This document shows, piece after piece, positions 1 through 64,000 of a stretch of 64,000 nt of DNA. The translations under genes and the position numbers were made by a program. This DNA is from an uncultured SAR86 cluster bacterium (lineage in GTDB: Bacteria; Pseudomonadota; Gammaproteobacteria; Magnimaribacterales; D2472). Under the pieces are notes generated by a model. That model had not been told where the DNA came from and searched no databases. It saw only the letters and a list, made by a program, of their open reading frames with translations. Positions within the stretch are counted from its first letter, which is position 1, and each line of letters starts with the position of its first letter. Location of the stretch: NCBI GenBank assembly GCA_964276235.1, contig CAXYEK010000002.1, positions 2,115 to 66,114 of the forward strand, in the 5' to 3' direction.

Positions 1-867
1 GAGCCAACACTTGAAATGATGAAGCTTGATGCTAATGCTAAATCAGCTGGTGTGTCTGCCACTATTGGACTCGGTGCAAGCCCTGGACTGACAAATTTGA
101 TGGCGCTCATTGCCATACGTGAATTAGATGAAGTCACGACAGTCTATACCGGCTGGGATGCGGGTGCAGCCACTATAGATGAAACTGCTAAGCAGCAATC
201 TAGCAATGCCGCTATGTTGCATGCAATTGAGCAAATGACTGGCAAGGTAAAGATATATCAAGATAGTGCCTATAAAATGGTCAAACCTCTCCAGGCAATA
301 AATGTTGAATACCCAGGTTTACCTAATTTTACCGGCAATATTTTTGGTCATCCTGAAGCAGTAACGTTTCCTCATTATTTTTCAGAGCTAAAAGATTGTA
401 TTAATCTTGCCCACGGTGGTTCCCTTGACTCAATTATTATTAAAGCTCTCACAGGTCTGGTGAACATTGGTTTCCTTAGCAAGGCAAAAGCATCAAATTT
501 ATTTTCATGGTTAGAAAGTCAGGAATCTCAACAAAAAAAATCTAATGCCAATAATTACCTTCCTTCTATGTATGGATTTGCGCATGGTTTAAAAAATGGA
601 GTTCCAGCGAGCGCAGGAGTTTGCATAATGAATGACGATGATTCTTTTGATCGCATAGGCATGGGAGAAATTACTGGAATCCCATTAGCCTGTGGAATTA
701 AAATGCTAGCCGAAGGAAAAATAAATGAAGCTGGAGTATTAGCTCCCGAAGCCGGTCACATTAATCCGCATGATTTTATATCTGATGTATTGGATGAGAT
801 ATCAAAGTTCCTTGACCTTCCGCTTGGTAACTTTGAAGAAAATATTAAGATTACACGATCCTGGTAA
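1..867 (+). CDS. Saccharopine dehydrogenase-like NAD(P)-dependent oxidoreductase (5' truncated by window edge)
   Basis: Frame open from base 1 (EPTLEMM...); family motifs GLGASPGLTNL, GHPEAVT and C-terminal GVLAPE. Confidence 0.75.
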   Translation, partial: EPTLEMMKLDANAKSAGVSATIGLGASPGLTNLMALIAIRELDEVTTVYTGWDAGAATIDETAKQQSSNAAMLHAIEQMTGKVKIYQDSAYKMVKPLQAINVEYPGLPNFTGNIFGHPEAVTFPHYFSELKDCINLAHGGSLDSIIIKALTGLVNIGFLSKAKASNLFSWLESQESQQKKSNANNYLPSMYGFAHGLKNGVPASAGVCIMNDDDSFDRIGMGEITGIPLACGIKMLAEGKINEAGVLAPEAGHINPHDFISDVLDEISKFLDLPLGNFEENIKITRSW

Positions 868-880
868 TCGAATGAATAAA

Positions 881-906
881 GATGGGAGGGCTAATAGCCT
901 CCCATC
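881..906. terminator. GC-rich hairpin, possible intrinsic terminator (U-rich tail on the minus strand only)
   Basis: GATGGGAGG-GCTAATAG-CCTCCCATC, perfect 9-bp stem 13 nt after the stop of the first gene; minus-strand tail TTTATTCATT, plus-strand tail AGTAAC. Confidence 0.5.
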
Positions 907-995
907 AGTAACTCAAAGGAAGGCTAAGCTTTGTCTCCAAATTCCTGCATGTGTTCTGCAATTCTCTCGCTATCCCCATTTCTACGCTGTTTCCC

Positions 996-1016
996 TTGTT
1001 GTAAAGTTGTTGTAAA
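996..1016. repeat. 10-bp direct repeat TTGTTGTAAA x2 (11-bp period)
   Basis: TTGTTGTAAA at 996-1005 and 1007-1016; partial third copy TTGTAAA at 1056-1062. Confidence 0.7.
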
Positions 1017-1111
1017 CTCTGTTTTACCCCTCACAAACCCTTGCTAAACATGGCTTTGTAAAAGGGTAGCTATTGAGTCAAAATAAAGAGAATAAAATAA
1101 AGGAGAAGATA

Positions 1112-1693
1112 GTGGAAACACCAAAAATTATTAATGTAGACTCTTCAACAGCAGAAGAAGTAAAGAGTGCTCTAATTTTAGGTTTCGCATCAGATCCGCT
1201 AGTAAGATGGATTTTTCCTGATCCAGTAAAGTATCTAAGAAGCATGAAATTCTGGATGGAGGAATTTTCAAAACCTTCCTTTGAAAATAAAGGAGTCTTT
1301 GCTGATGAAAACTTCTATGGAGCTTCGCTCTGGCATCCTCCAGGTGTCCACTTAGATGCAGAATCACTAAGTTCATCCTTCGAAGATATTCCTGATGATC
1401 GTGTTGAAAATGTTTTGAAGTTTTTTGATGAATTGAGCAATTATCATCCTGACGAAGACCATTGGTATCTAACTTTTATTGCATTAGATCCTTCTAAGCA
1501 AGGCATGGGCTTAGGATCTCTTATCCTTAAAGAAGCACTTCAGGTAATTGATGAGCAAGGTAAGATCGCTTACTTGGAATCTTCTAATCCAAAGAATATG
1601 AGTCTTTATGAAAGGTATGGATTTGAAACTATGGGAAGAGTTGAATTTGATGACTCTCCACCAGTTCATCCAATGATCCGATACCCAAAATAA
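1112..1693 (+). CDS. GNAT-family N-acetyltransferase
   Basis: HWYLTFIALDPSKQGMGLGS acetyl-CoA motif, AYLESSNPKNMSLYERYGF; GTG start at 1112 follows an AGGAG Shine-Dalgarno. Confidence 0.85.
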   Translation: METPKIINVDSSTAEEVKSALILGFASDPLVRWIFPDPVKYLRSMKFWMEEFSKPSFENKGVFADENFYGASLWHPPGVHLDAESLSSSFEDIPDDRVENVLKFFDELSNYHPDEDHWYLTFIALDPSKQGMGLGSLILKEALQVIDEQGKIAYLESSNPKNMSLYERYGFETMGRVEFDDSPPVHPMIRYPK

Positions 1694-1717
1694 ATTGAAA
1701 AAAAGTATCAGAGCAAG

Positions 1718-2155
1718 ATGAAATTAGATGAATATTCAGATGATTTTTTAATAGAAATATTAACTTCAGTTAAAACTATAGCCCTTGTAGGAGCGAGCTC
1801 CAACCCAGAAAGAGACAGTTTCAAAGTCATGAAAGTACTCTTAGATAGTGGCTATAAAGTGTTTCCAGTAAATCCAAATGAAAAAGATAATATTATCTTG
1901 GGACAGTCCTGTCATGCCGACTTGAATTCAATAGATGAATCGATAGATATGGTAGATATATTTAGAGCAACCGAAGCTGTCTTGGGCGTAACTAAAGAAG
2001 CAATAGAAATAGGCGCAAAAGTATTATGGACTCAGCTTGATATCATTAATAAAGAGGCTGCTGAGATAGCTCAAAACGCAGGCCTAAAAGTTGTGATGAA
2101 CAGATGTCCAAAAATTGAATTAGCTAAAGAATATTGGACTAGTAATAAAAATTAG
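1718..2155 (+). CDS. CoA-binding protein (YccU family)
   Basis: KTIALVGASSNPERDS, YKVFPVNP, IDMVDIFR, VVMNRCPKIE motifs. Confidence 0.9.
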   Translation: MKLDEYSDDFLIEILTSVKTIALVGASSNPERDSFKVMKVLLDSGYKVFPVNPNEKDNIILGQSCHADLNSIDESIDMVDIFRATEAVLGVTKEAIEIGAKVLWTQLDIINKEAAEIAQNAGLKVVMNRCPKIELAKEYWTSNKN

Positions 2156-2169
2156 ACTTAAATATAGTT

Positions 2170-2970
2170 ATGGAAGACAAGCAAAAAATATTATTAACCG
2201 AAATCACTAAAGAGGGGATCTTACGGATTGTGATGAATGACCCTAATAGTAAGAATGCTTTATCAGAAATAATGATTAACAGTTTAATAGAAAAAATACA
2301 TGAAGCTTCTTTGGATAATTCTATTAGAGTTATTGTCTTGGCGGCAAATGGGAACGTATTTAGTTCTGGTCACGACTTAAAAGAAATAACTGCTGCTAGA
2401 TCTATGGAAGAGGGTGGAGAAGATTACTTTAGCAGCTTATTTGAGCTTTGCTCTTCATTAATGCAATTAATAATAAACTCTCCTAGGCCAATCATTGCTG
2501 AAGTTTCTGGAGTGGCTACTGCTGCAGGATGTCAGTTAGTTTCAAGTTGTGATCTTGCCATATCATCAGAATCATCAAAGTTTGCTACACCTGGAGTAAA
2601 TCTAGGTCTATTTTGCTCTACACCAATGGTTGCATTATCTAGAGTTGTAAAAAATAAGCACGCTATGGAAATGCTTCTTACTGGTGATTTTATAGATGCA
2701 AATAAGGCAAAAGAAATAGGATTAATTAATAATTACTTTAACGAAAAAGATCTTACAGATAAGGTTATGGAGCTAGCTAATAAAATTGCTAGCAAGTCAA
2801 CAATGACAGTATCAATGGGTAAAAAAGCCTTTTATGCCCAAAAAGAATTAGATCTATCAAAAGCTTATGAACTCACATCTAGGGTAATGGTAGAAAATCT
2901 TCTTAAAGATGATGCTGTAGAAGGCATTAATGCTTTTTTTGAAAAACGCCCTCCTGAATGGAAAAATTAA
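2170..2970 (+). CDS. Enoyl-CoA hydratase/isomerase (ECHDC3-like)
   Basis: FSSGHDLKE, ATAAGCQLV, FATPGVNLGLFCSTP, EGINAFFEKRPPEW. Confidence 0.9.
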   Translation: MEDKQKILLTEITKEGILRIVMNDPNSKNALSEIMINSLIEKIHEASLDNSIRVIVLAANGNVFSSGHDLKEITAARSMEEGGEDYFSSLFELCSSLMQLIINSPRPIIAEVSGVATAAGCQLVSSCDLAISSESSKFATPGVNLGLFCSTPMVALSRVVKNKHAMEMLLTGDFIDANKAKEIGLINNYFNEKDLTDKVMELANKIASKSTMTVSMGKKAFYAQKELDLSKAYELTSRVMVENLLKDDAVEGINAFFEKRPPEWKN

Positions 2971-3046
2971 TAAAAACTACCTAGATCTTAATTTTTGAAT
3001 ATATATAAATTTTATAGGTAAAAAGGAGCTGCTTAAGTTAAAACCA

Positions 3047-4183
3047 ATGTCTAACAAAAATTTGTTGCCAAAAATACTTGCCACAATGGTTTTAGCAGTA
3101 ATCTTTACAGTTATAGGTTTAATGTTTTCGCCTTTAAAATCAGACTTACAGGATTGGCTCGCCCTTGAGTATAACTCTCACATCAACGAGCTAATGACTA
3201 GTCCTAATAATTATCTGATGTCAGAGCCAGAACCTATCATAGGAAAATCAACAAATTCCTCTCAAATAATCACTAATGAGATAAATGATGAAAACTCTAT
3301 GCTAGATATATGGTTTGATCGGAGTCAAACTCAAGCATTAATAGTTCAACGACAAGGAAAAATTGTCTACGAGCGTTATGGTGAAGATGTTAAGCAGGGC
3401 CTAAATGTAAATGGTATGTCTATGGCAAAAAGTGTCATAGCAATTCTTATAGGAATTGCTATCGACGATGAGTTAATTAATTCTGAGAAGGATCCAATTA
3501 GCATTTATCTTCCTGAGCTGACGAGTTCAAAATATAATCGAGTAGAAATAAGGGATCTCTTGAGACATACGTCAGGCATTCAATCATCTAATAGAGATTT
3601 GCAAGATACTTTAAATAACAAATTACTAAACCTTAGCACTAGAGATCTTTTGTTCAGTGATGATAAATCTTTTAGCTATGACAATATGAACTACCATCTC
3701 TTAATGCTAATTCTTCAGCGCCTGTATCAAAAACCTATCAATGAAATCATCGAAGCAAAGGTTTGGCAGTCACTAAGATTGGAGGATGCTTCTATGGTTA
3801 CCTCCTCAGGGTATTGTTGTTTATTTGCTACAGCAAAGTCATGGTTAGCTATAGGAAATCTATTCTTAAATCCAAATAATACAATTGTATCCAAGACTTG
3901 GTTAGACAAAATGGTACAAGATGCCTTGTTGCCAAAATCGTTTTATGTACAGGCTACTGAAAAATCGGTTGGTAATTCATATGGATATCATATTTATAGT
4001 GGCTTTAGCAATTTGCCTGAGATATTTTGGATTGAAGGGTTAGGGTTGCAAGTGATTATGATCAACCCAAAAACACAAACTATTGTGGTCCGATTAGGTG
4101 GAATTCCAACAGGCCTAAATCTTAAGTCGAACCGTTCAGACTCTTCCATAATAGCTCCGCTGTTAAAAACTCTTATAGAATAA
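3047..4183 (+). CDS. Beta-lactamase-family serine hydrolase (class C/NylB-like esterase or amidase), N-terminal membrane anchor
   Basis: SxxK (SMAK), LLRHTSG, YxN (YDN), G-L-G-L-Q motif; hydrophobic N-terminus. Confidence 0.8.
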   Translation: MSNKNLLPKILATMVLAVIFTVIGLMFSPLKSDLQDWLALEYNSHINELMTSPNNYLMSEPEPIIGKSTNSSQIITNEINDENSMLDIWFDRSQTQALIVQRQGKIVYERYGEDVKQGLNVNGMSMAKSVIAILIGIAIDDELINSEKDPISIYLPELTSSKYNRVEIRDLLRHTSGIQSSNRDLQDTLNNKLLNLSTRDLLFSDDKSFSYDNMNYHLLMLILQRLYQKPINEIIEAKVWQSLRLEDASMVTSSGYCCLFATAKSWLAIGNLFLNPNNTIVSKTWLDKMVQDALLPKSFYVQATEKSVGNSYGYHIYSGFSNLPEIFWIEGLGLQVIMINPKTQTIVVRLGGIPTGLNLKSNRSDSSIIAPLLKTLIE

Positions 4184-4249
4184 TGATTCTAAATTTTAAG
4201 CTATAAGTTCATGGCATAATTATTTAATGGAACAGGTAATAAACAAATC

Positions 4250-4999
4250 ATGAAAAGAGCATTAATAACTGGGTCTTCCTCTGGCATTGGTTATGCATAT
4301 GCTAAATATTTATCCGAAAGAGGATGGTACATCGATTTAGTATCTCAAAATATTGATAGGGCAAAAGAGGCTTATGAAAAGCTAAATTATCAGCACTCTA
4401 AGATCCACATACATGATTTAAGTTCCTTAAACTCCATCACAGAAATAACTTCAAATATTTCAACTCCGGATTTGATTGTTGCCAATGCAGGAATAGGTAT
4501 TAATGGGGCGGCTGGAAAAAATACTAATGAGAATATTGAATTTGCAAATAATCTTATGTTTGGCGGACCAATTAGGCTAATAGAGCACTATTTACCTAAA
4601 ATGAAAGAAAGAAAATCAGGAAGGATAGTTATTATTTCAAGCATAGGTGCACTTATACCAATGCCAAAGTCTGCAATATATGCTGCAGTCAAATCTGGTA
4701 TTTATGCATACGGAGTGTCTTTAAATGAAGAGCTTAGAAATGATAATATTTCTGTAACGGTGAGCCTTCCGGGTTATGTGCAAACCAATATTCATAAAAG
4801 GTCAGGATTAGAACATTTAACGAAACAAATACCTTCTTGGATGTGGGTTTCATCAGAACAAGTTGTTAAAGAAACTGAGATTGCATCTATTAAAGGCTAT
4901 TCAAAGGTAATCCCAGGTATGTTGTACCGAGTTGCAAGTATCTTTTTTAATCTTAAGATTAGTAAGTTTATATGGAAGTTAATGAATGGTAGAAAGTAA
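4250..4999 (+). CDS. Short-chain dehydrogenase/reductase
   Basis: TGSSSGIG, ANAG, YAAVK (YxxxK), PGYVQT. Confidence 0.9.
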   Translation: MKRALITGSSSGIGYAYAKYLSERGWYIDLVSQNIDRAKEAYEKLNYQHSKIHIHDLSSLNSITEITSNISTPDLIVANAGIGINGAAGKNTNENIEFANNLMFGGPIRLIEHYLPKMKERKSGRIVIISSIGALIPMPKSAIYAAVKSGIYAYGVSLNEELRNDNISVTVSLPGYVQTNIHKRSGLEHLTKQIPSWMWVSSEQVVKETEIASIKGYSKVIPGMLYRVASIFFNLKISKFIWKLMNGRK

Positions 5000-6017
5000 T
5001 TCTAAGGATTTATTTGGAAGATTGATGTTAAGCATTGAAGGGACATCACTTTCTAATGAAGATAAAGCATTAATCTCTAATCCTCATGTTGGAGGCATTA
5101 TATTTTTTTCTAAAAATTTTATTTCAAGAAATCAAATAAGTGACTTATGTAATGAAATTAAATCCATAAAGAAAAATATTATTCTTGCAGTAGATCATGA
5201 GGGTGGAAGAGTCCAAAGATTTAAAGATGGTTTCACAAAGATTTCATCTATGCAGTCTCTTGGAGAGTTTAGTATTAAAAATAGTAATTCTGATATCTGT
5301 AACGATGTAGGTTGGCTTATGTCTTCAGAGCTGATGGCGGCTGGAATCGATATTAGTTTTGCACCTGTTCTAGATATAGATAGAGATACAAGCAGTATCA
5401 TTGGAAACAGAGCATTTTCAGATAATCCACGCATAGTAAGTAAGTTAGCATCTAATTTTATAGACGGAATGAATGAGGCAGGAATGAAAGCAACAGGCAA
5501 GCACTTTCCAGGTCATGGTGGAGTTTTTGAAGATAGCCATCTATTAGAACCAGTTGATAATAGATCTTATACAGACCTTTTAGAAAAAGATTTAATACCA
5601 TTTGTTGATTTGAAGAATAAGTTGTCAGGAATTATGAGTGCACATATTACATTTCCAAATATTGATAAATATTGTGTAGGCTACTCATCCTTCTGGCTTA
5701 AGAAAATCTTAAGGGAAGAAATTAATTTCGAAGGTATTATTTTTAGTGATGATCTTTCTATGAAAGGAGCTGGAGAAGAAAATTTTGAAATCAAAGCTCA
5801 GAAATCATTAGATGCTGGTTGCGACATGATTTTAGTTTGCAATAACATTTCAGGAGCTAGTGAAGTCATCAAATACTTTGAAAAAAAAGATATTTCTCTA
5901 ACAAAGAGTATTTCAAAACTGAAACCGTCTAAAAAAATTCAATGGACTGATTTAGAGGACGACCAAAGAAGACTGAAAGTTCAAGCTACTTTAAAACAAA
6001 TAGGAGATGAAAGATGA
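4986..6017 (+). CDS. nagZ: Beta-N-acetylhexosaminidase (GH3)
   Basis: AVDHEGGRVQRF, FAPVLD, KHFPGHG...DSH, FSDDLSMKGA. Confidence 0.93.
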   Translation: MVESNSKDLFGRLMLSIEGTSLSNEDKALISNPHVGGIIFFSKNFISRNQISDLCNEIKSIKKNIILAVDHEGGRVQRFKDGFTKISSMQSLGEFSIKNSNSDICNDVGWLMSSELMAAGIDISFAPVLDIDRDTSSIIGNRAFSDNPRIVSKLASNFIDGMNEAGMKATGKHFPGHGGVFEDSHLLEPVDNRSYTDLLEKDLIPFVDLKNKLSGIMSAHITFPNIDKYCVGYSSFWLKKILREEINFEGIIFSDDLSMKGAGEENFEIKAQKSLDAGCDMILVCNNISGASEVIKYFEKKDISLTKSISKLKPSKKIQWTDLEDDQRRLKVQATLKQIGDER

Positions 6018-6535
6018 GAAGAATAGTTACTGGGCATAATGAAGACGGGAGATCTATCATTACGATTGATGGTCCACCTGCTAGATCTATCGGGGAGGAT
6101 GTCGGAGGTTTATTTGAACTGTGGAATACAGATGGAAATATAATAGATACTAAGGACAATTTAGATAGAGCAGATCAGGATATTATTCTTTCACCACCAA
6201 CTGGTGGAACAAAGTTTAGATATTTTCAGATTAATCCAACTCCAGAGGGAATTCCGATGGAAATAATGCAAGAAATTGCTGCAGATGCATTTGAAAAAAT
6301 TGGAGCAGGGCACCATAGAGTAGATACTTCAAAGCACCCAGCAATGCATAAAACAGAAACAATAGATTACATTATCTTATTAAAAGGCGATGTCACATTA
6401 ATTCTTGATGAAGATGAAGTAACTCTGAAGCCTCATGATGTTGTGGTGCAAAGAGGCACCAATCATGCATGGGTTAATAATGGAGATGAACCTGCTCTAC
6501 TAATAGCTGTACTCATTGATAGTGATTTAGAATAA
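6014..6535 (+). CDS. Cupin-domain protein
   Basis: RRIVTGH N-terminus, MHKTETIDY and VVQRGTNHAW cupin metal motifs; ATGA overlap with nagZ. Confidence 0.85.
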   Translation: MRRIVTGHNEDGRSIITIDGPPARSIGEDVGGLFELWNTDGNIIDTKDNLDRADQDIILSPPTGGTKFRYFQINPTPEGIPMEIMQEIAADAFEKIGAGHHRVDTSKHPAMHKTETIDYIILLKGDVTLILDEDEVTLKPHDVVVQRGTNHAWVNNGDEPALLIAVLIDSDLE

Positions 6536-6540
6536 ATTGA

Positions 6541-8355
6541 TTAGAAACTAATAGTTCCATTATTAATTTTTTCATAGTTTTCATTAGATAGCCTTGTGTA
6601 ACAATCACTTTTTGGCTCTCGAACAAATATCAAATCGTCATTAACTTTATCTAAATGATAAGCCTCATCTCTGAGTTCACCTTTCTTTAATTTAAATGTT
6701 CCGGTGGTTTCAAGCTCTTCAATAACTCTTATGAAAACAGGTCTTGCGTATGCAGGTAGCTTTTCATCAACAAAAGATGAGAAAGCATGCCAATCAAATG
6801 TATCAGGGTCACAGTTAAAGGCTACCATGCCAGCTCTGCCTTCGCTGTGGGCAACTTGAACTCCATAAACATTAGCCATATTCACTTGCTCAAATGAGTT
6901 AAGTATTTCACCAACCTCATTAGTGGATACATTCTCAGACTTCCATCTAAAAGTATCTCCAACTCTGTCAACAAACTGATAATGTTGTCTACCCAACGCA
7001 AATCCAACATCCATAGTTTTTAAAAGATCTCCAGTATCAAACCAACGATCTCCATCTTCTACTACATCTCTTATTATCTTTTTTTCACTTGCTTGTGCAT
7101 CTGTATAGCCGTTATATATTGCATTTGGACCAATTCTCATAAGAGCTAATCCAGGAGAATGATCATTAACTTCAATATATTTTCCATTTTCATCCACTAT
7201 TAATTTGTCTTCAGCAACGTCATATGCAAAAAGCTTAATATCAATGTTTGTCATTCCTATTGTCTGGTCTTTATTTAAAAGATTCATAAACATGCCGTTA
7301 GCTTCACTGGCACCGTATATTTCACAAATTCTCTCAACATTGAATCTATTTCTAAAAGTATCCCAGAGGTCAGGCCTCAAACCATTTCCGACCATCTTAG
7401 ATATTGGATTATCTTTCTCTTCTTCACATGGCTCTTGAAAGCTTAGATATCTGCATAATTCACCGACATAAACAAATGCAGTGGTATTAAATTTTTGCGC
7501 TTCTCCCCAAAAAGATGATGCAGAAAATTTACGTTTAATAAAGGTAGATGCGCCAACTTGAATGCAAGCAGAAAGACCAAGAATTAAGCCGGTTGAATGG
7601 TATAAGGGCAGGCAGTTATACATGCAATCTTCGCTTGTAAGTCTATATCCAGCCATAGTAATGTTTGTAGACCCTGCAACAACTTTTACATTTGGAAACA
7701 AAGCAGCCTTAGGCACTCCAGTTGTCCCAGATGTGAATATATAAAAAGCAGTATCACCTGCTATAACTTTATTTGTTTCATCAAGATTTTTGGATTTAGA
7801 TTCATCTAGGTTTTCTTTAATATTTGAAGCCCATTCAGGACAATTATTTGGATTAGTATCTTCAACCCAGAGTAAATCAGATGATTTAGTAATATTAATT
7901 TCATTTAATACACCTTCAAGAGAGTCAGACAACTCATCACCAAAAATACATTTTTTTGAATCAGAAGTGTTTATACAATGAACAAGAGGAGCTCCTGTGA
8001 GACTAGTATTAATTAAGACACCAATTGCTCCTAATTTATTTATTGCTAGAAGAGAGACAACAAAATTAGGCCTATTCTCCATGAATAAAACAATTCTATC
8101 TCCATGTTCTACACCTTCATTTAAAAGTTTAGTTGCAAGAATATTCGCTGCTTCGTTAGTCTGAGTATATGTCCAAACCTCATCCTCAAAATATAGAAAA
8201 TCTTTTTTTCCATATTTTTGTACTGTATCTTGAAAAGAGTGTGAAAGTGATGAGTTTGAATCTAGTTCAGGCCATTTATAACGCATCATTGGGATAATAT
8301 ATCTAAGCTCAGATATAACCCTAAAGAATTCTTTAATTGAAGCTAACATAACCAT
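6541..8355 (-). CDS. Long/very-long-chain acyl-CoA synthetase (FATP/FadD6-like)
   Basis: YIFTSGTTGVPKA AMP motif, YVGELCRYL, GNGLRPD, FVDRVGDTFRWKSENVST. Confidence 0.92.
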   Translation of the reverse strand: MVMLASIKEFFRVISELRYIIPMMRYKWPELDSNSSLSHSFQDTVQKYGKKDFLYFEDEVWTYTQTNEAANILATKLLNEGVEHGDRIVLFMENRPNFVVSLLAINKLGAIGVLINTSLTGAPLVHCINTSDSKKCIFGDELSDSLEGVLNEINITKSSDLLWVEDTNPNNCPEWASNIKENLDESKSKNLDETNKVIAGDTAFYIFTSGTTGVPKAALFPNVKVVAGSTNITMAGYRLTSEDCMYNCLPLYHSTGLILGLSACIQVGASTFIKRKFSASSFWGEAQKFNTTAFVYVGELCRYLSFQEPCEEEKDNPISKMVGNGLRPDLWDTFRNRFNVERICEIYGASEANGMFMNLLNKDQTIGMTNIDIKLFAYDVAEDKLIVDENGKYIEVNDHSPGLALMRIGPNAIYNGYTDAQASEKKIIRDVVEDGDRWFDTGDLLKTMDVGFALGRQHYQFVDRVGDTFRWKSENVSTNEVGEILNSFEQVNMANVYGVQVAHSEGRAGMVAFNCDPDTFDWHAFSSFVDEKLPAYARPVFIRVIEELETTGTFKLKKGELRDEAYHLDKVNDDLIFVREPKSDCYTRLSNENYEKINNGTISF

Positions 8356-8377
8356 ATCCCCCTGATATAGATAAAAT

Positions 8378-9451
8378 TTATTCTATAGATGTGACAATAA
8401 TCTCATCTGAATTTATAGGTAATACTAACATAGTGCCATCATGAGAAGCAGTCCAATTCTCCATGATTTCATCTACCCCTCTATACATAATATCTTCCAT
8501 TAACTGATTTCTTGGCGCTGGAAGATGATGATAGAAAACTAAGTGTTTTACATTAGCTTCATTCGCAGCTTTGACGACATCAAGAATAGGAGTGTGATAG
8601 TCAAGAATATCAATAGTAACAATCTCAGCTACAAAATTACCACTATTCTTCGCACCTCTATTAATTAGATCTAAAAGCTCCAATGACATAGATTCATGAA
8701 ATAAAACGTCAACATTTTTAGAATTATTAACCAGATTTTCATCATAAATCGTATCCCCACTGATACTTATAGATCTGCCTTTATAATCAATTCTGTATCC
8801 TAATGCAGGATCTACAGGGTCATGAGAAACACTATAGGCAGTAATTTTGAGATCTCCATCATCTATTAAAATTGGATTTTCTAAACTTACAGTATGAGCC
8901 TCAAAACCAACTACATCGAGCGGTGCTAAGATATCTCCATGATGTTCATTTCTAAAAAAATAGTCTTTTGCATAGGCATGTTCTATTCCATCTGTAAGCA
9001 TTTGAACTCCTTCTGGCCCATAAACTTTCTGCTTGGAATCTCTCTGTCCCCCTATCCATGTTGCTATATGAAATTCTGATATATCACCAATATGGTCTGA
9101 ATGAAGATGCGTATAAAATATTCCTTCAACTCTATCCCAAGGCGTATTCCAGTTGTTTAAATTCTGGGCACTCCCATTACCAGTATCGAATATAAATATC
9201 TGATTACCTGCTTGAACTAAGATACATGCTTCCGCTCTATTGGGATCATTAATAGGAGATCTTGAACCACAAACAACGGCTGTTAAAGCATCTTCTTCAG
9301 GTAAATAAGACACTGGTGTAGCCATATTTGCCATAGCTACTTCTAATATTTTATCTTGAATTGCTGGTTGTCTAATGAGTATTGAGTAAATAGCAAATAA
9401 TATAACTACTATTAATACTAGATATTTAATTATTTTTAAGCTTTTATTCAT
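8378..9451 (-). CDS. Membrane-anchored MBL-fold hydrolase (AtsA/ElaC/RNase Z-like)
   Basis: THLHSDHIGD metal motif, VSHDPVDPALGYRI, ISGDT, YHT, FYH; N-terminal TM helix. Confidence 0.8.
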   Translation of the reverse strand: MNKSLKIIKYLVLIVVILFAIYSILIRQPAIQDKILEVAMANMATPVSYLPEEDALTAVVCGSRSPINDPNRAEACILVQAGNQIFIFDTGNGSAQNLNNWNTPWDRVEGIFYTHLHSDHIGDISEFHIATWIGGQRDSKQKVYGPEGVQMLTDGIEHAYAKDYFFRNEHHGDILAPLDVVGFEAHTVSLENPILIDDGDLKITAYSVSHDPVDPALGYRIDYKGRSISISGDTIYDENLVNNSKNVDVLFHESMSLELLDLINRGAKNSGNFVAEIVTIDILDYHTPILDVVKAANEANVKHLVFYHHLPAPRNQLMEDIMYRGVDEIMENWTASHDGTMLVLPINSDEIIVTSIE

Positions 9452-9543
9452 TCTTAATAATTTTTTTATAATGAAATATTATACTTATAAATTATACTTA
9501 AAAATAATCGACATTAGCATACTTGCTGTGCGAAAATGCCCGA

Positions 9544-10407
9544 ATGGATTGGAGCAACTTAGCATATTTTTTAGCAGTAGCTAAAACTGGATCATTGAGT
9601 TCTGCAGCAAAAGAGCTTCAAGTAAATCATTCAACTGTTGCAAGACGTCTTGAGAAACTTGAGGCTGATTTAAGCATTAGATTATTTAAAAGACATAACA
9701 AAGGATATCAACTCACTGAACATGGTTTAGCCTTGGAACAAGAAGCTGTGAAAGTTGAAGAGCAAGTTGAAAGAATTCACAGAGTATTTAATGAGGAACA
9801 AACTTCCTTATCAGGAACATTAACTGTTAGTAAACCAATGAATGGAGGAATAAACCTAGCACCTATTGTTACCAGTTTTCATAAACAATATCCGAATATA
9901 GATCTGCACTTAATATCCTCTTCGAATCCAGATCTATCATTACATGAAGCAGATGTTGCTATAGCGCTTACTAATAATCCTCCAGACGATCTTGTTGCAA
10001 AAAAACTTGGTAAATTGCCTGTGTATATATACGGTAGTCAATCTTACTTAAGAGGTCCAAACCATGTCGATATAAAAAACTTAGATTGGGTCATATGGGT
10101 TGACGATACAAAACGACTAAATATGGAAGAAGAAATAAAGAAAAAAATCAAGTCGCCTAAAATTGTAATTAGAACTAATTCTTACAATGAAGCATACGAT
10201 TACATGTCATCAGGTATGGGAGTAAGCTTAATTTCGCCATTTGGATTACCGAATGATCATAATCTTCAAGCATTCAAGCCTGATGAATACAATTTCGATA
10301 TCAATGCATGGTTACTTTTTCATCCAGACATGAGAACCAATGCTAAAGTTACAGTATTTAAGGAATTCTTTTTAGAGAAGTTCGAAACTTTTATAGGACA
10401 TCTATAA
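9544..10407 (+). CDS. LysR-family transcriptional regulator
   Basis: MDWSNLAYFLAVAKTGSLSSAAKELQVNHSTVARRL HTH plus substrate-binding domain; divergent from the MBL hydrolase. Confidence 0.92.
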   Translation: MDWSNLAYFLAVAKTGSLSSAAKELQVNHSTVARRLEKLEADLSIRLFKRHNKGYQLTEHGLALEQEAVKVEEQVERIHRVFNEEQTSLSGTLTVSKPMNGGINLAPIVTSFHKQYPNIDLHLISSSNPDLSLHEADVAIALTNNPPDDLVAKKLGKLPVYIYGSQSYLRGPNHVDIKNLDWVIWVDDTKRLNMEEEIKKKIKSPKIVIRTNSYNEAYDYMSSGMGVSLISPFGLPNDHNLQAFKPDEYNFDINAWLLFHPDMRTNAKVTVFKEFFLEKFETFIGHL

Positions 10408-10443
10408 AAACCCAAATATCATAAATTAATAGGAGATATCTTT

Positions 10444-11619
10444 ATGAATAGTACGAAAAAATTTGATTTTGTTGTGTATGGCGCAACTGGATTCACTGGG
10501 AAACTGGTTGTAGAGTATCTTGTTTCTAAATATGGAGACGATCAGAACATATCATGGGCTATGGCTGGAAGGAGTATTGAAAAACTTCAATCAGTTAAAG
10601 ATGATATTGGTGTAAATGCTGATATTGAATTAATACAAGTTGATAGTAATGATATTTCAAGTATTGATAATTTAATGTCTCAAACAAGATGTATCTTAAC
10701 TACCGTTGGTCCATATCAACTATATGGTAATCATATAATTGCTGCTTGTGCATCCTCTGGAACTGATTACGTTGATCTTTGTGGAGAGCCTGGTTGGATG
10801 TATGAAAAAATAAGTCAGCATAAAGAGGAAGCTGAAAAATCAGGTGCAAGAATAGTATTTTCTTGCGGTTTTGATAGTATTCCGTTTGATTTAGGTGTTC
10901 TGTTTGCTCAAAATGAAGTGATTAAAAGATATGGTAAACCTTCGTCCAATATTAGAGGAAGAGTGAGAGTTATGGATGGAGAGTTTTCAGGAGGAACTGC
11001 TGCATCTATGGGTGCAACAATGGCTTCTTTAAAAGAAAAACCAGAGTTATTCGAAGTTTTAATTAATCCATTCTCTTTATGTGAGGGATATAAAGGTCCT
11101 GAGCAAGCGGCTGATAGTAAACCTATATTTGACGAAAAATTAGATACATGGGTAGCTCCATTTTTCATGGCTCCAATAAATACAAAAAATGTTCATCGAT
11201 CTAACGCTTTAATGAATCATTCTTATGGAAAAGATTTTTGTTACAACGAAATGTGGGTCTCTGGTCCTGGAGATGAGGGTAAAGCTGTTGCTGATGCTAT
11301 GGCTTCTGTTAATCCAATGGGTGGCAAGGATGGTCCAAAACCTGGTGAAGGTCCTTCAAGAGAATCAAGAGAGAATGGCAGTTATGATGTTTTATTTTGC
11401 GCAGATATTGCTGAACAATCCGTTCATGTATCAGTAAAAGGAGATATGGATCCTGGTTATGGCTCGACATCTAAAATGATTACTGAAAGTGCAATATGTC
11501 TTGTAAAAGAATGTGAAGAACTTGTTGGAGGAATCTATACTCCCGCATCTTCAATGGGCGAAAAGTTAATAAAAAGACTTGAAATGAGTGCCGGCCTAAC
11601 TTTTAAAATAGAGAATTGA
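10444..11619 (+). CDS. Saccharopine dehydrogenase-like oxidoreductase (SCCPDH / trans-acting enoyl reductase type)
   Basis: YGATGFTG, TTVGPYQLYG, YVDLCGE, CGFDSIPFDLG, DPGYGSTSKM. Confidence 0.85.
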   Translation: MNSTKKFDFVVYGATGFTGKLVVEYLVSKYGDDQNISWAMAGRSIEKLQSVKDDIGVNADIELIQVDSNDISSIDNLMSQTRCILTTVGPYQLYGNHIIAACASSGTDYVDLCGEPGWMYEKISQHKEEAEKSGARIVFSCGFDSIPFDLGVLFAQNEVIKRYGKPSSNIRGRVRVMDGEFSGGTAASMGATMASLKEKPELFEVLINPFSLCEGYKGPEQAADSKPIFDEKLDTWVAPFFMAPINTKNVHRSNALMNHSYGKDFCYNEMWVSGPGDEGKAVADAMASVNPMGGKDGPKPGEGPSRESRENGSYDVLFCADIAEQSVHVSVKGDMDPGYGSTSKMITESAICLVKECEELVGGIYTPASSMGEKLIKRLEMSAGLTFKIEN

Positions 11620-12050
11620 TGATTGAAAAGAATATACAAAAATGGCATCAATTAATTAAGGGTGACTTTCCTGGAGGCTATGATGAGTTATTAGCTGACG
11701 ATGTCATTTTTTATTCTCCTGTTGTATTCACACCTCAAAAAGGAAAAGATTTAGCTAAGTTATATTTAATGGCAGCAGGAAATACTTTTGGTGGTGATGA
11801 ATCTAGTAACGAAGGCGAATTAAAAGATTCAAGTTTCCATTATACAAAAGAAGTTTTGAATGGAAGTCAGGCAATTCTAGAATTTGAGACTCAGATTGAT
11901 GGAAAATATATAAATGGAGTCGATATAATAACCTTTAATGACGAAGGCAGGATTTCAGAATTCAAAGTGATGATAAGGCCACTTCAAGCAGTTAATATTA
12001 TCCATATGCAAATGCAAAAAATGCTAGAAGAATTTAAAAACCATGAGTGA
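11619..12050 (+). CDS. SnoaL/NTF2-like protein
   Basis: LLADDVIFYSPVVFTPQKGK, INGVDII, EFKVMIRPLQA. Confidence 0.85.
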   Translation: MIEKNIQKWHQLIKGDFPGGYDELLADDVIFYSPVVFTPQKGKDLAKLYLMAAGNTFGGDESSNEGELKDSSFHYTKEVLNGSQAILEFETQIDGKYINGVDIITFNDEGRISEFKVMIRPLQAVNIIHMQMQKMLEEFKNHE

Positions 12051-12393
12051 TTATGTAATCTATCATAATCCAAGATGCAGTAAGTCTAGACAAACTCTAA
12101 ATATTCTTCAGGAGCATGCCTGTAATTATGAGATTTTCCTTTACTTGGAAATAAAGCTTACTAATTTAATTATTAAAGACTTATTAAAAAAATTGAACAT
12201 GAAGCCTAGAGATTTGCTTAGAAAAAGTGAATTAGATTTCAAGAATAATAATCTAGAGAGTGACATTCATTCTGATGAGGATTTGATAAATTTTATGATC
12301 AGATTCCCTAAAATTATTGAAAGACCAATAGTGATTAAAGAGAATAGGGCAGTTTTGGGCCGACCTCCTGAGAATGTTCTAGAGTTACTCTAA
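12043..12393 (+). CDS. arsC: Arsenate reductase (glutaredoxin) / ArsC-Spx family protein
   Basis: IYHNPRCSKSR, IERPIV, GRPPENV. Confidence 0.85.
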   Translation: MSDYVIYHNPRCSKSRQTLNILQEHACNYEIFLYLEIKLTNLIIKDLLKKLNMKPRDLLRKSELDFKNNNLESDIHSDEDLINFMIRFPKIIERPIVIKENRAVLGRPPENVLELL

Positions 12394-12777
12394 ATCTCCT
12401 TTTTCCCTTAATTCTTTTCTTATTTTTGTTGCACTAATTGAGTGTATTTGTTCATCAAAAATCTCTTCTTCAAAAACATATCCAACACCTCTTCCATAAG
12501 AAATATTAACAATATTTGGCACCATCATGATTTCGTATTCAATCCCTCTAGTATATCCATCTTTAGAAAGACCAATTTCGATATTTTTACAAACAACATC
12601 CCAATCAAAAGGATTATCGTCCTGTCCATCTCCTCCAGATGCGCCTGCAACATCTCTTACTTGTATTGCGACCTGCCCAGTTTTCGCAACACATCTTTTG
12701 AATAGCTCTTGATGGCCTTGATGCCATGGTTGCCATCTTCCTAACATTTGGACAGTTGGTTTTTTCCAATCAAACAT
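12385..12777 (-). CDS. Minimal HxGH nucleotidyltransferase (cytidylyltransferase-like/NadM-like)
   Basis: GRWQPWHQGH (HxGH), DNPF, ISATKIR (SxT/KMSK-like). Confidence 0.8.
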   Translation of the reverse strand: MFDWKKPTVQMLGRWQPWHQGHQELFKRCVAKTGQVAIQVRDVAGASGGDGQDDNPFDWDVVCKNIEIGLSKDGYTRGIEYEIMMVPNIVNISYGRGVGYVFEEEIFDEQIHSISATKIRKELREKGDLE

Positions 12778-13180
12778 TTTTTAATAGTTCCTGTGCAATT
12801 TCATTATGATTTTTATCATTCATTTCAGTTACGTGAAAGTCTACTTTTATAGGCTCTTCAAACATTTTATTAGTATCTTCAAAACGTCCTTCCTTAATAG
12901 TATTCATCCATATAACAATATCAGGATCAAAATTATCTTGAGTATCCTTTGTTGGGCAAACAAAGTCACATATAACTATTCTATTATTTTCTTTTTCAAA
13001 ATCAGCAAAAGTTCTCATTCTCATGCTCTGTCTAATTCTACCTTCTGGAGAAAAATCCCAATCATTTGCCATTTCTCTTACTTTATCAGCGTTATACCAT
13101 GCAGCTTCAAGAAGTGGCTGTAGTCTTTCTGCTAAGTAGGTCTTACCACTGCCTGGAAGGCCCATTATTAGTATTTTCAT
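12770..13180 (-). CDS. Minimal adenylyl-sulfate kinase (CysC)-like P-loop kinase
   Basis: GLPGSGKT P-loop, NADKVR (cf. DGDxxR), DWDFSPEGR (cf. DLGFSxEDR), FEEP; only 136 aa. Confidence 0.75.
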   Translation of the reverse strand: MKILIMGLPGSGKTYLAERLQPLLEAAWYNADKVREMANDWDFSPEGRIRQSMRMRTFADFEKENNRIVICDFVCPTKDTQDNFDPDIVIWMNTIKEGRFEDTNKMFEEPIKVDFHVTEMNDKNHNEIAQELLKNV

Positions 13181-13182
13181 TA

Positions 13183-14281
13183 TTATTTAATCTTTTTTAT
13201 TGCGAAGAGCTCATTTTTAAAATGCATTTTATCCTCTTTAGAGATAGCAAGACGAACTTTTTTTAACAAAGATGGATTTTTTTCAACTTCTTGAATATCT
13301 TTTTCAGGAATTTGACCAACATATAGAATATTTGCCCATTTAGCATCTAAACCATGACCAAAAAGCTCAGAAACTGTTTGATCAGGTATTCGCTTAAATT
13401 TAAAACTATATGACTTTGGTTTTGAAAAGGTATATCTACTATTTTCACCAACTGGATTATCCTGAAGATAATTAATTATATCTTTTCCTTTAGTTGGAAA
13501 AGGGTCTGAACCTTTCCAAACCTGACGAAGAATTCTTTCAACAGAATCGTCCCCACATGAATGAGTAACTAATAACTTACCAGATTTATTTAAAAGCCTC
13601 ATCAAAGGCCCAATAACATTATTAACTTTTACCTTAACACTTGATGCAGCCCTGTATGCCTGAGAGGCAATTATTAAGTCGTAGTTATTATCTTCATAGT
13701 CGTTATCAAGGAAAGGTTCTATATATCTTTTATGATCCTCTCTATAAATTCTAATTAAACATGGGTTTGAATATGAGGTTCTTGATTTTGAATCAATTTC
13801 TATACCCCAATATTTTTTGATAAAGCTTCCAAGGTTATTAATTTGTTGATGGAAATCAAAAGAATTATCAGCTTTCAATACCAGGTTATATTTTTTTATA
13901 TTTTTATCTTTTAATTTTTTTGAGTTTTCTATATGCCCAAGCTCTGCAAATTTAACATTCGTCATTGTAACCATCATATTAGGATGTTCTACGAATCTAT
14001 CTGGCATCTTGTCTAGGGTATTTTTAAGATCTTCATAACTAATTTCTTTACCGGTAATAAGTAATGAGGTGTATGGATGATACTTATGAAAACATTTAAT
14101 TAAGTTTGATTTAATCGTCCCATCACCAGTCCCGGCATCAAGAACTCTCATGAAAGTTTTGTTTTGAGCTAGACTTTTTATGTGGGGGTATAGCTCATTA
14201 GAAATGGCTCTTTTTTCGCCAGTATTTTGAATAAATGATAGAGTACTTTAATCTATCGTCAAAAAATCTTTTTTTCCCCAT
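13183..14281 (-). CDS. Class I SAM-dependent methyltransferase-fold protein of unknown function, interrupted by a single extra base near 14242 (artefact, pseudogene or recoding)
   Basis: VLDAGTGDGT motif I and GKEIS acidic motif. ATG at 14281 with SD AAGGGGG gives MGKKRFFDDRLKY; the +1 frame continues LSFIQNTGEKRAISNELYPHIKSLAQNKTF into the listed 322-aa ORF. Confidence 0.7.
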
Positions 14282-14390
14282 TATTCCCCCTTTTTATTAC
14301 TATATATTAATTTTTAAATACCTCAATAATGCATTTACGTATAGGTTATTTTGGGATTAAAATACTCTGAGATTACATAGGAGTATCTAA

Positions 14391-15554
14391 ATGTCAGAAG
14401 AAACAAAAATGCCTTTATTGATAGGTATTGGTGCAAGAATAAGAAAGTCACCATATTTCGACTCCACCATTAAATATGGAGTAACTGGTTTTACTATTTA
14501 CAATAAAATGTATCTACCTACAGGGTTTGCTGGTCCAGAAGCAGAATATAACAGCCTTATTAATGATGTAACTTTTGGTGACTTTGCAGCTGAAAGACAG
14601 GTTGAGGTATCAGGTCCTGATGCATATGATTTTGTAAGACTTATAACTCCTAGAAATCTTTCAAAATGTGAGATTGGTCATTGTAAATATATAATTTTGA
14701 CTGACCAAGATGGCGGTATTGTTAATGACGCTTGCCTGTTAAGACTAGAATTGGATAAATTTTGGATATCTCCTGGCGATGGTGATGTTTCATTATGGCT
14801 TCAAGGAATTGCAATTAATTCTGGAATGGATGTAAAGATACATGAGCCTGATGTCTCACCTCTTCAAATAAGCGGCCCTAAGGCTGGAAAATTAATACAA
14901 AAATTATTTAATGGAATCCATGACGACTTAGGCTATTACAAGGCTAGAGAAACAAAACTTGGCAATATACCAATGGTCATTGCTAGAACAGGTTGGAGTG
15001 GAGAGTTAAGTTATGAGCTCTATCTTCAAGATAGGAAATTAGGAAATGAATTATTTGAAATGGTATATGAAGCAGCTAAAGAATTTAATGCTGCAGTAAT
15101 AGCCCCTAACAACATTAGAACTATTGAGGGTGGTCTTCTTTCATATCAAAGTGATTTTGGTAGAGAGCATAATCCATTCACTATCGGGCTAGATAGGTTG
15201 GTTGATTTAGATCAGGATATTGATTTTATTGGTAAAGAGGCTCTAAAAAAGATTAAAGAAAAAGGAATTTCAAAAAAACTTATAGGACTTGAGATAGATG
15301 GAGATCCTATTTACAAGGTTCCAGAAAATTTTTGGCCAATATATGACGATAATGATAAAAAAATAGGCAGAGTATCTAGATGCGTATTTTCGCCTAGACT
15401 CAATAGAAATATAGGATTGGCAATAATTGATGTTGACCATTCTGAGCCAGGAAATCCTGTTTTAATTGAATCTCCCCGAACAGAACATAAATTAACTGCA
15501 AGAGTTCATGAGCTTCCATGGTTTCCCGCAGAGAAAAATACGAATCTAGATTAA
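14391..15554 (+). CDS. GcvT-family aminomethyltransferase, DmdA (DMSP demethylase)-like
   Basis: RIRKSPYF, YNKMYLP, AAERQVEVSGPDA, GGIVND, ARTGWSGELSYE, RTIEGGLLSY; SD AGGAG. Confidence 0.8.
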   Translation: MSEETKMPLLIGIGARIRKSPYFDSTIKYGVTGFTIYNKMYLPTGFAGPEAEYNSLINDVTFGDFAAERQVEVSGPDAYDFVRLITPRNLSKCEIGHCKYIILTDQDGGIVNDACLLRLELDKFWISPGDGDVSLWLQGIAINSGMDVKIHEPDVSPLQISGPKAGKLIQKLFNGIHDDLGYYKARETKLGNIPMVIARTGWSGELSYELYLQDRKLGNELFEMVYEAAKEFNAAVIAPNNIRTIEGGLLSYQSDFGREHNPFTIGLDRLVDLDQDIDFIGKEALKKIKEKGISKKLIGLEIDGDPIYKVPENFWPIYDDNDKKIGRVSRCVFSPRLNRNIGLAIIDVDHSEPGNPVLIESPRTEHKLTARVHELPWFPAEKNTNLD

Positions 15555-16081
15555 TGTTTATAAAAATAAAATTATTCTGCATACTTTTCTTTTCAATAAA
15601 TGGTTTTGCCATGGTTATAGATAATTTAGATGATACAAGAGCTAGATGGGATGCTATATCTGATAATGTTATGGGCGGAGTTTCTGAAGTAAATTTTTAT
15701 GAAATGAATGATGGCTCTACAAATTTTTATAGGCTTGAAGGGTCGGTAAGTACTAAAAACAATGGTGGCTTTATTCAGTCCAGAACAAATGTAAATTTTA
15801 ATTCCAATGAATTTACTGGAGTAAGAATAAAAATAAGAGGAAATGGTAATGAATATTATGTCAATCTAAGACGTCCCAGAATGATGCCGTGGAATTATTT
15901 TACAGCTAAGTTTTATGCATCAGAAGATTGGCAAGTAATAGATCTGCCATTAAGTTCGTTCACTTACTCAAGAAACCCTAATATAGGATTAGGTTCTGCA
16001 AGAATAAGGTCATTAGCAATAGTTGCGTACGGTAAAGATTTTGAAGCCCAGCTAGACATTGCAAGCGTAGAACTTTATTAA
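15554..16081 (+). CDS. CIA30-family (CBM11-like fold) exported protein
   Basis: ISDNVMGGVS, GSVSTKNNGGFIQ, RGNGNEY; signal peptide from ATG 15554 (TAATG overlap). Confidence 0.85.
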   Translation: MFIKIKLFCILFFSINGFAMVIDNLDDTRARWDAISDNVMGGVSEVNFYEMNDGSTNFYRLEGSVSTKNNGGFIQSRTNVNFNSNEFTGVRIKIRGNGNEYYVNLRRPRMMPWNYFTAKFYASEDWQVIDLPLSSFTYSRNPNIGLGSARIRSLAIVAYGKDFEAQLDIASVELY

Positions 16082-16087
16082 AATAAA

Positions 16088-16543
16088 ATGGCTATAGAAC
16101 AAGATAAGTCTTTTATGAGACTTGCATTGGATGAAGCTAAAAAATCTTATTCTTCAAATGAGGTACCTATCGGAGCTGTTATTGTTTTAAATGAGAAGGT
16201 TATTGGAAGAGGGCACAATGAAGTTATTAAACAAAATGATGTCTCTTCACATGCTGAGATTAATGCAATAAGAGATGCCTCCAACACTATAGATAACTAC
16301 AGACTCAATAACTCAACTATATTTATAACATTAGAGCCTTGTCACATGTGCGCCAAAGCAATTGTAGATGCAAGGATTGATAGGGTGGTATTTGCCGCAT
16401 CGGAACCAAAAACAGGAAGCTTAATTTCCATAGACAATCTTTATGATAGATTAGATTTTAATCATAAGGTTAATTTTGAATATGGGTTATTAGAAGAAGA
16501 GTCCGCAAACCTTTTAAAAAATTTTTTTAAAGAAAGAAGGTAA
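16088..16543 (+). CDS. tadA: tRNA adenosine(34) deaminase
   Basis: EVPIGAV, HAE, TLEPCHMC, FFKERR. Confidence 0.9.
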   Translation: MAIEQDKSFMRLALDEAKKSYSSNEVPIGAVIVLNEKVIGRGHNEVIKQNDVSSHAEINAIRDASNTIDNYRLNNSTIFITLEPCHMCAKAIVDARIDRVVFAASEPKTGSLISIDNLYDRLDFNHKVNFEYGLLEEESANLLKNFFKERR

Positions 16544-16551
16544 GCAGCTTC

Positions 16552-16995
16552 TTAAATTAAATTTTTTTCCATAGAGCTATGAGGTATTTCTATATCTGAC
16601 TCATAGGGACCTATTTCAGAGTAGCCCAATGACTCATAAAACTTTATTGCTTCTGCTCTTGCATTAAGAACAACTTTTTTTACTCCTTGGAGAAGAGCTT
16701 TAGATTCTAGCTCTAATACCATTGCCGAGCCTATGCCAGTTCTTCTATGATTTGAAGATACTCCCATATATCGTATTTGAGCTTCAAGAGAATTATTTAA
16801 GTGAAGCCTGCCACAAGAAATTATATTATTCTTATTATCTATACCCATTAAATGTAAGCTTTCATCTTCCAATTCATCTTTCAATGGTATGTGAGATAGT
16901 TTGAGTGGTTTTCTTAATATTTCCCACCTAAAAGCATCATAGTCTTTCCATTCTTGCTCTGTGCTAGGCGATCTTATTTGAAAGTTATCGCTCAT
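16552..16995 (-). CDS. GNAT acetyltransferase (YiiD N-terminal-like)
   Basis: RWEILRKPL, AQIRYMGV, RRTGIGS, LNARAEAIKFYESLGY. Confidence 0.85.
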   Translation of the reverse strand: MSDNFQIRSPSTEQEWKDYDAFRWEILRKPLKLSHIPLKDELEDESLHLMGIDNKNNIISCGRLHLNNSLEAQIRYMGVSSNHRRTGIGSAMVLELESKALLQGVKKVVLNARAEAIKFYESLGYSEIGPYESDIEIPHSSMEKNLI

Positions 16996-17009
16996 GAATT
17001 TAATAATAT

Positions 17010-17822
17010 TTAAAGATCTAGATCAATCCAAACTGGACAATGGTCTGATGGTTTCTCCATAGCTCGTGATTCATAATCAATCCCAACATCTTTAATCGAG
17101 TCTTTAAGATTATTAGAAACCATAATATGATCGATTCTTAGACCTCTTTTAGGATTATCGTCAAACATTCTAGATCTATAATCAAACCATGAATAAATTG
17201 AGGAATCGTTTGGATATTTCTCTCTCCACGAATCAACAAAACCAAGATCCTTAATACTATTCCACATCTCTATTTCTTGCGGTTGAAATGAAGTTTTACC
17301 AGACTTCAACCATCTATTAATACTCTCTGGAAGGATACCGATATCAATATCTTCAGGTGCAACATTAAAATCTCCCATCACAATGAGATTTTCCTGTTTT
17401 TTTTGTAAATCCATTATGTGTTTTTTCAAATCAGCATAGTATTTAATTTTTTTTGGAAATTTAGTTTCATGATGAATACTTTCACCTTGAGGGAAATAAC
17501 CATTCATGATGGTTATTTCTTTTCCATTAGACGTAAACGTACATTCTATAAATCTTTTTTGATCTTCCTCTGTATCTTTCTTAAAACCTTTAACAGTTTT
17601 ATTTGGCTTTTCTTTGCTTAAAAACGCCACTCCATAATGACCTTTTTGTCCCCAATATTCTGGATGGTAGCCAATCTCTTCAATTACCTCTAAGGGAAAG
17701 TCCGGATCATTTACTTTTGTCTCTTGAAGACCAATAACATCTGGATCTAGAGTATCTCTGAGATGAATAAGTTGATGAGGCCTTGCTCTAATACTATTTA
17801 TATTGAATGAAACTACTTTCAT
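17010..17822 (-). CDS. xthA: Exodeoxyribonuclease III
   Basis: SFNINSIRAR, LQETK, MGDFNVAP, GLRIDH, SDHCP. Confidence 0.95.
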   Translation of the reverse strand: MKVVSFNINSIRARPHQLIHLRDTLDPDVIGLQETKVNDPDFPLEVIEEIGYHPEYWGQKGHYGVAFLSKEKPNKTVKGFKKDTEEDQKRFIECTFTSNGKEITIMNGYFPQGESIHHETKFPKKIKYYADLKKHIMDLQKKQENLIVMGDFNVAPEDIDIGILPESINRWLKSGKTSFQPQEIEMWNSIKDLGFVDSWREKYPNDSSIYSWFDYRSRMFDDNPKRGLRIDHIMVSNNLKDSIKDVGIDYESRAMEKPSDHCPVWIDLDL

Positions 17823-17826
17823 ATTG

Positions 17827-19899
17827 TTAGTCTACTTTAGTTATTATTATTTTTTTATTTAAATTCAGAAAATCTTCCATTATATTTATTGACTCAATGA
17901 GTAAATAATCTTCTTCTAAATTAATTGTATCCACTTCAACTAAATCATCTTCTTTGTCATTTTCATTTTCTAAATCCTCAAAGGTACCAAATATATCTAA
18001 GTTAAGAGAAATTCTTCTTTGATTCTCAATATTTAATAACCACAATTTTCTTAAATCTTTTTCATATTCTCTATTTTTAATATTAAGAGTTAGATATTTT
18101 TTATTCTGGTTTTCGTCATATCTTTTTCTTACCTCTTCTAAATAATTAAGATTGGGCTCATTAAGAAATCTTTTCGCATAAAGCTCTTTAATATTCTTTA
18201 ACTTATTATTATCAAGAGAAAACAATTTATGCTTATATGCTCGAACAGTATCCCATTCAAGTGCAGATGGGTATGAGCTTTCACCTATAGTCTCTATATC
18301 CCATGTTGCTGGAAGATTAATATCAGGAAGAACTCCTTTATTCTGTGTACTTGTTCCGTTAACTCTATAATATTTTGATTCTGTGATTTTTATTTGTCCC
18401 TTGGATAGATCCTCTAATACTTGAACCGTTCCTTTTCCAAATGTTCTTTGTCCTACAATTAGTCCTCTTTGATAGTCCTGTATAGCGCCTGCAACTATTT
18501 CTGATGCAGATGCAGAATATCGATTTACTAAAACTACCATAGGCTTATCCCAAACCTGAAGGGCTCTTCTATCTCCATATGGTTGAATACGCCCAGTCTT
18601 ATGTTTTACTTGAACAGTAGGACCAGAGGCAACAAATAAGCCAATAATCTTATTTGCCTCCATTAAAGCTCCGCCTCCATTATTTCTTAAATCAAAAACA
18701 AGAGCTTCAACACCTTCGGCATTAAAATTTTCAAGAATATTTTTGACATCTCCACTACTACTTTTATAGTCCTCAGACCTTTCTTGATATGCTTTAAAAT
18801 CAAAATAAAATGATGGAAGATCAATAATTCCAATTTTTTGACCATCATCATTTAGATAAATTTTAGACTTAGCTGCACGGTCCTCTAACTTAATCTCTTC
18901 TCTTTTTAATGTTACTAATTTTCTTTCGTTTAAAGAGGATTTTGATGAGATAAATTCAATTTCAACTTCAGTGCCAGCTTCACCTCTTATAAGGTCGACA
19001 ACCTCATCTATTCTCCATCCAACAACATCGACATATTCAGAGGAATCTTTTTGACGAATTCTTGTTATCCTATCGTCAGGTAATATTTTTCCAGATTTTT
19101 TAGCTGGACCTCCAGGAACTAGGCTAACAATTTTTGTATAATCATCCTCTACACCAAGAAGGGCACCAATTCCTTCTAGCTTAAGACTCATGTTCATATC
19201 GAAATCTTCAGCTGATCTAGGCGATAGATATGAAGAGTGAGGATCAAACTGATTAGCAAGAGTATTTATAGCAATTGAAAAAATATCCTCTTCTTTTTGT
19301 TGATGAACTCTTCTTATTCTATTTTTATATCTTTTAACAAGGTCTTCCTTTGGTGAATCTGAAAGCTCATCAGAAATCATTGCAACTAATAGATCATTTT
19401 TTGTTTGAAGCCTCCAAATTTCATATAGCTCACTCTCATTATTAACCCAATGATTATCTTCATAATAAATATCAAGAAATTCATCAATTTCGAAGTTAAA
19501 AGAGTCTTCTTGTATAGTTAGTATTTGATATTCTGATAATTCAGTTAGCCTTTTAAAATATAAATTAATGATCGTATAGGCTACATCTATATCAAAACCA
19601 ATTTCTGAATTTATAAGCGATTCTTCTTTGAAAGAATTAATTTCTTGCTCAGTGAAATATACTTTACTTTCATCAAGCCTATCTATCAAAGCTATTACAT
19701 AATTATTATAAAAACTTGAATCGACAAAATTCTTTATGTAGTGTTCTTTTTGAAGTTTATTGAAAATCTCTTCACTTAAATCAATTTTTTCATTACTTAG
19801 GTTGGTTGATACATACTCTTTTGGAACGTATGCATCATTACTGCAAGTAGATACTAAAAATAAAAATAGAAAAAAATAAATGTTTGAATACTTAATCAT
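17827..19899 (-). CDS. prc: Carboxy-terminal processing (tail-specific) protease
   Basis: DPHSSYLSP, PDZ GIGA, DLRNNGGG, SASASEIVAGA, TFGKGTVQ; N-terminal signal/lipobox-like VSTC. Confidence 0.92.
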   Translation of the reverse strand: MIKYSNIYFFLFLFLVSTCSNDAYVPKEYVSTNLSNEKIDLSEEIFNKLQKEHYIKNFVDSSFYNNYVIALIDRLDESKVYFTEQEINSFKEESLINSEIGFDIDVAYTIINLYFKRLTELSEYQILTIQEDSFNFEIDEFLDIYYEDNHWVNNESELYEIWRLQTKNDLLVAMISDELSDSPKEDLVKRYKNRIRRVHQQKEEDIFSIAINTLANQFDPHSSYLSPRSAEDFDMNMSLKLEGIGALLGVEDDYTKIVSLVPGGPAKKSGKILPDDRITRIRQKDSSEYVDVVGWRIDEVVDLIRGEAGTEVEIEFISSKSSLNERKLVTLKREEIKLEDRAAKSKIYLNDDGQKIGIIDLPSFYFDFKAYQERSEDYKSSSGDVKNILENFNAEGVEALVFDLRNNGGGALMEANKIIGLFVASGPTVQVKHKTGRIQPYGDRRALQVWDKPMVVLVNRYSASASEIVAGAIQDYQRGLIVGQRTFGKGTVQVLEDLSKGQIKITESKYYRVNGTSTQNKGVLPDINLPATWDIETIGESSYPSALEWDTVRAYKHKLFSLDNNKLKNIKELYAKRFLNEPNLNYLEEVRKRYDENQNKKYLTLNIKNREYEKDLRKLWLLNIENQRRISLNLDIFGTFEDLENENDKEDDLVEVDTINLEEDYLLIESINIMEDFLNLNKKIIITKVD

Positions 19900-19907
19900 A
19901 AATTATC

Positions 19908-20996
19908 TTAGAAATTTTGTAATTTAGCTGCTTCTTCTCTAACTAGTTCTGGAGAGCCAAGATTTTGTCTATTTACACCAATCCTTTTAAACCAATAATG
20001 AACACCCATAAGATCTGTAAACCCCATTCCGCCATGAACTTCAGTTGCTTTTTTCCCTATCATTTTCGAGACTTCAGATACATGAGACTTAGCATGACAT
20101 GCCATAAGCCTTGATTCATCTGGAGAATTATCAAAACAGTGGGCAGCATGCCAAACCAATGAATAGCATGGTTCTAAATCAGCAGCCATTTCAGCACACA
20201 TATGTTTAACTGCTTGAAATGATCCAATGACTCTGCCAAATTGCTTCCTTTCTTTAGAGTACTCTACAGCTTTATTAATTAATATTTGTGAGGCGCCTAT
20301 ACTATCTGCAGCTAATATTATTCTTCCAGCATCAATAGATTTATTAATTGCATCCTTGCTAGATATTGTTTGTTCAAGAACATCCACATCTACATTATCT
20401 AATTTAATTTCCGAATAGCTTCTTGTCTTATCAACTGTAGTTAGTTCAATTACTTCAAGGCCCGAGGAGTTTGATAAAACCACTCCAATTACCCCATTTT
20501 TGTCAGAAAACATTAGGTGTGATGCATCCTTCGCATCTAATACAAAAAGAGCTCTTCCAGAAATCTTACCATCTTTTATTTCAATACTTGAGTTATCTCT
20601 TGCACCAATAAATTCAGAAAAACCAACTCCAAAGCGAATTTTATTTTCTGACATTTGAGTTAGATATTTATTTTTTTGTTCACTGCTTCCACCATGACTA
20701 ATTGCAAGAGGGGCCATTATGTAAGAGCCAGTAAAAGAAATTGGAGCAACTCCACCTCCTAAGCTTTGACTTACTGCTGTAGCAAAAAGTAAATCAAGTC
20801 CTAGACCTCCAAATTCTTCAGGAATAAGTAATGAATTTAATCCTAGATTTACTAATCCTGTATTTAATTCTTTTCGAGTATTTTCAGCTTCTCCTTCAGT
20901 AATTGCTCTAATAGTATCAAGATTTGCTTGGTCTTCTAAAAATTTAGAAACATTCTCTTGAAAAAATATTTGATCTTCAGATAATCCAAAATACAT
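19908..20996 (-). CDS. Acyl-CoA dehydrogenase, small/beta subunit of a heteromeric pair
   Basis: PEEFGGLG, RKQFGRVIGSFQAVKH, VHGGMGFT; lacks the typical EPxAGSD motif. Confidence 0.88.
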   Translation of the reverse strand: MYFGLSEDQIFFQENVSKFLEDQANLDTIRAITEGEAENTRKELNTGLVNLGLNSLLIPEEFGGLGLDLLFATAVSQSLGGGVAPISFTGSYIMAPLAISHGGSSEQKNKYLTQMSENKIRFGVGFSEFIGARDNSSIEIKDGKISGRALFVLDAKDASHLMFSDKNGVIGVVLSNSSGLEVIELTTVDKTRSYSEIKLDNVDVDVLEQTISSKDAINKSIDAGRIILAADSIGASQILINKAVEYSKERKQFGRVIGSFQAVKHMCAEMAADLEPCYSLVWHAAHCFDNSPDESRLMACHAKSHVSEVSKMIGKKATEVHGGMGFTDLMGVHYWFKRIGVNRQNLGSPELVREEAAKLQNF

Positions 20997-20997
20997 T

Positions 20998-22221
20998 TTA
21001 AACTCCTTGAACCTTTGGCTCTCTTGGCATTCCTAGACCTCTTTCAGAAATAATATTTTTCTGAATTTGACTGGTACCACCACCTATTATTAATCCAAGA
21101 TAATACATGTATAAGAATTGCCAGGATCCTTTATCTCTCAAATTAGGACTATCTTCATACAATGTTCCAATTTCTCCCATGACATCTACAGCAAATCCTT
21201 CAAGTTCATGTCTTAACTCTGTACCTACTAATTTTTGAATCATTCCAGCAATTTTTGTATCTTGACCTTTATTTAATTTAGAAGATAAAACTCTTAATGA
21301 GTTAGATTGAAACGCCATAACTTTAGCCTGAAGGGTTATAACCTTATCTCTATAAACTGGGATATCAATTAATCTTTGACCATCTAATGTTTCTTCTTTC
21401 ATTCTATTGATTAGAGAATTCACCCTATTAACAGTTGCATTTGGATTTGTTAGAGAGCCTCTTTCATGTCCTAGAGTAGAATTTGCAACAGCCCATCCTT
21501 CGCCTCTGCTACCAACAATATTATCTCCAGGTATGGTTACATCAGTAAAAAATACTTCATTGAATCCTGCCTTAAGTGTCATATCTACTAATGGTCTTAT
21601 TTCTAGACCAGGAGTATCCATTGGAACCAATAAGTAACTAATTCCTGCATGCTTTGAAGCTTCTGGCTCTGTTCTCACAAGACAAAACATCATCTGGGAA
21701 AACTGAGCGGTACTAGTCCAAATTTTTTGTCCATTAATCACCCAATTATCATCAATTAGCTCGCCTTTAGTTTGCAAGCTAGCTAAGTCACTACCAGCAT
21801 TAGGTTCTGAATAACCTTGGCACCAGATCATTTCTCCATGAAGAGTAGGCTTAATATATTTATTTTTTTGTTCTTCTGTTCCAAGTTCCAGTAATGTTGG
21901 AACAAGCATGTCGATACCTTGGCCTCCCATTGCAGCTGGAATACCAGCATTTGAAAACTCAGTAGCTGTAATTCTGTTTTTTATAACATCTGAATCTCCT
22001 CCAAACCCTCCATATTCTTTTGGAATTGATCTAGCAAAATAACCATTTTCAATTAGAATTTTCTGCCATTCTGATCTAGTCACAACTGGCCCAGCAGAGT
22101 TATTATCGGTTGCCATAGGCGTCTTAGCTGCATCACTAAAATGGACACCATGATACTTTTTACAGAATATTTGAACTTCCTTCTTATATTCTTCGTATTG
22201 TGATCCGTACTCTAAATCCAT
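20998..22221 (-). CDS. Acyl-CoA dehydrogenase, large/alpha subunit of a heteromeric pair
   Basis: WCQGYSEPNAGSDLASL, NGQKIWTS, FNEVFF, LGHER, GGTSQIQKNII. Confidence 0.9.
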   Translation of the reverse strand: MDLEYGSQYEEYKKEVQIFCKKYHGVHFSDAAKTPMATDNNSAGPVVTRSEWQKILIENGYFARSIPKEYGGFGGDSDVIKNRITATEFSNAGIPAAMGGQGIDMLVPTLLELGTEEQKNKYIKPTLHGEMIWCQGYSEPNAGSDLASLQTKGELIDDNWVINGQKIWTSTAQFSQMMFCLVRTEPEASKHAGISYLLVPMDTPGLEIRPLVDMTLKAGFNEVFFTDVTIPGDNIVGSRGEGWAVANSTLGHERGSLTNPNATVNRVNSLINRMKEETLDGQRLIDIPVYRDKVITLQAKVMAFQSNSLRVLSSKLNKGQDTKIAGMIQKLVGTELRHELEGFAVDVMGEIGTLYEDSPNLRDKGSWQFLYMYYLGLIIGGGTSQIQKNIISERGLGMPREPKVQGV

Positions 22222-22224
22222 ATC

Positions 22225-23028
22225 CTACTCCTTATTTTTTTTATCCCAATCCGGCTTTCTTTTTTCTAAAAATGCAGCAATTCCTTCCTTAGCATCATCA
22301 CCTTCAAAGCATTTAGCAATTTGTTCTTTAAGATAAGGTAGGGCTTCATCAAAGTTCATAGAATCTTGTTTTTCATAAGCCTCTAATCCAAATCGCATAG
22401 TTCCTGGAGCTAAACTAGCCAGCTCACTAGCTAAACTATTAACAGTATTATTCAAATCTTTACTATCCACAGATTGATTAATTAAACCCCATTGTTCTGC
22501 TTTATTCGCATCAATTGGCTGTCCTCTCATTATAAAATCAAGACCCGCTCTTTTTGGCATCACTCTAAAGAGACCAGCCATAACCATAAAAGGCCACAAA
22601 CCACGTTTGATCTCTGGCGCAGAAAATTTTGCCCCTTTAACTGCTATAGAATGAGTTGAATTAGCAACCATTAAAAGCGCCCCAGCTAATACAGAGCCCT
22701 GTATCTTGCAGATAACAGGTTTATAAAGATGTCTTAATGCAATACTAATATCATTTGCATCTTTTAGTTCTGGAACATTTGATTCTGATTTTTGTCTCTT
22801 TAAATCAGCACCTGCACAAAAAATGTCACCTTCTGCAGCAATGACAATTACTCTTATAGAGTCTTCTTGTTTTGCAAAAGCTAAAGCATAGTTAATTTCA
22901 TTTACCATGACATTATTTAGCGCATTCTTTTTTTCTGGACGGTTAAGAGTAATAGTTAATATATTATTACGAACATCTATTTTTGTTGCTTGAAAATCCA
23001 AGCCCTCTAAAGATAATTTATTAGACAT
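22225..23028 (-). CDS. Enoyl-CoA hydratase/isomerase (AtuE/LiuC-like position)
   Basis: LNRPEKKNAL, FCAGADLK, PEIKRGL, EGIAAFLEKRKPDW. Confidence 0.88.
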   Translation of the reverse strand: MSNKLSLEGLDFQATKIDVRNNILTITLNRPEKKNALNNVMVNEINYALAFAKQEDSIRVIVIAAEGDIFCAGADLKRQKSESNVPELKDANDISIALRHLYKPVICKIQGSVLAGALLMVANSTHSIAVKGAKFSAPEIKRGLWPFMVMAGLFRVMPKRAGLDFIMRGQPIDANKAEQWGLINQSVDSKDLNNTVNSLASELASLAPGTMRFGLEAYEKQDSMNFDEALPYLKEQIAKCFEGDDAKEGIAAFLEKRKPDWDKKNKE

Positions 23029-24803
23029 TATTTACTTTCCTTGATTATTGAAATTGGTAAATCCACTATTTTTGCTCTTAAGTATTCACCTAGTGATTTA
23101 GCTTGTCCATCCTTTTTATTATTGGAGGAGACTCCATCTTCAAGTATTCCATGAATATAAAAATTTAAAGATTTAATATTTGGAAGATCGTATCTATCTA
23201 TTTCATAATTATTGAGATCTGGCAGTAATTCTTTAAGCTTTTCAACAGTAAGAAAATTATATAAAAATGAATAAGATAAATCAGTTTTTGCCCATACTCC
23301 TAAATTAGCACAACCACCTTTGTCTCCTGATCGAGCTCCAAAATATGATCCTAAAGGGCCTTTATCGGTTTTACCTTCTGGAGCAGGCGCTATTTCGACT
23401 AGATTTTTTTGATAAAAGCTTTCTTCAAATCCCATTTGGCTTGTAGGGATTATTTCAATAGTTTCACCGTCTATATGTACATACTCATTAATAAATTTAC
23501 TATCAACAAGAGCTGGCCAGTAAACAATAACAGGACCTGGTTTTTTACCGCCCCCGCTAGAAAAGAATCCTGGGTAATTTGCTAAAGATAACTCAATTAT
23601 TTTTGCACTAAATAATCTACCGACTAAATCTGGATTCATAGATTTCACTGATATCGATAATGTTGCCATAGCTTCTTCATTAGAATTCGGATTTTCTTTA
23701 TTAGTTCTGTGTAAATTAATTGAGACATCATCGAACTGTTCTTTTCCACCAACTGAATTAAAAAGAGCATCAGTAAAAATTTTAGCTTTCTCTTCAATAT
23801 CTAATCCGGTTATTACAAGGTCCATTCCATTTCTATAGCCACCTGCTAGATTTATGCATGCTTTGTGCGTTGGAGGAGGGGTGCTTCCTCTGCATCCCGA
23901 AACATATACTCTGTCCTTGCCTTCTTGTTCTATTCTTAAGGTATCAAAGTGACCAATTACATCTGGGTTAATATAAGCAGGAGAGCTAATCTCATAAAGC
24001 AACTGCGCTGTTACAGTTCCAATTGAAACCAAGCCACCTGTTCCTGGATGTTTGGTGATAGTGAAACTTCCATCTTTTTCTATTTCAGCTATGGGATAAC
24101 CAACATTATCGAAGGTTGGGACTTCTTTAAAAAAAGAATAATTCCCTCCAGTAGCCTGGCATCCACATTCAATAATATGACCAGCAGCCAAAGCACCAGC
24201 TAATGAATCATAATCTGTTCTATTCCATCCAAATTTCCAAGCAGCAGGACCAATAACAACTGCTGCATCAGTTACTCTTGGGCAAACAACTATGTCAGCG
24301 CCTTTATCTAATGCTTCTTTTATACCCCATGCACCTAAATATGCATTTGCAGTTAGTGTTTGGCAGCCAGATTCATTAAGAGGAATCTTTTTATCAATGT
24401 TATTAAACAATTCACCCTCATTATTTAATTCAGTTATTCTTGGCATGAGATCATCGCCATCGATATATGCCACTTTTAAATCTATAGAAAGTTCTTTTAA
24501 TATTTTTTCTATCTCTAATGCCATAGAGGAGGGATTCAAACCACCAGCATTGGTCACAATTTTTATATTTTTGTCTTTACATGACTGAGCTACTTCTTTG
24601 ACTTGTTTAAGAAATGTCCCAACATAACCTTTATCTTCTCCTCTTTGCATTCTTTGGTTAAAAAGAATTGCCATAGTTAATTCAGCGAGATAATCACCTG
24701 TAAGAACATCTATAGGACCGCCCTCAACCATTTCCTTGGCTGCAGAGAGTTTATCTCCATAATATCCACTACAGTTAGCTATTTTTATTACATCTCTACT
24801 CAT
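23028..24803 (-). CDS. atuA: Acyclic terpene utilization AtuA-family protein
   Basis: IANCSGYYGD, DYLAELTM, NAGGLNP, RVTDAA, GHIIECGCQATGGN, QLLYEI, C-terminal ARSGDKG and DGQAK; likely ATG at 24803. Confidence 0.88.
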   Translation of the reverse strand: MSRDVIKIANCSGYYGDKLSAAKEMVEGGPIDVLTGDYLAELTMAILFNQRMQRGEDKGYVGTFLKQVKEVAQSCKDKNIKIVTNAGGLNPSSMALEIEKILKELSIDLKVAYIDGDDLMPRITELNNEGELFNNIDKKIPLNESGCQTLTANAYLGAWGIKEALDKGADIVVCPRVTDAAVVIGPAAWKFGWNRTDYDSLAGALAAGHIIECGCQATGGNYSFFKEVPTFDNVGYPIAEIEKDGSFTITKHPGTGGLVSIGTVTAQLLYEISSPAYINPDVIGHFDTLRIEQEGKDRVYVSGCRGSTPPPTHKACINLAGGYRNGMDLVITGLDIEEKAKIFTDALFNSVGGKEQFDDVSINLHRTNKENPNSNEEAMATLSISVKSMNPDLVGRLFSAKIIELSLANYPGFFSSGGGKKPGPVIVYWPALVDSKFINEYVHIDGETIEIIPTSQMGFEESFYQKNLVEIAPAPEGKTDKGPLGSYFGARSGDKGGCANLGVWAKTDLSYSFLYNFLTVEKLKELLPDLNNYEIDRYDLPNIKSLNFYIHGILEDGVSSNNKKDGQAKSLGEYLRAKIVDLPISIIKESK

Positions 24804-24804
24804 T

Positions 24805-25416
24805 TTATTTCTCCAGCTTGATCCCATTTAAAATTATTTCTGTAATAGAATTCGCTGATTTTTCAGGGGTATCAGAAAGTTTTTTGACATTACTATCTTT
24901 GGCAAAATCTCTACCAATGCCTCCTAAAAGAAGAGCTAGCGCTTGAGTGTCAATTTTCTTGATTTCTTTTTGAGCAATAGCTTCATCTAATAATTCTTTA
25001 GTAAAAGAAGTAATGTAGTCCTCATGATAATCAATCATTTTCTTTGATTTATCATTGTCATTTAAATTTTGAAGATAAACCTTAAATTTGGGACCTACTG
25101 CTTGATTTGCATGCAATAAGTATTTTTTTAGTTTATCAATAGGAGATTTAATATCAGTTATAGTTGCTATGGCTTCCTTACCTAAGCGAATCAGAATTCT
25201 ATTAACCGTCAATCTGATTAAATGATCTTTACTTGGAGCAATCTCATAAAGAGTTCTCAATGATACTTTTAATTTAGCTGCCAACTCAGACATTGTATGG
25301 TCAGGTATGCCTTTTTCTAACATTAATTCTAGCTTATCAATAACTTGATTATGCTTTTGACTGATAGGTTTTATAGATTTACCTGCGATAGTTTGTATAT
25401 TTTCAATTGCATGCAT
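24805..25416 (-). CDS. TetR/AcrR-family transcriptional regulator embedded in the operon
   Basis: HTH TMSELAAKLKVSLRTLYEIAPSKDHL; ~200 aa. Confidence 0.85.
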   Translation of the reverse strand: MHAIENIQTIAGKSIKPISQKHNQVIDKLELMLEKGIPDHTMSELAAKLKVSLRTLYEIAPSKDHLIRLTVNRILIRLGKEAIATITDIKSPIDKLKKYLLHANQAVGPKFKVYLQNLNDNDKSKKMIDYHEDYITSFTKELLDEAIAQKEIKKIDTQALALLLGGIGRDFAKDSNVKKLSDTPEKSANSITEIILNGIKLEK

Positions 25417-25418
25417 TA

Positions 25419-27347
25419 TTAATCTGAATCTAAAACCATTAAGAGGGCACCATTTTCGACTTGATCATTACCACTTACAAACAATTCAGTAATTACTCCA
25501 TCTTCTGAAGCTCTTATTGAGTGCTCCATTTTCATGGCTTCTAAAATAACTAAAGTATCTCCAGCCTTAACTTTCGATCCTTTTTTAACTTTCAGATCAA
25601 TAACCTTGCCAGGCATGGGTGCTACAAGACCTCCTGTCTGAAGTTCTAATCCTGGAACTATAAATCTAGGCAAAATTTCAAGTAATATATCACCAAAAGG
25701 CATATGAATAAGAATCATATTCTCTTGAAGCGTTACCTTTGAAAAATGCCTTCTTCCATTAAATTCAAGATCAATACCATCTTCATAACATTCATAAATA
25801 AAAGCTATCGATGATTCATGCATATTATATGAACCATCTCTTTGTAATTTATATACAACATTAATTTCTTCATCTTTATATTTAAATTTAATATTTTGTT
25901 TTGGCGTTCTTCCATTGGTCCAGCCAGATGGTAAATGACCTAAAACATGATCATTTAATCTATTTAATTCTTGTATCCACAATGCAGCTATTGAAGTTAC
26001 ATGTTTTATTTGTTCCTCACTCAATTCAAGAGATCTGGGAGGCTTCACTCTAGTAATAAAGTCAGTTGTAGTATCGCCATCTAAAAATTCTTTTGTTTTT
26101 AGAGTTGCAACTAAAAAATCTCTATTAGTAGTAAGACCTCCAATATGAGCTGCTTCTAATGCTCTCGCAAGTTTTGAAGCTGCATCGGTTCTTGTCGCTC
26201 CATATGAAATAACTTTAGCCAACATTGGGTCGAATGACGTGCCAACTATAGACCCAGACTCAACTCCTGTATCCCAACGAGCCTCTGCATGAGGGTCTTC
26301 CTCAAAAGCAATTAATGTTCCTGTTTCTGGCAAAAAGTCATTACTAGGATCCTCTGCATAGAGTCTTGCTTCAATAGAGTGCCCAATCCAACTAACATCA
26401 TCTTGTTCATATCCAAGCTCTTCACCTCTAGCAATTCTTAATTGTTCGTAAACAAGATCCATGCCTGTAACTTCTTCTGTTACAGGATGCTCTACCTGAA
26501 GTCTTGTATTAACCTCAAGAAACCAAAATTCACCTGTTTTGTCATCAAATAGAAATTCAACTGTTCCAGCTGATTGATATTTAATTTTTTTTGCAAGCTT
26601 TACTGCTGCTAGACCCATCGCTTCTCTTATTTCAGGCGAAACTCTCGGTGATGGAGACTCTTCTATTATTTTTTGATGCCTTCTTTGAATAGAGCACTCT
26701 CTTTCACCCAAATGAACAATATTTCCATATGAATCTCCAAGAATCTGTATTTCAATATGTCTAGATTTTTCTACATATCTTTCTATAAAAACTCTTTCAT
26801 CACCAAAGCCAGACTTAGCTTCTCGTTGGGCACTAATAATTGATTCTTTTAAATCTTTTTGAGACTGAACTATCCTCATTCCTTTTCCACCACCTCCAGC
26901 AGCTGCTTTTATTAGAAGTGGATAACCAATATTCTTTGCCTCAGCAGGCTTTGATGTCATTGGTAAAGTTGGAACATCAGCTTTTGTTGCTAATTCCTTA
27001 GCTTTCAATTTATCACCCATAACAGAAATAACATGAGGAGATGGACCAACCCAAACCATATTTTCTTTAAGTACTTTTCTGGCAAAGGAAGCATTTTCTG
27101 ATAAAAAGCCATAACCTGGGTGAATTGCTTGAGCTCCTGTTCTTTTAGCAGCATCAATGACAAGATCTATATCAAGATAGCCTCCATCTGGAAGATGAAC
27201 AGCTTCATCAGCTGCTCTTACGAACGGAGCATCAGCATCAGCATCAACATAGATAGCAATACATCGAATACCCATTTCATGGGCAGTTTCTATTATTCTG
27301 ACGGCTATTTCGCCTCTGTTAGCGATTAGAAGTGAATTAAATATCAT
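25419..27347 (-). CDS. Acyl-CoA carboxylase alpha subunit (biotin carboxylase + BCCP; AtuF/LiuD-like)
   Basis: IANRGEIA, HPGYGFLSEN, GGGGKGMR, EVNTRLQVEHPVTE, EAMKM biotinylation motif. Confidence 0.93.
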   Translation of the reverse strand: MIFNSLLIANRGEIAVRIIETAHEMGIRCIAIYVDADADAPFVRAADEAVHLPDGGYLDIDLVIDAAKRTGAQAIHPGYGFLSENASFARKVLKENMVWVGPSPHVISVMGDKLKAKELATKADVPTLPMTSKPAEAKNIGYPLLIKAAAGGGGKGMRIVQSQKDLKESIISAQREAKSGFGDERVFIERYVEKSRHIEIQILGDSYGNIVHLGERECSIQRRHQKIIEESPSPRVSPEIREAMGLAAVKLAKKIKYQSAGTVEFLFDDKTGEFWFLEVNTRLQVEHPVTEEVTGMDLVYEQLRIARGEELGYEQDDVSWIGHSIEARLYAEDPSNDFLPETGTLIAFEEDPHAEARWDTGVESGSIVGTSFDPMLAKVISYGATRTDAASKLARALEAAHIGGLTTNRDFLVATLKTKEFLDGDTTTDFITRVKPPRSLELSEEQIKHVTSIAALWIQELNRLNDHVLGHLPSGWTNGRTPKQNIKFKYKDEEINVVYKLQRDGSYNMHESSIAFIYECYEDGIDLEFNGRRHFSKVTLQENMILIHMPFGDILLEILPRFIVPGLELQTGGLVAPMPGKVIDLKVKKGSKVKAGDTLVILEAMKMEHSIRASEDGVITELFVSGNDQVENGALLMVLDSD

Positions 27348-29002
27348 AGTCTAAATACCCCATATTCTGTTGCACCTTCAATAGGTATGTTACTGACAAC
27401 TGATAAACAAAATCCTAATATTGTTCTTGTATCTCTTGGATCAATAATTCCATCATCAGTAACCATACTGCTAGCAACTAATCCATGAGACATTCCTTCA
27501 GCCGCCGCTTCAACCATTTCCCTAATCTGAGAATCAAGTTTTTCATCAAATTTTTCTCCAGTTCTTTTTGCTTTAGCTCTCCTTACAATAGACATAACTT
27601 TAGCAATTTGCTCTGATCCCATGACACCAATTTTTGCTGTAGGCCATAAAAAAGTGAATCTATTATTGTATGCTCTTCCTGACATTGCATAAGTTCCAGC
27701 TCCATATGACGCACCCACAATAATCGTTATATGAGGAACCATAGAATTAGATACAGAATTTATTAATTGAGAACCTTTTTTAATAATAGCTTGTCTTTCA
27801 AAATCTTTACCGACCAAAAAACCAGTTACATTTTGGAGAAAAATAAGTGGTATGTTTCGTTTATTACATAATTGAATAAAAGTTGCAGCCTTTTCGGCAC
27901 ATTCTGGATAAATCGGGCCATTATTTCCAACTATTCCAACTTGATAGCCATGAACGCCTGACCAGCCACATATCATGGTGGGACCATACAAAGGCTTATA
28001 TTCTTCGAATTGAGAACCGTCTGCAAATCTTGCTATAACTTCTCTAATATCAACAGGGGATTTAAGGTCTTCACTAATTAGACCTAAAAGCTCTTCTTGA
28101 TCATAAACAGGCTCCATAGAAGTTTTTGAAGGCTCATCACCACCTTTTTTCCAATTAAGATGAGATACGACTTCTCTACATATTCGCAGAGCATCCATTT
28201 CATCTTCTGCTAAGTAATCAGACAAGCCAGATACTTCTGAATGCATTTGAGCACCACCAAGGCTTTCAGCATCAGACTCTTCTCCAGTTGCAGCTTTTAC
28301 AAGAGGAGGGCCAGCAAGAAAAACCTGTGATTGGTCTTTGATAAAAATATTGTAATCTGACATTCCTGGTTGGTAGGCTCCACCTGCAGTTGATGATCCA
28401 AAGACAACAGAAATAACTGGGATTCTTAATTTTGAAAGCTCAGTCATTTCATAAAAGAATCTTCCAGTTGCAGCAAAATGAGTGTTTTGAATTGTTGGTG
28501 ATATAGGTGCTTGACCACTTTTACTTCCGGTACCCATGCTCAAATCCCCACCAGCAGATTCAACGAAACTTATGAATGGAATTTTATTCTCTCGAGAAAT
28601 TTCAATTGCTCTTTTCCATTTTTCGCCAACATAAACCGTCATTGCCCCAGCTTTTACAGAAGGATCGTTGCCAAAAATAACACATTCAACTCCTGAAACT
28701 ATCCCTATCCCTGAAACACATCCGCCACCAACTGTAAAATCTGTTCCATAGCCTGCAAAAGGGCTGATCTCTAAAAAAGGACTATCATCATCTATAACAT
28801 TCATTATTCTTTCACGGATAGGCATCTTGCCTCTTTTAGCTAATCTTTCATGATGATAGGTACCACCACCTAGTTCAGCCTGATCCAAAAGATCATCTAT
28901 GAAATCTAATTTTTCAAGCATAACTTTTTTATTTTTTTGATATTCTTCTGATTTTGTATCTAAATTTGTTCGAAGTTGTGGAGCTATGTTTTTAGAATGC
29001 AT
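27344..29002 (-). CDS. Acyl-CoA carboxylase beta subunit (carboxyltransferase; AtuC/LiuB-like)
   Basis: RGKMPIRER, VFGSSTAGGAYQPGMSD, FLAGPPLVKAATGE, DDGIIDPRDTR. Confidence 0.92.
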   Translation of the reverse strand: MHSKNIAPQLRTNLDTKSEEYQKNKKVMLEKLDFIDDLLDQAELGGGTYHHERLAKRGKMPIRERIMNVIDDDSPFLEISPFAGYGTDFTVGGGCVSGIGIVSGVECVIFGNDPSVKAGAMTVYVGEKWKRAIEISRENKIPFISFVESAGGDLSMGTGSKSGQAPISPTIQNTHFAATGRFFYEMTELSKLRIPVISVVFGSSTAGGAYQPGMSDYNIFIKDQSQVFLAGPPLVKAATGEESDAESLGGAQMHSEVSGLSDYLAEDEMDALRICREVVSHLNWKKGGDEPSKTSMEPVYDQEELLGLISEDLKSPVDIREVIARFADGSQFEEYKPLYGPTMICGWSGVHGYQVGIVGNNGPIYPECAEKAATFIQLCNKRNIPLIFLQNVTGFLVGKDFERQAIIKKGSQLINSVSNSMVPHITIIVGASYGAGTYAMSGRAYNNRFTFLWPTAKIGVMGSEQIAKVMSIVRRAKAKRTGEKFDEKLDSQIREMVEAAAEGMSHGLVASSMVTDDGIIDPRDTRTILGFCLSVVSNIPIEGATEYGVFRL

Positions 29003-29003
29003 T

Positions 29004-29060
29004 TGGTAATAGTTATAAAAGATTTAGCTTATGGTAATATATTATAATTAATATTACCAT
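29004..29060. promoter_or_regulatory. Putative repressor (TetR) operator upstream of the atu-like operon
   Basis: Perfect inverted repeat ATGGTAATAT-N10-ATATTACCAT (29031-29060) plus an extra half-site TGGTAATA at 29004-29011 next to the start codon. Confidence 0.55.
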
Positions 29061-29105
29061 TAATAAAAATTCTTAATTACCTAAAATTTATTTAATTTGA
29101 TGTTC

Positions 29106-30578
29106 TTATTGAATATGTTGAGAACATAATTCATATCCATCAGAACCATTGACTGATTCATTTGTAGATGAATTATAACAGTTTACATAAAATGAAGATG
29201 AATCTTTAGATTCTATATATCCCCATTCCCCGTTTCTTAATTGATGATTGTCACCATCAAATAAAAGGTATCTATTATTTATCATGGTCTCCATATTTGG
29301 ATCTAATGCCATCACTTCATTATAAATATCTTCTAATTCATTAGGATCTCTAGAGGAAAATATGCGCTCAAATTCATAATCAAAATATGAGTTATTATCA
29401 TTTTTAATAGTTAGTGAATAACCATTTCCTAAATATTTGCTTATTTCTCTTTTTTTATCGTTTGAAGATACCCTAATTAAATTTTCACCTAAGACAAATG
29501 TACCAATATCAATATGCCTATTGATTCCAGTTTCATTGTCATTTCTAAACTCTAATAACACTTTATTATTTCCAAAAATTGGAGATTTCGTAATCTTCAT
29601 ATCTCTTATCCTGAAGTCTGTATTTGCAAGGAGATTAGTTATATTTAATTCGTACTCATTTCCATCATTGTCGATTAATTTTCCCTGATTGTTAGAAGTG
29701 ACACCATAAAAACCATAAAGATAAAGTTGTTCGTAACCGTCATCTAATTGAACAAGTTCAGTTTGACTAAACAGCGCAAAAGTAATTTCAGAAAATTCTT
29801 CTTTTGAGAGAATTTTTTGAATTAAACTCTGGTCTAGCTGTGTTGTTAAATTGATTTCATATTCGTCTTCTATAATTTTAGATACTGTTGTTGCAGTTTT
29901 TAAAAAATCAACAATTAATTCTGCATATGCTTGAAGCTCCTCATTTCCACTTGCAATAAAATCTTCGTAAAAACTATAAGCACTTATATTAAAATTAGCA
30001 CTTAGTATGCTTAAAGTATTTTCAACCTTGGGTATAACCAAGTTAGCAATAACATTTGCATTTTCACCACAGCCATCTACATCACTTATATTTGATCCAT
30101 CTAGACTGCTTGAAATATAACTTATAAATATTGAAGTTAAAGGTGTAACGTTTGCTCGAGATTCTCCTTGCTCACCACCTCCAGATTGATATGGAAAAAA
30201 GTACATATCATATTCTTCAGAAACGACACCTCTTGATGAGTCTATTGCTCCAACAGGAACTTCTGCAACTCTAGGGCGTCTCTGACTGCAACCTATAGAC
30301 CAATTATCGATAGCGCTAAATTGCGATTCCTCAAAATAATATATTTCATTTTCTGTATCTTCGTAAGCACTTGGCTCATTGAGATCTTGTTTAAGGTTCC
30401 AATTCATGTCAATAAAAACATTTGCACCACTTATATATCCATCAATAACCTTAGTCTTAAATATTTGTTGAGTTGACTGATCATCTGAATCTAAGATACC
30501 TGCAGAACAATTTGATAAAATAGCGCAAGACAAAAAAATATAACTATAAAGAAAATATTTATTAAAAATCAATTTCAT
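29106..30578 (-). CDS. Hypothetical surface lipoprotein
   Basis: Signal peptide with lipobox LSNC; VIDGYISGANVFIDMNWN and ANVTPLTS motifs like those of large exported proteins; Asn/Asp-rich. Confidence 0.65.
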   Translation of the reverse strand: MKLIFNKYFLYSYIFLSCAILSNCSAGILDSDDQSTQQIFKTKVIDGYISGANVFIDMNWNLKQDLNEPSAYEDTENEIYYFEESQFSAIDNWSIGCSQRRPRVAEVPVGAIDSSRGVVSEEYDMYFFPYQSGGGEQGESRANVTPLTSIFISYISSSLDGSNISDVDGCGENANVIANLVIPKVENTLSILSANFNISAYSFYEDFIASGNEELQAYAELIVDFLKTATTVSKIIEDEYEINLTTQLDQSLIQKILSKEEFSEITFALFSQTELVQLDDGYEQLYLYGFYGVTSNNQGKLIDNDGNEYELNITNLLANTDFRIRDMKITKSPIFGNNKVLLEFRNDNETGINRHIDIGTFVLGENLIRVSSNDKKREISKYLGNGYSLTIKNDNNSYFDYEFERIFSSRDPNELEDIYNEVMALDPNMETMINNRYLLFDGDNHQLRNGEWGYIESKDSSSFYVNCYNSSTNESVNGSDGYELCSQHIQ

Positions 30579-30675
30579 AAGACATAGTTTTAATTTTAGA
30601 GTTACTTATAATATAAATCATAAATCCTAATATATGTAGTTAAGTTATATTATATAAAACGAGTTAAATTCAAAT

Positions 30676-31290
30676 ATGATTAAAATTTATGGAACTGAAA
30701 ATTCTAGAGCAATGCGTCCAATATGGACAGCTGAAGAAATGGGCCTAGAGTATGAATTAATTATGATGCCGTTCCCTCCAAGAGTTTTTATGAAAGAATA
30801 TTTAGAAGTAAATATGCTTGGAACCATTCCGTACTTAATTGATGGTGATGTAAAGATGACAGAGTCTGTTGCTATGACACAATATTTAGTCGAAAAATAT
30901 GGACCAACTGACTTAAGAGTGATGCCAGATGAACGAGATTATCCTTCTTATTTAAATTGGCTCTATCATTCTGATGCAACACTGACTTTTCCTCAAACGG
31001 TTGTTCTTCGTTATAAATTTCAAGAGCCCGGTGTGGCTGATGCAGCAATAGAAGGATATAGTCGATGGTTCGTCTCTAGACTAAAATTACTAGAGTCCGC
31101 CTTAGAAGATAAAGAATATTTATGTTCAAATAGATTTACTATTGCTGATATTTGTGTAAGTTATGCTATTAATCTAGCTGGCTCTTTAGGAATTGAACAA
31201 GCTTATAAACCCAATATAAAGAGATGGACGGATATGTTATTTGAAAGAACATCTTTTTTACAAAGTCGAAGTTATAAATATGAAGAATAA
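30676..31290 (+). CDS. Glutathione S-transferase
   Basis: SRAMRPIW, NMLGTIPYL, ESVAMTQYL, FTIADI. Confidence 0.92.
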   Translation: MIKIYGTENSRAMRPIWTAEEMGLEYELIMMPFPPRVFMKEYLEVNMLGTIPYLIDGDVKMTESVAMTQYLVEKYGPTDLRVMPDERDYPSYLNWLYHSDATLTFPQTVVLRYKFQEPGVADAAIEGYSRWFVSRLKLLESALEDKEYLCSNRFTIADICVSYAINLAGSLGIEQAYKPNIKRWTDMLFERTSFLQSRSYKYEE

Positions 31291-32552
31291 AAACAAGTAC
31301 TTATCTTTATTGCTCTTTAGCTTAATATCATTTCCATCTTTAGCAGAAAGTAATAGTCTTACATCTCATCTAGATAGCATCGTTTTAGGCTCTGGCTGTT
31401 TTTGGGGAGCGGAAAAGGGTTATGAATCAATTAATGGTGTCGATACTGCCATATCAGGATATTCTGATGGTTTTGGAATTAAGCCAAGCTATAAAGCTAT
31501 TACGCAATATAAGAATAAATATAATAAAAATAATCATGCAGAAGTAGTAAAAGTAACGTTTAATAGCAGCGTTGTAACCCTTGAGTCTCTTCTTCAACAT
31601 TTTTTTGAATCACATGACCCCACTCAACTTAATCGACAAGGTAATGATATTGGGACCCAATACAGATCTATAATTTTAGTTAAAGACGATCGTCAAAAAG
31701 TAATTGCTCAAAAAGTTTTAGACCAATTTCAAGAACTTCTTATCAACTGAAGGATACGGTTCTATACAAACTACTATCAAGCCGCTTAAAGAATTTTATA
31801 AAGCTGAAAGATATCATCAAGACTATATTGCAAAAAACCCTAACGGCTATTGTCCAGACCATTCTACGGGAGTTGTATTTAATAAGTTAGATATACAAGA
31901 TATTGATAATTCATCTCTTATGGCTGGAAAACAAATTTTAATAATTAACTCAGAAGGGTATTGCCCTTATTGCGAAAAATTTGAAAAAGATGTGGCTAGC
32001 AAGTATCAAGGTACTATTCCATTAGTTGAAAGGACAGCAAATCAACTTAAGCAACTTCAAATAGAAACTCCAACATGGGCCACTCCTACAATTATCTTCA
32101 TCGAAGATGGCAAAGAGGTATTTAGTAAAATGGGATATATGGAACCTATAGATTTTTACAAAGCTCTGGGTTGGTTTAAGTTAGGAAATACTGAAGCTTT
32201 TAATGTTGCTTTTAATGAAGGAACTGATGCTAGGTATTGCAAAGAATATGAGATATTTAAAAATACTCCAGACGGTGTTTTTATTGATAAATTAAGTGGA
32301 ATGCCATTATTTGATACCAAAGATAGATTTGTTTCAAAGTCTGGCTGGCTTTCATTTACAAGGCCTGTTAAAGATTCTGTATACGAATTAGCAGATAATC
32401 GTTACGGAATGAAAAGAACTGAGATTAGATCGAAATCAAGCGATATTCATTTAGGGCATGTATTTGATGATGGCCCAAATGGGATGCCCAGATATTGTAT
32501 TAATGCAACAGTTTTAGAATTTAAGCTAAGAGACGAAATACTTAATATTTAG
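31280..32552 (+). CDS. msrAB: Exported MsrA-thioredoxin-MsrB fusion, interrupted by a single extra base at ~31722-31750
   Basis: Signal peptide; Msr[25 protein letters not shown]. The +1 frame supplies the missing [11 protein letters not shown]...GYC, then Trx CPYC...TPT, then Msr[25 protein letters not shown]. Confidence 0.85.
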
Positions 32553-32590
32553 TATAAATCTAAGTTAATTTTTATAGTTTTTATTAAAAG

Positions 32591-33751
32591 TTATTCGTCA
32601 AAAAGTGAAGTCATTCTTTCATAACCCACTATAAATTCTTCTTTGAATTTTTGAACCGTTTGACCAGCAGTTATGGTTTCATCCACCAAGCCAATCCCCT
32701 GACCAACCCAATAAGTAGCAAGCTCTTTTGCACCTTCATGACCTATCTCAGCTTGCTTATTAACAACAGCTAGAGCAGGCTCACTAATCATAGTTTGAAG
32801 AGGCATTGGTAAGGGCTCTGGTGCACCTTTAGCCTCCCATGCGTCAGTCCACGCAGATTTAAGTTGTCTTGAATGTTTTCCAGTCCTGCTCTTTGATCTC
32901 ACAGTTTGACTTGAGGAAGCTTCAACCATTTTCTTTTTAATTACTTCTGATGTTTCTGCTTCAATTGTTGGTAAAAATACTGAAGCACACCAAACTCCAT
33001 CAGCGCCCATAGCCATAACACCTGCCATTTGCTCTCCAGTTGCTATACCTCCAGCAGCAAGAATTGGAACTTCACCCAGCTCTTTAATAGCTCTCTTTAC
33101 TTCAGGTATTAACACCATTGTAGAAACACTTCCACAATGACCGCCGCCTTCGGTCCCAGAAACAACTAGAATATCTACACCAGCTTGAACTTGCTTGATA
33201 GCATGCTCCTTAGCACCAAGTAGGGCTGCAACTTTAACATTATTTTCTTTACCCATATCAAGCATCCATTTAGGGGGAACCCCTAGAGCATTTGCTATTA
33301 ATTTTATAGGATGAGAAAAAGCAACTTCTAAAAGTTTCTGTGCTCCATCTTGTTTTAAATTTTTACCAAATCTGGAATCAGACGCAAGTTCAACATCTTT
33401 AGCTTCACTTCCACCTCTAAGAGCTTCGCCATCTACTTCATATTGCTTTAGAACATCAGCTCTAAAATCTCTATACTCTTGAGGAATCATATCTCTTAAA
33501 TCTTCTGAAGTTTTATTTGTTCCTTTGCCTTCAAATGTATTTGGAACAAGTAAATCAACCCCATAAGGCATTCCATCAATATGATCATCAATCCATTTTA
33601 AGTCTTGCTCAAGCATTTCAGGAGTATGTCCTACTGCTCCTAAGACTCCCATTCCACCGGCTTTTGAAACAGCAACTACAACATCTCTGCAGTGACTAAA
33701 GGCAACCATTGGGAACTCAATATCAAACATTTCACAAATAGGAGATTTCAT
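32591..33751 (-). CDS. Nitronate monooxygenase / FabK-like FMN oxidoreductase
   Basis: AVSKAGGMGVLG, GTEGGGHCG, ILAAGGIATG, VGQGIGL. Confidence 0.88.
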   Translation of the reverse strand: MKSPICEMFDIEFPMVAFSHCRDVVVAVSKAGGMGVLGAVGHTPEMLEQDLKWIDDHIDGMPYGVDLLVPNTFEGKGTNKTSEDLRDMIPQEYRDFRADVLKQYEVDGEALRGGSEAKDVELASDSRFGKNLKQDGAQKLLEVAFSHPIKLIANALGVPPKWMLDMGKENNVKVAALLGAKEHAIKQVQAGVDILVVSGTEGGGHCGSVSTMVLIPEVKRAIKELGEVPILAAGGIATGEQMAGVMAMGADGVWCASVFLPTIEAETSEVIKKKMVEASSSQTVRSKSRTGKHSRQLKSAWTDAWEAKGAPEPLPMPLQTMISEPALAVVNKQAEIGHEGAKELATYWVGQGIGLVDETITAGQTVQKFKEEFIVGYERMTSLFDE

Positions 33752-33830
33752 TTATTTATTTTTTTAATAATTAACTTAAATACATTCTATAATACTTTTT
33801 ATAATTTTTTAAAATTATTGAGAGATCATA

Positions 33831-34331
33831 GTGACAGAAAAAAAATATAACTTTACCGTTCCCGACATATGCGATGAACACTCAGAAGAAATAAACATAG
33901 GCAACCTTTTTCTAAAATCCTATGGAGGTTTAGATAAGTTTTGTGGAGAAATAAGGACAGCACAATGTGAGCATAGCAATAGTATTGTAAAAGAAATGGT
34001 TCATGAAGATGGAACAGGAAAGGTTCTATTTATTAATCATACAGGCTCTGAACTATGTTCAATGGTAGGAGATCAAATAGCCCAACAAGCTTATAAAAAT
34101 AATTGGAATGGTATTCTTGTTAATGGTTTTATTAGAGATATTGAGTTTATAAAGGAAATTCCTATTGGAGTGTATGCAAAAAATTCATATCCAATGAAAA
34201 CTGATAAATTAGTCGGCGTTGGAGAAAAAAATGTTAATTTTAATATTAATAATCTTGAAATTAATATCGGTGAATGGGTTTATGTTGATCAAAATGGATT
34301 TGTTATTAGTAAAAAAGAACTAATACTTTAG
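33831..34331 (+). CDS. rraA: RraA-family protein (RNase E regulator / HMG aldolase-like)
   Basis: PDICDE, YGG..KFCGEI, MVGDQIA, NGFIRD, YVDQNG; GTG start. Confidence 0.85.
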   Translation: MTEKKYNFTVPDICDEHSEEINIGNLFLKSYGGLDKFCGEIRTAQCEHSNSIVKEMVHEDGTGKVLFINHTGSELCSMVGDQIAQQAYKNNWNGILVNGFIRDIEFIKEIPIGVYAKNSYPMKTDKLVGVGEKNVNFNINNLEINIGEWVYVDQNGFVISKKELIL

Positions 34332-35204
34332 TTTTTCCATTTCTTTATCTTTTTCTTCCCAAATATTTTCTATCCAATTTTTAAAATCAATTCTATATTG
34401 CTCATCATTTGAATAGTTCTTATTCTTTAAATTATTAGGAATAGGGTGACTTTTAACAAGAACTTTTACATCTTTCATTTCCCCACATAAAAAAGCCCAT
34501 GCTCCTCTTTTTTTTGACTTGTATATCAATGAATAATCTACCAATGTATCTATGTTAGGCATTGCAGACAAAGCAGTTGCCATCCCACCAATTCGAGGTT
34601 TAAGAAGATTTTTGTATGGAGATTTTTGTTCCAAGTGTTTCTCTTCAGTATTTCTAGTTCCTTCTGCATAACTAAAAATAGTTGATGGCGCTCTTTGAAA
34701 TCTCTTGCAAGCTTTAAGAGTATTTTCGTAATCTTCAAATCTAAGGTTAGGATTTTTATCTAAATCCTTCTTTGAATGCCTATTAACAAATGGCATATTC
34801 AATGTCTTATTGGCTAAAAATACAAATGGAATCCATATGAGTTCCTTTTTCATAAAGAATTTTAAAAGAGGCAATCTATTATTAGCCACTGCTAATAAAA
34901 TAAAGATATCAGCCCAAGATTGATGATTGGACATCGCCATATACCAAGAGTTTTTTTCAAAATTCTTATCATCAAAAACTTTGATAGAGTCTTGATGCAT
35001 TACATACATTATTTTTTTACATCCATAAACGGTTATATCTCCAAGTTTGTTAGATAATTTTGCAAGATAAATTTTAAGAGAATTAGAAGGAAAAAATGCT
35101 CTAGGTATATTCAATATAGCCAAAAGACCAAAGCCTAAAACAAGATTTGTAATTATTAAAATAAATGTAATTAAGCCTATTATCGAAAACTTTACTATGT
35201 TCAT
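34320..35204 (-). CDS. Lysophospholipid acyltransferase (YihG-like, PlsC family)
   Basis: NHQSWADI, KFFMKKELIWIP, AEGTR, YKNLLKPRIGG, W.EKD. Confidence 0.88.
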   Translation of the reverse strand: MNIVKFSIIGLITFILIITNLVLGFGLLAILNIPRAFFPSNSLKIYLAKLSNKLGDITVYGCKKIMYVMHQDSIKVFDDKNFEKNSWYMAMSNHQSWADIFILLAVANNRLPLLKFFMKKELIWIPFVFLANKTLNMPFVNRHSKKDLDKNPNLRFEDYENTLKACKRFQRAPSTIFSYAEGTRNTEEKHLEQKSPYKNLLKPRIGGMATALSAMPNIDTLVDYSLIYKSKKRGAWAFLCGEMKDVKVLVKSHPIPNNLKNKNYSNDEQYRIDFKNWIENIWEEKDKEMEKLKY

Positions 35205-35219
35205 CTAGAAAAAATCTTA

Positions 35220-36359
35220 CTAAAAGCCACTTAAATTAGCATATCTTTCAGTATGAAATTTAGCACTTCCAAATATTTGCTCAGCTACTCTTGCTCTTTT
35301 TAAGAAGAACCCTACATCGTATTCATCTGTTACGCCTATTCCACCATGCATCTGTATGGCCTCATTAGAGACTAAGTGAAGTGTTTCACCTGCAATAGTC
35401 TTTGCTAGACTGGCTAATCTTTGAAGTTCATTAGAATTCTCATCTGCTCCATGAACTGCAGCCATAACCGAAGACTTAGTCAATTCTAGTTCACAAAACA
35501 TTTCAGCTGCTCTATGTTGAAGAGCTTGAAAAGTTCCTATAAGAACTCCAAACTGTTTTCGTTGCTTAAGATAATCTATCGTTGTTTCAAATGCAGCTTC
35601 AGCATTACCAAGCATTTCTGCAGAGATTGCTATTCTTCCAATATCAAGAATACGTTCAATTGTTTCACCGCCCGATTCAGCATCACCTAAAATATTTTCC
35701 AAAGAAGCTTCAACGTCATTAAAAACAATGTTTGCATAATTTCTACAATCAGCCATATCTAATTTTATTATCTCTAAATCTTTATTTTTACTATCTACTA
35801 TAAAAAGAGTTAAACCTGTATCATCTCCTGAATTTCCAGAAGTTCTGACTAAAACTATTAATACGTCAGCACTAGCGCCATCAACTATAAATTTCTTCTT
35901 ACCATTTAAAATATATTTTTCGCCTTTTAGTTCAGCAGACATTTCAGTTTGAAGTGGATTGTGATGGCTTGACTCATCAACTGCAATAGCAGTAGTTATC
36001 TCGCCGCTAACAATTTTTGGGAGATATTCTTCCTTTTGCTCTTTAGTTCCAAATTGCGTTATTGCATAAGCACCCAATACACCCGTAGCAAAAAGAGGAG
36101 AAGGTGTTAATGTTTTAGCACATTCCTGAAGGACAACACTTATACCAGCTACTCCAAAATCAGATCCGCCAAATTCCTCAGGTATTAAAATACCTGACCA
36201 ACCTAAATCTACCATTTCTTTCCATACATCTTTGTCCCATAGAAGAGAATCATTGGTATCTCTCAGTGATCTAAAATGATTTACAGGGGTTTTTTCTTGT
36301 GCAAAGTCTTTAGCAGTATCTTTAAGAAATTGCTGCTCTTCATTTAATATTAGTTTCAT
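35220..36359 (-). CDS. Acyl-CoA dehydrogenase, small/beta subunit (PimD-like)
   Basis: PEEFGG, RKQFGVLIGTFQALQHR, QMHGGIGVTDE. Confidence 0.9.
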   Translation of the reverse strand: MKLILNEEQQFLKDTAKDFAQEKTPVNHFRSLRDTNDSLLWDKDVWKEMVDLGWSGILIPEEFGGSDFGVAGISVVLQECAKTLTPSPLFATGVLGAYAITQFGTKEQKEEYLPKIVSGEITTAIAVDESSHHNPLQTEMSAELKGEKYILNGKKKFIVDGASADVLIVLVRTSGNSGDDTGLTLFIVDSKNKDLEIIKLDMADCRNYANIVFNDVEASLENILGDAESGGETIERILDIGRIAISAEMLGNAEAAFETTIDYLKQRKQFGVLIGTFQALQHRAAEMFCELELTKSSVMAAVHGADENSNELQRLASLAKTIAGETLHLVSNEAIQMHGGIGVTDEYDVGFFLKRARVAEQIFGSAKFHTERYANLSGF

Positions 36360-36385
36360 TTTTTTTACCTTATTAATATGAGATC

Positions 36386-37576
36386 TTAGCTCGGTAAACC
36401 TAAAACTCTTTTAGAAATAACATTTAGCTGAACTTCTGAAGTTCCACCTTCTAGAGAATTTCCTTTAGTTCTTAACCATGCCCTGGTTAAATCTTTATCT
36501 TCTTGATCAAACTCATCTCCATCCCAAGCAATTCCATCAGTACCCATGGCTGCGACCATCAACTCATGTCTTTTCTTATTATGTTCAGTGCCATAAAGCT
36601 TAAACATAGATGCAGTCGCACTTGCTTTACCGCCCTCGTCACCAGCTCTTTTGAGAGTTAAGCCAAAAGCATGCTCTTTAATTTTATGAGAAGCAATTTC
36701 TGACCTATAAAACCCATTGTTGATTTTTCCATCTTTCTCGCCAAGATGTTTCTTAGCAATAGATATTAAGTCCTTTCCACTTCCCATAGCTGAAGCAAGT
36801 CCAAAATTAGAAATAAAAGCTCTTTCGTGTTGAAGAAGGGCTTTGGCAATAGTCCATCCATTATTAAGTTCACCAATTAAGTTATCTTTAGATGCTTTAA
36901 CATCATCAAAGAATGTTTCACAAAAAGGCGATTTTCCTGAAATTAATGTTATTGGCTTTGTAGAAACACCTTCAGTTTCCATATCAATTAACAAAAAGCT
37001 AATACCATCATGCTTTGGTTCCATAGGACCGGTTCTAACAAGCGCAAAAATCCAATCTGCTTTATCTGCATAAGAAGTCCAAACCTTTTGACCATTTACT
37101 AAAAAATGGTCACCCTTATCTTCAGCTTTTGTTGCCAAACTTGCTAAATCTGATCCCGATCCAGGTTCAGAATATCCCTGACACCACCTAATTTCACCTT
37201 TAATTATTTTTGGTAGATGTTCTTTCTTTTGAGCTTCAGTTCCATATTCTAATAGAACAGGTGCAAGCATCCATATACCAAAACTTAAAAGTGGAGACCT
37301 AGTGCCTATTATAAACATCTCTTCATTTAAAACTTTTACTTCTTCTTTGGACAAACCACCACCACCATATTCTTTTGGAACTGTTGGCATAGTCCAACCT
37401 TTTGAACCCATTCTTTCAAGCCAAACTTTTGAATCTGGATTTTTATATACCGCTTTTCTTCCTCCCCATACTTCGTCTACAGGTATTTCAGGATCAGCTC
37501 CTTTTTTCATGGAAGGAGGGCAATTCTGATCTAACCATTCCTTAACTTCTTGTCTAAAATTGTCTAAGTCACTCAT
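36386..37576 (-). CDS. Acyl-CoA dehydrogenase, large/alpha subunit (PimC-like)
   Basis: WCQGYSEPGSGSDLASL, NGQKVWTS, LQHER, EGGTSEVQLNVI. Confidence 0.9.
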   Translation of the reverse strand: MSDLDNFRQEVKEWLDQNCPPSMKKGADPEIPVDEVWGGRKAVYKNPDSKVWLERMGSKGWTMPTVPKEYGGGGLSKEEVKVLNEEMFIIGTRSPLLSFGIWMLAPVLLEYGTEAQKKEHLPKIIKGEIRWCQGYSEPGSGSDLASLATKAEDKGDHFLVNGQKVWTSYADKADWIFALVRTGPMEPKHDGISFLLIDMETEGVSTKPITLISGKSPFCETFFDDVKASKDNLIGELNNGWTIAKALLQHERAFISNFGLASAMGSGKDLISIAKKHLGEKDGKINNGFYRSEIASHKIKEHAFGLTLKRAGDEGGKASATASMFKLYGTEHNKKRHELMVAAMGTDGIAWDGDEFDQEDKDLTRAWLRTKGNSLEGGTSEVQLNVISKRVLGLPS

Positions 37577-37657
37577 TTAAATTCTCATATATATTAAAAT
37601 TCATAACCATTATAGAGATAAATTTTCTTTTTTCATCTCAAGCAAATTAAAAATTGA

Positions 37658-37693
37658 TTGGGCTCGTTTAATTTCAAAGAGTATAATGCTCGC
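37658..37693 (+). promoter_or_regulatory. Putative sigma70 promoter giving a leaderless nadK transcript
   Basis: TTGGGC(37658)-18 nt-TATAAT(37682-37687)-6 nt-ATG(37694); no SD. Confidence 0.5.
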
Positions 37694-38563
37694 ATGTTTA
37701 AAAATATTGGAATATTTGTTAAAGAGAAAGCTCATCATGGCATTGATGCGACTGCATTAAATGAGCTTGTGATCTCGTTAAGAAAGAGTTCGACCTCTAT
37801 ATTTATAGAAAAGGGCTCAGGTTATAAAAATGAACATCTTGTTGAGCTTAATTATGAGGAATTTGTCTCAAAAATTGATTTAATTATAGTTTTTGGTGGT
37901 GATGGAACTTTACTAAGTTCTGCAAGAAAATACCTAAAAAATGATATACCAATTCTTGGTATTAATATGGGTAATGTTGGTTTTCTTACGGATGTAAAGA
38001 CTACTGATTTTGAATCAATTATAAAAGATATAATTCATGGTGAATTTGAAATTGAAGAAAGAAATTTGGTGAGTGCATCAATTCAAGACCAAACAATTTA
38101 TGGTTTAAATGAAATAGTTATTCATTCTGGAGCCTACGCCAAACTAATGAGATATAGACTGAGCGTGAATGATAAGATCGTTTATGAGCAAAGATCTGAT
38201 GGCTTAATAGTTTCGACACCAACAGGCTCTACCGCTTATGCATTATCAGCTGGTGGACCTATTATTCATCCAAGTCTCGATGTTTGGACCATTCTTCCTA
38301 TGCTGCCGCAAAGTATTTCTGCAAGACCATTCATCATATCCTCAAAAGAGAAAGTTGTAGTAAAGTTAATTGAAGGTCCCTTAGATTCGGCAAAGATATG
38401 CGCAGACGGTCAAGATGATTTCTCAGTTCCATATCTTGAAGATATAACTATTTCAGAAATGCAAAATACTCTTAAGCTTGTCCATCCTAAAAATAATGAT
38501 TTTTTTGAAGCTTGCAGAGAAAAGTTAGGCTGGAGTCTAGATATTTCACAAAACAATAATTAA
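37694..38563 (+). CDS. nadK: NAD kinase
   Basis: GGDGTLL, GINMGNVGFLT, LNE, DGLIVSTPTGSTAYALSAGGP. Confidence 0.95.
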   Translation: MFKNIGIFVKEKAHHGIDATALNELVISLRKSSTSIFIEKGSGYKNEHLVELNYEEFVSKIDLIIVFGGDGTLLSSARKYLKNDIPILGINMGNVGFLTDVKTTDFESIIKDIIHGEFEIEERNLVSASIQDQTIYGLNEIVIHSGAYAKLMRYRLSVNDKIVYEQRSDGLIVSTPTGSTAYALSAGGPIIHPSLDVWTILPMLPQSISARPFIISSKEKVVVKLIEGPLDSAKICADGQDDFSVPYLEDITISEMQNTLKLVHPKNNDFFEACREKLGWSLDISQNNN

Positions 38564-38564
38564 A

Positions 38565-39191
38565 TTGGACATAAAAAATTTTCATATCCCAGTAATTTTT
38601 ATATCTATTGGTATTGCTCTTTTATCAAACTATGGAAGTTTTATATCTCTCATCGAGCCTTTAACTTTCTTAAAATTTGATAGCTCTCTTTTAAGCAGTG
38701 GGTATATAAATTTTTTTTCGTTTAATGATACTTTTTATAGTAGTAATGAATGGTGGAGGTTGGTTACTCCAATGTTTATTCATTTCTCATTCGCTCATCT
38801 AGCTTTTAATTGCTTATGGCTATATGTCTTAGGTTCTAAAATAGAATCCTATGATGGCCATTTATTATTTATTTCTTTATTATTGATTTCTTCCCTAGGC
38901 GCAAATTTAGCCCAATATTCTTTTTCTGGGCCATCATTATTTGGAGGTCTTTCTGGAGTAATTTATGGAATGCTTGGTTTTTGTATGATGATTGAATTTG
39001 AAATTAAACAAGAAAGATATGAATTACCACCAGCAATATATCTGTTTATGCTTGTTTGGTTAATCCTAGGTTTTATAGGTATTTTAGACTTATTTGGATT
39101 TGGAAACGTTGCAAACTTTGCGCATCTTGGTGGACTTATATCAGGAATAATATTTGCTATGATAACCATAACTTATAAAAAAATAATTTAA
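38565..39191 (+). CDS. glpG: Rhomboid intramembrane serine protease (GlpG-like)
   Basis: WWRLVTPMFIHF..HLAFN, GGLSGVIYG, ANFAHLGGL; TTG start. Confidence 0.88.
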   Translation: MDIKNFHIPVIFISIGIALLSNYGSFISLIEPLTFLKFDSSLLSSGYINFFSFNDTFYSSNEWWRLVTPMFIHFSFAHLAFNCLWLYVLGSKIESYDGHLLFISLLLISSLGANLAQYSFSGPSLFGGLSGVIYGMLGFCMMIEFEIKQERYELPPAIYLFMLVWLILGFIGILDLFGFGNVANFAHLGGLISGIIFAMITITYKKII

Positions 39192-39196
39192 TAAAC

Positions 39197-40180
39197 TTGA
39201 ACATACTTCTACAATTAATAAAATTATTCCCTCCAGAAGCTGCTCACAAATTAGCACTTAATTCTTTATTTATTTTATATAAATTTAGGATTTTAAATTT
39301 ATTTTTCCCAAAGTTTACAGATAAAGAAATTGAATTTTTGGGAATGAAATTAACCAACAGATTAGGAACTGCTGCAGGCTTGGATAAAGATGGTGATTTT
39401 ATTGACTGTCTTGGAGCCCTTGGCTTTGGTTTTTTAGAGGTAGGAACTGTAACGCCGTTGCCTCAAAAAGGTAATCCTAAACCAAGAATATTTAGACTGT
39501 TTAAAGAAAATGCAGTTATTAATAGACTTGGGTTCAATAATAAGGGTGTGGATCACCTAGTAAAAAGATTAAAGGCTAGACATTACAAGGGTATTGTTGG
39601 AGTAAATATTGGAGCCAATAAAGATTCACAAGATGAGAAGAGAATAGATGATTATTTGCAGTGTTTTAAAAAAGTCTGTGATTATGCAGACTATATAACA
39701 ATAAATATTTCTTCACCAAACACGCCTGGATTAAGAGATCTACATACTATAGATAATATAAAATCTCTTACTGAGCCCATAGAACGAGAGGCTAAAATAA
39801 AAAATTTCAAAGGCCCTATTTTCTTAAAAATATCTCCAGATGAATCCTCTGACTCTATTAGTTTTTTAGCAGACTTTATCGAAGAGTCTTCTTTGTCAGG
39901 TTTAATAATTTCTAATACAACAATTAATAAAGATTGCCTAAAGATTAAAGAAGATCAAGCTATTGAGGGTGGATTATCAGGAACACCTCTGATGAAAAAA
40001 TCAACAGAAGCTCTCAAAGTGGTAAATAATAAAAATCCAAAATTACCATTGATTGGTGTGGGAGGCGTAATGTCAGAATCAGATTTCAATGAGAAGATTA
40101 ATTCTGGGGCTTCCCTTGTTCAAATATATACCGGATTTATTATTCATGGACCGAAGATTGTTAGTGAAATCTTAAACTAG
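39197..40180 (+). CDS. pyrD: Quinone-dependent dihydroorotate dehydrogenase
   Basis: AAGLDK, GTVTPLPQKGNPKPR, NRLGFNNKG, NISSPNTPGLR, GGLSG. Confidence 0.95.
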   Translation: MNILLQLIKLFPPEAAHKLALNSLFILYKFRILNLFFPKFTDKEIEFLGMKLTNRLGTAAGLDKDGDFIDCLGALGFGFLEVGTVTPLPQKGNPKPRIFRLFKENAVINRLGFNNKGVDHLVKRLKARHYKGIVGVNIGANKDSQDEKRIDDYLQCFKKVCDYADYITINISSPNTPGLRDLHTIDNIKSLTEPIEREAKIKNFKGPIFLKISPDESSDSISFLADFIEESSLSGLIISNTTINKDCLKIKEDQAIEGGLSGTPLMKKSTEALKVVNNKNPKLPLIGVGGVMSESDFNEKINSGASLVQIYTGFIIHGPKIVSEILN

Positions 40181-40188
40181 AAAAGATT

Positions 40189-40623
40189 ATGGAATTAATA
40201 ATAATTCTTTTAGTAATAGTGTTTTTAATTGGCACTATAGGGCTTGTTGTTCCATCGAAGTCATCAAGAGAAATCTCTCATTTAAGAATGGAGGCATTAA
40301 AGCTTGGTTTAAAGATCACACCCTCAAGTTTTGGTAATTTATCTTTTAAAAATAAAGATCTTTCACTTATAAGTTATCAAGTTAGAAATTCAACTAATTT
40401 AAGAGATGCACATTTTATTAGAGACAAAGACGATTTAATTTTGTATTCTCCACTCAAACTTAAATACTCAGATGGGTTTAATGAGATAAATAATAAGTTA
40501 AGAAATCTTCCTTCATGCCTTCATGAAATAGTTTTTTCTAGATCATCAGTAGCTTTTCTTTGGAATGAGAAAGCTGGAATAGAAGAACTAAGAAAGATAC
40601 TAAGCGTTATTAATATTTTTTAA
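40189..40623 (+). CDS. Hypothetical membrane-anchored protein
   Basis: 144-aa ORF with an N-terminal TM helix followed by PSK..R...LRMEA..LGL; fills the gap between pyrD and topA. Confidence 0.65.
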   Translation: MELIIILLVIVFLIGTIGLVVPSKSSREISHLRMEALKLGLKITPSSFGNLSFKNKDLSLISYQVRNSTNLRDAHFIRDKDDLILYSPLKLKYSDGFNEINNKLRNLPSCLHEIVFSRSSVAFLWNEKAGIEELRKILSVINIF

Positions 40624-40685
40624 ATTTATCTTGTCAAGACTAGTAAATTGATGGTATTTATAAAAAAGGAAAATTAATATTAATT

Positions 40686-43310
40686 ATGGCTAAGTCACTT
40701 GTAATCGTCGAATCACCTGCAAAAGCTAAAACTATATCAAAGTATTTAGGTAGTGATTTTATTGTAGAATCTAGTGTTGGTCATATTAGAGATCTTCCTA
40801 AAAAAGCGTCTCCATCATCAAAGCGCTCATCAATACCTAAAGATATTAGCGTCGAAGAAAAAAAGAAATTGAAGTCGATTAATGATAGAAGTCGATTAAT
40901 CAGAAGAATGGGTATTGATCCAGATAATGGATGGGTTGCTGACTGGCAAATTATTCCAGAAAAAGAAAAAGTTATAAAAGCATTAAAAAAAGCAGCTAAA
41001 GGTGTTGATCATATATATCTTGCAACTGACCTTGATAGAGAGGGTGAAGCCATTGCATGGCATTTAAAAGAAGCTCTCGGACCAGATAAATACGAATATT
41101 CTAGAGTTAGATTTAATCAAATCACTAAATCTGCAATCATTGACTCTTTTGCAGATCCAAAAGAAATAGATTTAGATTTAGTTAAAGCCTATAGGGCAAG
41201 AAGGTTTCTTGATAAGGTTATTGGATTTGAATTATCCCCACTTTTATGGAAAAAAATCGCTAGAGGACTTTCAGCAGGAAGAGTTCAATCGGTAGCCTTG
41301 AGAGTTCTTGACGAAAGAGAGAGATTAATTCAAGAATTTATTCCTGAAGAGTTCTGGGAAATTTCAATGAATCTCTTAAATGGTACCAACAAAGTTATTC
41401 CATTTTCCTTAAATAGAAAAAAATCTGATCCATTACTACAAAAAGTAGAAGCAGAAAAAATTCAATCCTTAATTAATTCAATGGAATTAAAAATTAATGA
41501 AATAACCAAGAAACCAGTTAAAGTTAAGCCCAGGGCTCCTTTTATAACTTCAACTCTTCAGCAAGCGGCAAGTACCAAGCTGAGCTTCACTGTAAAAAGG
41601 ACTATGAGGGTTTCTCAAAAATTATATGAGGCTGGACATATTACTTATATGAGAACAGATGCTCCAAGTTTAAGTAAAGAGTCTATCCAAGATGCCAGGA
41701 ATTATATCAATGAAAAAATTGGTGACACTTATCTAACAAATGCACCAAGAATATATTCAAGTACTGAAAATGCGCAAGAAGCACATGAGGCCGTAAGACC
41801 AACAAATGCTTTCATGACGCCTGATGATCTTATTGGTTCAACTGAAGAAGAAAGAAGGCTGTACGGATTAATATGGCAGCAATATATTGCTTGTCAGATG
41901 CCTGATGCTGAATATCTCTCAACATCTGCAAAGATTATTATTGATGAATATACTTTCTCAGCACGAGGAAGAGAAGTTGTCTTTGATGGTCATACCAAGA
42001 TATCTCAAAACAATTCAATTGATCTAGAGGACGATATATTACCTCCATTGTCTGAAGGTGAGATACTTTCTTTAGATGAGCTTAATCTTGAACAAAAATT
42101 TACCAAACCACCTGCAAGATTTTCTGAAGCTGCATTAGTAAAAGAGTTGGAAAAGAAAGGTATTGGAAGACCTTCAACTTATGCCAATATTATTTCAACC
42201 ATTCAAGATCGGGGATATGTTGAGATTCAAAATAGAAGATTCTTCGTCAAAAAAATCGGACATATTGTTACTGAGCGACTTGTTGAAAGTTTTGATGACA
42301 TTATGAACTATGACTTCACAGCAAATTTAGAAAACAATCTTGACCAGGTAGCTAGTGGAGATTTAGATTGGAAAAATGTTTTAGATGACTTTTATAAAGC
42401 ATTTCAAGATGATTTAGCATCTGCCTCTTTGGAAGATGGGGGGATGAGAACAAATAAGCCTACAGGGACTAATATAGTTTGCCCTGATTGCTCATCAAAT
42501 AGCATGGTTATTAGAAATTCATCCAATGGGGTCTTTCTTGGCTGTTCTGGCTATGACAATGAAGGCGATGATAAGTGTAAAAAAACCGTTAATCTAATTT
42601 CTGGCGATGAAGCTATCAGTGTTGATGATAATCAAGAGGCAGAAAATCTTTTAATTAAGAAAAGATGTCCAAAATGCGATACAAGCATGGATAACTATTT
42701 AATAGATGAAAATAGAAAACTGCATGTATGTGGGAAAAGTCCAGATTGTGATGGTTATTATGTTGAAGAAGGATTATTCAAGATCAAGGGTTATGATGGG
42801 CCAGTTCTTGAATGTCATAAGTGTGGATCTGAAATGCAGTTAAAAACTGGTAGGTTTGGTAAATATTTTGGTTGTTTAAACGATAACTGTGGAACAACAA
42901 GAGCACTTCAAAGAAGTGGAGAACCAAAGCCTTTAACTATGGAGCCTATATCAATGCCTGATTTAGCCTGCGTTAAATGTGAAGATCATTATCTTTTAAG
43001 AGATAGTATGAAAGGTTTATTTCTTGCAGCAAGCAAATATCCAAAAAATAGAGAAACTAGAGCTCCTAAAGTTTCTGAAATTAACCATTTAGATATTGAA
43101 ATATCAGAAGCTTGTAGGTTCTTGCCCGACTCAAACAAACATTCGTATCTAATGAGTGCACCTGAAAAAGATAGAGACGGGCATCCTTATGTTATTAGAT
43201 ACAACAAAACAGAAGATGTTCATTATCTTGCATCTGAAAAAGATGGTAAAAAGACAAAGTGGACGGCTTTATTCAATAATGGAGAGTGGGTACAAAACCT
43301 TAAAAGTTAG
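40686..43310 (+). CDS. topA: DNA topoisomerase I
   Basis: LVIVESPAKAKTI, ATDLDREGEAIAWH, SAGRVQS, ITYMRTD, C-terminal zinc ribbons. Confidence 0.97.
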   Translation: MAKSLVIVESPAKAKTISKYLGSDFIVESSVGHIRDLPKKASPSSKRSSIPKDISVEEKKKLKSINDRSRLIRRMGIDPDNGWVADWQIIPEKEKVIKALKKAAKGVDHIYLATDLDREGEAIAWHLKEALGPDKYEYSRVRFNQITKSAIIDSFADPKEIDLDLVKAYRARRFLDKVIGFELSPLLWKKIARGLSAGRVQSVALRVLDERERLIQEFIPEEFWEISMNLLNGTNKVIPFSLNRKKSDPLLQKVEAEKIQSLINSMELKINEITKKPVKVKPRAPFITSTLQQAASTKLSFTVKRTMRVSQKLYEAGHITYMRTDAPSLSKESIQDARNYINEKIGDTYLTNAPRIYSSTENAQEAHEAVRPTNAFMTPDDLIGSTEEERRLYGLIWQQYIACQMPDAEYLSTSAKIIIDEYTFSARGREVVFDGHTKISQNNSIDLEDDILPPLSEGEILSLDELNLEQKFTKPPARFSEAALVKELEKKGIGRPSTYANIISTIQDRGYVEIQNRRFFVKKIGHIVTERLVESFDDIMNYDFTANLENNLDQVASGDLDWKNVLDDFYKAFQDDLASASLEDGGMRTNKPTGTNIVCPDCSSNSMVIRNSSNGVFLGCSGYDNEGDDKCKKTVNLISGDEAISVDDNQEAENLLIKKRCPKCDTSMDNYLIDENRKLHVCGKSPDCDGYYVEEGLFKIKGYDGPVLECHKCGSEMQLKTGRFGKYFGCLNDNCGTTRALQRSGEPKPLTMEPISMPDLACVKCEDHYLLRDSMKGLFLAASKYPKNRETRAPKVSEINHLDIEISEACRFLPDSNKHSYLMSAPEKDRDGHPYVIRYNKTEDVHYLASEKDGKKTKWTALFNNGEWVQNLKS

Positions 43311-43747
43311 TGGATTCAAAAGAGTTAGTTAATTTATATTTAGATATATGTGAAGGAATCCTCTTAAAAATAACTTTTGATAAGTCATCTTCAGATAATG
43401 CCAATCAATTTTTATTTTTTTTATCTTTAGAACAAAGTCTAAATTTTCTAGCAGATGATATTTTGTCTTCTACAAGTATGGATTCAGCCTCTTTTTCTTC
43501 CTTAAATACTTTATCAAAATGGGATTTTCTTTCAAATGAACCAGCAATTAAAAATATTATTATTAAAGAACAATTATCTGAAGGTTTCTTAAATGACCTT
43601 TTTGAAACGCAAAAAAAATTACTTAATCCTGTAAATGATTCAATAATTATTTCAAATGACTCAATTAACTTGAAAAAATTTAATTTGATACTAGATAATT
43701 ATAAAAGGTTCATGTTCTTGCTTCGCAAAACTATTGAGGAGTGTTAA
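43310..43747 (+). CDS. Hypothetical protein downstream of topA
   Basis: 145-aa ORF, GTG start overlapping the topA TAG; ends ...EEC. Confidence 0.6.
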   Translation: MDSKELVNLYLDICEGILLKITFDKSSSDNANQFLFFLSLEQSLNFLADDILSSTSMDSASFSSLNTLSKWDFLSNEPAIKNIIIKEQLSEGFLNDLFETQKKLLNPVNDSIIISNDSINLKKFNLILDNYKRFMFLLRKTIEEC

Positions 43748-43769
43748 GCTTGAACTCATCGGAGAAATT

Positions 43770-44027
43770 ATGTCAAATTACTTAGAATTAGCTCAATTAC
43801 CAGATGGAAGTATCGTTTTAAGAAGGTCAGATGATCATGATAACCCAATTGTCAAAATAGACTTTTCTTCAGAATCCAAAGAGTTTCTTCAAGGTCAAGA
43901 ATTATCTGTTGCTAAAGAGATGATTAGAGCTGGAATTGAAAGTGTAAGCGGAAACGTCAGCGATTTTGATGAATTTTTTGACAGCCAAAAAGAAAGATTA
44001 TCTAAGAAAACTACAGTTCTTCATTAA
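43770..44027 (+). CDS. Small conserved hypothetical protein
   Basis: ATG 43770 after a GGAG SD; YLELAQLPDGSIVLRRSDD...PIVKIDFS..S...L...VAKEMI.AG. Confidence 0.7.
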   Translation: MSNYLELAQLPDGSIVLRRSDDHDNPIVKIDFSSESKEFLQGQELSVAKEMIRAGIESVSGNVSDFDEFFDSQKERLSKKTTVLH

Positions 44028-44638
44028 TTCTCTCTTACTAAACCTACGCTTTTACCTTCGATAAATAATTCTGTCTCTTCTAAATTAACTTCAATATTAT
44101 TGAAATCTTCATTTGCTGGCTGAAGATGTACCATACTTGGTGAATGCCTATGAAAATATTTAACAGTTACTTCGTCATCAATTCTTGCAATTACAATGTC
44201 ACCATTTTTAATATCTTGAGTTTTTTTAACAGCTATTAAATCGTCTTCCATTATTCCCGCATCTTTCATGCTTAGACCTCGTACCCTCAAGAAATAGTCA
44301 AAGTTAGATCCAAAGAATCCTTTTGGGCAGTTAAAAACTTTTTCGACATTTTCAGTTGCTAGCGTAGGAGACCCAGCAGCTACTAGGCCAATAATAGGGT
44401 ACTCATCTTCTTCATGATCAATTTCTGGATTTATTATTGAGATACCTCTCGATGTCCCGCTCTCAATTGCTATAAAACCTTTTTTTTCAAGAGCTCGTAA
44501 ATGGGTTTCTGCAGAATTAGGAGATTTAAACCCTAATTCTTTACAAATATCTGCTCTTGTTGGAGGAAAGCCTGTTTTCTTTAGATAAATTTGAATACAA
44601 TCAAGTACTTTATTTTGTTGAGAGGTTATGTCTTTCAT
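44024..44638 (-). CDS. lexA: SOS repressor LexA
   Basis: PPTRADICKELGFKSPNSAETHL HTH, VAAG cleavage site, GLSMKDAGI (Ser), VTVK (Lys). Confidence 0.96.
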   Translation of the reverse strand: MKDITSQQNKVLDCIQIYLKKTGFPPTRADICKELGFKSPNSAETHLRALEKKGFIAIESGTSRGISIINPEIDHEEDEYPIIGLVAAGSPTLATENVEKVFNCPKGFFGSNFDYFLRVRGLSMKDAGIMEDDLIAVKKTQDIKNGDIVIARIDDEVTVKYFHRHSPSMVHLQPANEDFNNIEVNLEETELFIEGKSVGLVREN

Positions 44639-44648
44639 AATTTTTCCA

Positions 44649-44676
44649 ATTATACTGAATATATATACAGTATAAT
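44649..44676. promoter_or_regulatory. LexA (SOS) box flanked by divergent -10 elements
   Basis: CTG-AATATATATA-CAG at 44655-44670 inside the palindrome ATTATACTG...CAGTATAAT, giving TATAAT on both strands. Confidence 0.88.
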
Positions 44677-44704
44677 GTTTACTAGGATCAATATCAAGAA
44701 AAAA

Positions 44705-45604
44705 ATGACTAATGAATCTAAATTAATAATTGGAATTTCTTCAAGAGCTTTATTTAATCTCGATGAAAGCCATGAAATATATGAAACTGAAGGATTAGAC
44801 TCATATAGAAATTATCAAATAGCAAATGAAGACAAAACATTAGATCCTGGTGAGGCATTTAATCTAGTAAAGAAAATATTAGACATTAATTCTCTTTATG
44901 AAAATAGACAAAGAATTGAAGTAATTCTGCTATCAAGAAATACATCTGATACAGGTCTTAGGATCAGAAACTCAATTGAAGCTCATGGATTAGATATTAG
45001 TAGGGCTGCATTTTGTGGAGGAGAAAGTCCTCATAGATATGTTAAAGATTTTGGAGTTCATCTTTTTTTATCAAGTAGTATGGAAGACGTTAAATTAGCT
45101 ATAGATAGTGATGTTGCAGCTGCTACTATTATCTCAAGAGAGGGTGAAAATAATTTCTTATCAGATGATGGACAATTAAAAATTGCCTTTGATGGAGATG
45201 CTGTAATCTTTTCAGATGATTCAGAAAAAGTTTTTCAGGAAGAAGGCCTTGAAGCTTTTATTGAAAATGAAGTCTTAGCTACTTCAGCTTTAAAAGAGGG
45301 GCCCTTTAAATCTTTTTTAGTTGAATTAAATGAAATCCAAAATGACTTTGATATTAATGAATGTCCTATTAGAACTGCATTAGTCACGGCAAGATCAGCT
45401 CCATCAGACAAAAGAGTTATAAAAACATTAAGAGAGTGGGGCGTTAGAATTGATGAATCTCTTTTTCTTGGTGGGATGTCAAAAAAAGAGTTTCTTAAAT
45501 CTTTTCAAGCAGATATATTTTTTGATGATCAAAAAAAACATATTATGGAAACAAGAGATACTACTGCCTCAGGTCATGTACCGTATGGTATAAAAAATAA
45601 ATAA
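44705..45604 (+). CDS. 5'-nucleotidase (cN-I-like HAD family)
   Basis: IGISSRALFNL, ILLSRN, IAFDGDAVIFSD, LVTARSAP, FFDDQ; the ORF-track upstream extension overlaps lexA and is unlikely. Confidence 0.88.
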   Translation: MTNESKLIIGISSRALFNLDESHEIYETEGLDSYRNYQIANEDKTLDPGEAFNLVKKILDINSLYENRQRIEVILLSRNTSDTGLRIRNSIEAHGLDISRAAFCGGESPHRYVKDFGVHLFLSSSMEDVKLAIDSDVAAATIISREGENNFLSDDGQLKIAFDGDAVIFSDDSEKVFQEEGLEAFIENEVLATSALKEGPFKSFLVELNEIQNDFDINECPIRTALVTARSAPSDKRVIKTLREWGVRIDESLFLGGMSKKEFLKSFQADIFFDDQKKHIMETRDTTASGHVPYGIKNK

Positions 45605-45619
45605 ATATAGGATTTATAA

Positions 45620-46228
45620 ATGGAAATAGTTTGTTTTGATATGGAGGGAACACTGACTCCTGAAATATGGGAGAGAGTAGCCTTAAGAACTGGAATAGAT
45701 GAGTTCAATAAAACTACAAGAGATATTCCTGATTATTCAGAACTTATGGATTTTAGGCTCGATGTTATGAGAAGCAATAACTTAAAACTTTCTGACATTC
45801 AAGAAGCCTCATCTGAATTAGAGCTTCTACCTGGAGCCTATAATTTTTTACAAAAAATAAGACAAAACTTTCAAGTGGTAATTTTATCTGATACTTTTCA
45901 TGAAATCGCCAAGCCTCTAATGGAAAAAATGGGTTTTCCTTTACTCCTATGCCATAACCTAGATGTTGTTAATGATGAGATTATTTCTTATAAACTTAGA
46001 AATAAAAAAGCTAAAAAACAAGCTATTGAAAGCTTTCAATCTATTGGGTATAGATGTCTTGCAGCTGGAGATTCATACAATGACCTTCAAATGTTTGAAG
46101 TAGCAGATAAAAGTTTTTTTATAAACGCACCAGATAAAATTTCTTCATCGTATCCTGAAATACCATCTTTTGATAACTATATTGACTTAGAAAGTGCAAT
46201 CGAAGATAACTCGATTTTTAAAAAATGA
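45620..46228 (+). CDS. thrH: Phosphoserine phosphatase / homoserine phosphotransferase
   Basis: [36 protein letters not shown]. Confidence 0.9.
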
Positions 46229-46887
46229 ATGACCATTTAAAATTAAATAATTATGAGAGGCCTAAGCTTCAAATGCCTCATGAAAACAGCAGTCTTCTTC
46301 TTCATAGCTGCTGTGCTCCATGTGCTGGAGAAATCATGGAAGCACTTGCTGCATCGAAAATTAAAACGACTGTTTATTTTTATAACCCAAACATTCATCC
46401 AAAAGAAGAATATGAGATTAGAAAGAATGAGAACAGAAGATTTTGTGACAAGTTGGGTTTTGAGTGCATAGATGCAGATTATGATAAAGATAATTGGTTT
46501 GAAAGGATAAAAGGTTTAGAAGACGAACCAGAAAGAGGAAAACGTTGTACGCAATGTTTTGATATGAGGTTTGAAAGGTCTGCACTTTACGCAAAAGAAA
46601 ATGGTTTTGGGGTTTACGCTACAACTTTGGGAATTTCAAGATGGAAGGATATGGAGCAAATCAATGACTCTGGATTAAGAGCCGCTGAGAGATATGAAGA
46701 TTTGGCTTATTGGGATTTTAACTGGAGAAAACAAGGTGGCTCATCTCGTATGATTGAAATTTCTAAGAGAGAAGAATTTTATCAACAAGAATATTGTGGG
46801 TGCGTATATAGTCTAAGAGATACAAATAGATGGAGACGTAAAAATAATAAAGATAGAATTATTCGAGGCGTAAAGTTTTATAGTTAA
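46225..46887 (+). CDS. queH: Epoxyqueuosine reductase (cobalamin-independent)
   Basis: [40 protein letters not shown]. Confidence 0.93.
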
Positions 46888-46934
46888 TTCAAAATTTGGG
46901 AACAAGTCCTTTATTCCTTTATAATCCCAGCATT

Positions 46935-47801
46935 ATGACAGCGGGAAAAAAATTTAGACAAGCATTGCAAGATAACAAGCCTTTAGTTATTCCTGGAACA
47001 ATTAATGCTTATTCTGCAATTTTAGCTGAAAGAGCAGGTCATCAGGCAATATATCTTTCAGGCGGAGGAGTTGCAGCAGCATCATATGGAATGCCTGACC
47101 TAGGCATCACAACTATGGAAGATGTCTTAATAGACGTTAAAAGAATAACGAATGCTTGTTCACTTCCACTTCTTGTTGATATTGATACTGGTTGGGGTGG
47201 TGCTTTTAATATATCAAGAACTGTAAAAGAAATGATTAATTCTGGTTGTGCTGCAGTGCATATAGAGGATCAAATATCACAAAAAAGATGTGGTCATAGA
47301 CCCAATAAATCTTTAGTAAGTTCAAATGAGATGCAAGATAGGATTAAAGCAGCTGTTGATGGTAGACATGACGAATCCTTCTTTATTATGGCAAGAACCG
47401 ATGCAATAGCATCTGAAGGAATTGATTCTGCAATTGATAGAGCATCAAAATATATTGAAGAAGGTGCTGATGGTATTTTCTTAGAAGCTGTAACTTCCAT
47501 AGATGAATATAAAATACTCAAAGAAAATTTGAATGTACCTCTTTTGGCAAACATCACGGAGTTTGGTAAGACACCATTATTTAGTAAAGATCAGTTAGCT
47601 GAAGTTGGTGTAGATATGATGTTATTTCCACTCTCTGCATTTAGAGCCATGAGTAAGGCATCTGAAAAAATATACGATTCTCTTGCCAAAGAAGGGACAC
47701 AAGATGGTCTCTTAGATATAATGCAGACCCGAGAAGAATTGTATGAACGTTTAAATTATCATAGTTTCGAAGAGAAATTAGATAATTTATTCAAAGACTA
47801 A
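46935..47801 (+). CDS. prpB: 2-methylisocitrate lyase
   Basis: [21 protein letters not shown]...[17 protein letters not shown]; ATG 46935 lies 9 nt after TATAAT. Confidence 0.95.
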
Positions 47802-47821
47802 TATCAGAAAAGGAAAAAAAG

Positions 47822-48943
47822 ATGGTTAAAAAACTAGAAGGTGCAGGTCTTAGAGGTCAAGTTGCTGGAGAGACGTCATTATCAACAGTTGGACAAATAG
47901 AAGGCTTGGCATACAGAGGCCACAAGATTGAAACCCTAGCAGATAAAGCTACTTTTGAAGAAGTTGCATACTTACTTTTATATGAAAAATTACCGAATTC
48001 CTCTGAGCTTTCTGATTATAAATCTCTTTTAAAATCTCAAAGAGATTTACCTCAAGCTCTTAAAGAAGTGCTTCAAAAAATACCTGCAAATGCCCATCCT
48101 ATGGATGTTATGAGAACAGGAACTTCAATGTTGGGAAATCTAGAACCTGAAGGAGATTTTTCGAACCAACTAAATTCAATCAATAGAATGATAGCTACAA
48201 TGCCATCAATCGTTACTTACTGGTATAAATTTACTCATGAAGGAATGGATATTGATTTAGTAAATGATGAAGACAGTATGGCTGGTCATTTTTTACATAT
48301 TCTTCATGGCAAAGTTCCAAGTGACCTTCATAGAAAGGTAATGGATGTATCTCTAGTTCTCTATGCAGAGCATGAATTTAATGCTTCTACATTCACAGGA
48401 AGAGTTTGCGCTTCAACTATGTCGGATATTCATTCTTGTGTTGTTGCTGCTATTGGTTCTTTAAGAGGTCCCTTACACGGTGGTGCAAATGAGAAAGCTA
48501 TGGAATTAATTGAAAATTGGACATCTAGAGATGAAGCAAAGCAAAAAATACTGGCTATGCTTGATAATAAAGAAAAAATTATGGGTTTTGGTCATGCTGT
48601 TTATTCTATTAGCGATCCAAGAAACGCGGTTATTAAGCAATATGCTGAAGAGTTATCAAAGTTGCATGAAAATGATGATTTATATCAAGTTGCAGAAGAA
48701 GTAGAAAAAGTTATGGCAGATGAAAAGAATATGTTCGCAAATGCGGATTTCTTTCATGCGCCAGCTTATTTTTACATGGGGATTCCAACCAAACTATTTA
48801 CACCAATATTTGTAATGTCTAGAGTTTCAGGTTGGACAGCACACTGTATGGAGCAACGTTCTAATAATAGAATTATTAGGCCAAGTGCTGAATATATTGG
48901 AGTTGAAAGCTCGGAATGGGTTGATCTAGAAGATAGGTCTTAA
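47822..48943 (+). CDS. prpC: 2-methylcitrate synthase
   Basis: GLRGQVAG, YAEHEFNASTF, GPLHGGANE, MGFGHAVY, RIIRPSAEY. Confidence 0.95.
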   Translation: MVKKLEGAGLRGQVAGETSLSTVGQIEGLAYRGHKIETLADKATFEEVAYLLLYEKLPNSSELSDYKSLLKSQRDLPQALKEVLQKIPANAHPMDVMRTGTSMLGNLEPEGDFSNQLNSINRMIATMPSIVTYWYKFTHEGMDIDLVNDEDSMAGHFLHILHGKVPSDLHRKVMDVSLVLYAEHEFNASTFTGRVCASTMSDIHSCVVAAIGSLRGPLHGGANEKAMELIENWTSRDEAKQKILAMLDNKEKIMGFGHAVYSISDPRNAVIKQYAEELSKLHENDDLYQVAEEVEKVMADEKNMFANADFFHAPAYFYMGIPTKLFTPIFVMSRVSGWTAHCMEQRSNNRIIRPSAEYIGVESSEWVDLEDRS

Positions 48944-48944
48944 A

Positions 48945-50405
48945 ATGTCTTCTAATGTTGAGCAAAATATTAGGCCTGGTTATGACTCTGTTATTTCTGA
49001 GATAGCAAATTACGTTATAAATTTTGAGATTGAATCCGATCTCGCCTTAGATACTGCCAGGAATTGTCTTATAGATACAATTGGTTGTGGTCTTTTAGCT
49101 TTAAAATTTCCTGCATGTACAAAAATGTTAGGTCCTGTTGTTGAAGGTACCTCTGTTCCATTTGGTGTAAGAGTTCCTGGTACAAATTTTAAATTAGATC
49201 CTATAAAAGGTGCCTTTGATATAGGCTGTGCCATTAGATGGCTTGATTACAACGATACATGGCTAGCTGCCGAATGGGGACATCCATCAGATAATTTAGG
49301 TGCCATTCTTTCCATAACTGATTTTATTTCTCAACAAAAAATATCTAAGGGTGAAGATCCATTAACAATGAGAACCGTTCTTGAAGCAATGATTATGACT
49401 CATGAAATTCAAGGAGTCCTTGCTCTCAAGAATAGCTTCAATAAAGTTGGATTAGATCATGTAGTTTTAGTCAAAGTAGCCTCAACAGCCTTGGTAACAA
49501 AGTTGATGGGTGGAACTAAAGATCAAATCATGGATGCAGTAAGTCAGGCATGGGTAGATGGCCAAAGCCTTAGAACATACCGCCATGCTCCAAATGCAGG
49601 ATCAAGAAAAAGCTGGGCTGCAGGCGATGCAACAAGTAGAGCTATTCGTTTAGCAATGATTACACTTTCTGGAGAAATGGGATATCCAGGAGCTTTATCT
49701 GCTCCAGTCTGGGGATTTGAAGATGTGCTTTTCGATGGTAAACAAATCTCTTTACCTCAAAAATTTGGAACATATGTAATGGAAAATGTTCTATTTAAAA
49801 TTAGTTTTCCTGCAGAATTTCATGCTCAAACAGCAGTAGAAGCAGCTGTTGCTCTTCATCCTGAAATTATAGAAAGATTGGATGATGTAAAAACAGTAAA
49901 CATAACAACACACGATTCTGCTATACGAATAATATCAAAGGAAGGTGACCTAAATAATCCTGCTGACAGAGATCATTGTCTTCAATATATGGTTGCTATT
50001 GGTCTTCTGAAGGGAAATTTAATAGCCGAAGACTATGAGGATGATATTGCTTCAGATCCAAGAATTGATACGCTCAGAAAAAAAATGGTTATTAATGAAG
50101 ATAAAAGATACTCAGATGAATATCATGAAGCTGATAAGCGATCTATAGCCAATAAAATCCAGATACATTTTAACGATGGTTCTTCAACCGAAGAAATAGA
50201 GGTCGAATATCCCATTGGCCACAAGCGAAGAAGAGAAGAAGGTATTCCAGTTCTAGAGCAGAAATTTAAGAATAATTTAGAAATCACATATGATTCAGAT
50301 AAATGTGAAGAGATTTATCAGCTTTGCATTGATCAAGAAAAATTAGAAAGTACTTCAGTAACCGATTTTCAAGAACTATTTGCTGTGGATACAAACAACT
50401 TCTAA
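48945..50405 (+). CDS. prpD: 2-methylcitrate dehydratase
   Basis: RWLDYNDTWLAAEWGHPSDN, YRHAPNAGSRKSWAAGDA, KISFPAEFHAQT. Confidence 0.96.
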   Translation: MSSNVEQNIRPGYDSVISEIANYVINFEIESDLALDTARNCLIDTIGCGLLALKFPACTKMLGPVVEGTSVPFGVRVPGTNFKLDPIKGAFDIGCAIRWLDYNDTWLAAEWGHPSDNLGAILSITDFISQQKISKGEDPLTMRTVLEAMIMTHEIQGVLALKNSFNKVGLDHVVLVKVASTALVTKLMGGTKDQIMDAVSQAWVDGQSLRTYRHAPNAGSRKSWAAGDATSRAIRLAMITLSGEMGYPGALSAPVWGFEDVLFDGKQISLPQKFGTYVMENVLFKISFPAEFHAQTAVEAAVALHPEIIERLDDVKTVNITTHDSAIRIISKEGDLNNPADRDHCLQYMVAIGLLKGNLIAEDYEDDIASDPRIDTLRKKMVINEDKRYSDEYHEADKRSIANKIQIHFNDGSSTEEIEVEYPIGHKRRREEGIPVLEQKFKNNLEITYDSDKCEEIYQLCIDQEKLESTSVTDFQELFAVDTNNF

Positions 50406-50449
50406 TTTATCTAAAACCTATAAAATAGAGTTTTAAAGCGTTTTTGGAC

Positions 50450-50462
50450 TATAATCTTTGCC
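50450..50462 (+). promoter_or_regulatory. -10 box immediately upstream of the aroC ATG (leaderless-type promoter)
   Basis: TATAAT at 50450-50455, 7 nt before ATG 50463; no SD. Confidence 0.5.
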
Positions 50463-51548
50463 ATGTCAGGCAATACATTTGGAGAATTATTTAAAGTTAC
50501 AACCTTTGGCGAGAGTCATGGGAAGGCTTTGGGCTGCATAATTGATGGCTGTCCTCCTCAAATTGAGCTATGCGAAGCTGATATTCAAAGTGAGCTAAAC
50601 CGCAGAAAACCAGGTCAATCAGACGTTACTACACAAAGAAAAGAAGATGATGCTGTAGAAATACTTTCTGGTGTATTTGAGGGAAAAACTACTGGAACTC
50701 CTATTGGTTTGATAATTTATAACCAAGATCAAAGATCAAAAGACTATTCAGATATAAAAGATACTTTTAGACCTAATCATGCAGATATAACCTACCAAGC
50801 TAAATATGGGCATAGAGACTATAGAGGTGGTGGCAGATCAAGTGCTAGAGAAACAGCAATGAGAGTAGCAGCTGGAGCTATTGCTAAAAAATATTTAGAG
50901 AGCCTTGGAGTAAAAACCACTGGTTATGTAAGTCAAATTGGGACTATAAAAGCTGAAAACATTAGCCCTAATGATGCAAATACTAATAAATATTTTTTTG
51001 CTGATATATCTAAATTGGGCGATTTAGATAATATGTTTGCTGACTTAATAGTTGAAGGTAATTCAGTCGGCGCTAAATTAGGAGTATCTATTGAAAATTG
51101 TCCTGTAGGACTTGGAGCACCTGTTTTTGATAAGTTAGATGCAGATTTAGCTAAAGCTATGATGAGCATTAATGCTGTTAAATCAGTATCCATAGGAAAT
51201 ACGGATGATATTTTAAATTTAAAAGGTTCTGAAGTAAGAGACGAAATGAGAGCAGATGGCTTTTCCTCAAATAATGCAGGTGGAATTCTCGGCGGCATTT
51301 CAAATGGTGATGCCATCAATATAGATTTTATTATTAAACCAACCTCAAGCATAAAATCAAAAGGTAAAAGCATTGATACTGATGGTAAAGAGGTTGATAT
51401 TGAAGTTACTGGAAGACATGATCCTTGTGTTGGTATTCGCGCAGTGCCTATTGCTGAGGCCATGGCTAATTTAGTGATCATAGATCACTTATTACGCAAC
51501 AGAGCTCAATGCGGAGACATTAAGCAAGAACTCCCATTTACTAAGTAA
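50463..51548 (+). CDS. aroC: Chorismate synthase
   Basis: [32 protein letters not shown]. Confidence 0.97.
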
Positions 51549-51549
51549 C

Positions 51550-52950
51550 ATGCCAAAGACTTTATACGACAAGCTTTGGAATGAGCATCACATCACCACC
51601 CTAAATTCTGGGGAATCACTACTTTATATCGATAGACATTACTTGCACGAAGTTACATCGCCTCAAGCTTTTGAAGGTTTAGCTAAGAAACATCTAGTGC
51701 CATGGAGACTTAACGCTAATATTGCGACACCTGATCACAATGTTCCTACAGAAAGAGGCGAAGCTTTTAATATGGAATCTATTGAGGATGAGATTTCAAA
51801 GATACAAGTTGTTGAGTTGGATAAAAACTGCAATAGGTTTGGTATTAAGCAATTTGATATCACCTCTAAAAATCAAGGTATAGTCCATGTTATTGGCCCA
51901 GAACTAGGATACACACTGCCTGGAATGACAATTGTTTGTGGTGATTCACATACCTCTACTCATGGAGCATTTGGATGCTTGGCTATGGGTATAGGAACTT
52001 CTGAAGTTGAGCATGTATTAGCAACTCAAAGTTTAAAAGTATCTAAGTTACAAAATATGCATGTTCGCTTTGACGGTAAACCTCAAAAGGGAGTTACCTC
52101 AAAAGATATCGTTTTATATCTAATTGGAAAAATTGGGACAGCAGGCGGTAATGGCCATGCTATAGAATTTTCAGGTTCATACATAGAAAGTATTTCTATG
52201 GAAGCAAGGATGACTATTTGTAATATGGCAATTGAAGCCGGAGCAAAAGTAGGTTTAATAGCACCTGATGAAATTACTATTGATTATGTAAGAGAACATA
52301 GTGATCTAGATTCAAATTTGCTTGAACAAGCAGAGAAACACTGGAGCACTCTACAATCTGATCAAGATGCAGTTTTTGATAAAGAAATCATTATTGATAT
52401 CTCTGGTATTAAATCTCAAGTTACATGGGGGACTTCACCAGAAATGGTAGTTAACTTTGATGGCAATATACCAGATCCAAAACTGGTTCCTGAAGATAAA
52501 AAGAAGAATATTCAACTTGCCAAACAATATATGGGCATAGGTGAGGATGAAAAATTAACTGATCTTAAATTTGATAAAGTTTTTATAGGTTCTTGTACTA
52601 ATTCACGCATAGAGGATCTCCGAGAGGCAGCAAGTATTGTTGAGGGGAAGCAGGTTGCAGATTCAATTACTGAGGCTATTGTTGTTCCAGGCTCTGGGAT
52701 GGTAAAGCTACAAGCTGAAGCAGAAGGCCTTGATAAAATCTTTGAGGATGCTGGTTTCGTTTGGAGAGATCCAGGATGCTCTATGTGTTTAGGTATGAAT
52801 CCAGATCAATTAAAGCCTTATGAAAGATGTGCCTCCACTTCAAATAGAAACTTTGAGGGTAGACAGGGCAATTTAGGTAGAACACATTTAATGAGCCCAA
52901 TGATGGCAGCTTTAACAGCTATTAATGGCACTGTGAGCAATCCCTCATGA
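51550..52950 (+). CDS. leuC: 3-isopropylmalate dehydratase large subunit
   Basis: [43 protein letters not shown]. Confidence 0.97.
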
Positions 52951-53594
52951 AACTTCAAGGCAACGAATTACAAATCCAAGGCTTAGTTGCATGTATTGAT
53001 AGAGATAATATTGATACTGATCAAATTATTCCGACCGAGTATTTAAAATCTATTAAAAAATTTGGATTTGAAGATTATTTATTTGACGGATGGAGGTATC
53101 TCGATGATGGCAGACTAGGTATTACAAAAGAGCAAAGACAAATCAATACAGATTTCATTTTAAATAATGCACCTTATGATCAAGCAAGCATTCTTTTAAC
53201 TAGAGATAACTTTGGTTGCGGCTCATCAAGAGAACATGCCGTATGGGCGCTAAGAGATTTTGGAATAAAGACAGTGATTGCTTCCTCTTTTGGTGATATT
53301 TTTTATAATAACTGCTTTAAAAATGGTGTTTTACCTATAAAGTTATCAAAACAGCAGATTGAAGAATTATTTTCTCAGACTCAAGATACAAGTAATGAAA
53401 TTACAGTGAGTCTGGATGCTAAAACACTAACAACAGCTTCAATTGAATATTCGTTTGAGGTTGAAGATAATTTATTGGAAAGAATTATTCATGGTCTAGA
53501 TGATGTTGATATAACATTGCAAGACAAAGATGTAATTAGAGAATTTGAAGATAACAGGATGAAGACCAAGCCTTGGATATATGCAAATGACTAA
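52947..53594 (+). CDS. leuD: 3-isopropylmalate dehydratase small subunit
   Basis: [29 protein letters not shown]. Confidence 0.96.
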
Positions 53595-54672
53595 AAAGAT
53601 TTTAATACTTCCTGGAGATGGTATAGGGCAAGAAGTTACAGCCTCTGCTCAAGAAGTTCTTGATTATTTAATAATTGAAAATACTTTAGATTTCTCAATT
53701 ACTCATATGGATGTTGGTGGAACTGCTTATGAAAAGCATGGCTCACCATTACCTGCAGATGTATTAGCAGAAGCTAAGGCTTCTGATGCTATTTTATTTG
53801 GAGCAGTTGGTGCACCCCAATGGGATGATTTGGACTGGGATCATAGACCCGAACAAGCATTATTAGGCCTAAGAAAAGAATTAGAATTATTTGCTAATTT
53901 AAGACCAGCATTTTTATTTAATGAATTAGCCTCAGCTTCACCCATTAAAAATCATATTATTGAAAATCTAGACATTCTTATTGTAAGAGAATTAACTGGC
54001 GGAATATATTTTGGTGAACCAAGAGGGCTTGTTATATCAGAGTCTCCAAATTATGCATTTAATACAATGATTTATAATGAAGACGAAATTAGACGTATTG
54101 CCAAAGTTGCATTTGAAGCTGCGCAAAAAAGAAATGGCAAACTTTGTTCAGTTGAAAAAGCAAATGTGCTCGAAGTGTCTAAATTTTGGAGAGAAATAGT
54201 TTCAGATATGGCAAAAGATTATCCAGATGTGGAGTTATCCCATCAGCTTGCTGATAATACTGCTATGCAACTTGTACTTAATCCAAATCAATACGATGTC
54301 ATAGTAGCAAGTAATCTATTTGGTGACATTCTTTCCGATATTGCTGCAACATTATCTGGTTCCATAGGAATGCTTCCTTCCGCATCTCTAAATAGCACTT
54401 CTCAAGGTATGTATGAGCCATGTCATGGCAGCGCTCCTGATATTGCTGGACAAAATATAGCTAACCCAATTGCAATGATCGCATCATTGGCTATGGCATT
54501 GAAATACTCACTTAACGAAGTAGAAATTGCACAGCGCATAGATAATGCAATTAAAACCTTTATTGCAAATGGTCACAGAACCAAAGATATCAGTACTGAT
54601 AATAATTTCTTAAAAACGAGTGAAGTTGCACCTTTAATCATTGAGATATTAAAAAATGAAACAAAAGATTAA
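53581..54672 (+). CDS. leuB: 3-isopropylmalate dehydrogenase
   Basis: [39 protein letters not shown]; alternative start 53587. Confidence 0.96.
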
Positions 54673-55672
54673 TATTGCTCTTATAGGGGCGTCTGGTGTT
54701 GTTGGTCAAAAAATTCTTCAATTGCTTGAAGAAAAAAAAATTGATGTAGATAATTTATTTCCACTAGGAAAATCAACTGTTGGAAGTTCTATTAATTTTC
54801 AGAATAAAAATTTGGTTATTGGAGACTTAGACTCCTTTAATCCCTCTGATGCAAATATCACAATCTTTTCTGCAGGCTCTTCTGTTGCAAAAAATTATGC
54901 AGAAAAATTTGTAAAAGCAGGCAACTACGTTATTGATCTATCATCAGAGTTTAGATATCACGATAATGTCCCATTAGTAATACCCGAAATAAATGGAGAT
55001 ATTTTAAAGGATTTAATAGAGCCAACATTAATTGCTAATCCTAATTGCTCAACATCTCAACTTTTAATGGCTCTAAAGCCTATTCATGACAGATATGGAA
55101 TAGAATTTTTAAATATTGCAACTTATCAAGCAGTTTCAGGAACAGGTAAGGAAGCTGTTGAAGAGTTAAGATCTCAAACTTTTGAAAATAATTCTGATAA
55201 TAGTGTCTATCCCAAACCTATTGCGTTTAATGTCATACCTCAATGTGATGTTTTTCTTGAAAATGCATTTACTAAAGAAGAAATGAAACTAGTTTGGGAA
55301 ACAAAAAAAATACTTGATTCTAATATAGATGTTCAGGCTACATGCGTCAGAGTTCCTGTATTTAATGGACATTCAGAAGCAGTATTTCTTAAATTAACAA
55401 ATGATGCCTCAAGAGAAAATATAATTGACTGCATAGATGGCACAAAAGGAGTCTGTATTATGGATAATCCAGACAAGCAGGAATACCCAACTCCATTCGA
55501 ACAAGCAAATGATACTGAAGATGTTTATGTAGGAAGAATAAGATCACAAGAGATACAGGGCGATACTTGGATTTCACTGTGGATAGTTGCTGATAATGTT
55601 TATGGAAAAGGTGCAGCATTGAATGCTGTTCAAATACTAGAGAATTTAGTTTTTAATAATAAGCTATGTTGA
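54656..55672 (+). CDS. asd: Aspartate-semialdehyde dehydrogenase
   Basis: [46 protein letters not shown]. Confidence 0.93.
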
Positions 55673-56985
55673 AATTCAGAATCTGTTTAATAATTATTTT
55701 TTCTTCAAGTATTTTTGCTGATTCTTTATTATCCTCGCCAAAACTCCTTTTAAATACAAATGGAGAAAGGGTTATAGAGTTCAAAATCCAGAGTACAGAA
55801 ATTAGTGATGAAGACATCATACTTAAAGAGTATAAATCTGATGAATTACTTTCCAGAGAAAATATTTTATATACCCTTTTAGAAGAGTTTAGTAATTACA
55901 AATCTTTTTCAATTGTTATAAAAAATGAATATGAATCTAATTATTTTAGTTTCAAAATAGTCTTGCAAGAAGATCTTGCGAAAGATATTTTTATTTTTCT
56001 GCCTTCAAGAATCAAAACTACTAGTAATGATTTCACTCAACCTAAACCTGTCGAACAAAAAAATACTATTAATGTAAATTCAATTTCTAAAATAGAGAAA
56101 GTTAAAGAGGCACCTCTAAAATTAGCTCAACAAAATATTATTCAAGCTGAAGAAATTACTACTATGTGGAGTATTGCTTCTAAGATTAAGAAAGAAACCA
56201 ATAACACTTCAATTTATCAAATAATGTGGTCTATTTATTTGGGGAATAAGGGTGCGTTTATAGATGGGAACATTAATTTAGTTAGAAAAGATAAGAATTT
56301 AGTTATTCCTTCATATGCAACGATGGGCAATGTATCAAGTGTTGAGGCCAAAAGTTCAATTCTTGCAATGAATAAGTCCTACTCAATAGATATTGCTCCA
56401 GCTGTAAAGTCTTTATTGGTACTAACAGCCCCATCTATTGAAAAAAAACAGAAACCACCAGAACTAGGTATTGTTGAGGATAAAGAAGAGCCAAGTTCTA
56501 TAAATATTAATAACGAAAATGCTTCTAATCCTGAAGACTTTATTAAGGAAAATACAAAGCAATTGGAAGTTGTTATTGAAAATAAAATAGCTAAAGATCT
56601 ATCTAATGAAATTAATTCAATTGATGAGTCGGTTACTGAAAATAATTTTGGATTAATGGACCTTTTATTTGTAGCAATTACCTCGGTCTTATCAGGAATA
56701 TTAATAGCTCTGATATACATTCAATTGAAATCTAGAAAAACAAAAAATATTCAATATGATTTTGAGGAAGCACAAGATTCAAAATCATCTATACAAGGTT
56801 TGCCTAAAGGATTAAGTATAAAAAATAATCATGAAGAACAGCAATTAGATTTAGCTGTAACATATTTTGAAATGGGTAATACAGAAGATTCCCTAAGTAT
56901 TCTTAATGATCTGATAAAGCAATCACAAGACGAAGAAATTAAGACTTCTGCTCAAAATCTTATAGAAAAGATTTTAAAAAAATGA
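55666..56985 (+). CDS. fimV: Reduced FimV/HubP-like polar landmark protein
   Basis: Signal peptide, LysM-like TMWSIA...AFIDGNINL, single TM, C-terminal QLDLAVTYFEMG...IL..LI domain; canonical asd-fimV-truA position. Confidence 0.75.
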   Translation: MLKFRICLIIIFSSSIFADSLLSSPKLLLNTNGERVIEFKIQSTEISDEDIILKEYKSDELLSRENILYTLLEEFSNYKSFSIVIKNEYESNYFSFKIVLQEDLAKDIFIFLPSRIKTTSNDFTQPKPVEQKNTINVNSISKIEKVKEAPLKLAQQNIIQAEEITTMWSIASKIKKETNNTSIYQIMWSIYLGNKGAFIDGNINLVRKDKNLVIPSYATMGNVSSVEAKSSILAMNKSYSIDIAPAVKSLLVLTAPSIEKKQKPPELGIVEDKEEPSSININNENASNPEDFIKENTKQLEVVIENKIAKDLSNEINSIDESVTENNFGLMDLLFVAITSVLSGILIALIYIQLKSRKTKNIQYDFEEAQDSKSSIQGLPKGLSIKNNHEEQQLDLAVTYFEMGNTEDSLSILNDLIKQSQDEEIKTSAQNLIEKILKK

Positions 56986-57767
56986 GACTAGCTTTTACAG
57001 CTGAGTACGATGGAACTAGTTTTTCTGGATTTCAAAAACAGAAGAATGCTGTGTCTATTCAACAAAAAATAGAATCAGCTTTAGAGGAAATAACTCAAAG
57101 AAAAATTTCAATTAATTATGCAGGGAGAACAGACGCTGGAGTGCATGCACTTTCTCAAGTTTTTGATTTTGAAACAGACATCAACAGAGAAGATAAAAAT
57201 TGGTTAGATGGTATGAATTCAAACCTACCCGATGCTATTTCAATAAAAAGTATTTCAAGAGTATCGGATGATTTTCATTCAAGATTTTCAGCAAAAGATA
57301 GAAGCTATACATTTGTTGTCTATAAATCAAAAAGCAAACCATTATTTTTCAGCAGCTTTTCTCATTGGGATAATAATACTATTGATATCAAAGTATTAAA
57401 AAATCAGGCTAAGATGTTTATCGGAAGTCATGACTTTAGTTCATTTAGAAGCTCTAATTGCAGCTCTAGAAACCCAATAAAAAATGTCTCGGAGGTTAAT
57501 ATAAAAGATTATAAAAACTTTATTTTTATTACAATCAAGGCAAATGCTTTTTTACATAATATGGTCAGAATTATGGCTGGTACTTTGCTTGATATTGCAA
57601 AAGGAGAAATAGATCTTTCAATTGAAGATATTCTTCAAAAAAAAGATAGAACATTTGCAGGAAAGACTGCCTCTGCAAAAGGCTTATTCTTTTTAGGGCC
57701 AAGATATGATTCAAACTTTAATATTCCAAGTCCAGTATCAGATTTATTGGATAGGGTAAGCATATGA
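56982..57767 (+). CDS. truA: tRNA pseudouridine(38-40) synthase
   Basis: YDGTSFSGFQKQ, AGRTDAGVHA, FHSRFSA, FLHNMVRIM. Confidence 0.96.
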   Translation: MRLAFTAEYDGTSFSGFQKQKNAVSIQQKIESALEEITQRKISINYAGRTDAGVHALSQVFDFETDINREDKNWLDGMNSNLPDAISIKSISRVSDDFHSRFSAKDRSYTFVVYKSKSKPLFFSSFSHWDNNTIDIKVLKNQAKMFIGSHDFSSFRSSNCSSRNPIKNVSEVNIKDYKNFIFITIKANAFLHNMVRIMAGTLLDIAKGEIDLSIEDILQKKDRTFAGKTASAKGLFFLGPRYDSNFNIPSPVSDLLDRVSI

Positions 57768-58390
57768 AGAAATCAAAAATAAAGATTTGCGGAATTTCAA
57801 ATCTAGATGTATTGAAAGAATTAATTAATTTAAATATAAATTATGTGGGCTTCATTTTTTATAGTAAAAGTCCTAGGTTCGCAGACTCTGATTTTCTAGA
57901 ATCTTTTAAAGACATAGATTTTAAAAACACAAAGCCGGTATGTGTTTACGTTAATCCAGATGAAGAATATGTGTATAAAACTTCATCATATTTTTCTAAT
58001 CCAATATTGCAATTTCACGGTGATGAATCAAATGATTTCTGTGAATCTTTTGGTTTAGAATACTGGAAGGCTATTAGGGTGAAAGAGAAAAGTGATGTTT
58101 TAAAAACAAAATTATATTCCTCAGCTTCAGCAATCCTTTTTGAAAATCATAAAGAGGGGATCTATGGGGGAACTGGAGAATCTTTTGACTGGAACTGGCT
58201 CAATGATTTACAAGAAAAAGAACAATATTTTATTCTTTCAGGTGGCATTAATTCTGAAAATGTCCATAATGCATTAAGTACAAACTCTTGGTGTATAGAC
58301 CTTAATTCTGGAGTCGAATCAGAAGAAGGTATTAAAGACATTGCATTAATAAAAAATATTTTAAAAATAATAAATACATATGGCAGCTAA
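57764..58390 (+). CDS. trpF: Phosphoribosylanthranilate isomerase
   Basis: [38 protein letters not shown]...NV, SGVE. Confidence 0.93.
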
Positions 58391-59585
58391 TAATTTTAAT
58401 TTTCCAGATAAAGAAGGTTTCTTTGGTGAATATGGCGGAAAGTTTGTTCCTGAAACACTTATGTATGCTCTAGAAGAGCTTGAAAATACTTATAATAAAT
58501 TAAAAGATAAAAAAGATTTTATAGATGAGTTTTATAAAGATCTTTCTGATTTTGTTGGAAGACCCTCACCACTTTACTTTGCCGAAAGATTAACTAAACA
58601 TTATGGAGCTGGTTCCATTTGGCTAAAAAGAGAAGATCTTAACCATACAGGTGCTCACAAAATAAATAATACAGTTGGACAAATATTGCTTGCTAAATAT
58701 ATGGGCAAAAAAAGAATTATTGCTGAAACTGGTGCTGGTCAACACGGTGTAGCTACTGCAACAGTGGCAGCAAGGTTGGGCTTAGAATGTCATATCTATA
58801 TGGGCTCAGAGGACGTCAGAAGACAATCACTAAATGTATATCGAATTAAATTACTTGGAGCCCATGTTCACGCTGTTGATTCAGGCTCAGCAACTTTGAA
58901 AGATGCTCTTAACGAAGCCTTAAGGGATTGGGTAACAAATGTTGATGATACTTACTATATTATTGGAAGCGTAACAGGACCTCATCCTTATCCAATGATA
59001 GTTAGAGATTTTAATTCAGTTGTGGGCAAGGAAGTAATTCAACAATCAAAAGAATGCTTTAACAGGATGCCTGATGCAATAGTGGCCTGTGTAGGTGGCG
59101 GTTCAAATGCTATGGGTATATTCCATCCTTTCATTGATATTAATGAAACCAGATTAATAGGTGTAGAAGCTGGAGGAAAGGGCGTTTCAACTGGAGAACA
59201 TGCTGCTCCTCTTAATGATGGTACTCCTGGAGTCCTTCATGGGGCTAGAAGTTATTTAATGCAGGATGATGCAGGTCAAGTAAAAGATACAAAATCAGTT
59301 TCAGCTGGTTTGGATTATCCTGGTGTTGGTCCTGAACATTCATGGTTAAAGGATGTAGGTAGAGCAGAATATGTTGCAGTAAGTGATGATGAAGCATTAA
59401 AAGCTTTTCATGAAGTAACTGAATTAGAAGGAATCATGCCTGCACTGGAAACAGCTCATGCATTTGCTTACTTAGACACACTTATGCAAGAGTTAGATGA
59501 AACAGCAAACGTGGTAGTAAATGTCTCAGGAAGAGGGGATAAAGATATCAATACAGTTGCTGAAATCGATGGAATAAAGTTTTGA
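58380..59585 (+). CDS. trpB: Tryptophan synthase beta chain
   Basis: [47 protein letters not shown]. Confidence 0.97.
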
Positions 59586-60367
59586 ACAGACTGACATCAA
59601 CTCTGTCAAACCTAAAAAAAAATAATCAAAAGGCATTAGTTGCTTACCTTGTAGCAGGCGATCCAGAAATTGAAGTTACCTTAGATTTGATGCATCTTTT
59701 TGTGGATTCTGGTGTTGATGTTATAGAAATAGGAGTTCCATTTACTGACCCTATTGCAGAAGGACCAACAATTCAAAGAGCTCATGATAGAGCACTAAAA
59801 AATGATATATCATTAAAAATGATTCTTAATCTCGTATCTGATTTCAGAAAAAAAGATACAGATACTCCAATAGTCTTAATGGGCTATCTTAATACTTTTA
59901 TTTCACATATTGATTTAGTTCAATCTTCCGATGGAGGCAGTATTGATTCTATTTTAGTTGTTGATGTTCCAGGAGAGCTAAACTTAAAGAATTACGGTAT
60001 AGATAATCCAAATATAAATACAATCTCTTTAATTTCTCCAACAACAAAAGAAAATAGAGCAGAGATGATTGCTAAAAATAGTTCTGGTTTTATTTATTAT
60101 GTAAATCTTAGAGGAGTTACAGGATCCTCGAACCTAGACTTAGACGAAATCAAAGGGAACATTAATAAAATTAAAAATTATTCTGATTTACCTGTTATGG
60201 CTGGATTTGGAATTAAATCAACTGACGACGCAAGAACTCTAGCTGAGTGTTCTGATGGTATTGTAATTGGCTCTTCTATTGTTCAGATGATAGATGAAGA
60301 GTCTAAATCAAAAGAATTTGGTAGAATAAGTAATTATCTTAAGGAGATGAAAGCAGCTATATCATGA
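59582..60367 (+). CDS. trpA: Tryptophan synthase alpha chain
   Basis: [36 protein letters not shown]; TTG start. Confidence 0.95.
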
Positions 60368-61209
60368 ACTGGTTAACAAGGCTCATACCTTCAATACTTA
60401 CCTCAAAGTCAAAAAGTAAAGTGCCAGACGGATTGTGGAGTTCGTGCCCATCTTGTGAATCTGTCCTATATGCACCAGAACTAGAAAAATCCTTATTCGT
60501 ATGTCCTAAATGTGATCATCATTTAAGAATTGGAGCCAGAAAGAGATTAGAAATATTTCTTGATAACGGTTTCCTTGATGAAATTGGTAAAGATATTAAA
60601 ACGAAGGATCATTTAAAGTTCAAAGATACTAAATATTATTCATCAAGAGTTAAAGATGCAGTTGCTTCTACTGGAGAGAATGAAGCTATTATTGTTGGTA
60701 AAGGTTATTTAGATACCATGCCTATTGTTGCAGCAGCATTTGAATTTAGGTTTATGGGTGGGTCAATGGGGGGTGTTGTTGGAGAAAAGTTTGTTCAAGG
60801 CATCAATAAAGCCATTAAGGACCATTGTCCGTTTATTTGTTTCTCTACTAGTGGTGGAGCAAGAATGCAGGAATCAATGATTTCATTAATGCAAATGGCA
60901 AAAACCTCAGCAGCACTTCAAAAGTTAAAAGCAGCCAAATTGCCATATATTTCAGTAATGGTTGATCCTATCTATGGTGGTGTTTCTGCAAGCCTTGCAA
61001 TGTTAGGAGATATAAATATAGCTGAACCTGAGGCATTTGTTGGTTTTGCTGGCAGAAGAGTAATTGAACAAACTGTTAGAGTAGATTTACCGGAAGATTT
61101 TCAAAAATCAGAATTTTTGTTAAAAAATGGAGCAATTGATATGATTGTTCATAGGAAAAATATAAGAACCAAAGTCCATAGTCTTTTAAAAAAAATATAT
61201 AAAAATTAA
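60364..61209 (+). CDS. accD: Acetyl-CoA carboxylase carboxyltransferase beta subunit
   Basis: CPSC...CPKC zinc finger, FMGGSMG, SGGARMQE, GFAGRRVIEQT. Confidence 0.96.
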   Translation: MNWLTRLIPSILTSKSKSKVPDGLWSSCPSCESVLYAPELEKSLFVCPKCDHHLRIGARKRLEIFLDNGFLDEIGKDIKTKDHLKFKDTKYYSSRVKDAVASTGENEAIIVGKGYLDTMPIVAAAFEFRFMGGSMGGVVGEKFVQGINKAIKDHCPFICFSTSGGARMQESMISLMQMAKTSAALQKLKAAKLPYISVMVDPIYGGVSASLAMLGDINIAEPEAFVGFAGRRVIEQTVRVDLPEDFQKSEFLLKNGAIDMIVHRKNIRTKVHSLLKKIYKN

Positions 61210-61691
61210 TGAATAAAGAAAGAATAGTAGGTTTATTTTTTAGTATTACATCATTATTAGTATTGTTATTTTTTGTTTTGACTCCTCAGATAGATTATCA
61301 ACAAGAATTTAAAGTCTTCACTCCTGAAGAGAATACTCAAAATGTAAATCAAGTAGTTGAGTCACTCAAAGATAAACCACTAATTGAAAAAGAACCTGAA
61401 TTGGCTAATGAAAATATTGAATCAAAGTTATCAAATATAAGTGAATCTGATTTTGATCTTTTTGTTATAAGAGTGCACGTATTATCCTCAAAAGAAAATG
61501 CATTAAATATGGTAACTAAAATAAACGAAGGTGGTTTCCCATCTTTTACAGAAACATTTGGGTCTAAAAAAGATCTCCATGCAGTTTATGTAGGACCTTT
61601 TCTTGAAGAAGATGATATTAAAGATAATATTTCTTTGATTCAAAAAGTCTCTGAATCAAAAAACGGAGAGGTATCTAGATGGAAGCTTTAG
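61209..61691 (+). CDS. dedD: SPOR-domain cell-division protein (DedD-like)
   Basis: KERIVG-TM N-terminus, C-terminal SPOR (ENA...VYVGPF); position before cvpA. Confidence 0.75.
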   Translation: MNKERIVGLFFSITSLLVLLFFVLTPQIDYQQEFKVFTPEENTQNVNQVVESLKDKPLIEKEPELANENIESKLSNISESDFDLFVIRVHVLSSKENALNMVTKINEGGFPSFTETFGSKKDLHAVYVGPFLEEDDIKDNISLIQKVSESKNGEVSRWKL

Positions 61692-62263
61692 GTTTAAACA
61701 TTGCTGATTGGTTTATATTAGTAGTGTTAACAGCATCAGGTCTGATATCTCTAGCAAGAGGCTTCACAAAAGAATTCTTATCTTTATTCTTATGGATCGT
61801 TGCTTTTGTTGCTGCAGTCAGTCTTGAATTTCTTGCGACACCAAAAATAAATGAATATGTAGGTAACCCAGAGATTTCCAAAATTCTCTCATACGTAGTC
61901 GTCTTTATGATCTGTATTATTTTAGGCGGCATAGTAATAAAATTTATAGGAACATTAATTAAATGGTCTGGTGCCTCAGGTTTTGATAAATTCTTAGGAG
62001 TTTTATTTGGTTTGGCTAGAGGCTCAATAGTTTTATTTGTAATATTCTTAATTCTTCCAGCCAGTATTAAATCGACAGATTTAATTAACAATTCAAAAAT
62101 AACACCAATAATAGAAAAATATGCACCTCAGATAGAAGCTTATTTAAGAGATTTAATAGATAATACGGATATTGTCGAAGATGCTATGGAAGTAATTGAG
62201 CCAATCAAAGAAAATTTAATCCAAGAATCTGAAGACTTAAATACTATTCAAGAGGAAACCTAA
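61679..62263 (+). CDS. cvpA: CvpA-family membrane protein
   Basis: D..IL......ISLARGFTKE, DKFLGVLFGLARG; directly upstream of purF. Confidence 0.92.
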   Translation: MEALGLNIADWFILVVLTASGLISLARGFTKEFLSLFLWIVAFVAAVSLEFLATPKINEYVGNPEISKILSYVVVFMICIILGGIVIKFIGTLIKWSGASGFDKFLGVLFGLARGSIVLFVIFLILPASIKSTDLINNSKITPIIEKYAPQIEAYLRDLIDNTDIVEDAMEVIEPIKENLIQESEDLNTIQEET

Positions 62264-63750
62264 TGTGTGGAATAGTTGGAATTTCTGCAGAGACTAATGT
62301 TGCTGCAGAAATATATGACTCACTCTTAATGCTTCAACATAGAGGTCAGGATGCTGCTGGCATGGTTGTTTGTGATTCCGAAGACAAACTAAGTAGTAGA
62401 AAATCAATGGGATATGTCAGAGATGTATTCCAACAAAGTCACATGGAAAAACTAATTGGAAATTATGGAATAGGCCATGTGAGATACCCAACAGCTGGGG
62501 GAACCGGAAAAGAATTTGCTCAGCCAATGTATGTTAATTCTCCATACGGTATTAGTCTTGCACATAATGGAAACCTTACTAATTCAAAAGAATTAGCAAA
62601 TGAGTTATTCCATGCAGAGATGAGACACCTTAATACAGATTCTGATTCAGAAGTTCTCCTGAATATATTTGCTCATGAATTAGCCAAACAAAGAGAAATA
62701 TATCCATCAGCTGAACATGTCTTTAAGGCTGTTTCAAAAACTCATAGAAGATGCGACGGAGCATATGCTGTAATTGCTTTAATTACTGGACATGGAATAT
62801 TAGCCTTTAGAGATAATAATGGGATAAGACCTCTCTCAATAGGTATAAGAAAAGGTAAGGAAAGAGATGAGTATATAGTTGCATCAGAGGATGCTTTATT
62901 CACGTCCCAAGGTTTTGATAAGCTTAGGGATGTAGAGCCTGGAGAAGCTATCTTTATTGATAAAAAAGGAAACTTATTCTCTCAACAGTGTGCTGAGAAT
63001 CCTCAGAAAAGACCCTGCATATTCGAATTTGTTTATTTCTCTAGACCTGATTCAAAAATTGATGAAATCTCTGTCTACAAAGCCAGAATGAGAATGGGCT
63101 CCAAATTAGCAAAGTTAATAAAGTCTATCAATCCTGATCATGATATTGATGTTGTCATTCCTATACCTGATAGCTCTTCAACTTCAGCTTTACAATTAGC
63201 TGTTGATTTAGATGTTCCATATAGGGAAGGTTTTGTAAAAAATAGATATATAGGGCGAACATTTATAATGCCTTATCAAGAAGAAAGAAAAAAATCAGTA
63301 AGAAGAAAACTAAATATTCTAGATTTAGAATTTGCTGGCAAAAATGTTCTATTAGTTGATGATTCAATTGTTAGAGGAACGACTAGTAAAAAAATTATTG
63401 AAATGGCGAAAGAGGCTGGTGCTAAAAAAGTTTATTTTGCTTCTGCAGCCCCAGCAATAAAATATCAAAATTTATATGGTATTGATATGCCTGACACAAG
63501 TGAACTGATAGCAGCAAACAGAACCAATGATGAAGTTGCAGAAGAAATAGGTGCAGACTGGTTGGTCTATCAAACCTTAGAGGACTTAATAGATACTGTT
63601 CATGTTGGCAATCCTGATATTAAAGAATTCGAAACCTCTATATTTACAGGAAACTACATTACACCGCTTGGTGAGAACTATCTTAAAGATTTAGAAAATT
63701 CTAGACAGGATGAGGTTAAAGCTCAAAGAGAAAAAGCGGCTAAAGCCTAG
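62263..63750 (+). CDS. purF: Amidophosphoribosyltransferase
   Basis: MCGIVG, LQHRGQDAAG, HVRYPTAG, VDDSIVRGTTS. Confidence 0.97.
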   Translation: MCGIVGISAETNVAAEIYDSLLMLQHRGQDAAGMVVCDSEDKLSSRKSMGYVRDVFQQSHMEKLIGNYGIGHVRYPTAGGTGKEFAQPMYVNSPYGISLAHNGNLTNSKELANELFHAEMRHLNTDSDSEVLLNIFAHELAKQREIYPSAEHVFKAVSKTHRRCDGAYAVIALITGHGILAFRDNNGIRPLSIGIRKGKERDEYIVASEDALFTSQGFDKLRDVEPGEAIFIDKKGNLFSQQCAENPQKRPCIFEFVYFSRPDSKIDEISVYKARMRMGSKLAKLIKSINPDHDIDVVIPIPDSSSTSALQLAVDLDVPYREGFVKNRYIGRTFIMPYQEERKKSVRRKLNILDLEFAGKNVLLVDDSIVRGTTSKKIIEMAKEAGAKKVYFASAAPAIKYQNLYGIDMPDTSELIAANRTNDEVAEEIGADWLVYQTLEDLIDTVHVGNPDIKEFETSIFTGNYITPLGENYLKDLENSRQDEVKAQREKAAKA

Positions 63751-63754
63751 ATAT

Positions 63755-64000
63755 CTAAGAAGGATTTACAATATTTACTGCAGAGATGCTAGCCGAATCT
63801 GCACTTTCCACATAAGTATCAATTTCATTAAAGTTAAGATACTTATATATATCATCTGAAAGGGGATTAATGTCTTCCATATATTTATGATATTCCTCAA
63901 CTGTTGGTAACTTACCTAAAATCGAGGCAATTGCAGACAATTCAGCAGAAGCTAAAAACACATTAGCACCGTCACCTAATCTGTTAGGAAAGTTTCTTGT
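63755..64000 (-). CDS. acnB: Aconitate hydratase B, C-terminal part (gene begins beyond the window)
   Basis: Frame open to 64000: TRNFPNRLGDGANVFLASAEL...LGKLPTVEEY...IYKYLNF. Confidence 0.9.
   Translation of the reverse strand, partial: TRNFPNRLGDGANVFLASAELSAIASILGKLPTVEEYHKYMEDINPLSDDIYKYLNFNEIDTYVESADSASISAVNIVNPS

Follow-up and report, generated by a model that had tools for sequence, protein, structure and literature searches.

Gene organization of the locus

The genes considered here lie in the window, that is, the whole 64,000-nt stretch of DNA from an uncultured SAR86 cluster bacterium that was analysed, and comprise the following features:

12043..12393 (+): glutaredoxin-type ArsC (TIGR00014, 116.8 bits; cut-off 106.05), convergent and outside the proposed module
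12385-12777 (-): mini HxGH nucleotidyltransferase (NT) of 130 aa, a candidate ATP sulfurylase of non-canonical type (sulfate + ATP <-> APS + PPi), a function suggested by its context
12770-13180 (-): mini APS-kinase-like P-loop kinase (136 aa) that lacks the lid half and would convert APS to PAPS
13183..14281 (-): gene for an HNMT-like class I SAM methyltransferase (MTase) of a 365-aa family, disrupted; a non-obligatory neighbour of the module
14241 (-): 1-nt insertion that shifts the MTase frame after codon 13
14391-15554 (+): divergent DmdA-like aminomethyltransferase of the GcvT family (PF01571 and PF08669), syntenic with the MTase gene and not with the kinase-NT pair

The three minus-strand open reading frames of the preliminary description were recovered at 12385-12777, 12770-13180 and, as the open frame of the MTase gene, 13183-14151. 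Their tight coupling was also borne out, with a gap of 2 nt between MTase and kinase and an overlap of 8 nt between kinase and NT, while ArsC overlaps the 3' end of NT by 9 nt. The spacer of ~110 bp previously given between the MTase and GcvT/DmdA-like genes requires that the MTase start at the ATG at 14281, which is out of frame with the gene body here because of the 1-nt insertion at 14241. As it stands, the open frame starts at 14151, leaving a spacer of 240 nt. MTase homologues are 365-367 aa long and begin with MGKKRFFDD, and a start at 14151 drops nearly invariant N-terminal residues. The extra base is missing from the contigs of all three public DNA runs (X1, X3 and X5, from three studies), and among the matches listed this genome (G000) has the only MTase with an internal stop. 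The MTase gene is thus frameshifted in this assembly. Contigs from RNA run X15 cover 12300-14202, one of them spanning 12731-14202, and give no cover at 14241; they derive from an RNA library, which is in itself no proof of transcription. A scan of 12000-14600 found promoter-like sites at no more than chance frequency (12, compared with 13.0 +/- 4.0 in shuffled sequences) and no terminator-like site.

The MTase family shares a conserved N-terminal RFFD.R.KYL.F motif and matches no Pfam or NCBIfam model above its cut-off; PF13847 reaches 23.2 bits (cut-off 27), with motif I reading ILDAGTGDG. An AF2 model (pLDDT 87) finds its best PDB fold in human histamine N-methyltransferase (1jqd, E 7e-11). 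At least 500 PDB chains match at E <= 0.001, and the best 33 are all methyltransferases or MTase-fold proteins. The resemblance to small-molecule class I enzymes of this kind is one of fold, with 11-13% identity to HNMT chains. The GcvT/DmdA-like gene is confirmed at 14391-15554 by its two Pfam domains. It scores 339.3 bits with NF009133, under the cut-off of 410 for the DmdA equivalog, and its closest PDB match is 3tfh (E 7.1e-79, 268.8 bits). Dupont et al. (2012; PMC3358033) name the SAR86 gene dmdA.

The mini kinase and the mini nucleotidyltransferase

All four kinase motifs noted earlier (GLPGSGKT, NADKVR, DFSPEGR and FEEP) are present in the translation, and the first three, GLPGSGKT being the Walker A P-loop, align with the APS kinase 2yvu, which is the closest PDB match (E 4.7e-7), and with 2gks. 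PF01583 (APS_kinase) is matched at 29.1 bits, above the curated cut-off of 21.1. Only model positions 5-90 of 152 are matched, indicating that the C-terminal lid half is absent, in line with the missing lid segment noted earlier and the length of 136 aa. The NCBIfam CysC models fall far under their cut-offs (NF004041, 34.3 vs 127; TIGR00455, 23.4 vs 138.7). Across 62 sequences, residues D32, R35, G47, R48 and R50 do not vary; they have presumed roles in the N-terminal substrate region (D..R and F[ST].E.R) of APS kinases. In a profile search, this was the sole gene of APS-kinase type in the 86%-complete genome.

The signature of NT described earlier as NadM-like rather than Sat-type is present, GRWQPWHQGH, NPF and ISAT all being found in the translation. 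An AF2 model (pLDDT 87.5) has its nearest PDB fold in the archaeal NMNAT 1ej2 (E 2.4e-3, TM 0.51), with 88 columns aligned; the Sat chain 2gks ranks only 47th. The closest relatives in the fold search are NMNAT and PPAT, and the best sequence match in the PDB is the archaeal NMNAT 1f9a (E 0.084). No Pfam family matches NT at E <= 0.1, and thus neither PF01747 (Sat) nor PF01507 (the CysD PP-loop) does. The archaeal NMNAT/NadM models remain far below their cut-offs (TIGR01527, 20.7 bits vs 181.2; NF002243, 22.5 vs 127). Both histidines of H19-Q-G-H22 are invariant in 64 sequences, although the HxxH motif is common to the whole nucleotidyltransferase superfamily and does not discriminate Sat. By prediction NT has an NMNAT-like fold, and it shows no homology to Sat or CysD.

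Conservation of the kinase-NT pair

The pair was followed through 139 genomes of the family, in 10 genera, which are related to each other and often incomplete, such that the counts overstate independence. The kinase, as part of the pair, is present in 118 genomes, including 24 of the 26 of high quality, and kinase and NT are adjacent in 12/12 loci from 9 genera. Among 80 related loci from many taxa, the two are fused in 16 and split but adjacent in 48, with NT alone in the other 16. NT is also matched by 5822 longer proteins, most of them kinase-NT fusions of ~255-285 aa, and the kinase is N-terminal in the fusions seen. The pair often heads surface-polysaccharide loci.

The fused form is also carried in large numbers by T4-like ocean phages. 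The earlier statement that kinase/transferase pairs occur in marine phages proved accurate: phrog_10255 covers both the kinase and the NT half, and matches lie on at least 585 viral contig stretches. Among the phage contigs scanned as cluster representatives, a sulfotransferase is adjacent in 1/80 loci, and the neighbours are mostly non-sulfur genes. In phage records (Xylella, Stenotrophomonas and other phages), early genes and genes of nucleotide metabolism surround the fused gene, and none of them is a clear sulfur partner.

Sulfur genes around the pair and missing canonical enzymes

Counting outward from the pair at the 80 loci, sulfotransferase genes number 14 up to a distance of 2 kb (in 13 loci; 286 kb examined), 0 from 2 to 4 kb (231 kb) and 2 from 4 to 8 kb (374 kb). 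Three Pfam families are represented among these sulfotransferases (PF13469, PF00685 and PF03567). Two neighbouring clusters of 366 and 471 aa, which had been considered as possible MTase relatives, are a sulfotransferase and a PLP decarboxylase. In two SAR11-type loci, the neighbours of the fused gene include TauD and an Inositol_P gene of CysQ type. Three SAR116 loci share the order NT, 261-aa ORF, AprB, AprA, phosphoesterase, 116-aa ORF and canonical CysC, the domains having been read in one of them (L085). The L005 protein had no PDB match. Six genomes have NT only, and of these five encode a canonical stand-alone CysC, none encodes CysD, and one (G141) encodes Sat in addition to NT.

The canonical enzymes of sulfate activation are conspicuously rare in the family. 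Sulfotransferases are encoded in 135/139 genomes, yet these PAPS-type enzymes stand without a known PAPS route: a profile search found Sat in 0/139 genomes and a strong CysD match in one (G015), and outside G015 the APS-kinase matches listed are all the mini kinase, at no more than 37.6 bits. The preliminary description had noted that cysDN, cysH and sulfotransferase genes are absent from the window. For cysD and cysH this extends to the whole 86%-complete genome, in which no CysD, CysH, Sat or second APS kinase was found; PF01747 has no match at E <= 0.1, and the sole weak match to PF01507 is ArgG. The genome does encode three sulfotransferases, the nearest of which (C2:73377-74111) lies ~7 kb past the end of the window; its sulfotransferases include the 379-aa and ~670-aa TPR sulfotransferases. 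No SulP sulfate permease was found in this genome, and one is present in 2/25 genomes of the genus; SAR86 assemblies are stated to be without the enzymes for sulfate uptake (Dupont et al., 2012; PMC3358033).

The exception, G015, is informative. This genome (91% complete) has lost the pair by deletion, and a remnant of the 3' end of NT marks the site between ArsC, which is kept, and the MTase gene. The interval between PgsA and Ugd-Wzz, the slot that holds the pair in genus g3 and in G075, is occupied in G015 by CysD (512.6 bits; cut-off 413) together with CysNC (892.9 bits; cut-off 715). Given this replacement in the same polysaccharide-locus slot, cysD-cysNC and the pair appear to be functionally interchangeable. 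In genus g10 (3 genomes, 70-89% complete), a sulfotransferase is present and the pair, canonical APS kinase, CysD and Sat are all absent; the A2 profile search for a divergent pair in g10 gave unconvincing matches only (E 4.2e-6 and weaker).

A candidate module for sulfate activation

The most probable reading, to which we assign a probability of about 0.7, is that kinase and NT form a two-gene sulfate-activation (PAPS) module. The two-step scheme of adenylylation followed by phosphorylation put forward earlier gains support from the fusion, the gene neighbourhoods, the phyletic complementarity and the in-situ replacement by cysD-cysNC, and a stripped-down PAPS synthase is its simplest form. 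NT would be an NMNAT-like protein of the HxGH superfamily, reduced to its nucleotide-binding core, and by an ATP-sulfurylase chemistry that we infer from context it would transfer the adenylyl group of ATP to sulfate (ATP + sulfate -> APS + PPi). The kinase, an APS-kinase homologue without the lid, would then phosphorylate the 3'-OH of APS to give PAPS, and the formation of PAPS could pull the unfavourable first step. The PAPS may supply the three sulfotransferases of the genome, probably for a sulfated surface polysaccharide.

Comparison with known systems shows where such a module would stand. Metazoan PAPSS1/2 and the Sat-CysC fusions (such as Aquifex 2gks) carry out the two steps proposed for the pair, an enzyme of HxxH nucleotidyltransferase fold adenylylating sulfate before an APS kinase adds the 3'-phosphate, often with both activities in one chain, and the kinase is N-terminal in PAPSS, as in the fusions described here. 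They differ from the pair in that its NT has 130 aa, no PF01747 domain and NMNAT as nearest relative, its kinase has 136 aa and is without the lid half, and PUA-like or regulatory domains are absent. CysD-CysN(C), for which the slot in G015 suggests the same role, couples a PP-loop ATP pyrophosphatase to a GTPase; NT has neither.

Sulfate activation has been thought to rely on two enzyme types, Sat and CysDN, and to our knowledge SAR86, SAR11-type and SAR116 bacteria have been described as being without sulfate assimilation genes. It is fairly probable that NT, derived from NMNAT, adds to these an ATP sulfurylase class of independent origin, the third. With it the three bacterial groups would activate sulfate to PAPS for sulfated polymers of the cell surface, SAR116 would close an AprBA route of sulfite oxidation, and T4-like ocean phages may reprogramme host sulfation. 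Full-text searches of the literature outside subscription journals returned no listing or abstract describing the enzyme pair or an ATP sulfurylase that is neither Sat nor CysD. If correct, this reading would add an ATP sulfurylase class of 130 residues, account for orphan sulfotransferases, CysC and AprBA in bacteria that rank among the most abundant of the ocean, give meaning to a gene found on viral contigs, and offer biotechnology the smallest PAPS-regenerating module known.

Alternative explanations

An alternative, which we regard as unlikely, is that the product is a 3'-phosphorylated nucleotide-activated donor other than PAPS, NT adenylylating or cytidylylating another oxyanion or a phosphate ester and the kinase then acting on the 3'-OH of the ribose. 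Campylobacter capsule modification offers an analogy in its CysC-like cytidine diphosphoramidate kinase. The lack of the lid half, the low CysC score (34.3 bits with NF004041), the frequent position of the pair at the head of surface-polysaccharide loci and the GT25 and FkbM methyltransferase genes among its phage neighbours are all consistent with such a donor. However, the bacterial neighbours (PAPS-dependent sulfotransferases of three families, CysQ-like, AprBA and canonical CysC) all handle APS or PAPS, and it is cysD-cysNC that replaces the pair in G015.

That the three genes and the DmdA-like gene form one pathway, producing for instance a methylated and sulfated small molecule, is improbable. 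The order MTase-kinase-NT with its 2-nt gap recurs in genera g1, g4, g8 and g9, one contig of the RNA library runs from 12731 to 14202, and in 5 of the 8 g5 loci examined genes for a TPR-sulfotransferase, a BCCT transporter and a homocysteine S-methyltransferase are found close to the MTase gene. Nevertheless, the MTase gene is found in 78/139 family genomes and is often unlinked from the pair, as in G124, G105, G102 and G075 and in genera g5 and g6. It is absent from four of the ten genera (0/24 genomes of g2, g3, g7 and g10), three of which have the pair (19/21 genomes of g2, g3 and g7). In a BLAST search of the 80 loci, an MTase homologue accompanied the pair in 10, all of them SAR86-type, and in no locus of another kind. 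The preliminary description had proposed a three-gene pathway possibly tied to DmdA-type demethylation, to be given up if the three genes did not co-occur in related genomes. On that basis the trio finds no support and the pair stands: the conserved unit is kinase and NT. The MTase gene adjoins the DmdA-like gene even where the pair sits elsewhere. It encodes a small-molecule methyltransferase tied by synteny to methyl and osmolyte genes and is a lineage-specific neighbour of the pair.

We consider it quite improbable that the pair is a NadR-like module for NAD salvage, in which NT would act as a minimal NMN/NaMN adenylyltransferase and its partner as a kinase of nucleosides or nucleotides. 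NT does have the GRxQPxHxGH (GRFQPFH-type), NPF and ISxT motifs and a predicted HxGH Rossmann-like core, and archaeal NMNAT/NadM (1f9a, 1ej2) give its best sequence and fold matches. Its score of 20.7 bits lies far from the cut-off of 181.2, however, and the 88 aligned columns compare with matched chains of 161-169 residues. The kinase resembles APS kinase and not ribosylnicotinamide kinase, NadK and a CinA-NTase fusion are encoded in the genome, and the neighbours of the pair include sulfur genes and, as far as seen, no NAD genes.

It is very improbable that the kinase is a true APS kinase fed with APS from elsewhere while NT degrades APS or PAPS or recovers ATP in reverse. The AprBA pathway converts sulfite to APS and then to sulfate and ATP, and NT sits with AprBA in the SAR116 loci, where a sulfurylase would run in this reverse direction. 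That reaction would still be ATP-sulfurylase chemistry, and for SAR86 the locus showed no AprBA, while the searches turned up no other source of APS. Two further readings are ruled out by enzymes that the genome has: PPAT with dephospho-CoA kinase by CoaD (186.8 bits) and CoaE (168.4 bits), both canonical, and an NAD kinase making NADP by NadK; because these enzymes and the CinA-NTase fusion are present, the pair is not needed for the synthesis of CoA or NAD(P).

The Locus and Its Products

The window (C2:2115-66114) belongs to a 1.22-Mb SAR86 genome in four contigs (G000, 86% complete). Related public records bear SAR86-type names, among them the single-cell SAR86 genomes SCGC AAA076-P13 and AAA168-P09. 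Three minus-strand open reading frames are indeed present, with a 2-nt gap between methyltransferase (MTase) and kinase and an 8-nt overlap between kinase and nucleotidyltransferase (NT), and all motifs that the preliminary description quoted for the kinase and the NT are found in their translations. Its observation on the locus is nevertheless only partly confirmed, and its interpretation partly supported: the conserved unit is the kinase-NT pair. We put the probability that this pair is a sulfate-activation module, in which the NT would make APS from sulfate and ATP and the kinase would convert APS to PAPS, at roughly 0.7.

12385-12777, minus strand: NT, ORF of 130 aa
12770-13180, minus strand: kinase, ORF of 136 aa
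13183-14151, minus strand: MTase open frame, ORF of 322 aa, not intact

The kinase scores 29.1 bits against Pfam APS_kinase (cut-off 21.1), a match covering only model positions 5-90 of 152; its P-loop and D..R / FS.E.R region line up with those of the APS kinases 2yvu and 2gks. It lies below the NCBIfam cut-offs and is not recognized as a full-domain APS kinase, but it probably works like one. For the NT, a profile search returned no Pfam family. The NadM-like signature noted earlier is present, and the best matches are archaeal NMNATs, but their scores fall far under the family cut-offs, and an ordinary NMNAT is improbable. In the fold search, the NT model (pLDDT 87.5) lies nearest to the NMNAT 1ej2 (E 2.4e-3, TM 0.51, 88 columns) and then to PPATs, with the Sat chain 2gks at rank 47. 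Because of these match scores and this fold ranking, the NT appears to be a trimmed HxGH nucleotidyltransferase outside the Sat, CysD, and NMNAT families. We infer ATP-sulfurylase chemistry for it and regard it as a strong candidate ATP sulfurylase of a new class; a full-text literature search found no account of an enzyme of this type.

Conservation of the Pair

Within the family, the kinase occurs in 118 of 139 genomes, in 24 of the 26 high-quality ones, and in nine of ten genera. The trio had been taken as a unit, but while kinase and NT stand side by side in all 12 loci sampled from nine genera, the MTase adjoins them in only four. A scan outside the family, with one genome per species, found 177 relatives, and the best 80 loci comprise 16 kinase-NT fusions, 48 split adjacent pairs (in 39 of them the two BLAST matches are offset by the same 4 nt), and 16 lone NTs. 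The recorded taxa include Pelagibacteraceae, SAR116/Puniceispirillales, Marinoscillum, Woeseiaceae, Saprospiraceae, and freshwater Bacteroidota. The protein database holds 5822 longer NT matches, mainly PF01583-bearing fusions of about 255-285 aa.

Evidence for a Proposed Role in Sulfate Activation

Six sets of observations favor APS and PAPS as the products of the pair. Sulfotransferase genes cluster around it: the nearest 2 kb contain 14, spread over 13 of the 80 loci (286 kb examined), followed by none at 2-4 kb (231 kb) and two at 4-8 kb (374 kb). They represent three Pfam families in at least six different arrangements, found in SAR116, freshwater Bacteroidota, Saprospiraceae, two gammaproteobacterial types, and alphaproteobacteria. 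Two SAR11-type loci have an Inositol_P (CysQ-type) gene and a TauD gene after the fused kinase-NT gene, the former pointing to probable PAP recycling. Three SAR116 loci begin with a lone NT and continue with a 261-aa ORF, AprB, AprA, a phosphoesterase, a 116-aa ORF, and a canonical CysC (domains read in one locus, L085); APS is the metabolite common to the enzymes of this NT-AprBA-CysC run. Among six NT-only genomes, five carry a canonical stand-alone CysC (222-230 bits), one carries Sat, and none carries CysD; against the reading stands G141, where Sat and NT are both present.

The conventional enzymes are largely missing. The absence of cysD and cysH reported for the window extends to the whole of G000 (86% complete), where Sat, CysD, CysH, and any other APS kinase were not found; a canonical CysC with its cysDN elsewhere in the genome was looked for, and no CysD was detected. 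The same genome encodes three sulfotransferases. Across the family, sulfotransferases occur in 135 of 139 genomes and Sat in none, and the APS-kinase matches listed outside genome G015 all belong to the mini kinase and score no more than 37.6 bits. PF01507 exceeds its cut-off in eight of the 139 genomes, strongly in G015 only (190.4 bits); the others are G075 (74 bits) and six genomes at 25-30 bits. The G075 match is a 197-aa PAPS_reduct-domain protein (L147:5983-6576, 74.5 bits) within a polysaccharide locus headed by the pair, and it adjoins NeuB and an Inositol_P gene.

The pair was not found in G015 (91% complete, two contigs), which retains roughly the last 28 codons of the NT gene as a scar between ArsC and MTase genes. 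Between UvrC-PgsA and Ugd-Wzz, the slot that (KpsF)-kinase-NT fills in genus g3 and G075, this genome has CysD and a CysN-CysC fusion, each scoring over its equivalog or subfamily cut-off. Heading a surface-polysaccharide locus, the G015 cysD-cysNC is a non-orthologous replacement of the pair. The UvrC of G015 is encoded by two ORFs (L141:3453-5233), an N-terminal one of 228 aa and a C-terminal one of 215 aa, about 450 nt apart, and may be broken or mis-assembled.

That the pair instead makes a different activated donor is improbable, as this would leave unexplained both the APS/PAPS enzymes around it and the cysD-cysNC swap. A role in CoA or NAD(P) synthesis is unlikely because CoaD, CoaE, NadK, and a CinA-NTase fusion are already in the genome. 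This 367-aa fusion (G000:C1:801448-801930; L005:1489-2592) joins CinA (PF02464) to a cytidylyltransferase-like domain, has no PDB relative by sequence, and may be an NMN deamidase/NaMN adenylyltransferase.

Sulfate supply and the genus lacking the pair also speak against sulfate activation, the preferred reading, or are unexplained by it. A SulP permease was not found in G000 and is present in only two of the 25 genomes of its genus; these two genes (G126:C2:248692-249753 and G131:C8:16370-17431) lie 11-13 kb from the pair in genomes without the MTase. SAR86 is described as lacking sulfate uptake by Dupont et al. (2012; PMC3358033). Genus g10 has a sulfotransferase, but no recognizable PAPS route was found there.

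Other neighbors recur. A lone NT in Marinoscillum/Cytophagales loci (L063-L082) lies within a conserved, sulfur-flavored set consisting of a divergent group II PLP decarboxylase, the NT, an EEP-family phosphatase/nuclease, an HD protein, a thioredoxin-like protein, and an MBL-rhodanese fusion. One gammaproteobacterial clade (L060, L102) encodes, directly upstream of the pair, a membrane protein of the alkaline-ceramidase family (PF05875).

The Methyltransferase and DmdA-Like Genes

The third gene of the trio is a real ORF in the window but not an intact gene. MTase homologues are 365-367 aa long with the N-terminus MGKKRFFDDRLKYLSF, which here begins at ATG 14281; one extra base at 14241 shifts the frame, and the remaining 322-aa frame is without the near-invariant residues F6, D8, R10, Y13, F16, E22, and K23. 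Among the 78 genomes with a listed match, only G000 has an internal stop. The break is an assembly error or rare variant, because contigs of three of three DNA runs (three studies) are without the extra base. Contigs of two runs (X1, X5) have one extra C behind window position 14283, just upstream of the MTase start codon.

Those 78 of 139 genomes belong to g1 (18/24), g4 (7/7), g5 (9/32), g6 (6/9), g8 (1/1), and g9 (36/41). The suggested coupling of MTase to pair is not supported: the family search found the MTase in no genome of g2, g3, g7, or g10, and in G124, G105, G102, and G075 it stays beside CIA30 and DmdA-like genes with the pair elsewhere. By its model (pLDDT 87) it is a class I small-molecule methyltransferase, with human histamine N-methyltransferase as the nearest match, and we read it as a putative methyl- or osmolyte-related enzyme, a lineage-specific neighbor of the pair. 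Five of eight g5 loci place it close to a BCCT transporter, a TPR-sulfotransferase, and a homocysteine S-methyltransferase; this sulfotransferase may tie it to sulfation. The conserved g5 run (L124-L128) places these three genes before a small ORF, the HNMT-like MTase, a cupin, and a PEMT-like methyltransferase, and in g6 loci a prolyl oligopeptidase adjoins the MTase.

Among solved proteins, the Pelagibacter DmdA 3tfh (E 7.1e-79) is nearest to the product of the GcvT-family gene, whose score falls under the NCBIfam DmdA cut-off. The SAR86 gene is named dmdA by Dupont et al. (2012; PMC3358033).

Phage Copies

The phage protein family phrog_10255 spans both kinase and NT halves, and the fused gene occurs in phages of Xylella, Stenotrophomonas, Xanthomonas, and Clavibacter. 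IMG/VR holds at least 585 related stretches in T4-like contexts; as a point against the sulfate reading, the phage neighborhoods are mostly without a sulfur link. A second nucleotidyltransferase, of the CTP_transf_like type and distinct from the NT (about 156 aa; PF01467, 42.7 bits), is present in 14 of 80 viral loci, directly upstream of the fusion in the representative (L214:4538-5008). Thirteen of 80 viral loci (including L219:5827-6039) encode a predicted DUF2061 membrane protein of ~70 aa, placed directly after the fused gene in the representative; it is also found in four cellular loci (L041, L042, L077, L110), lying between kinase and NT in L077.
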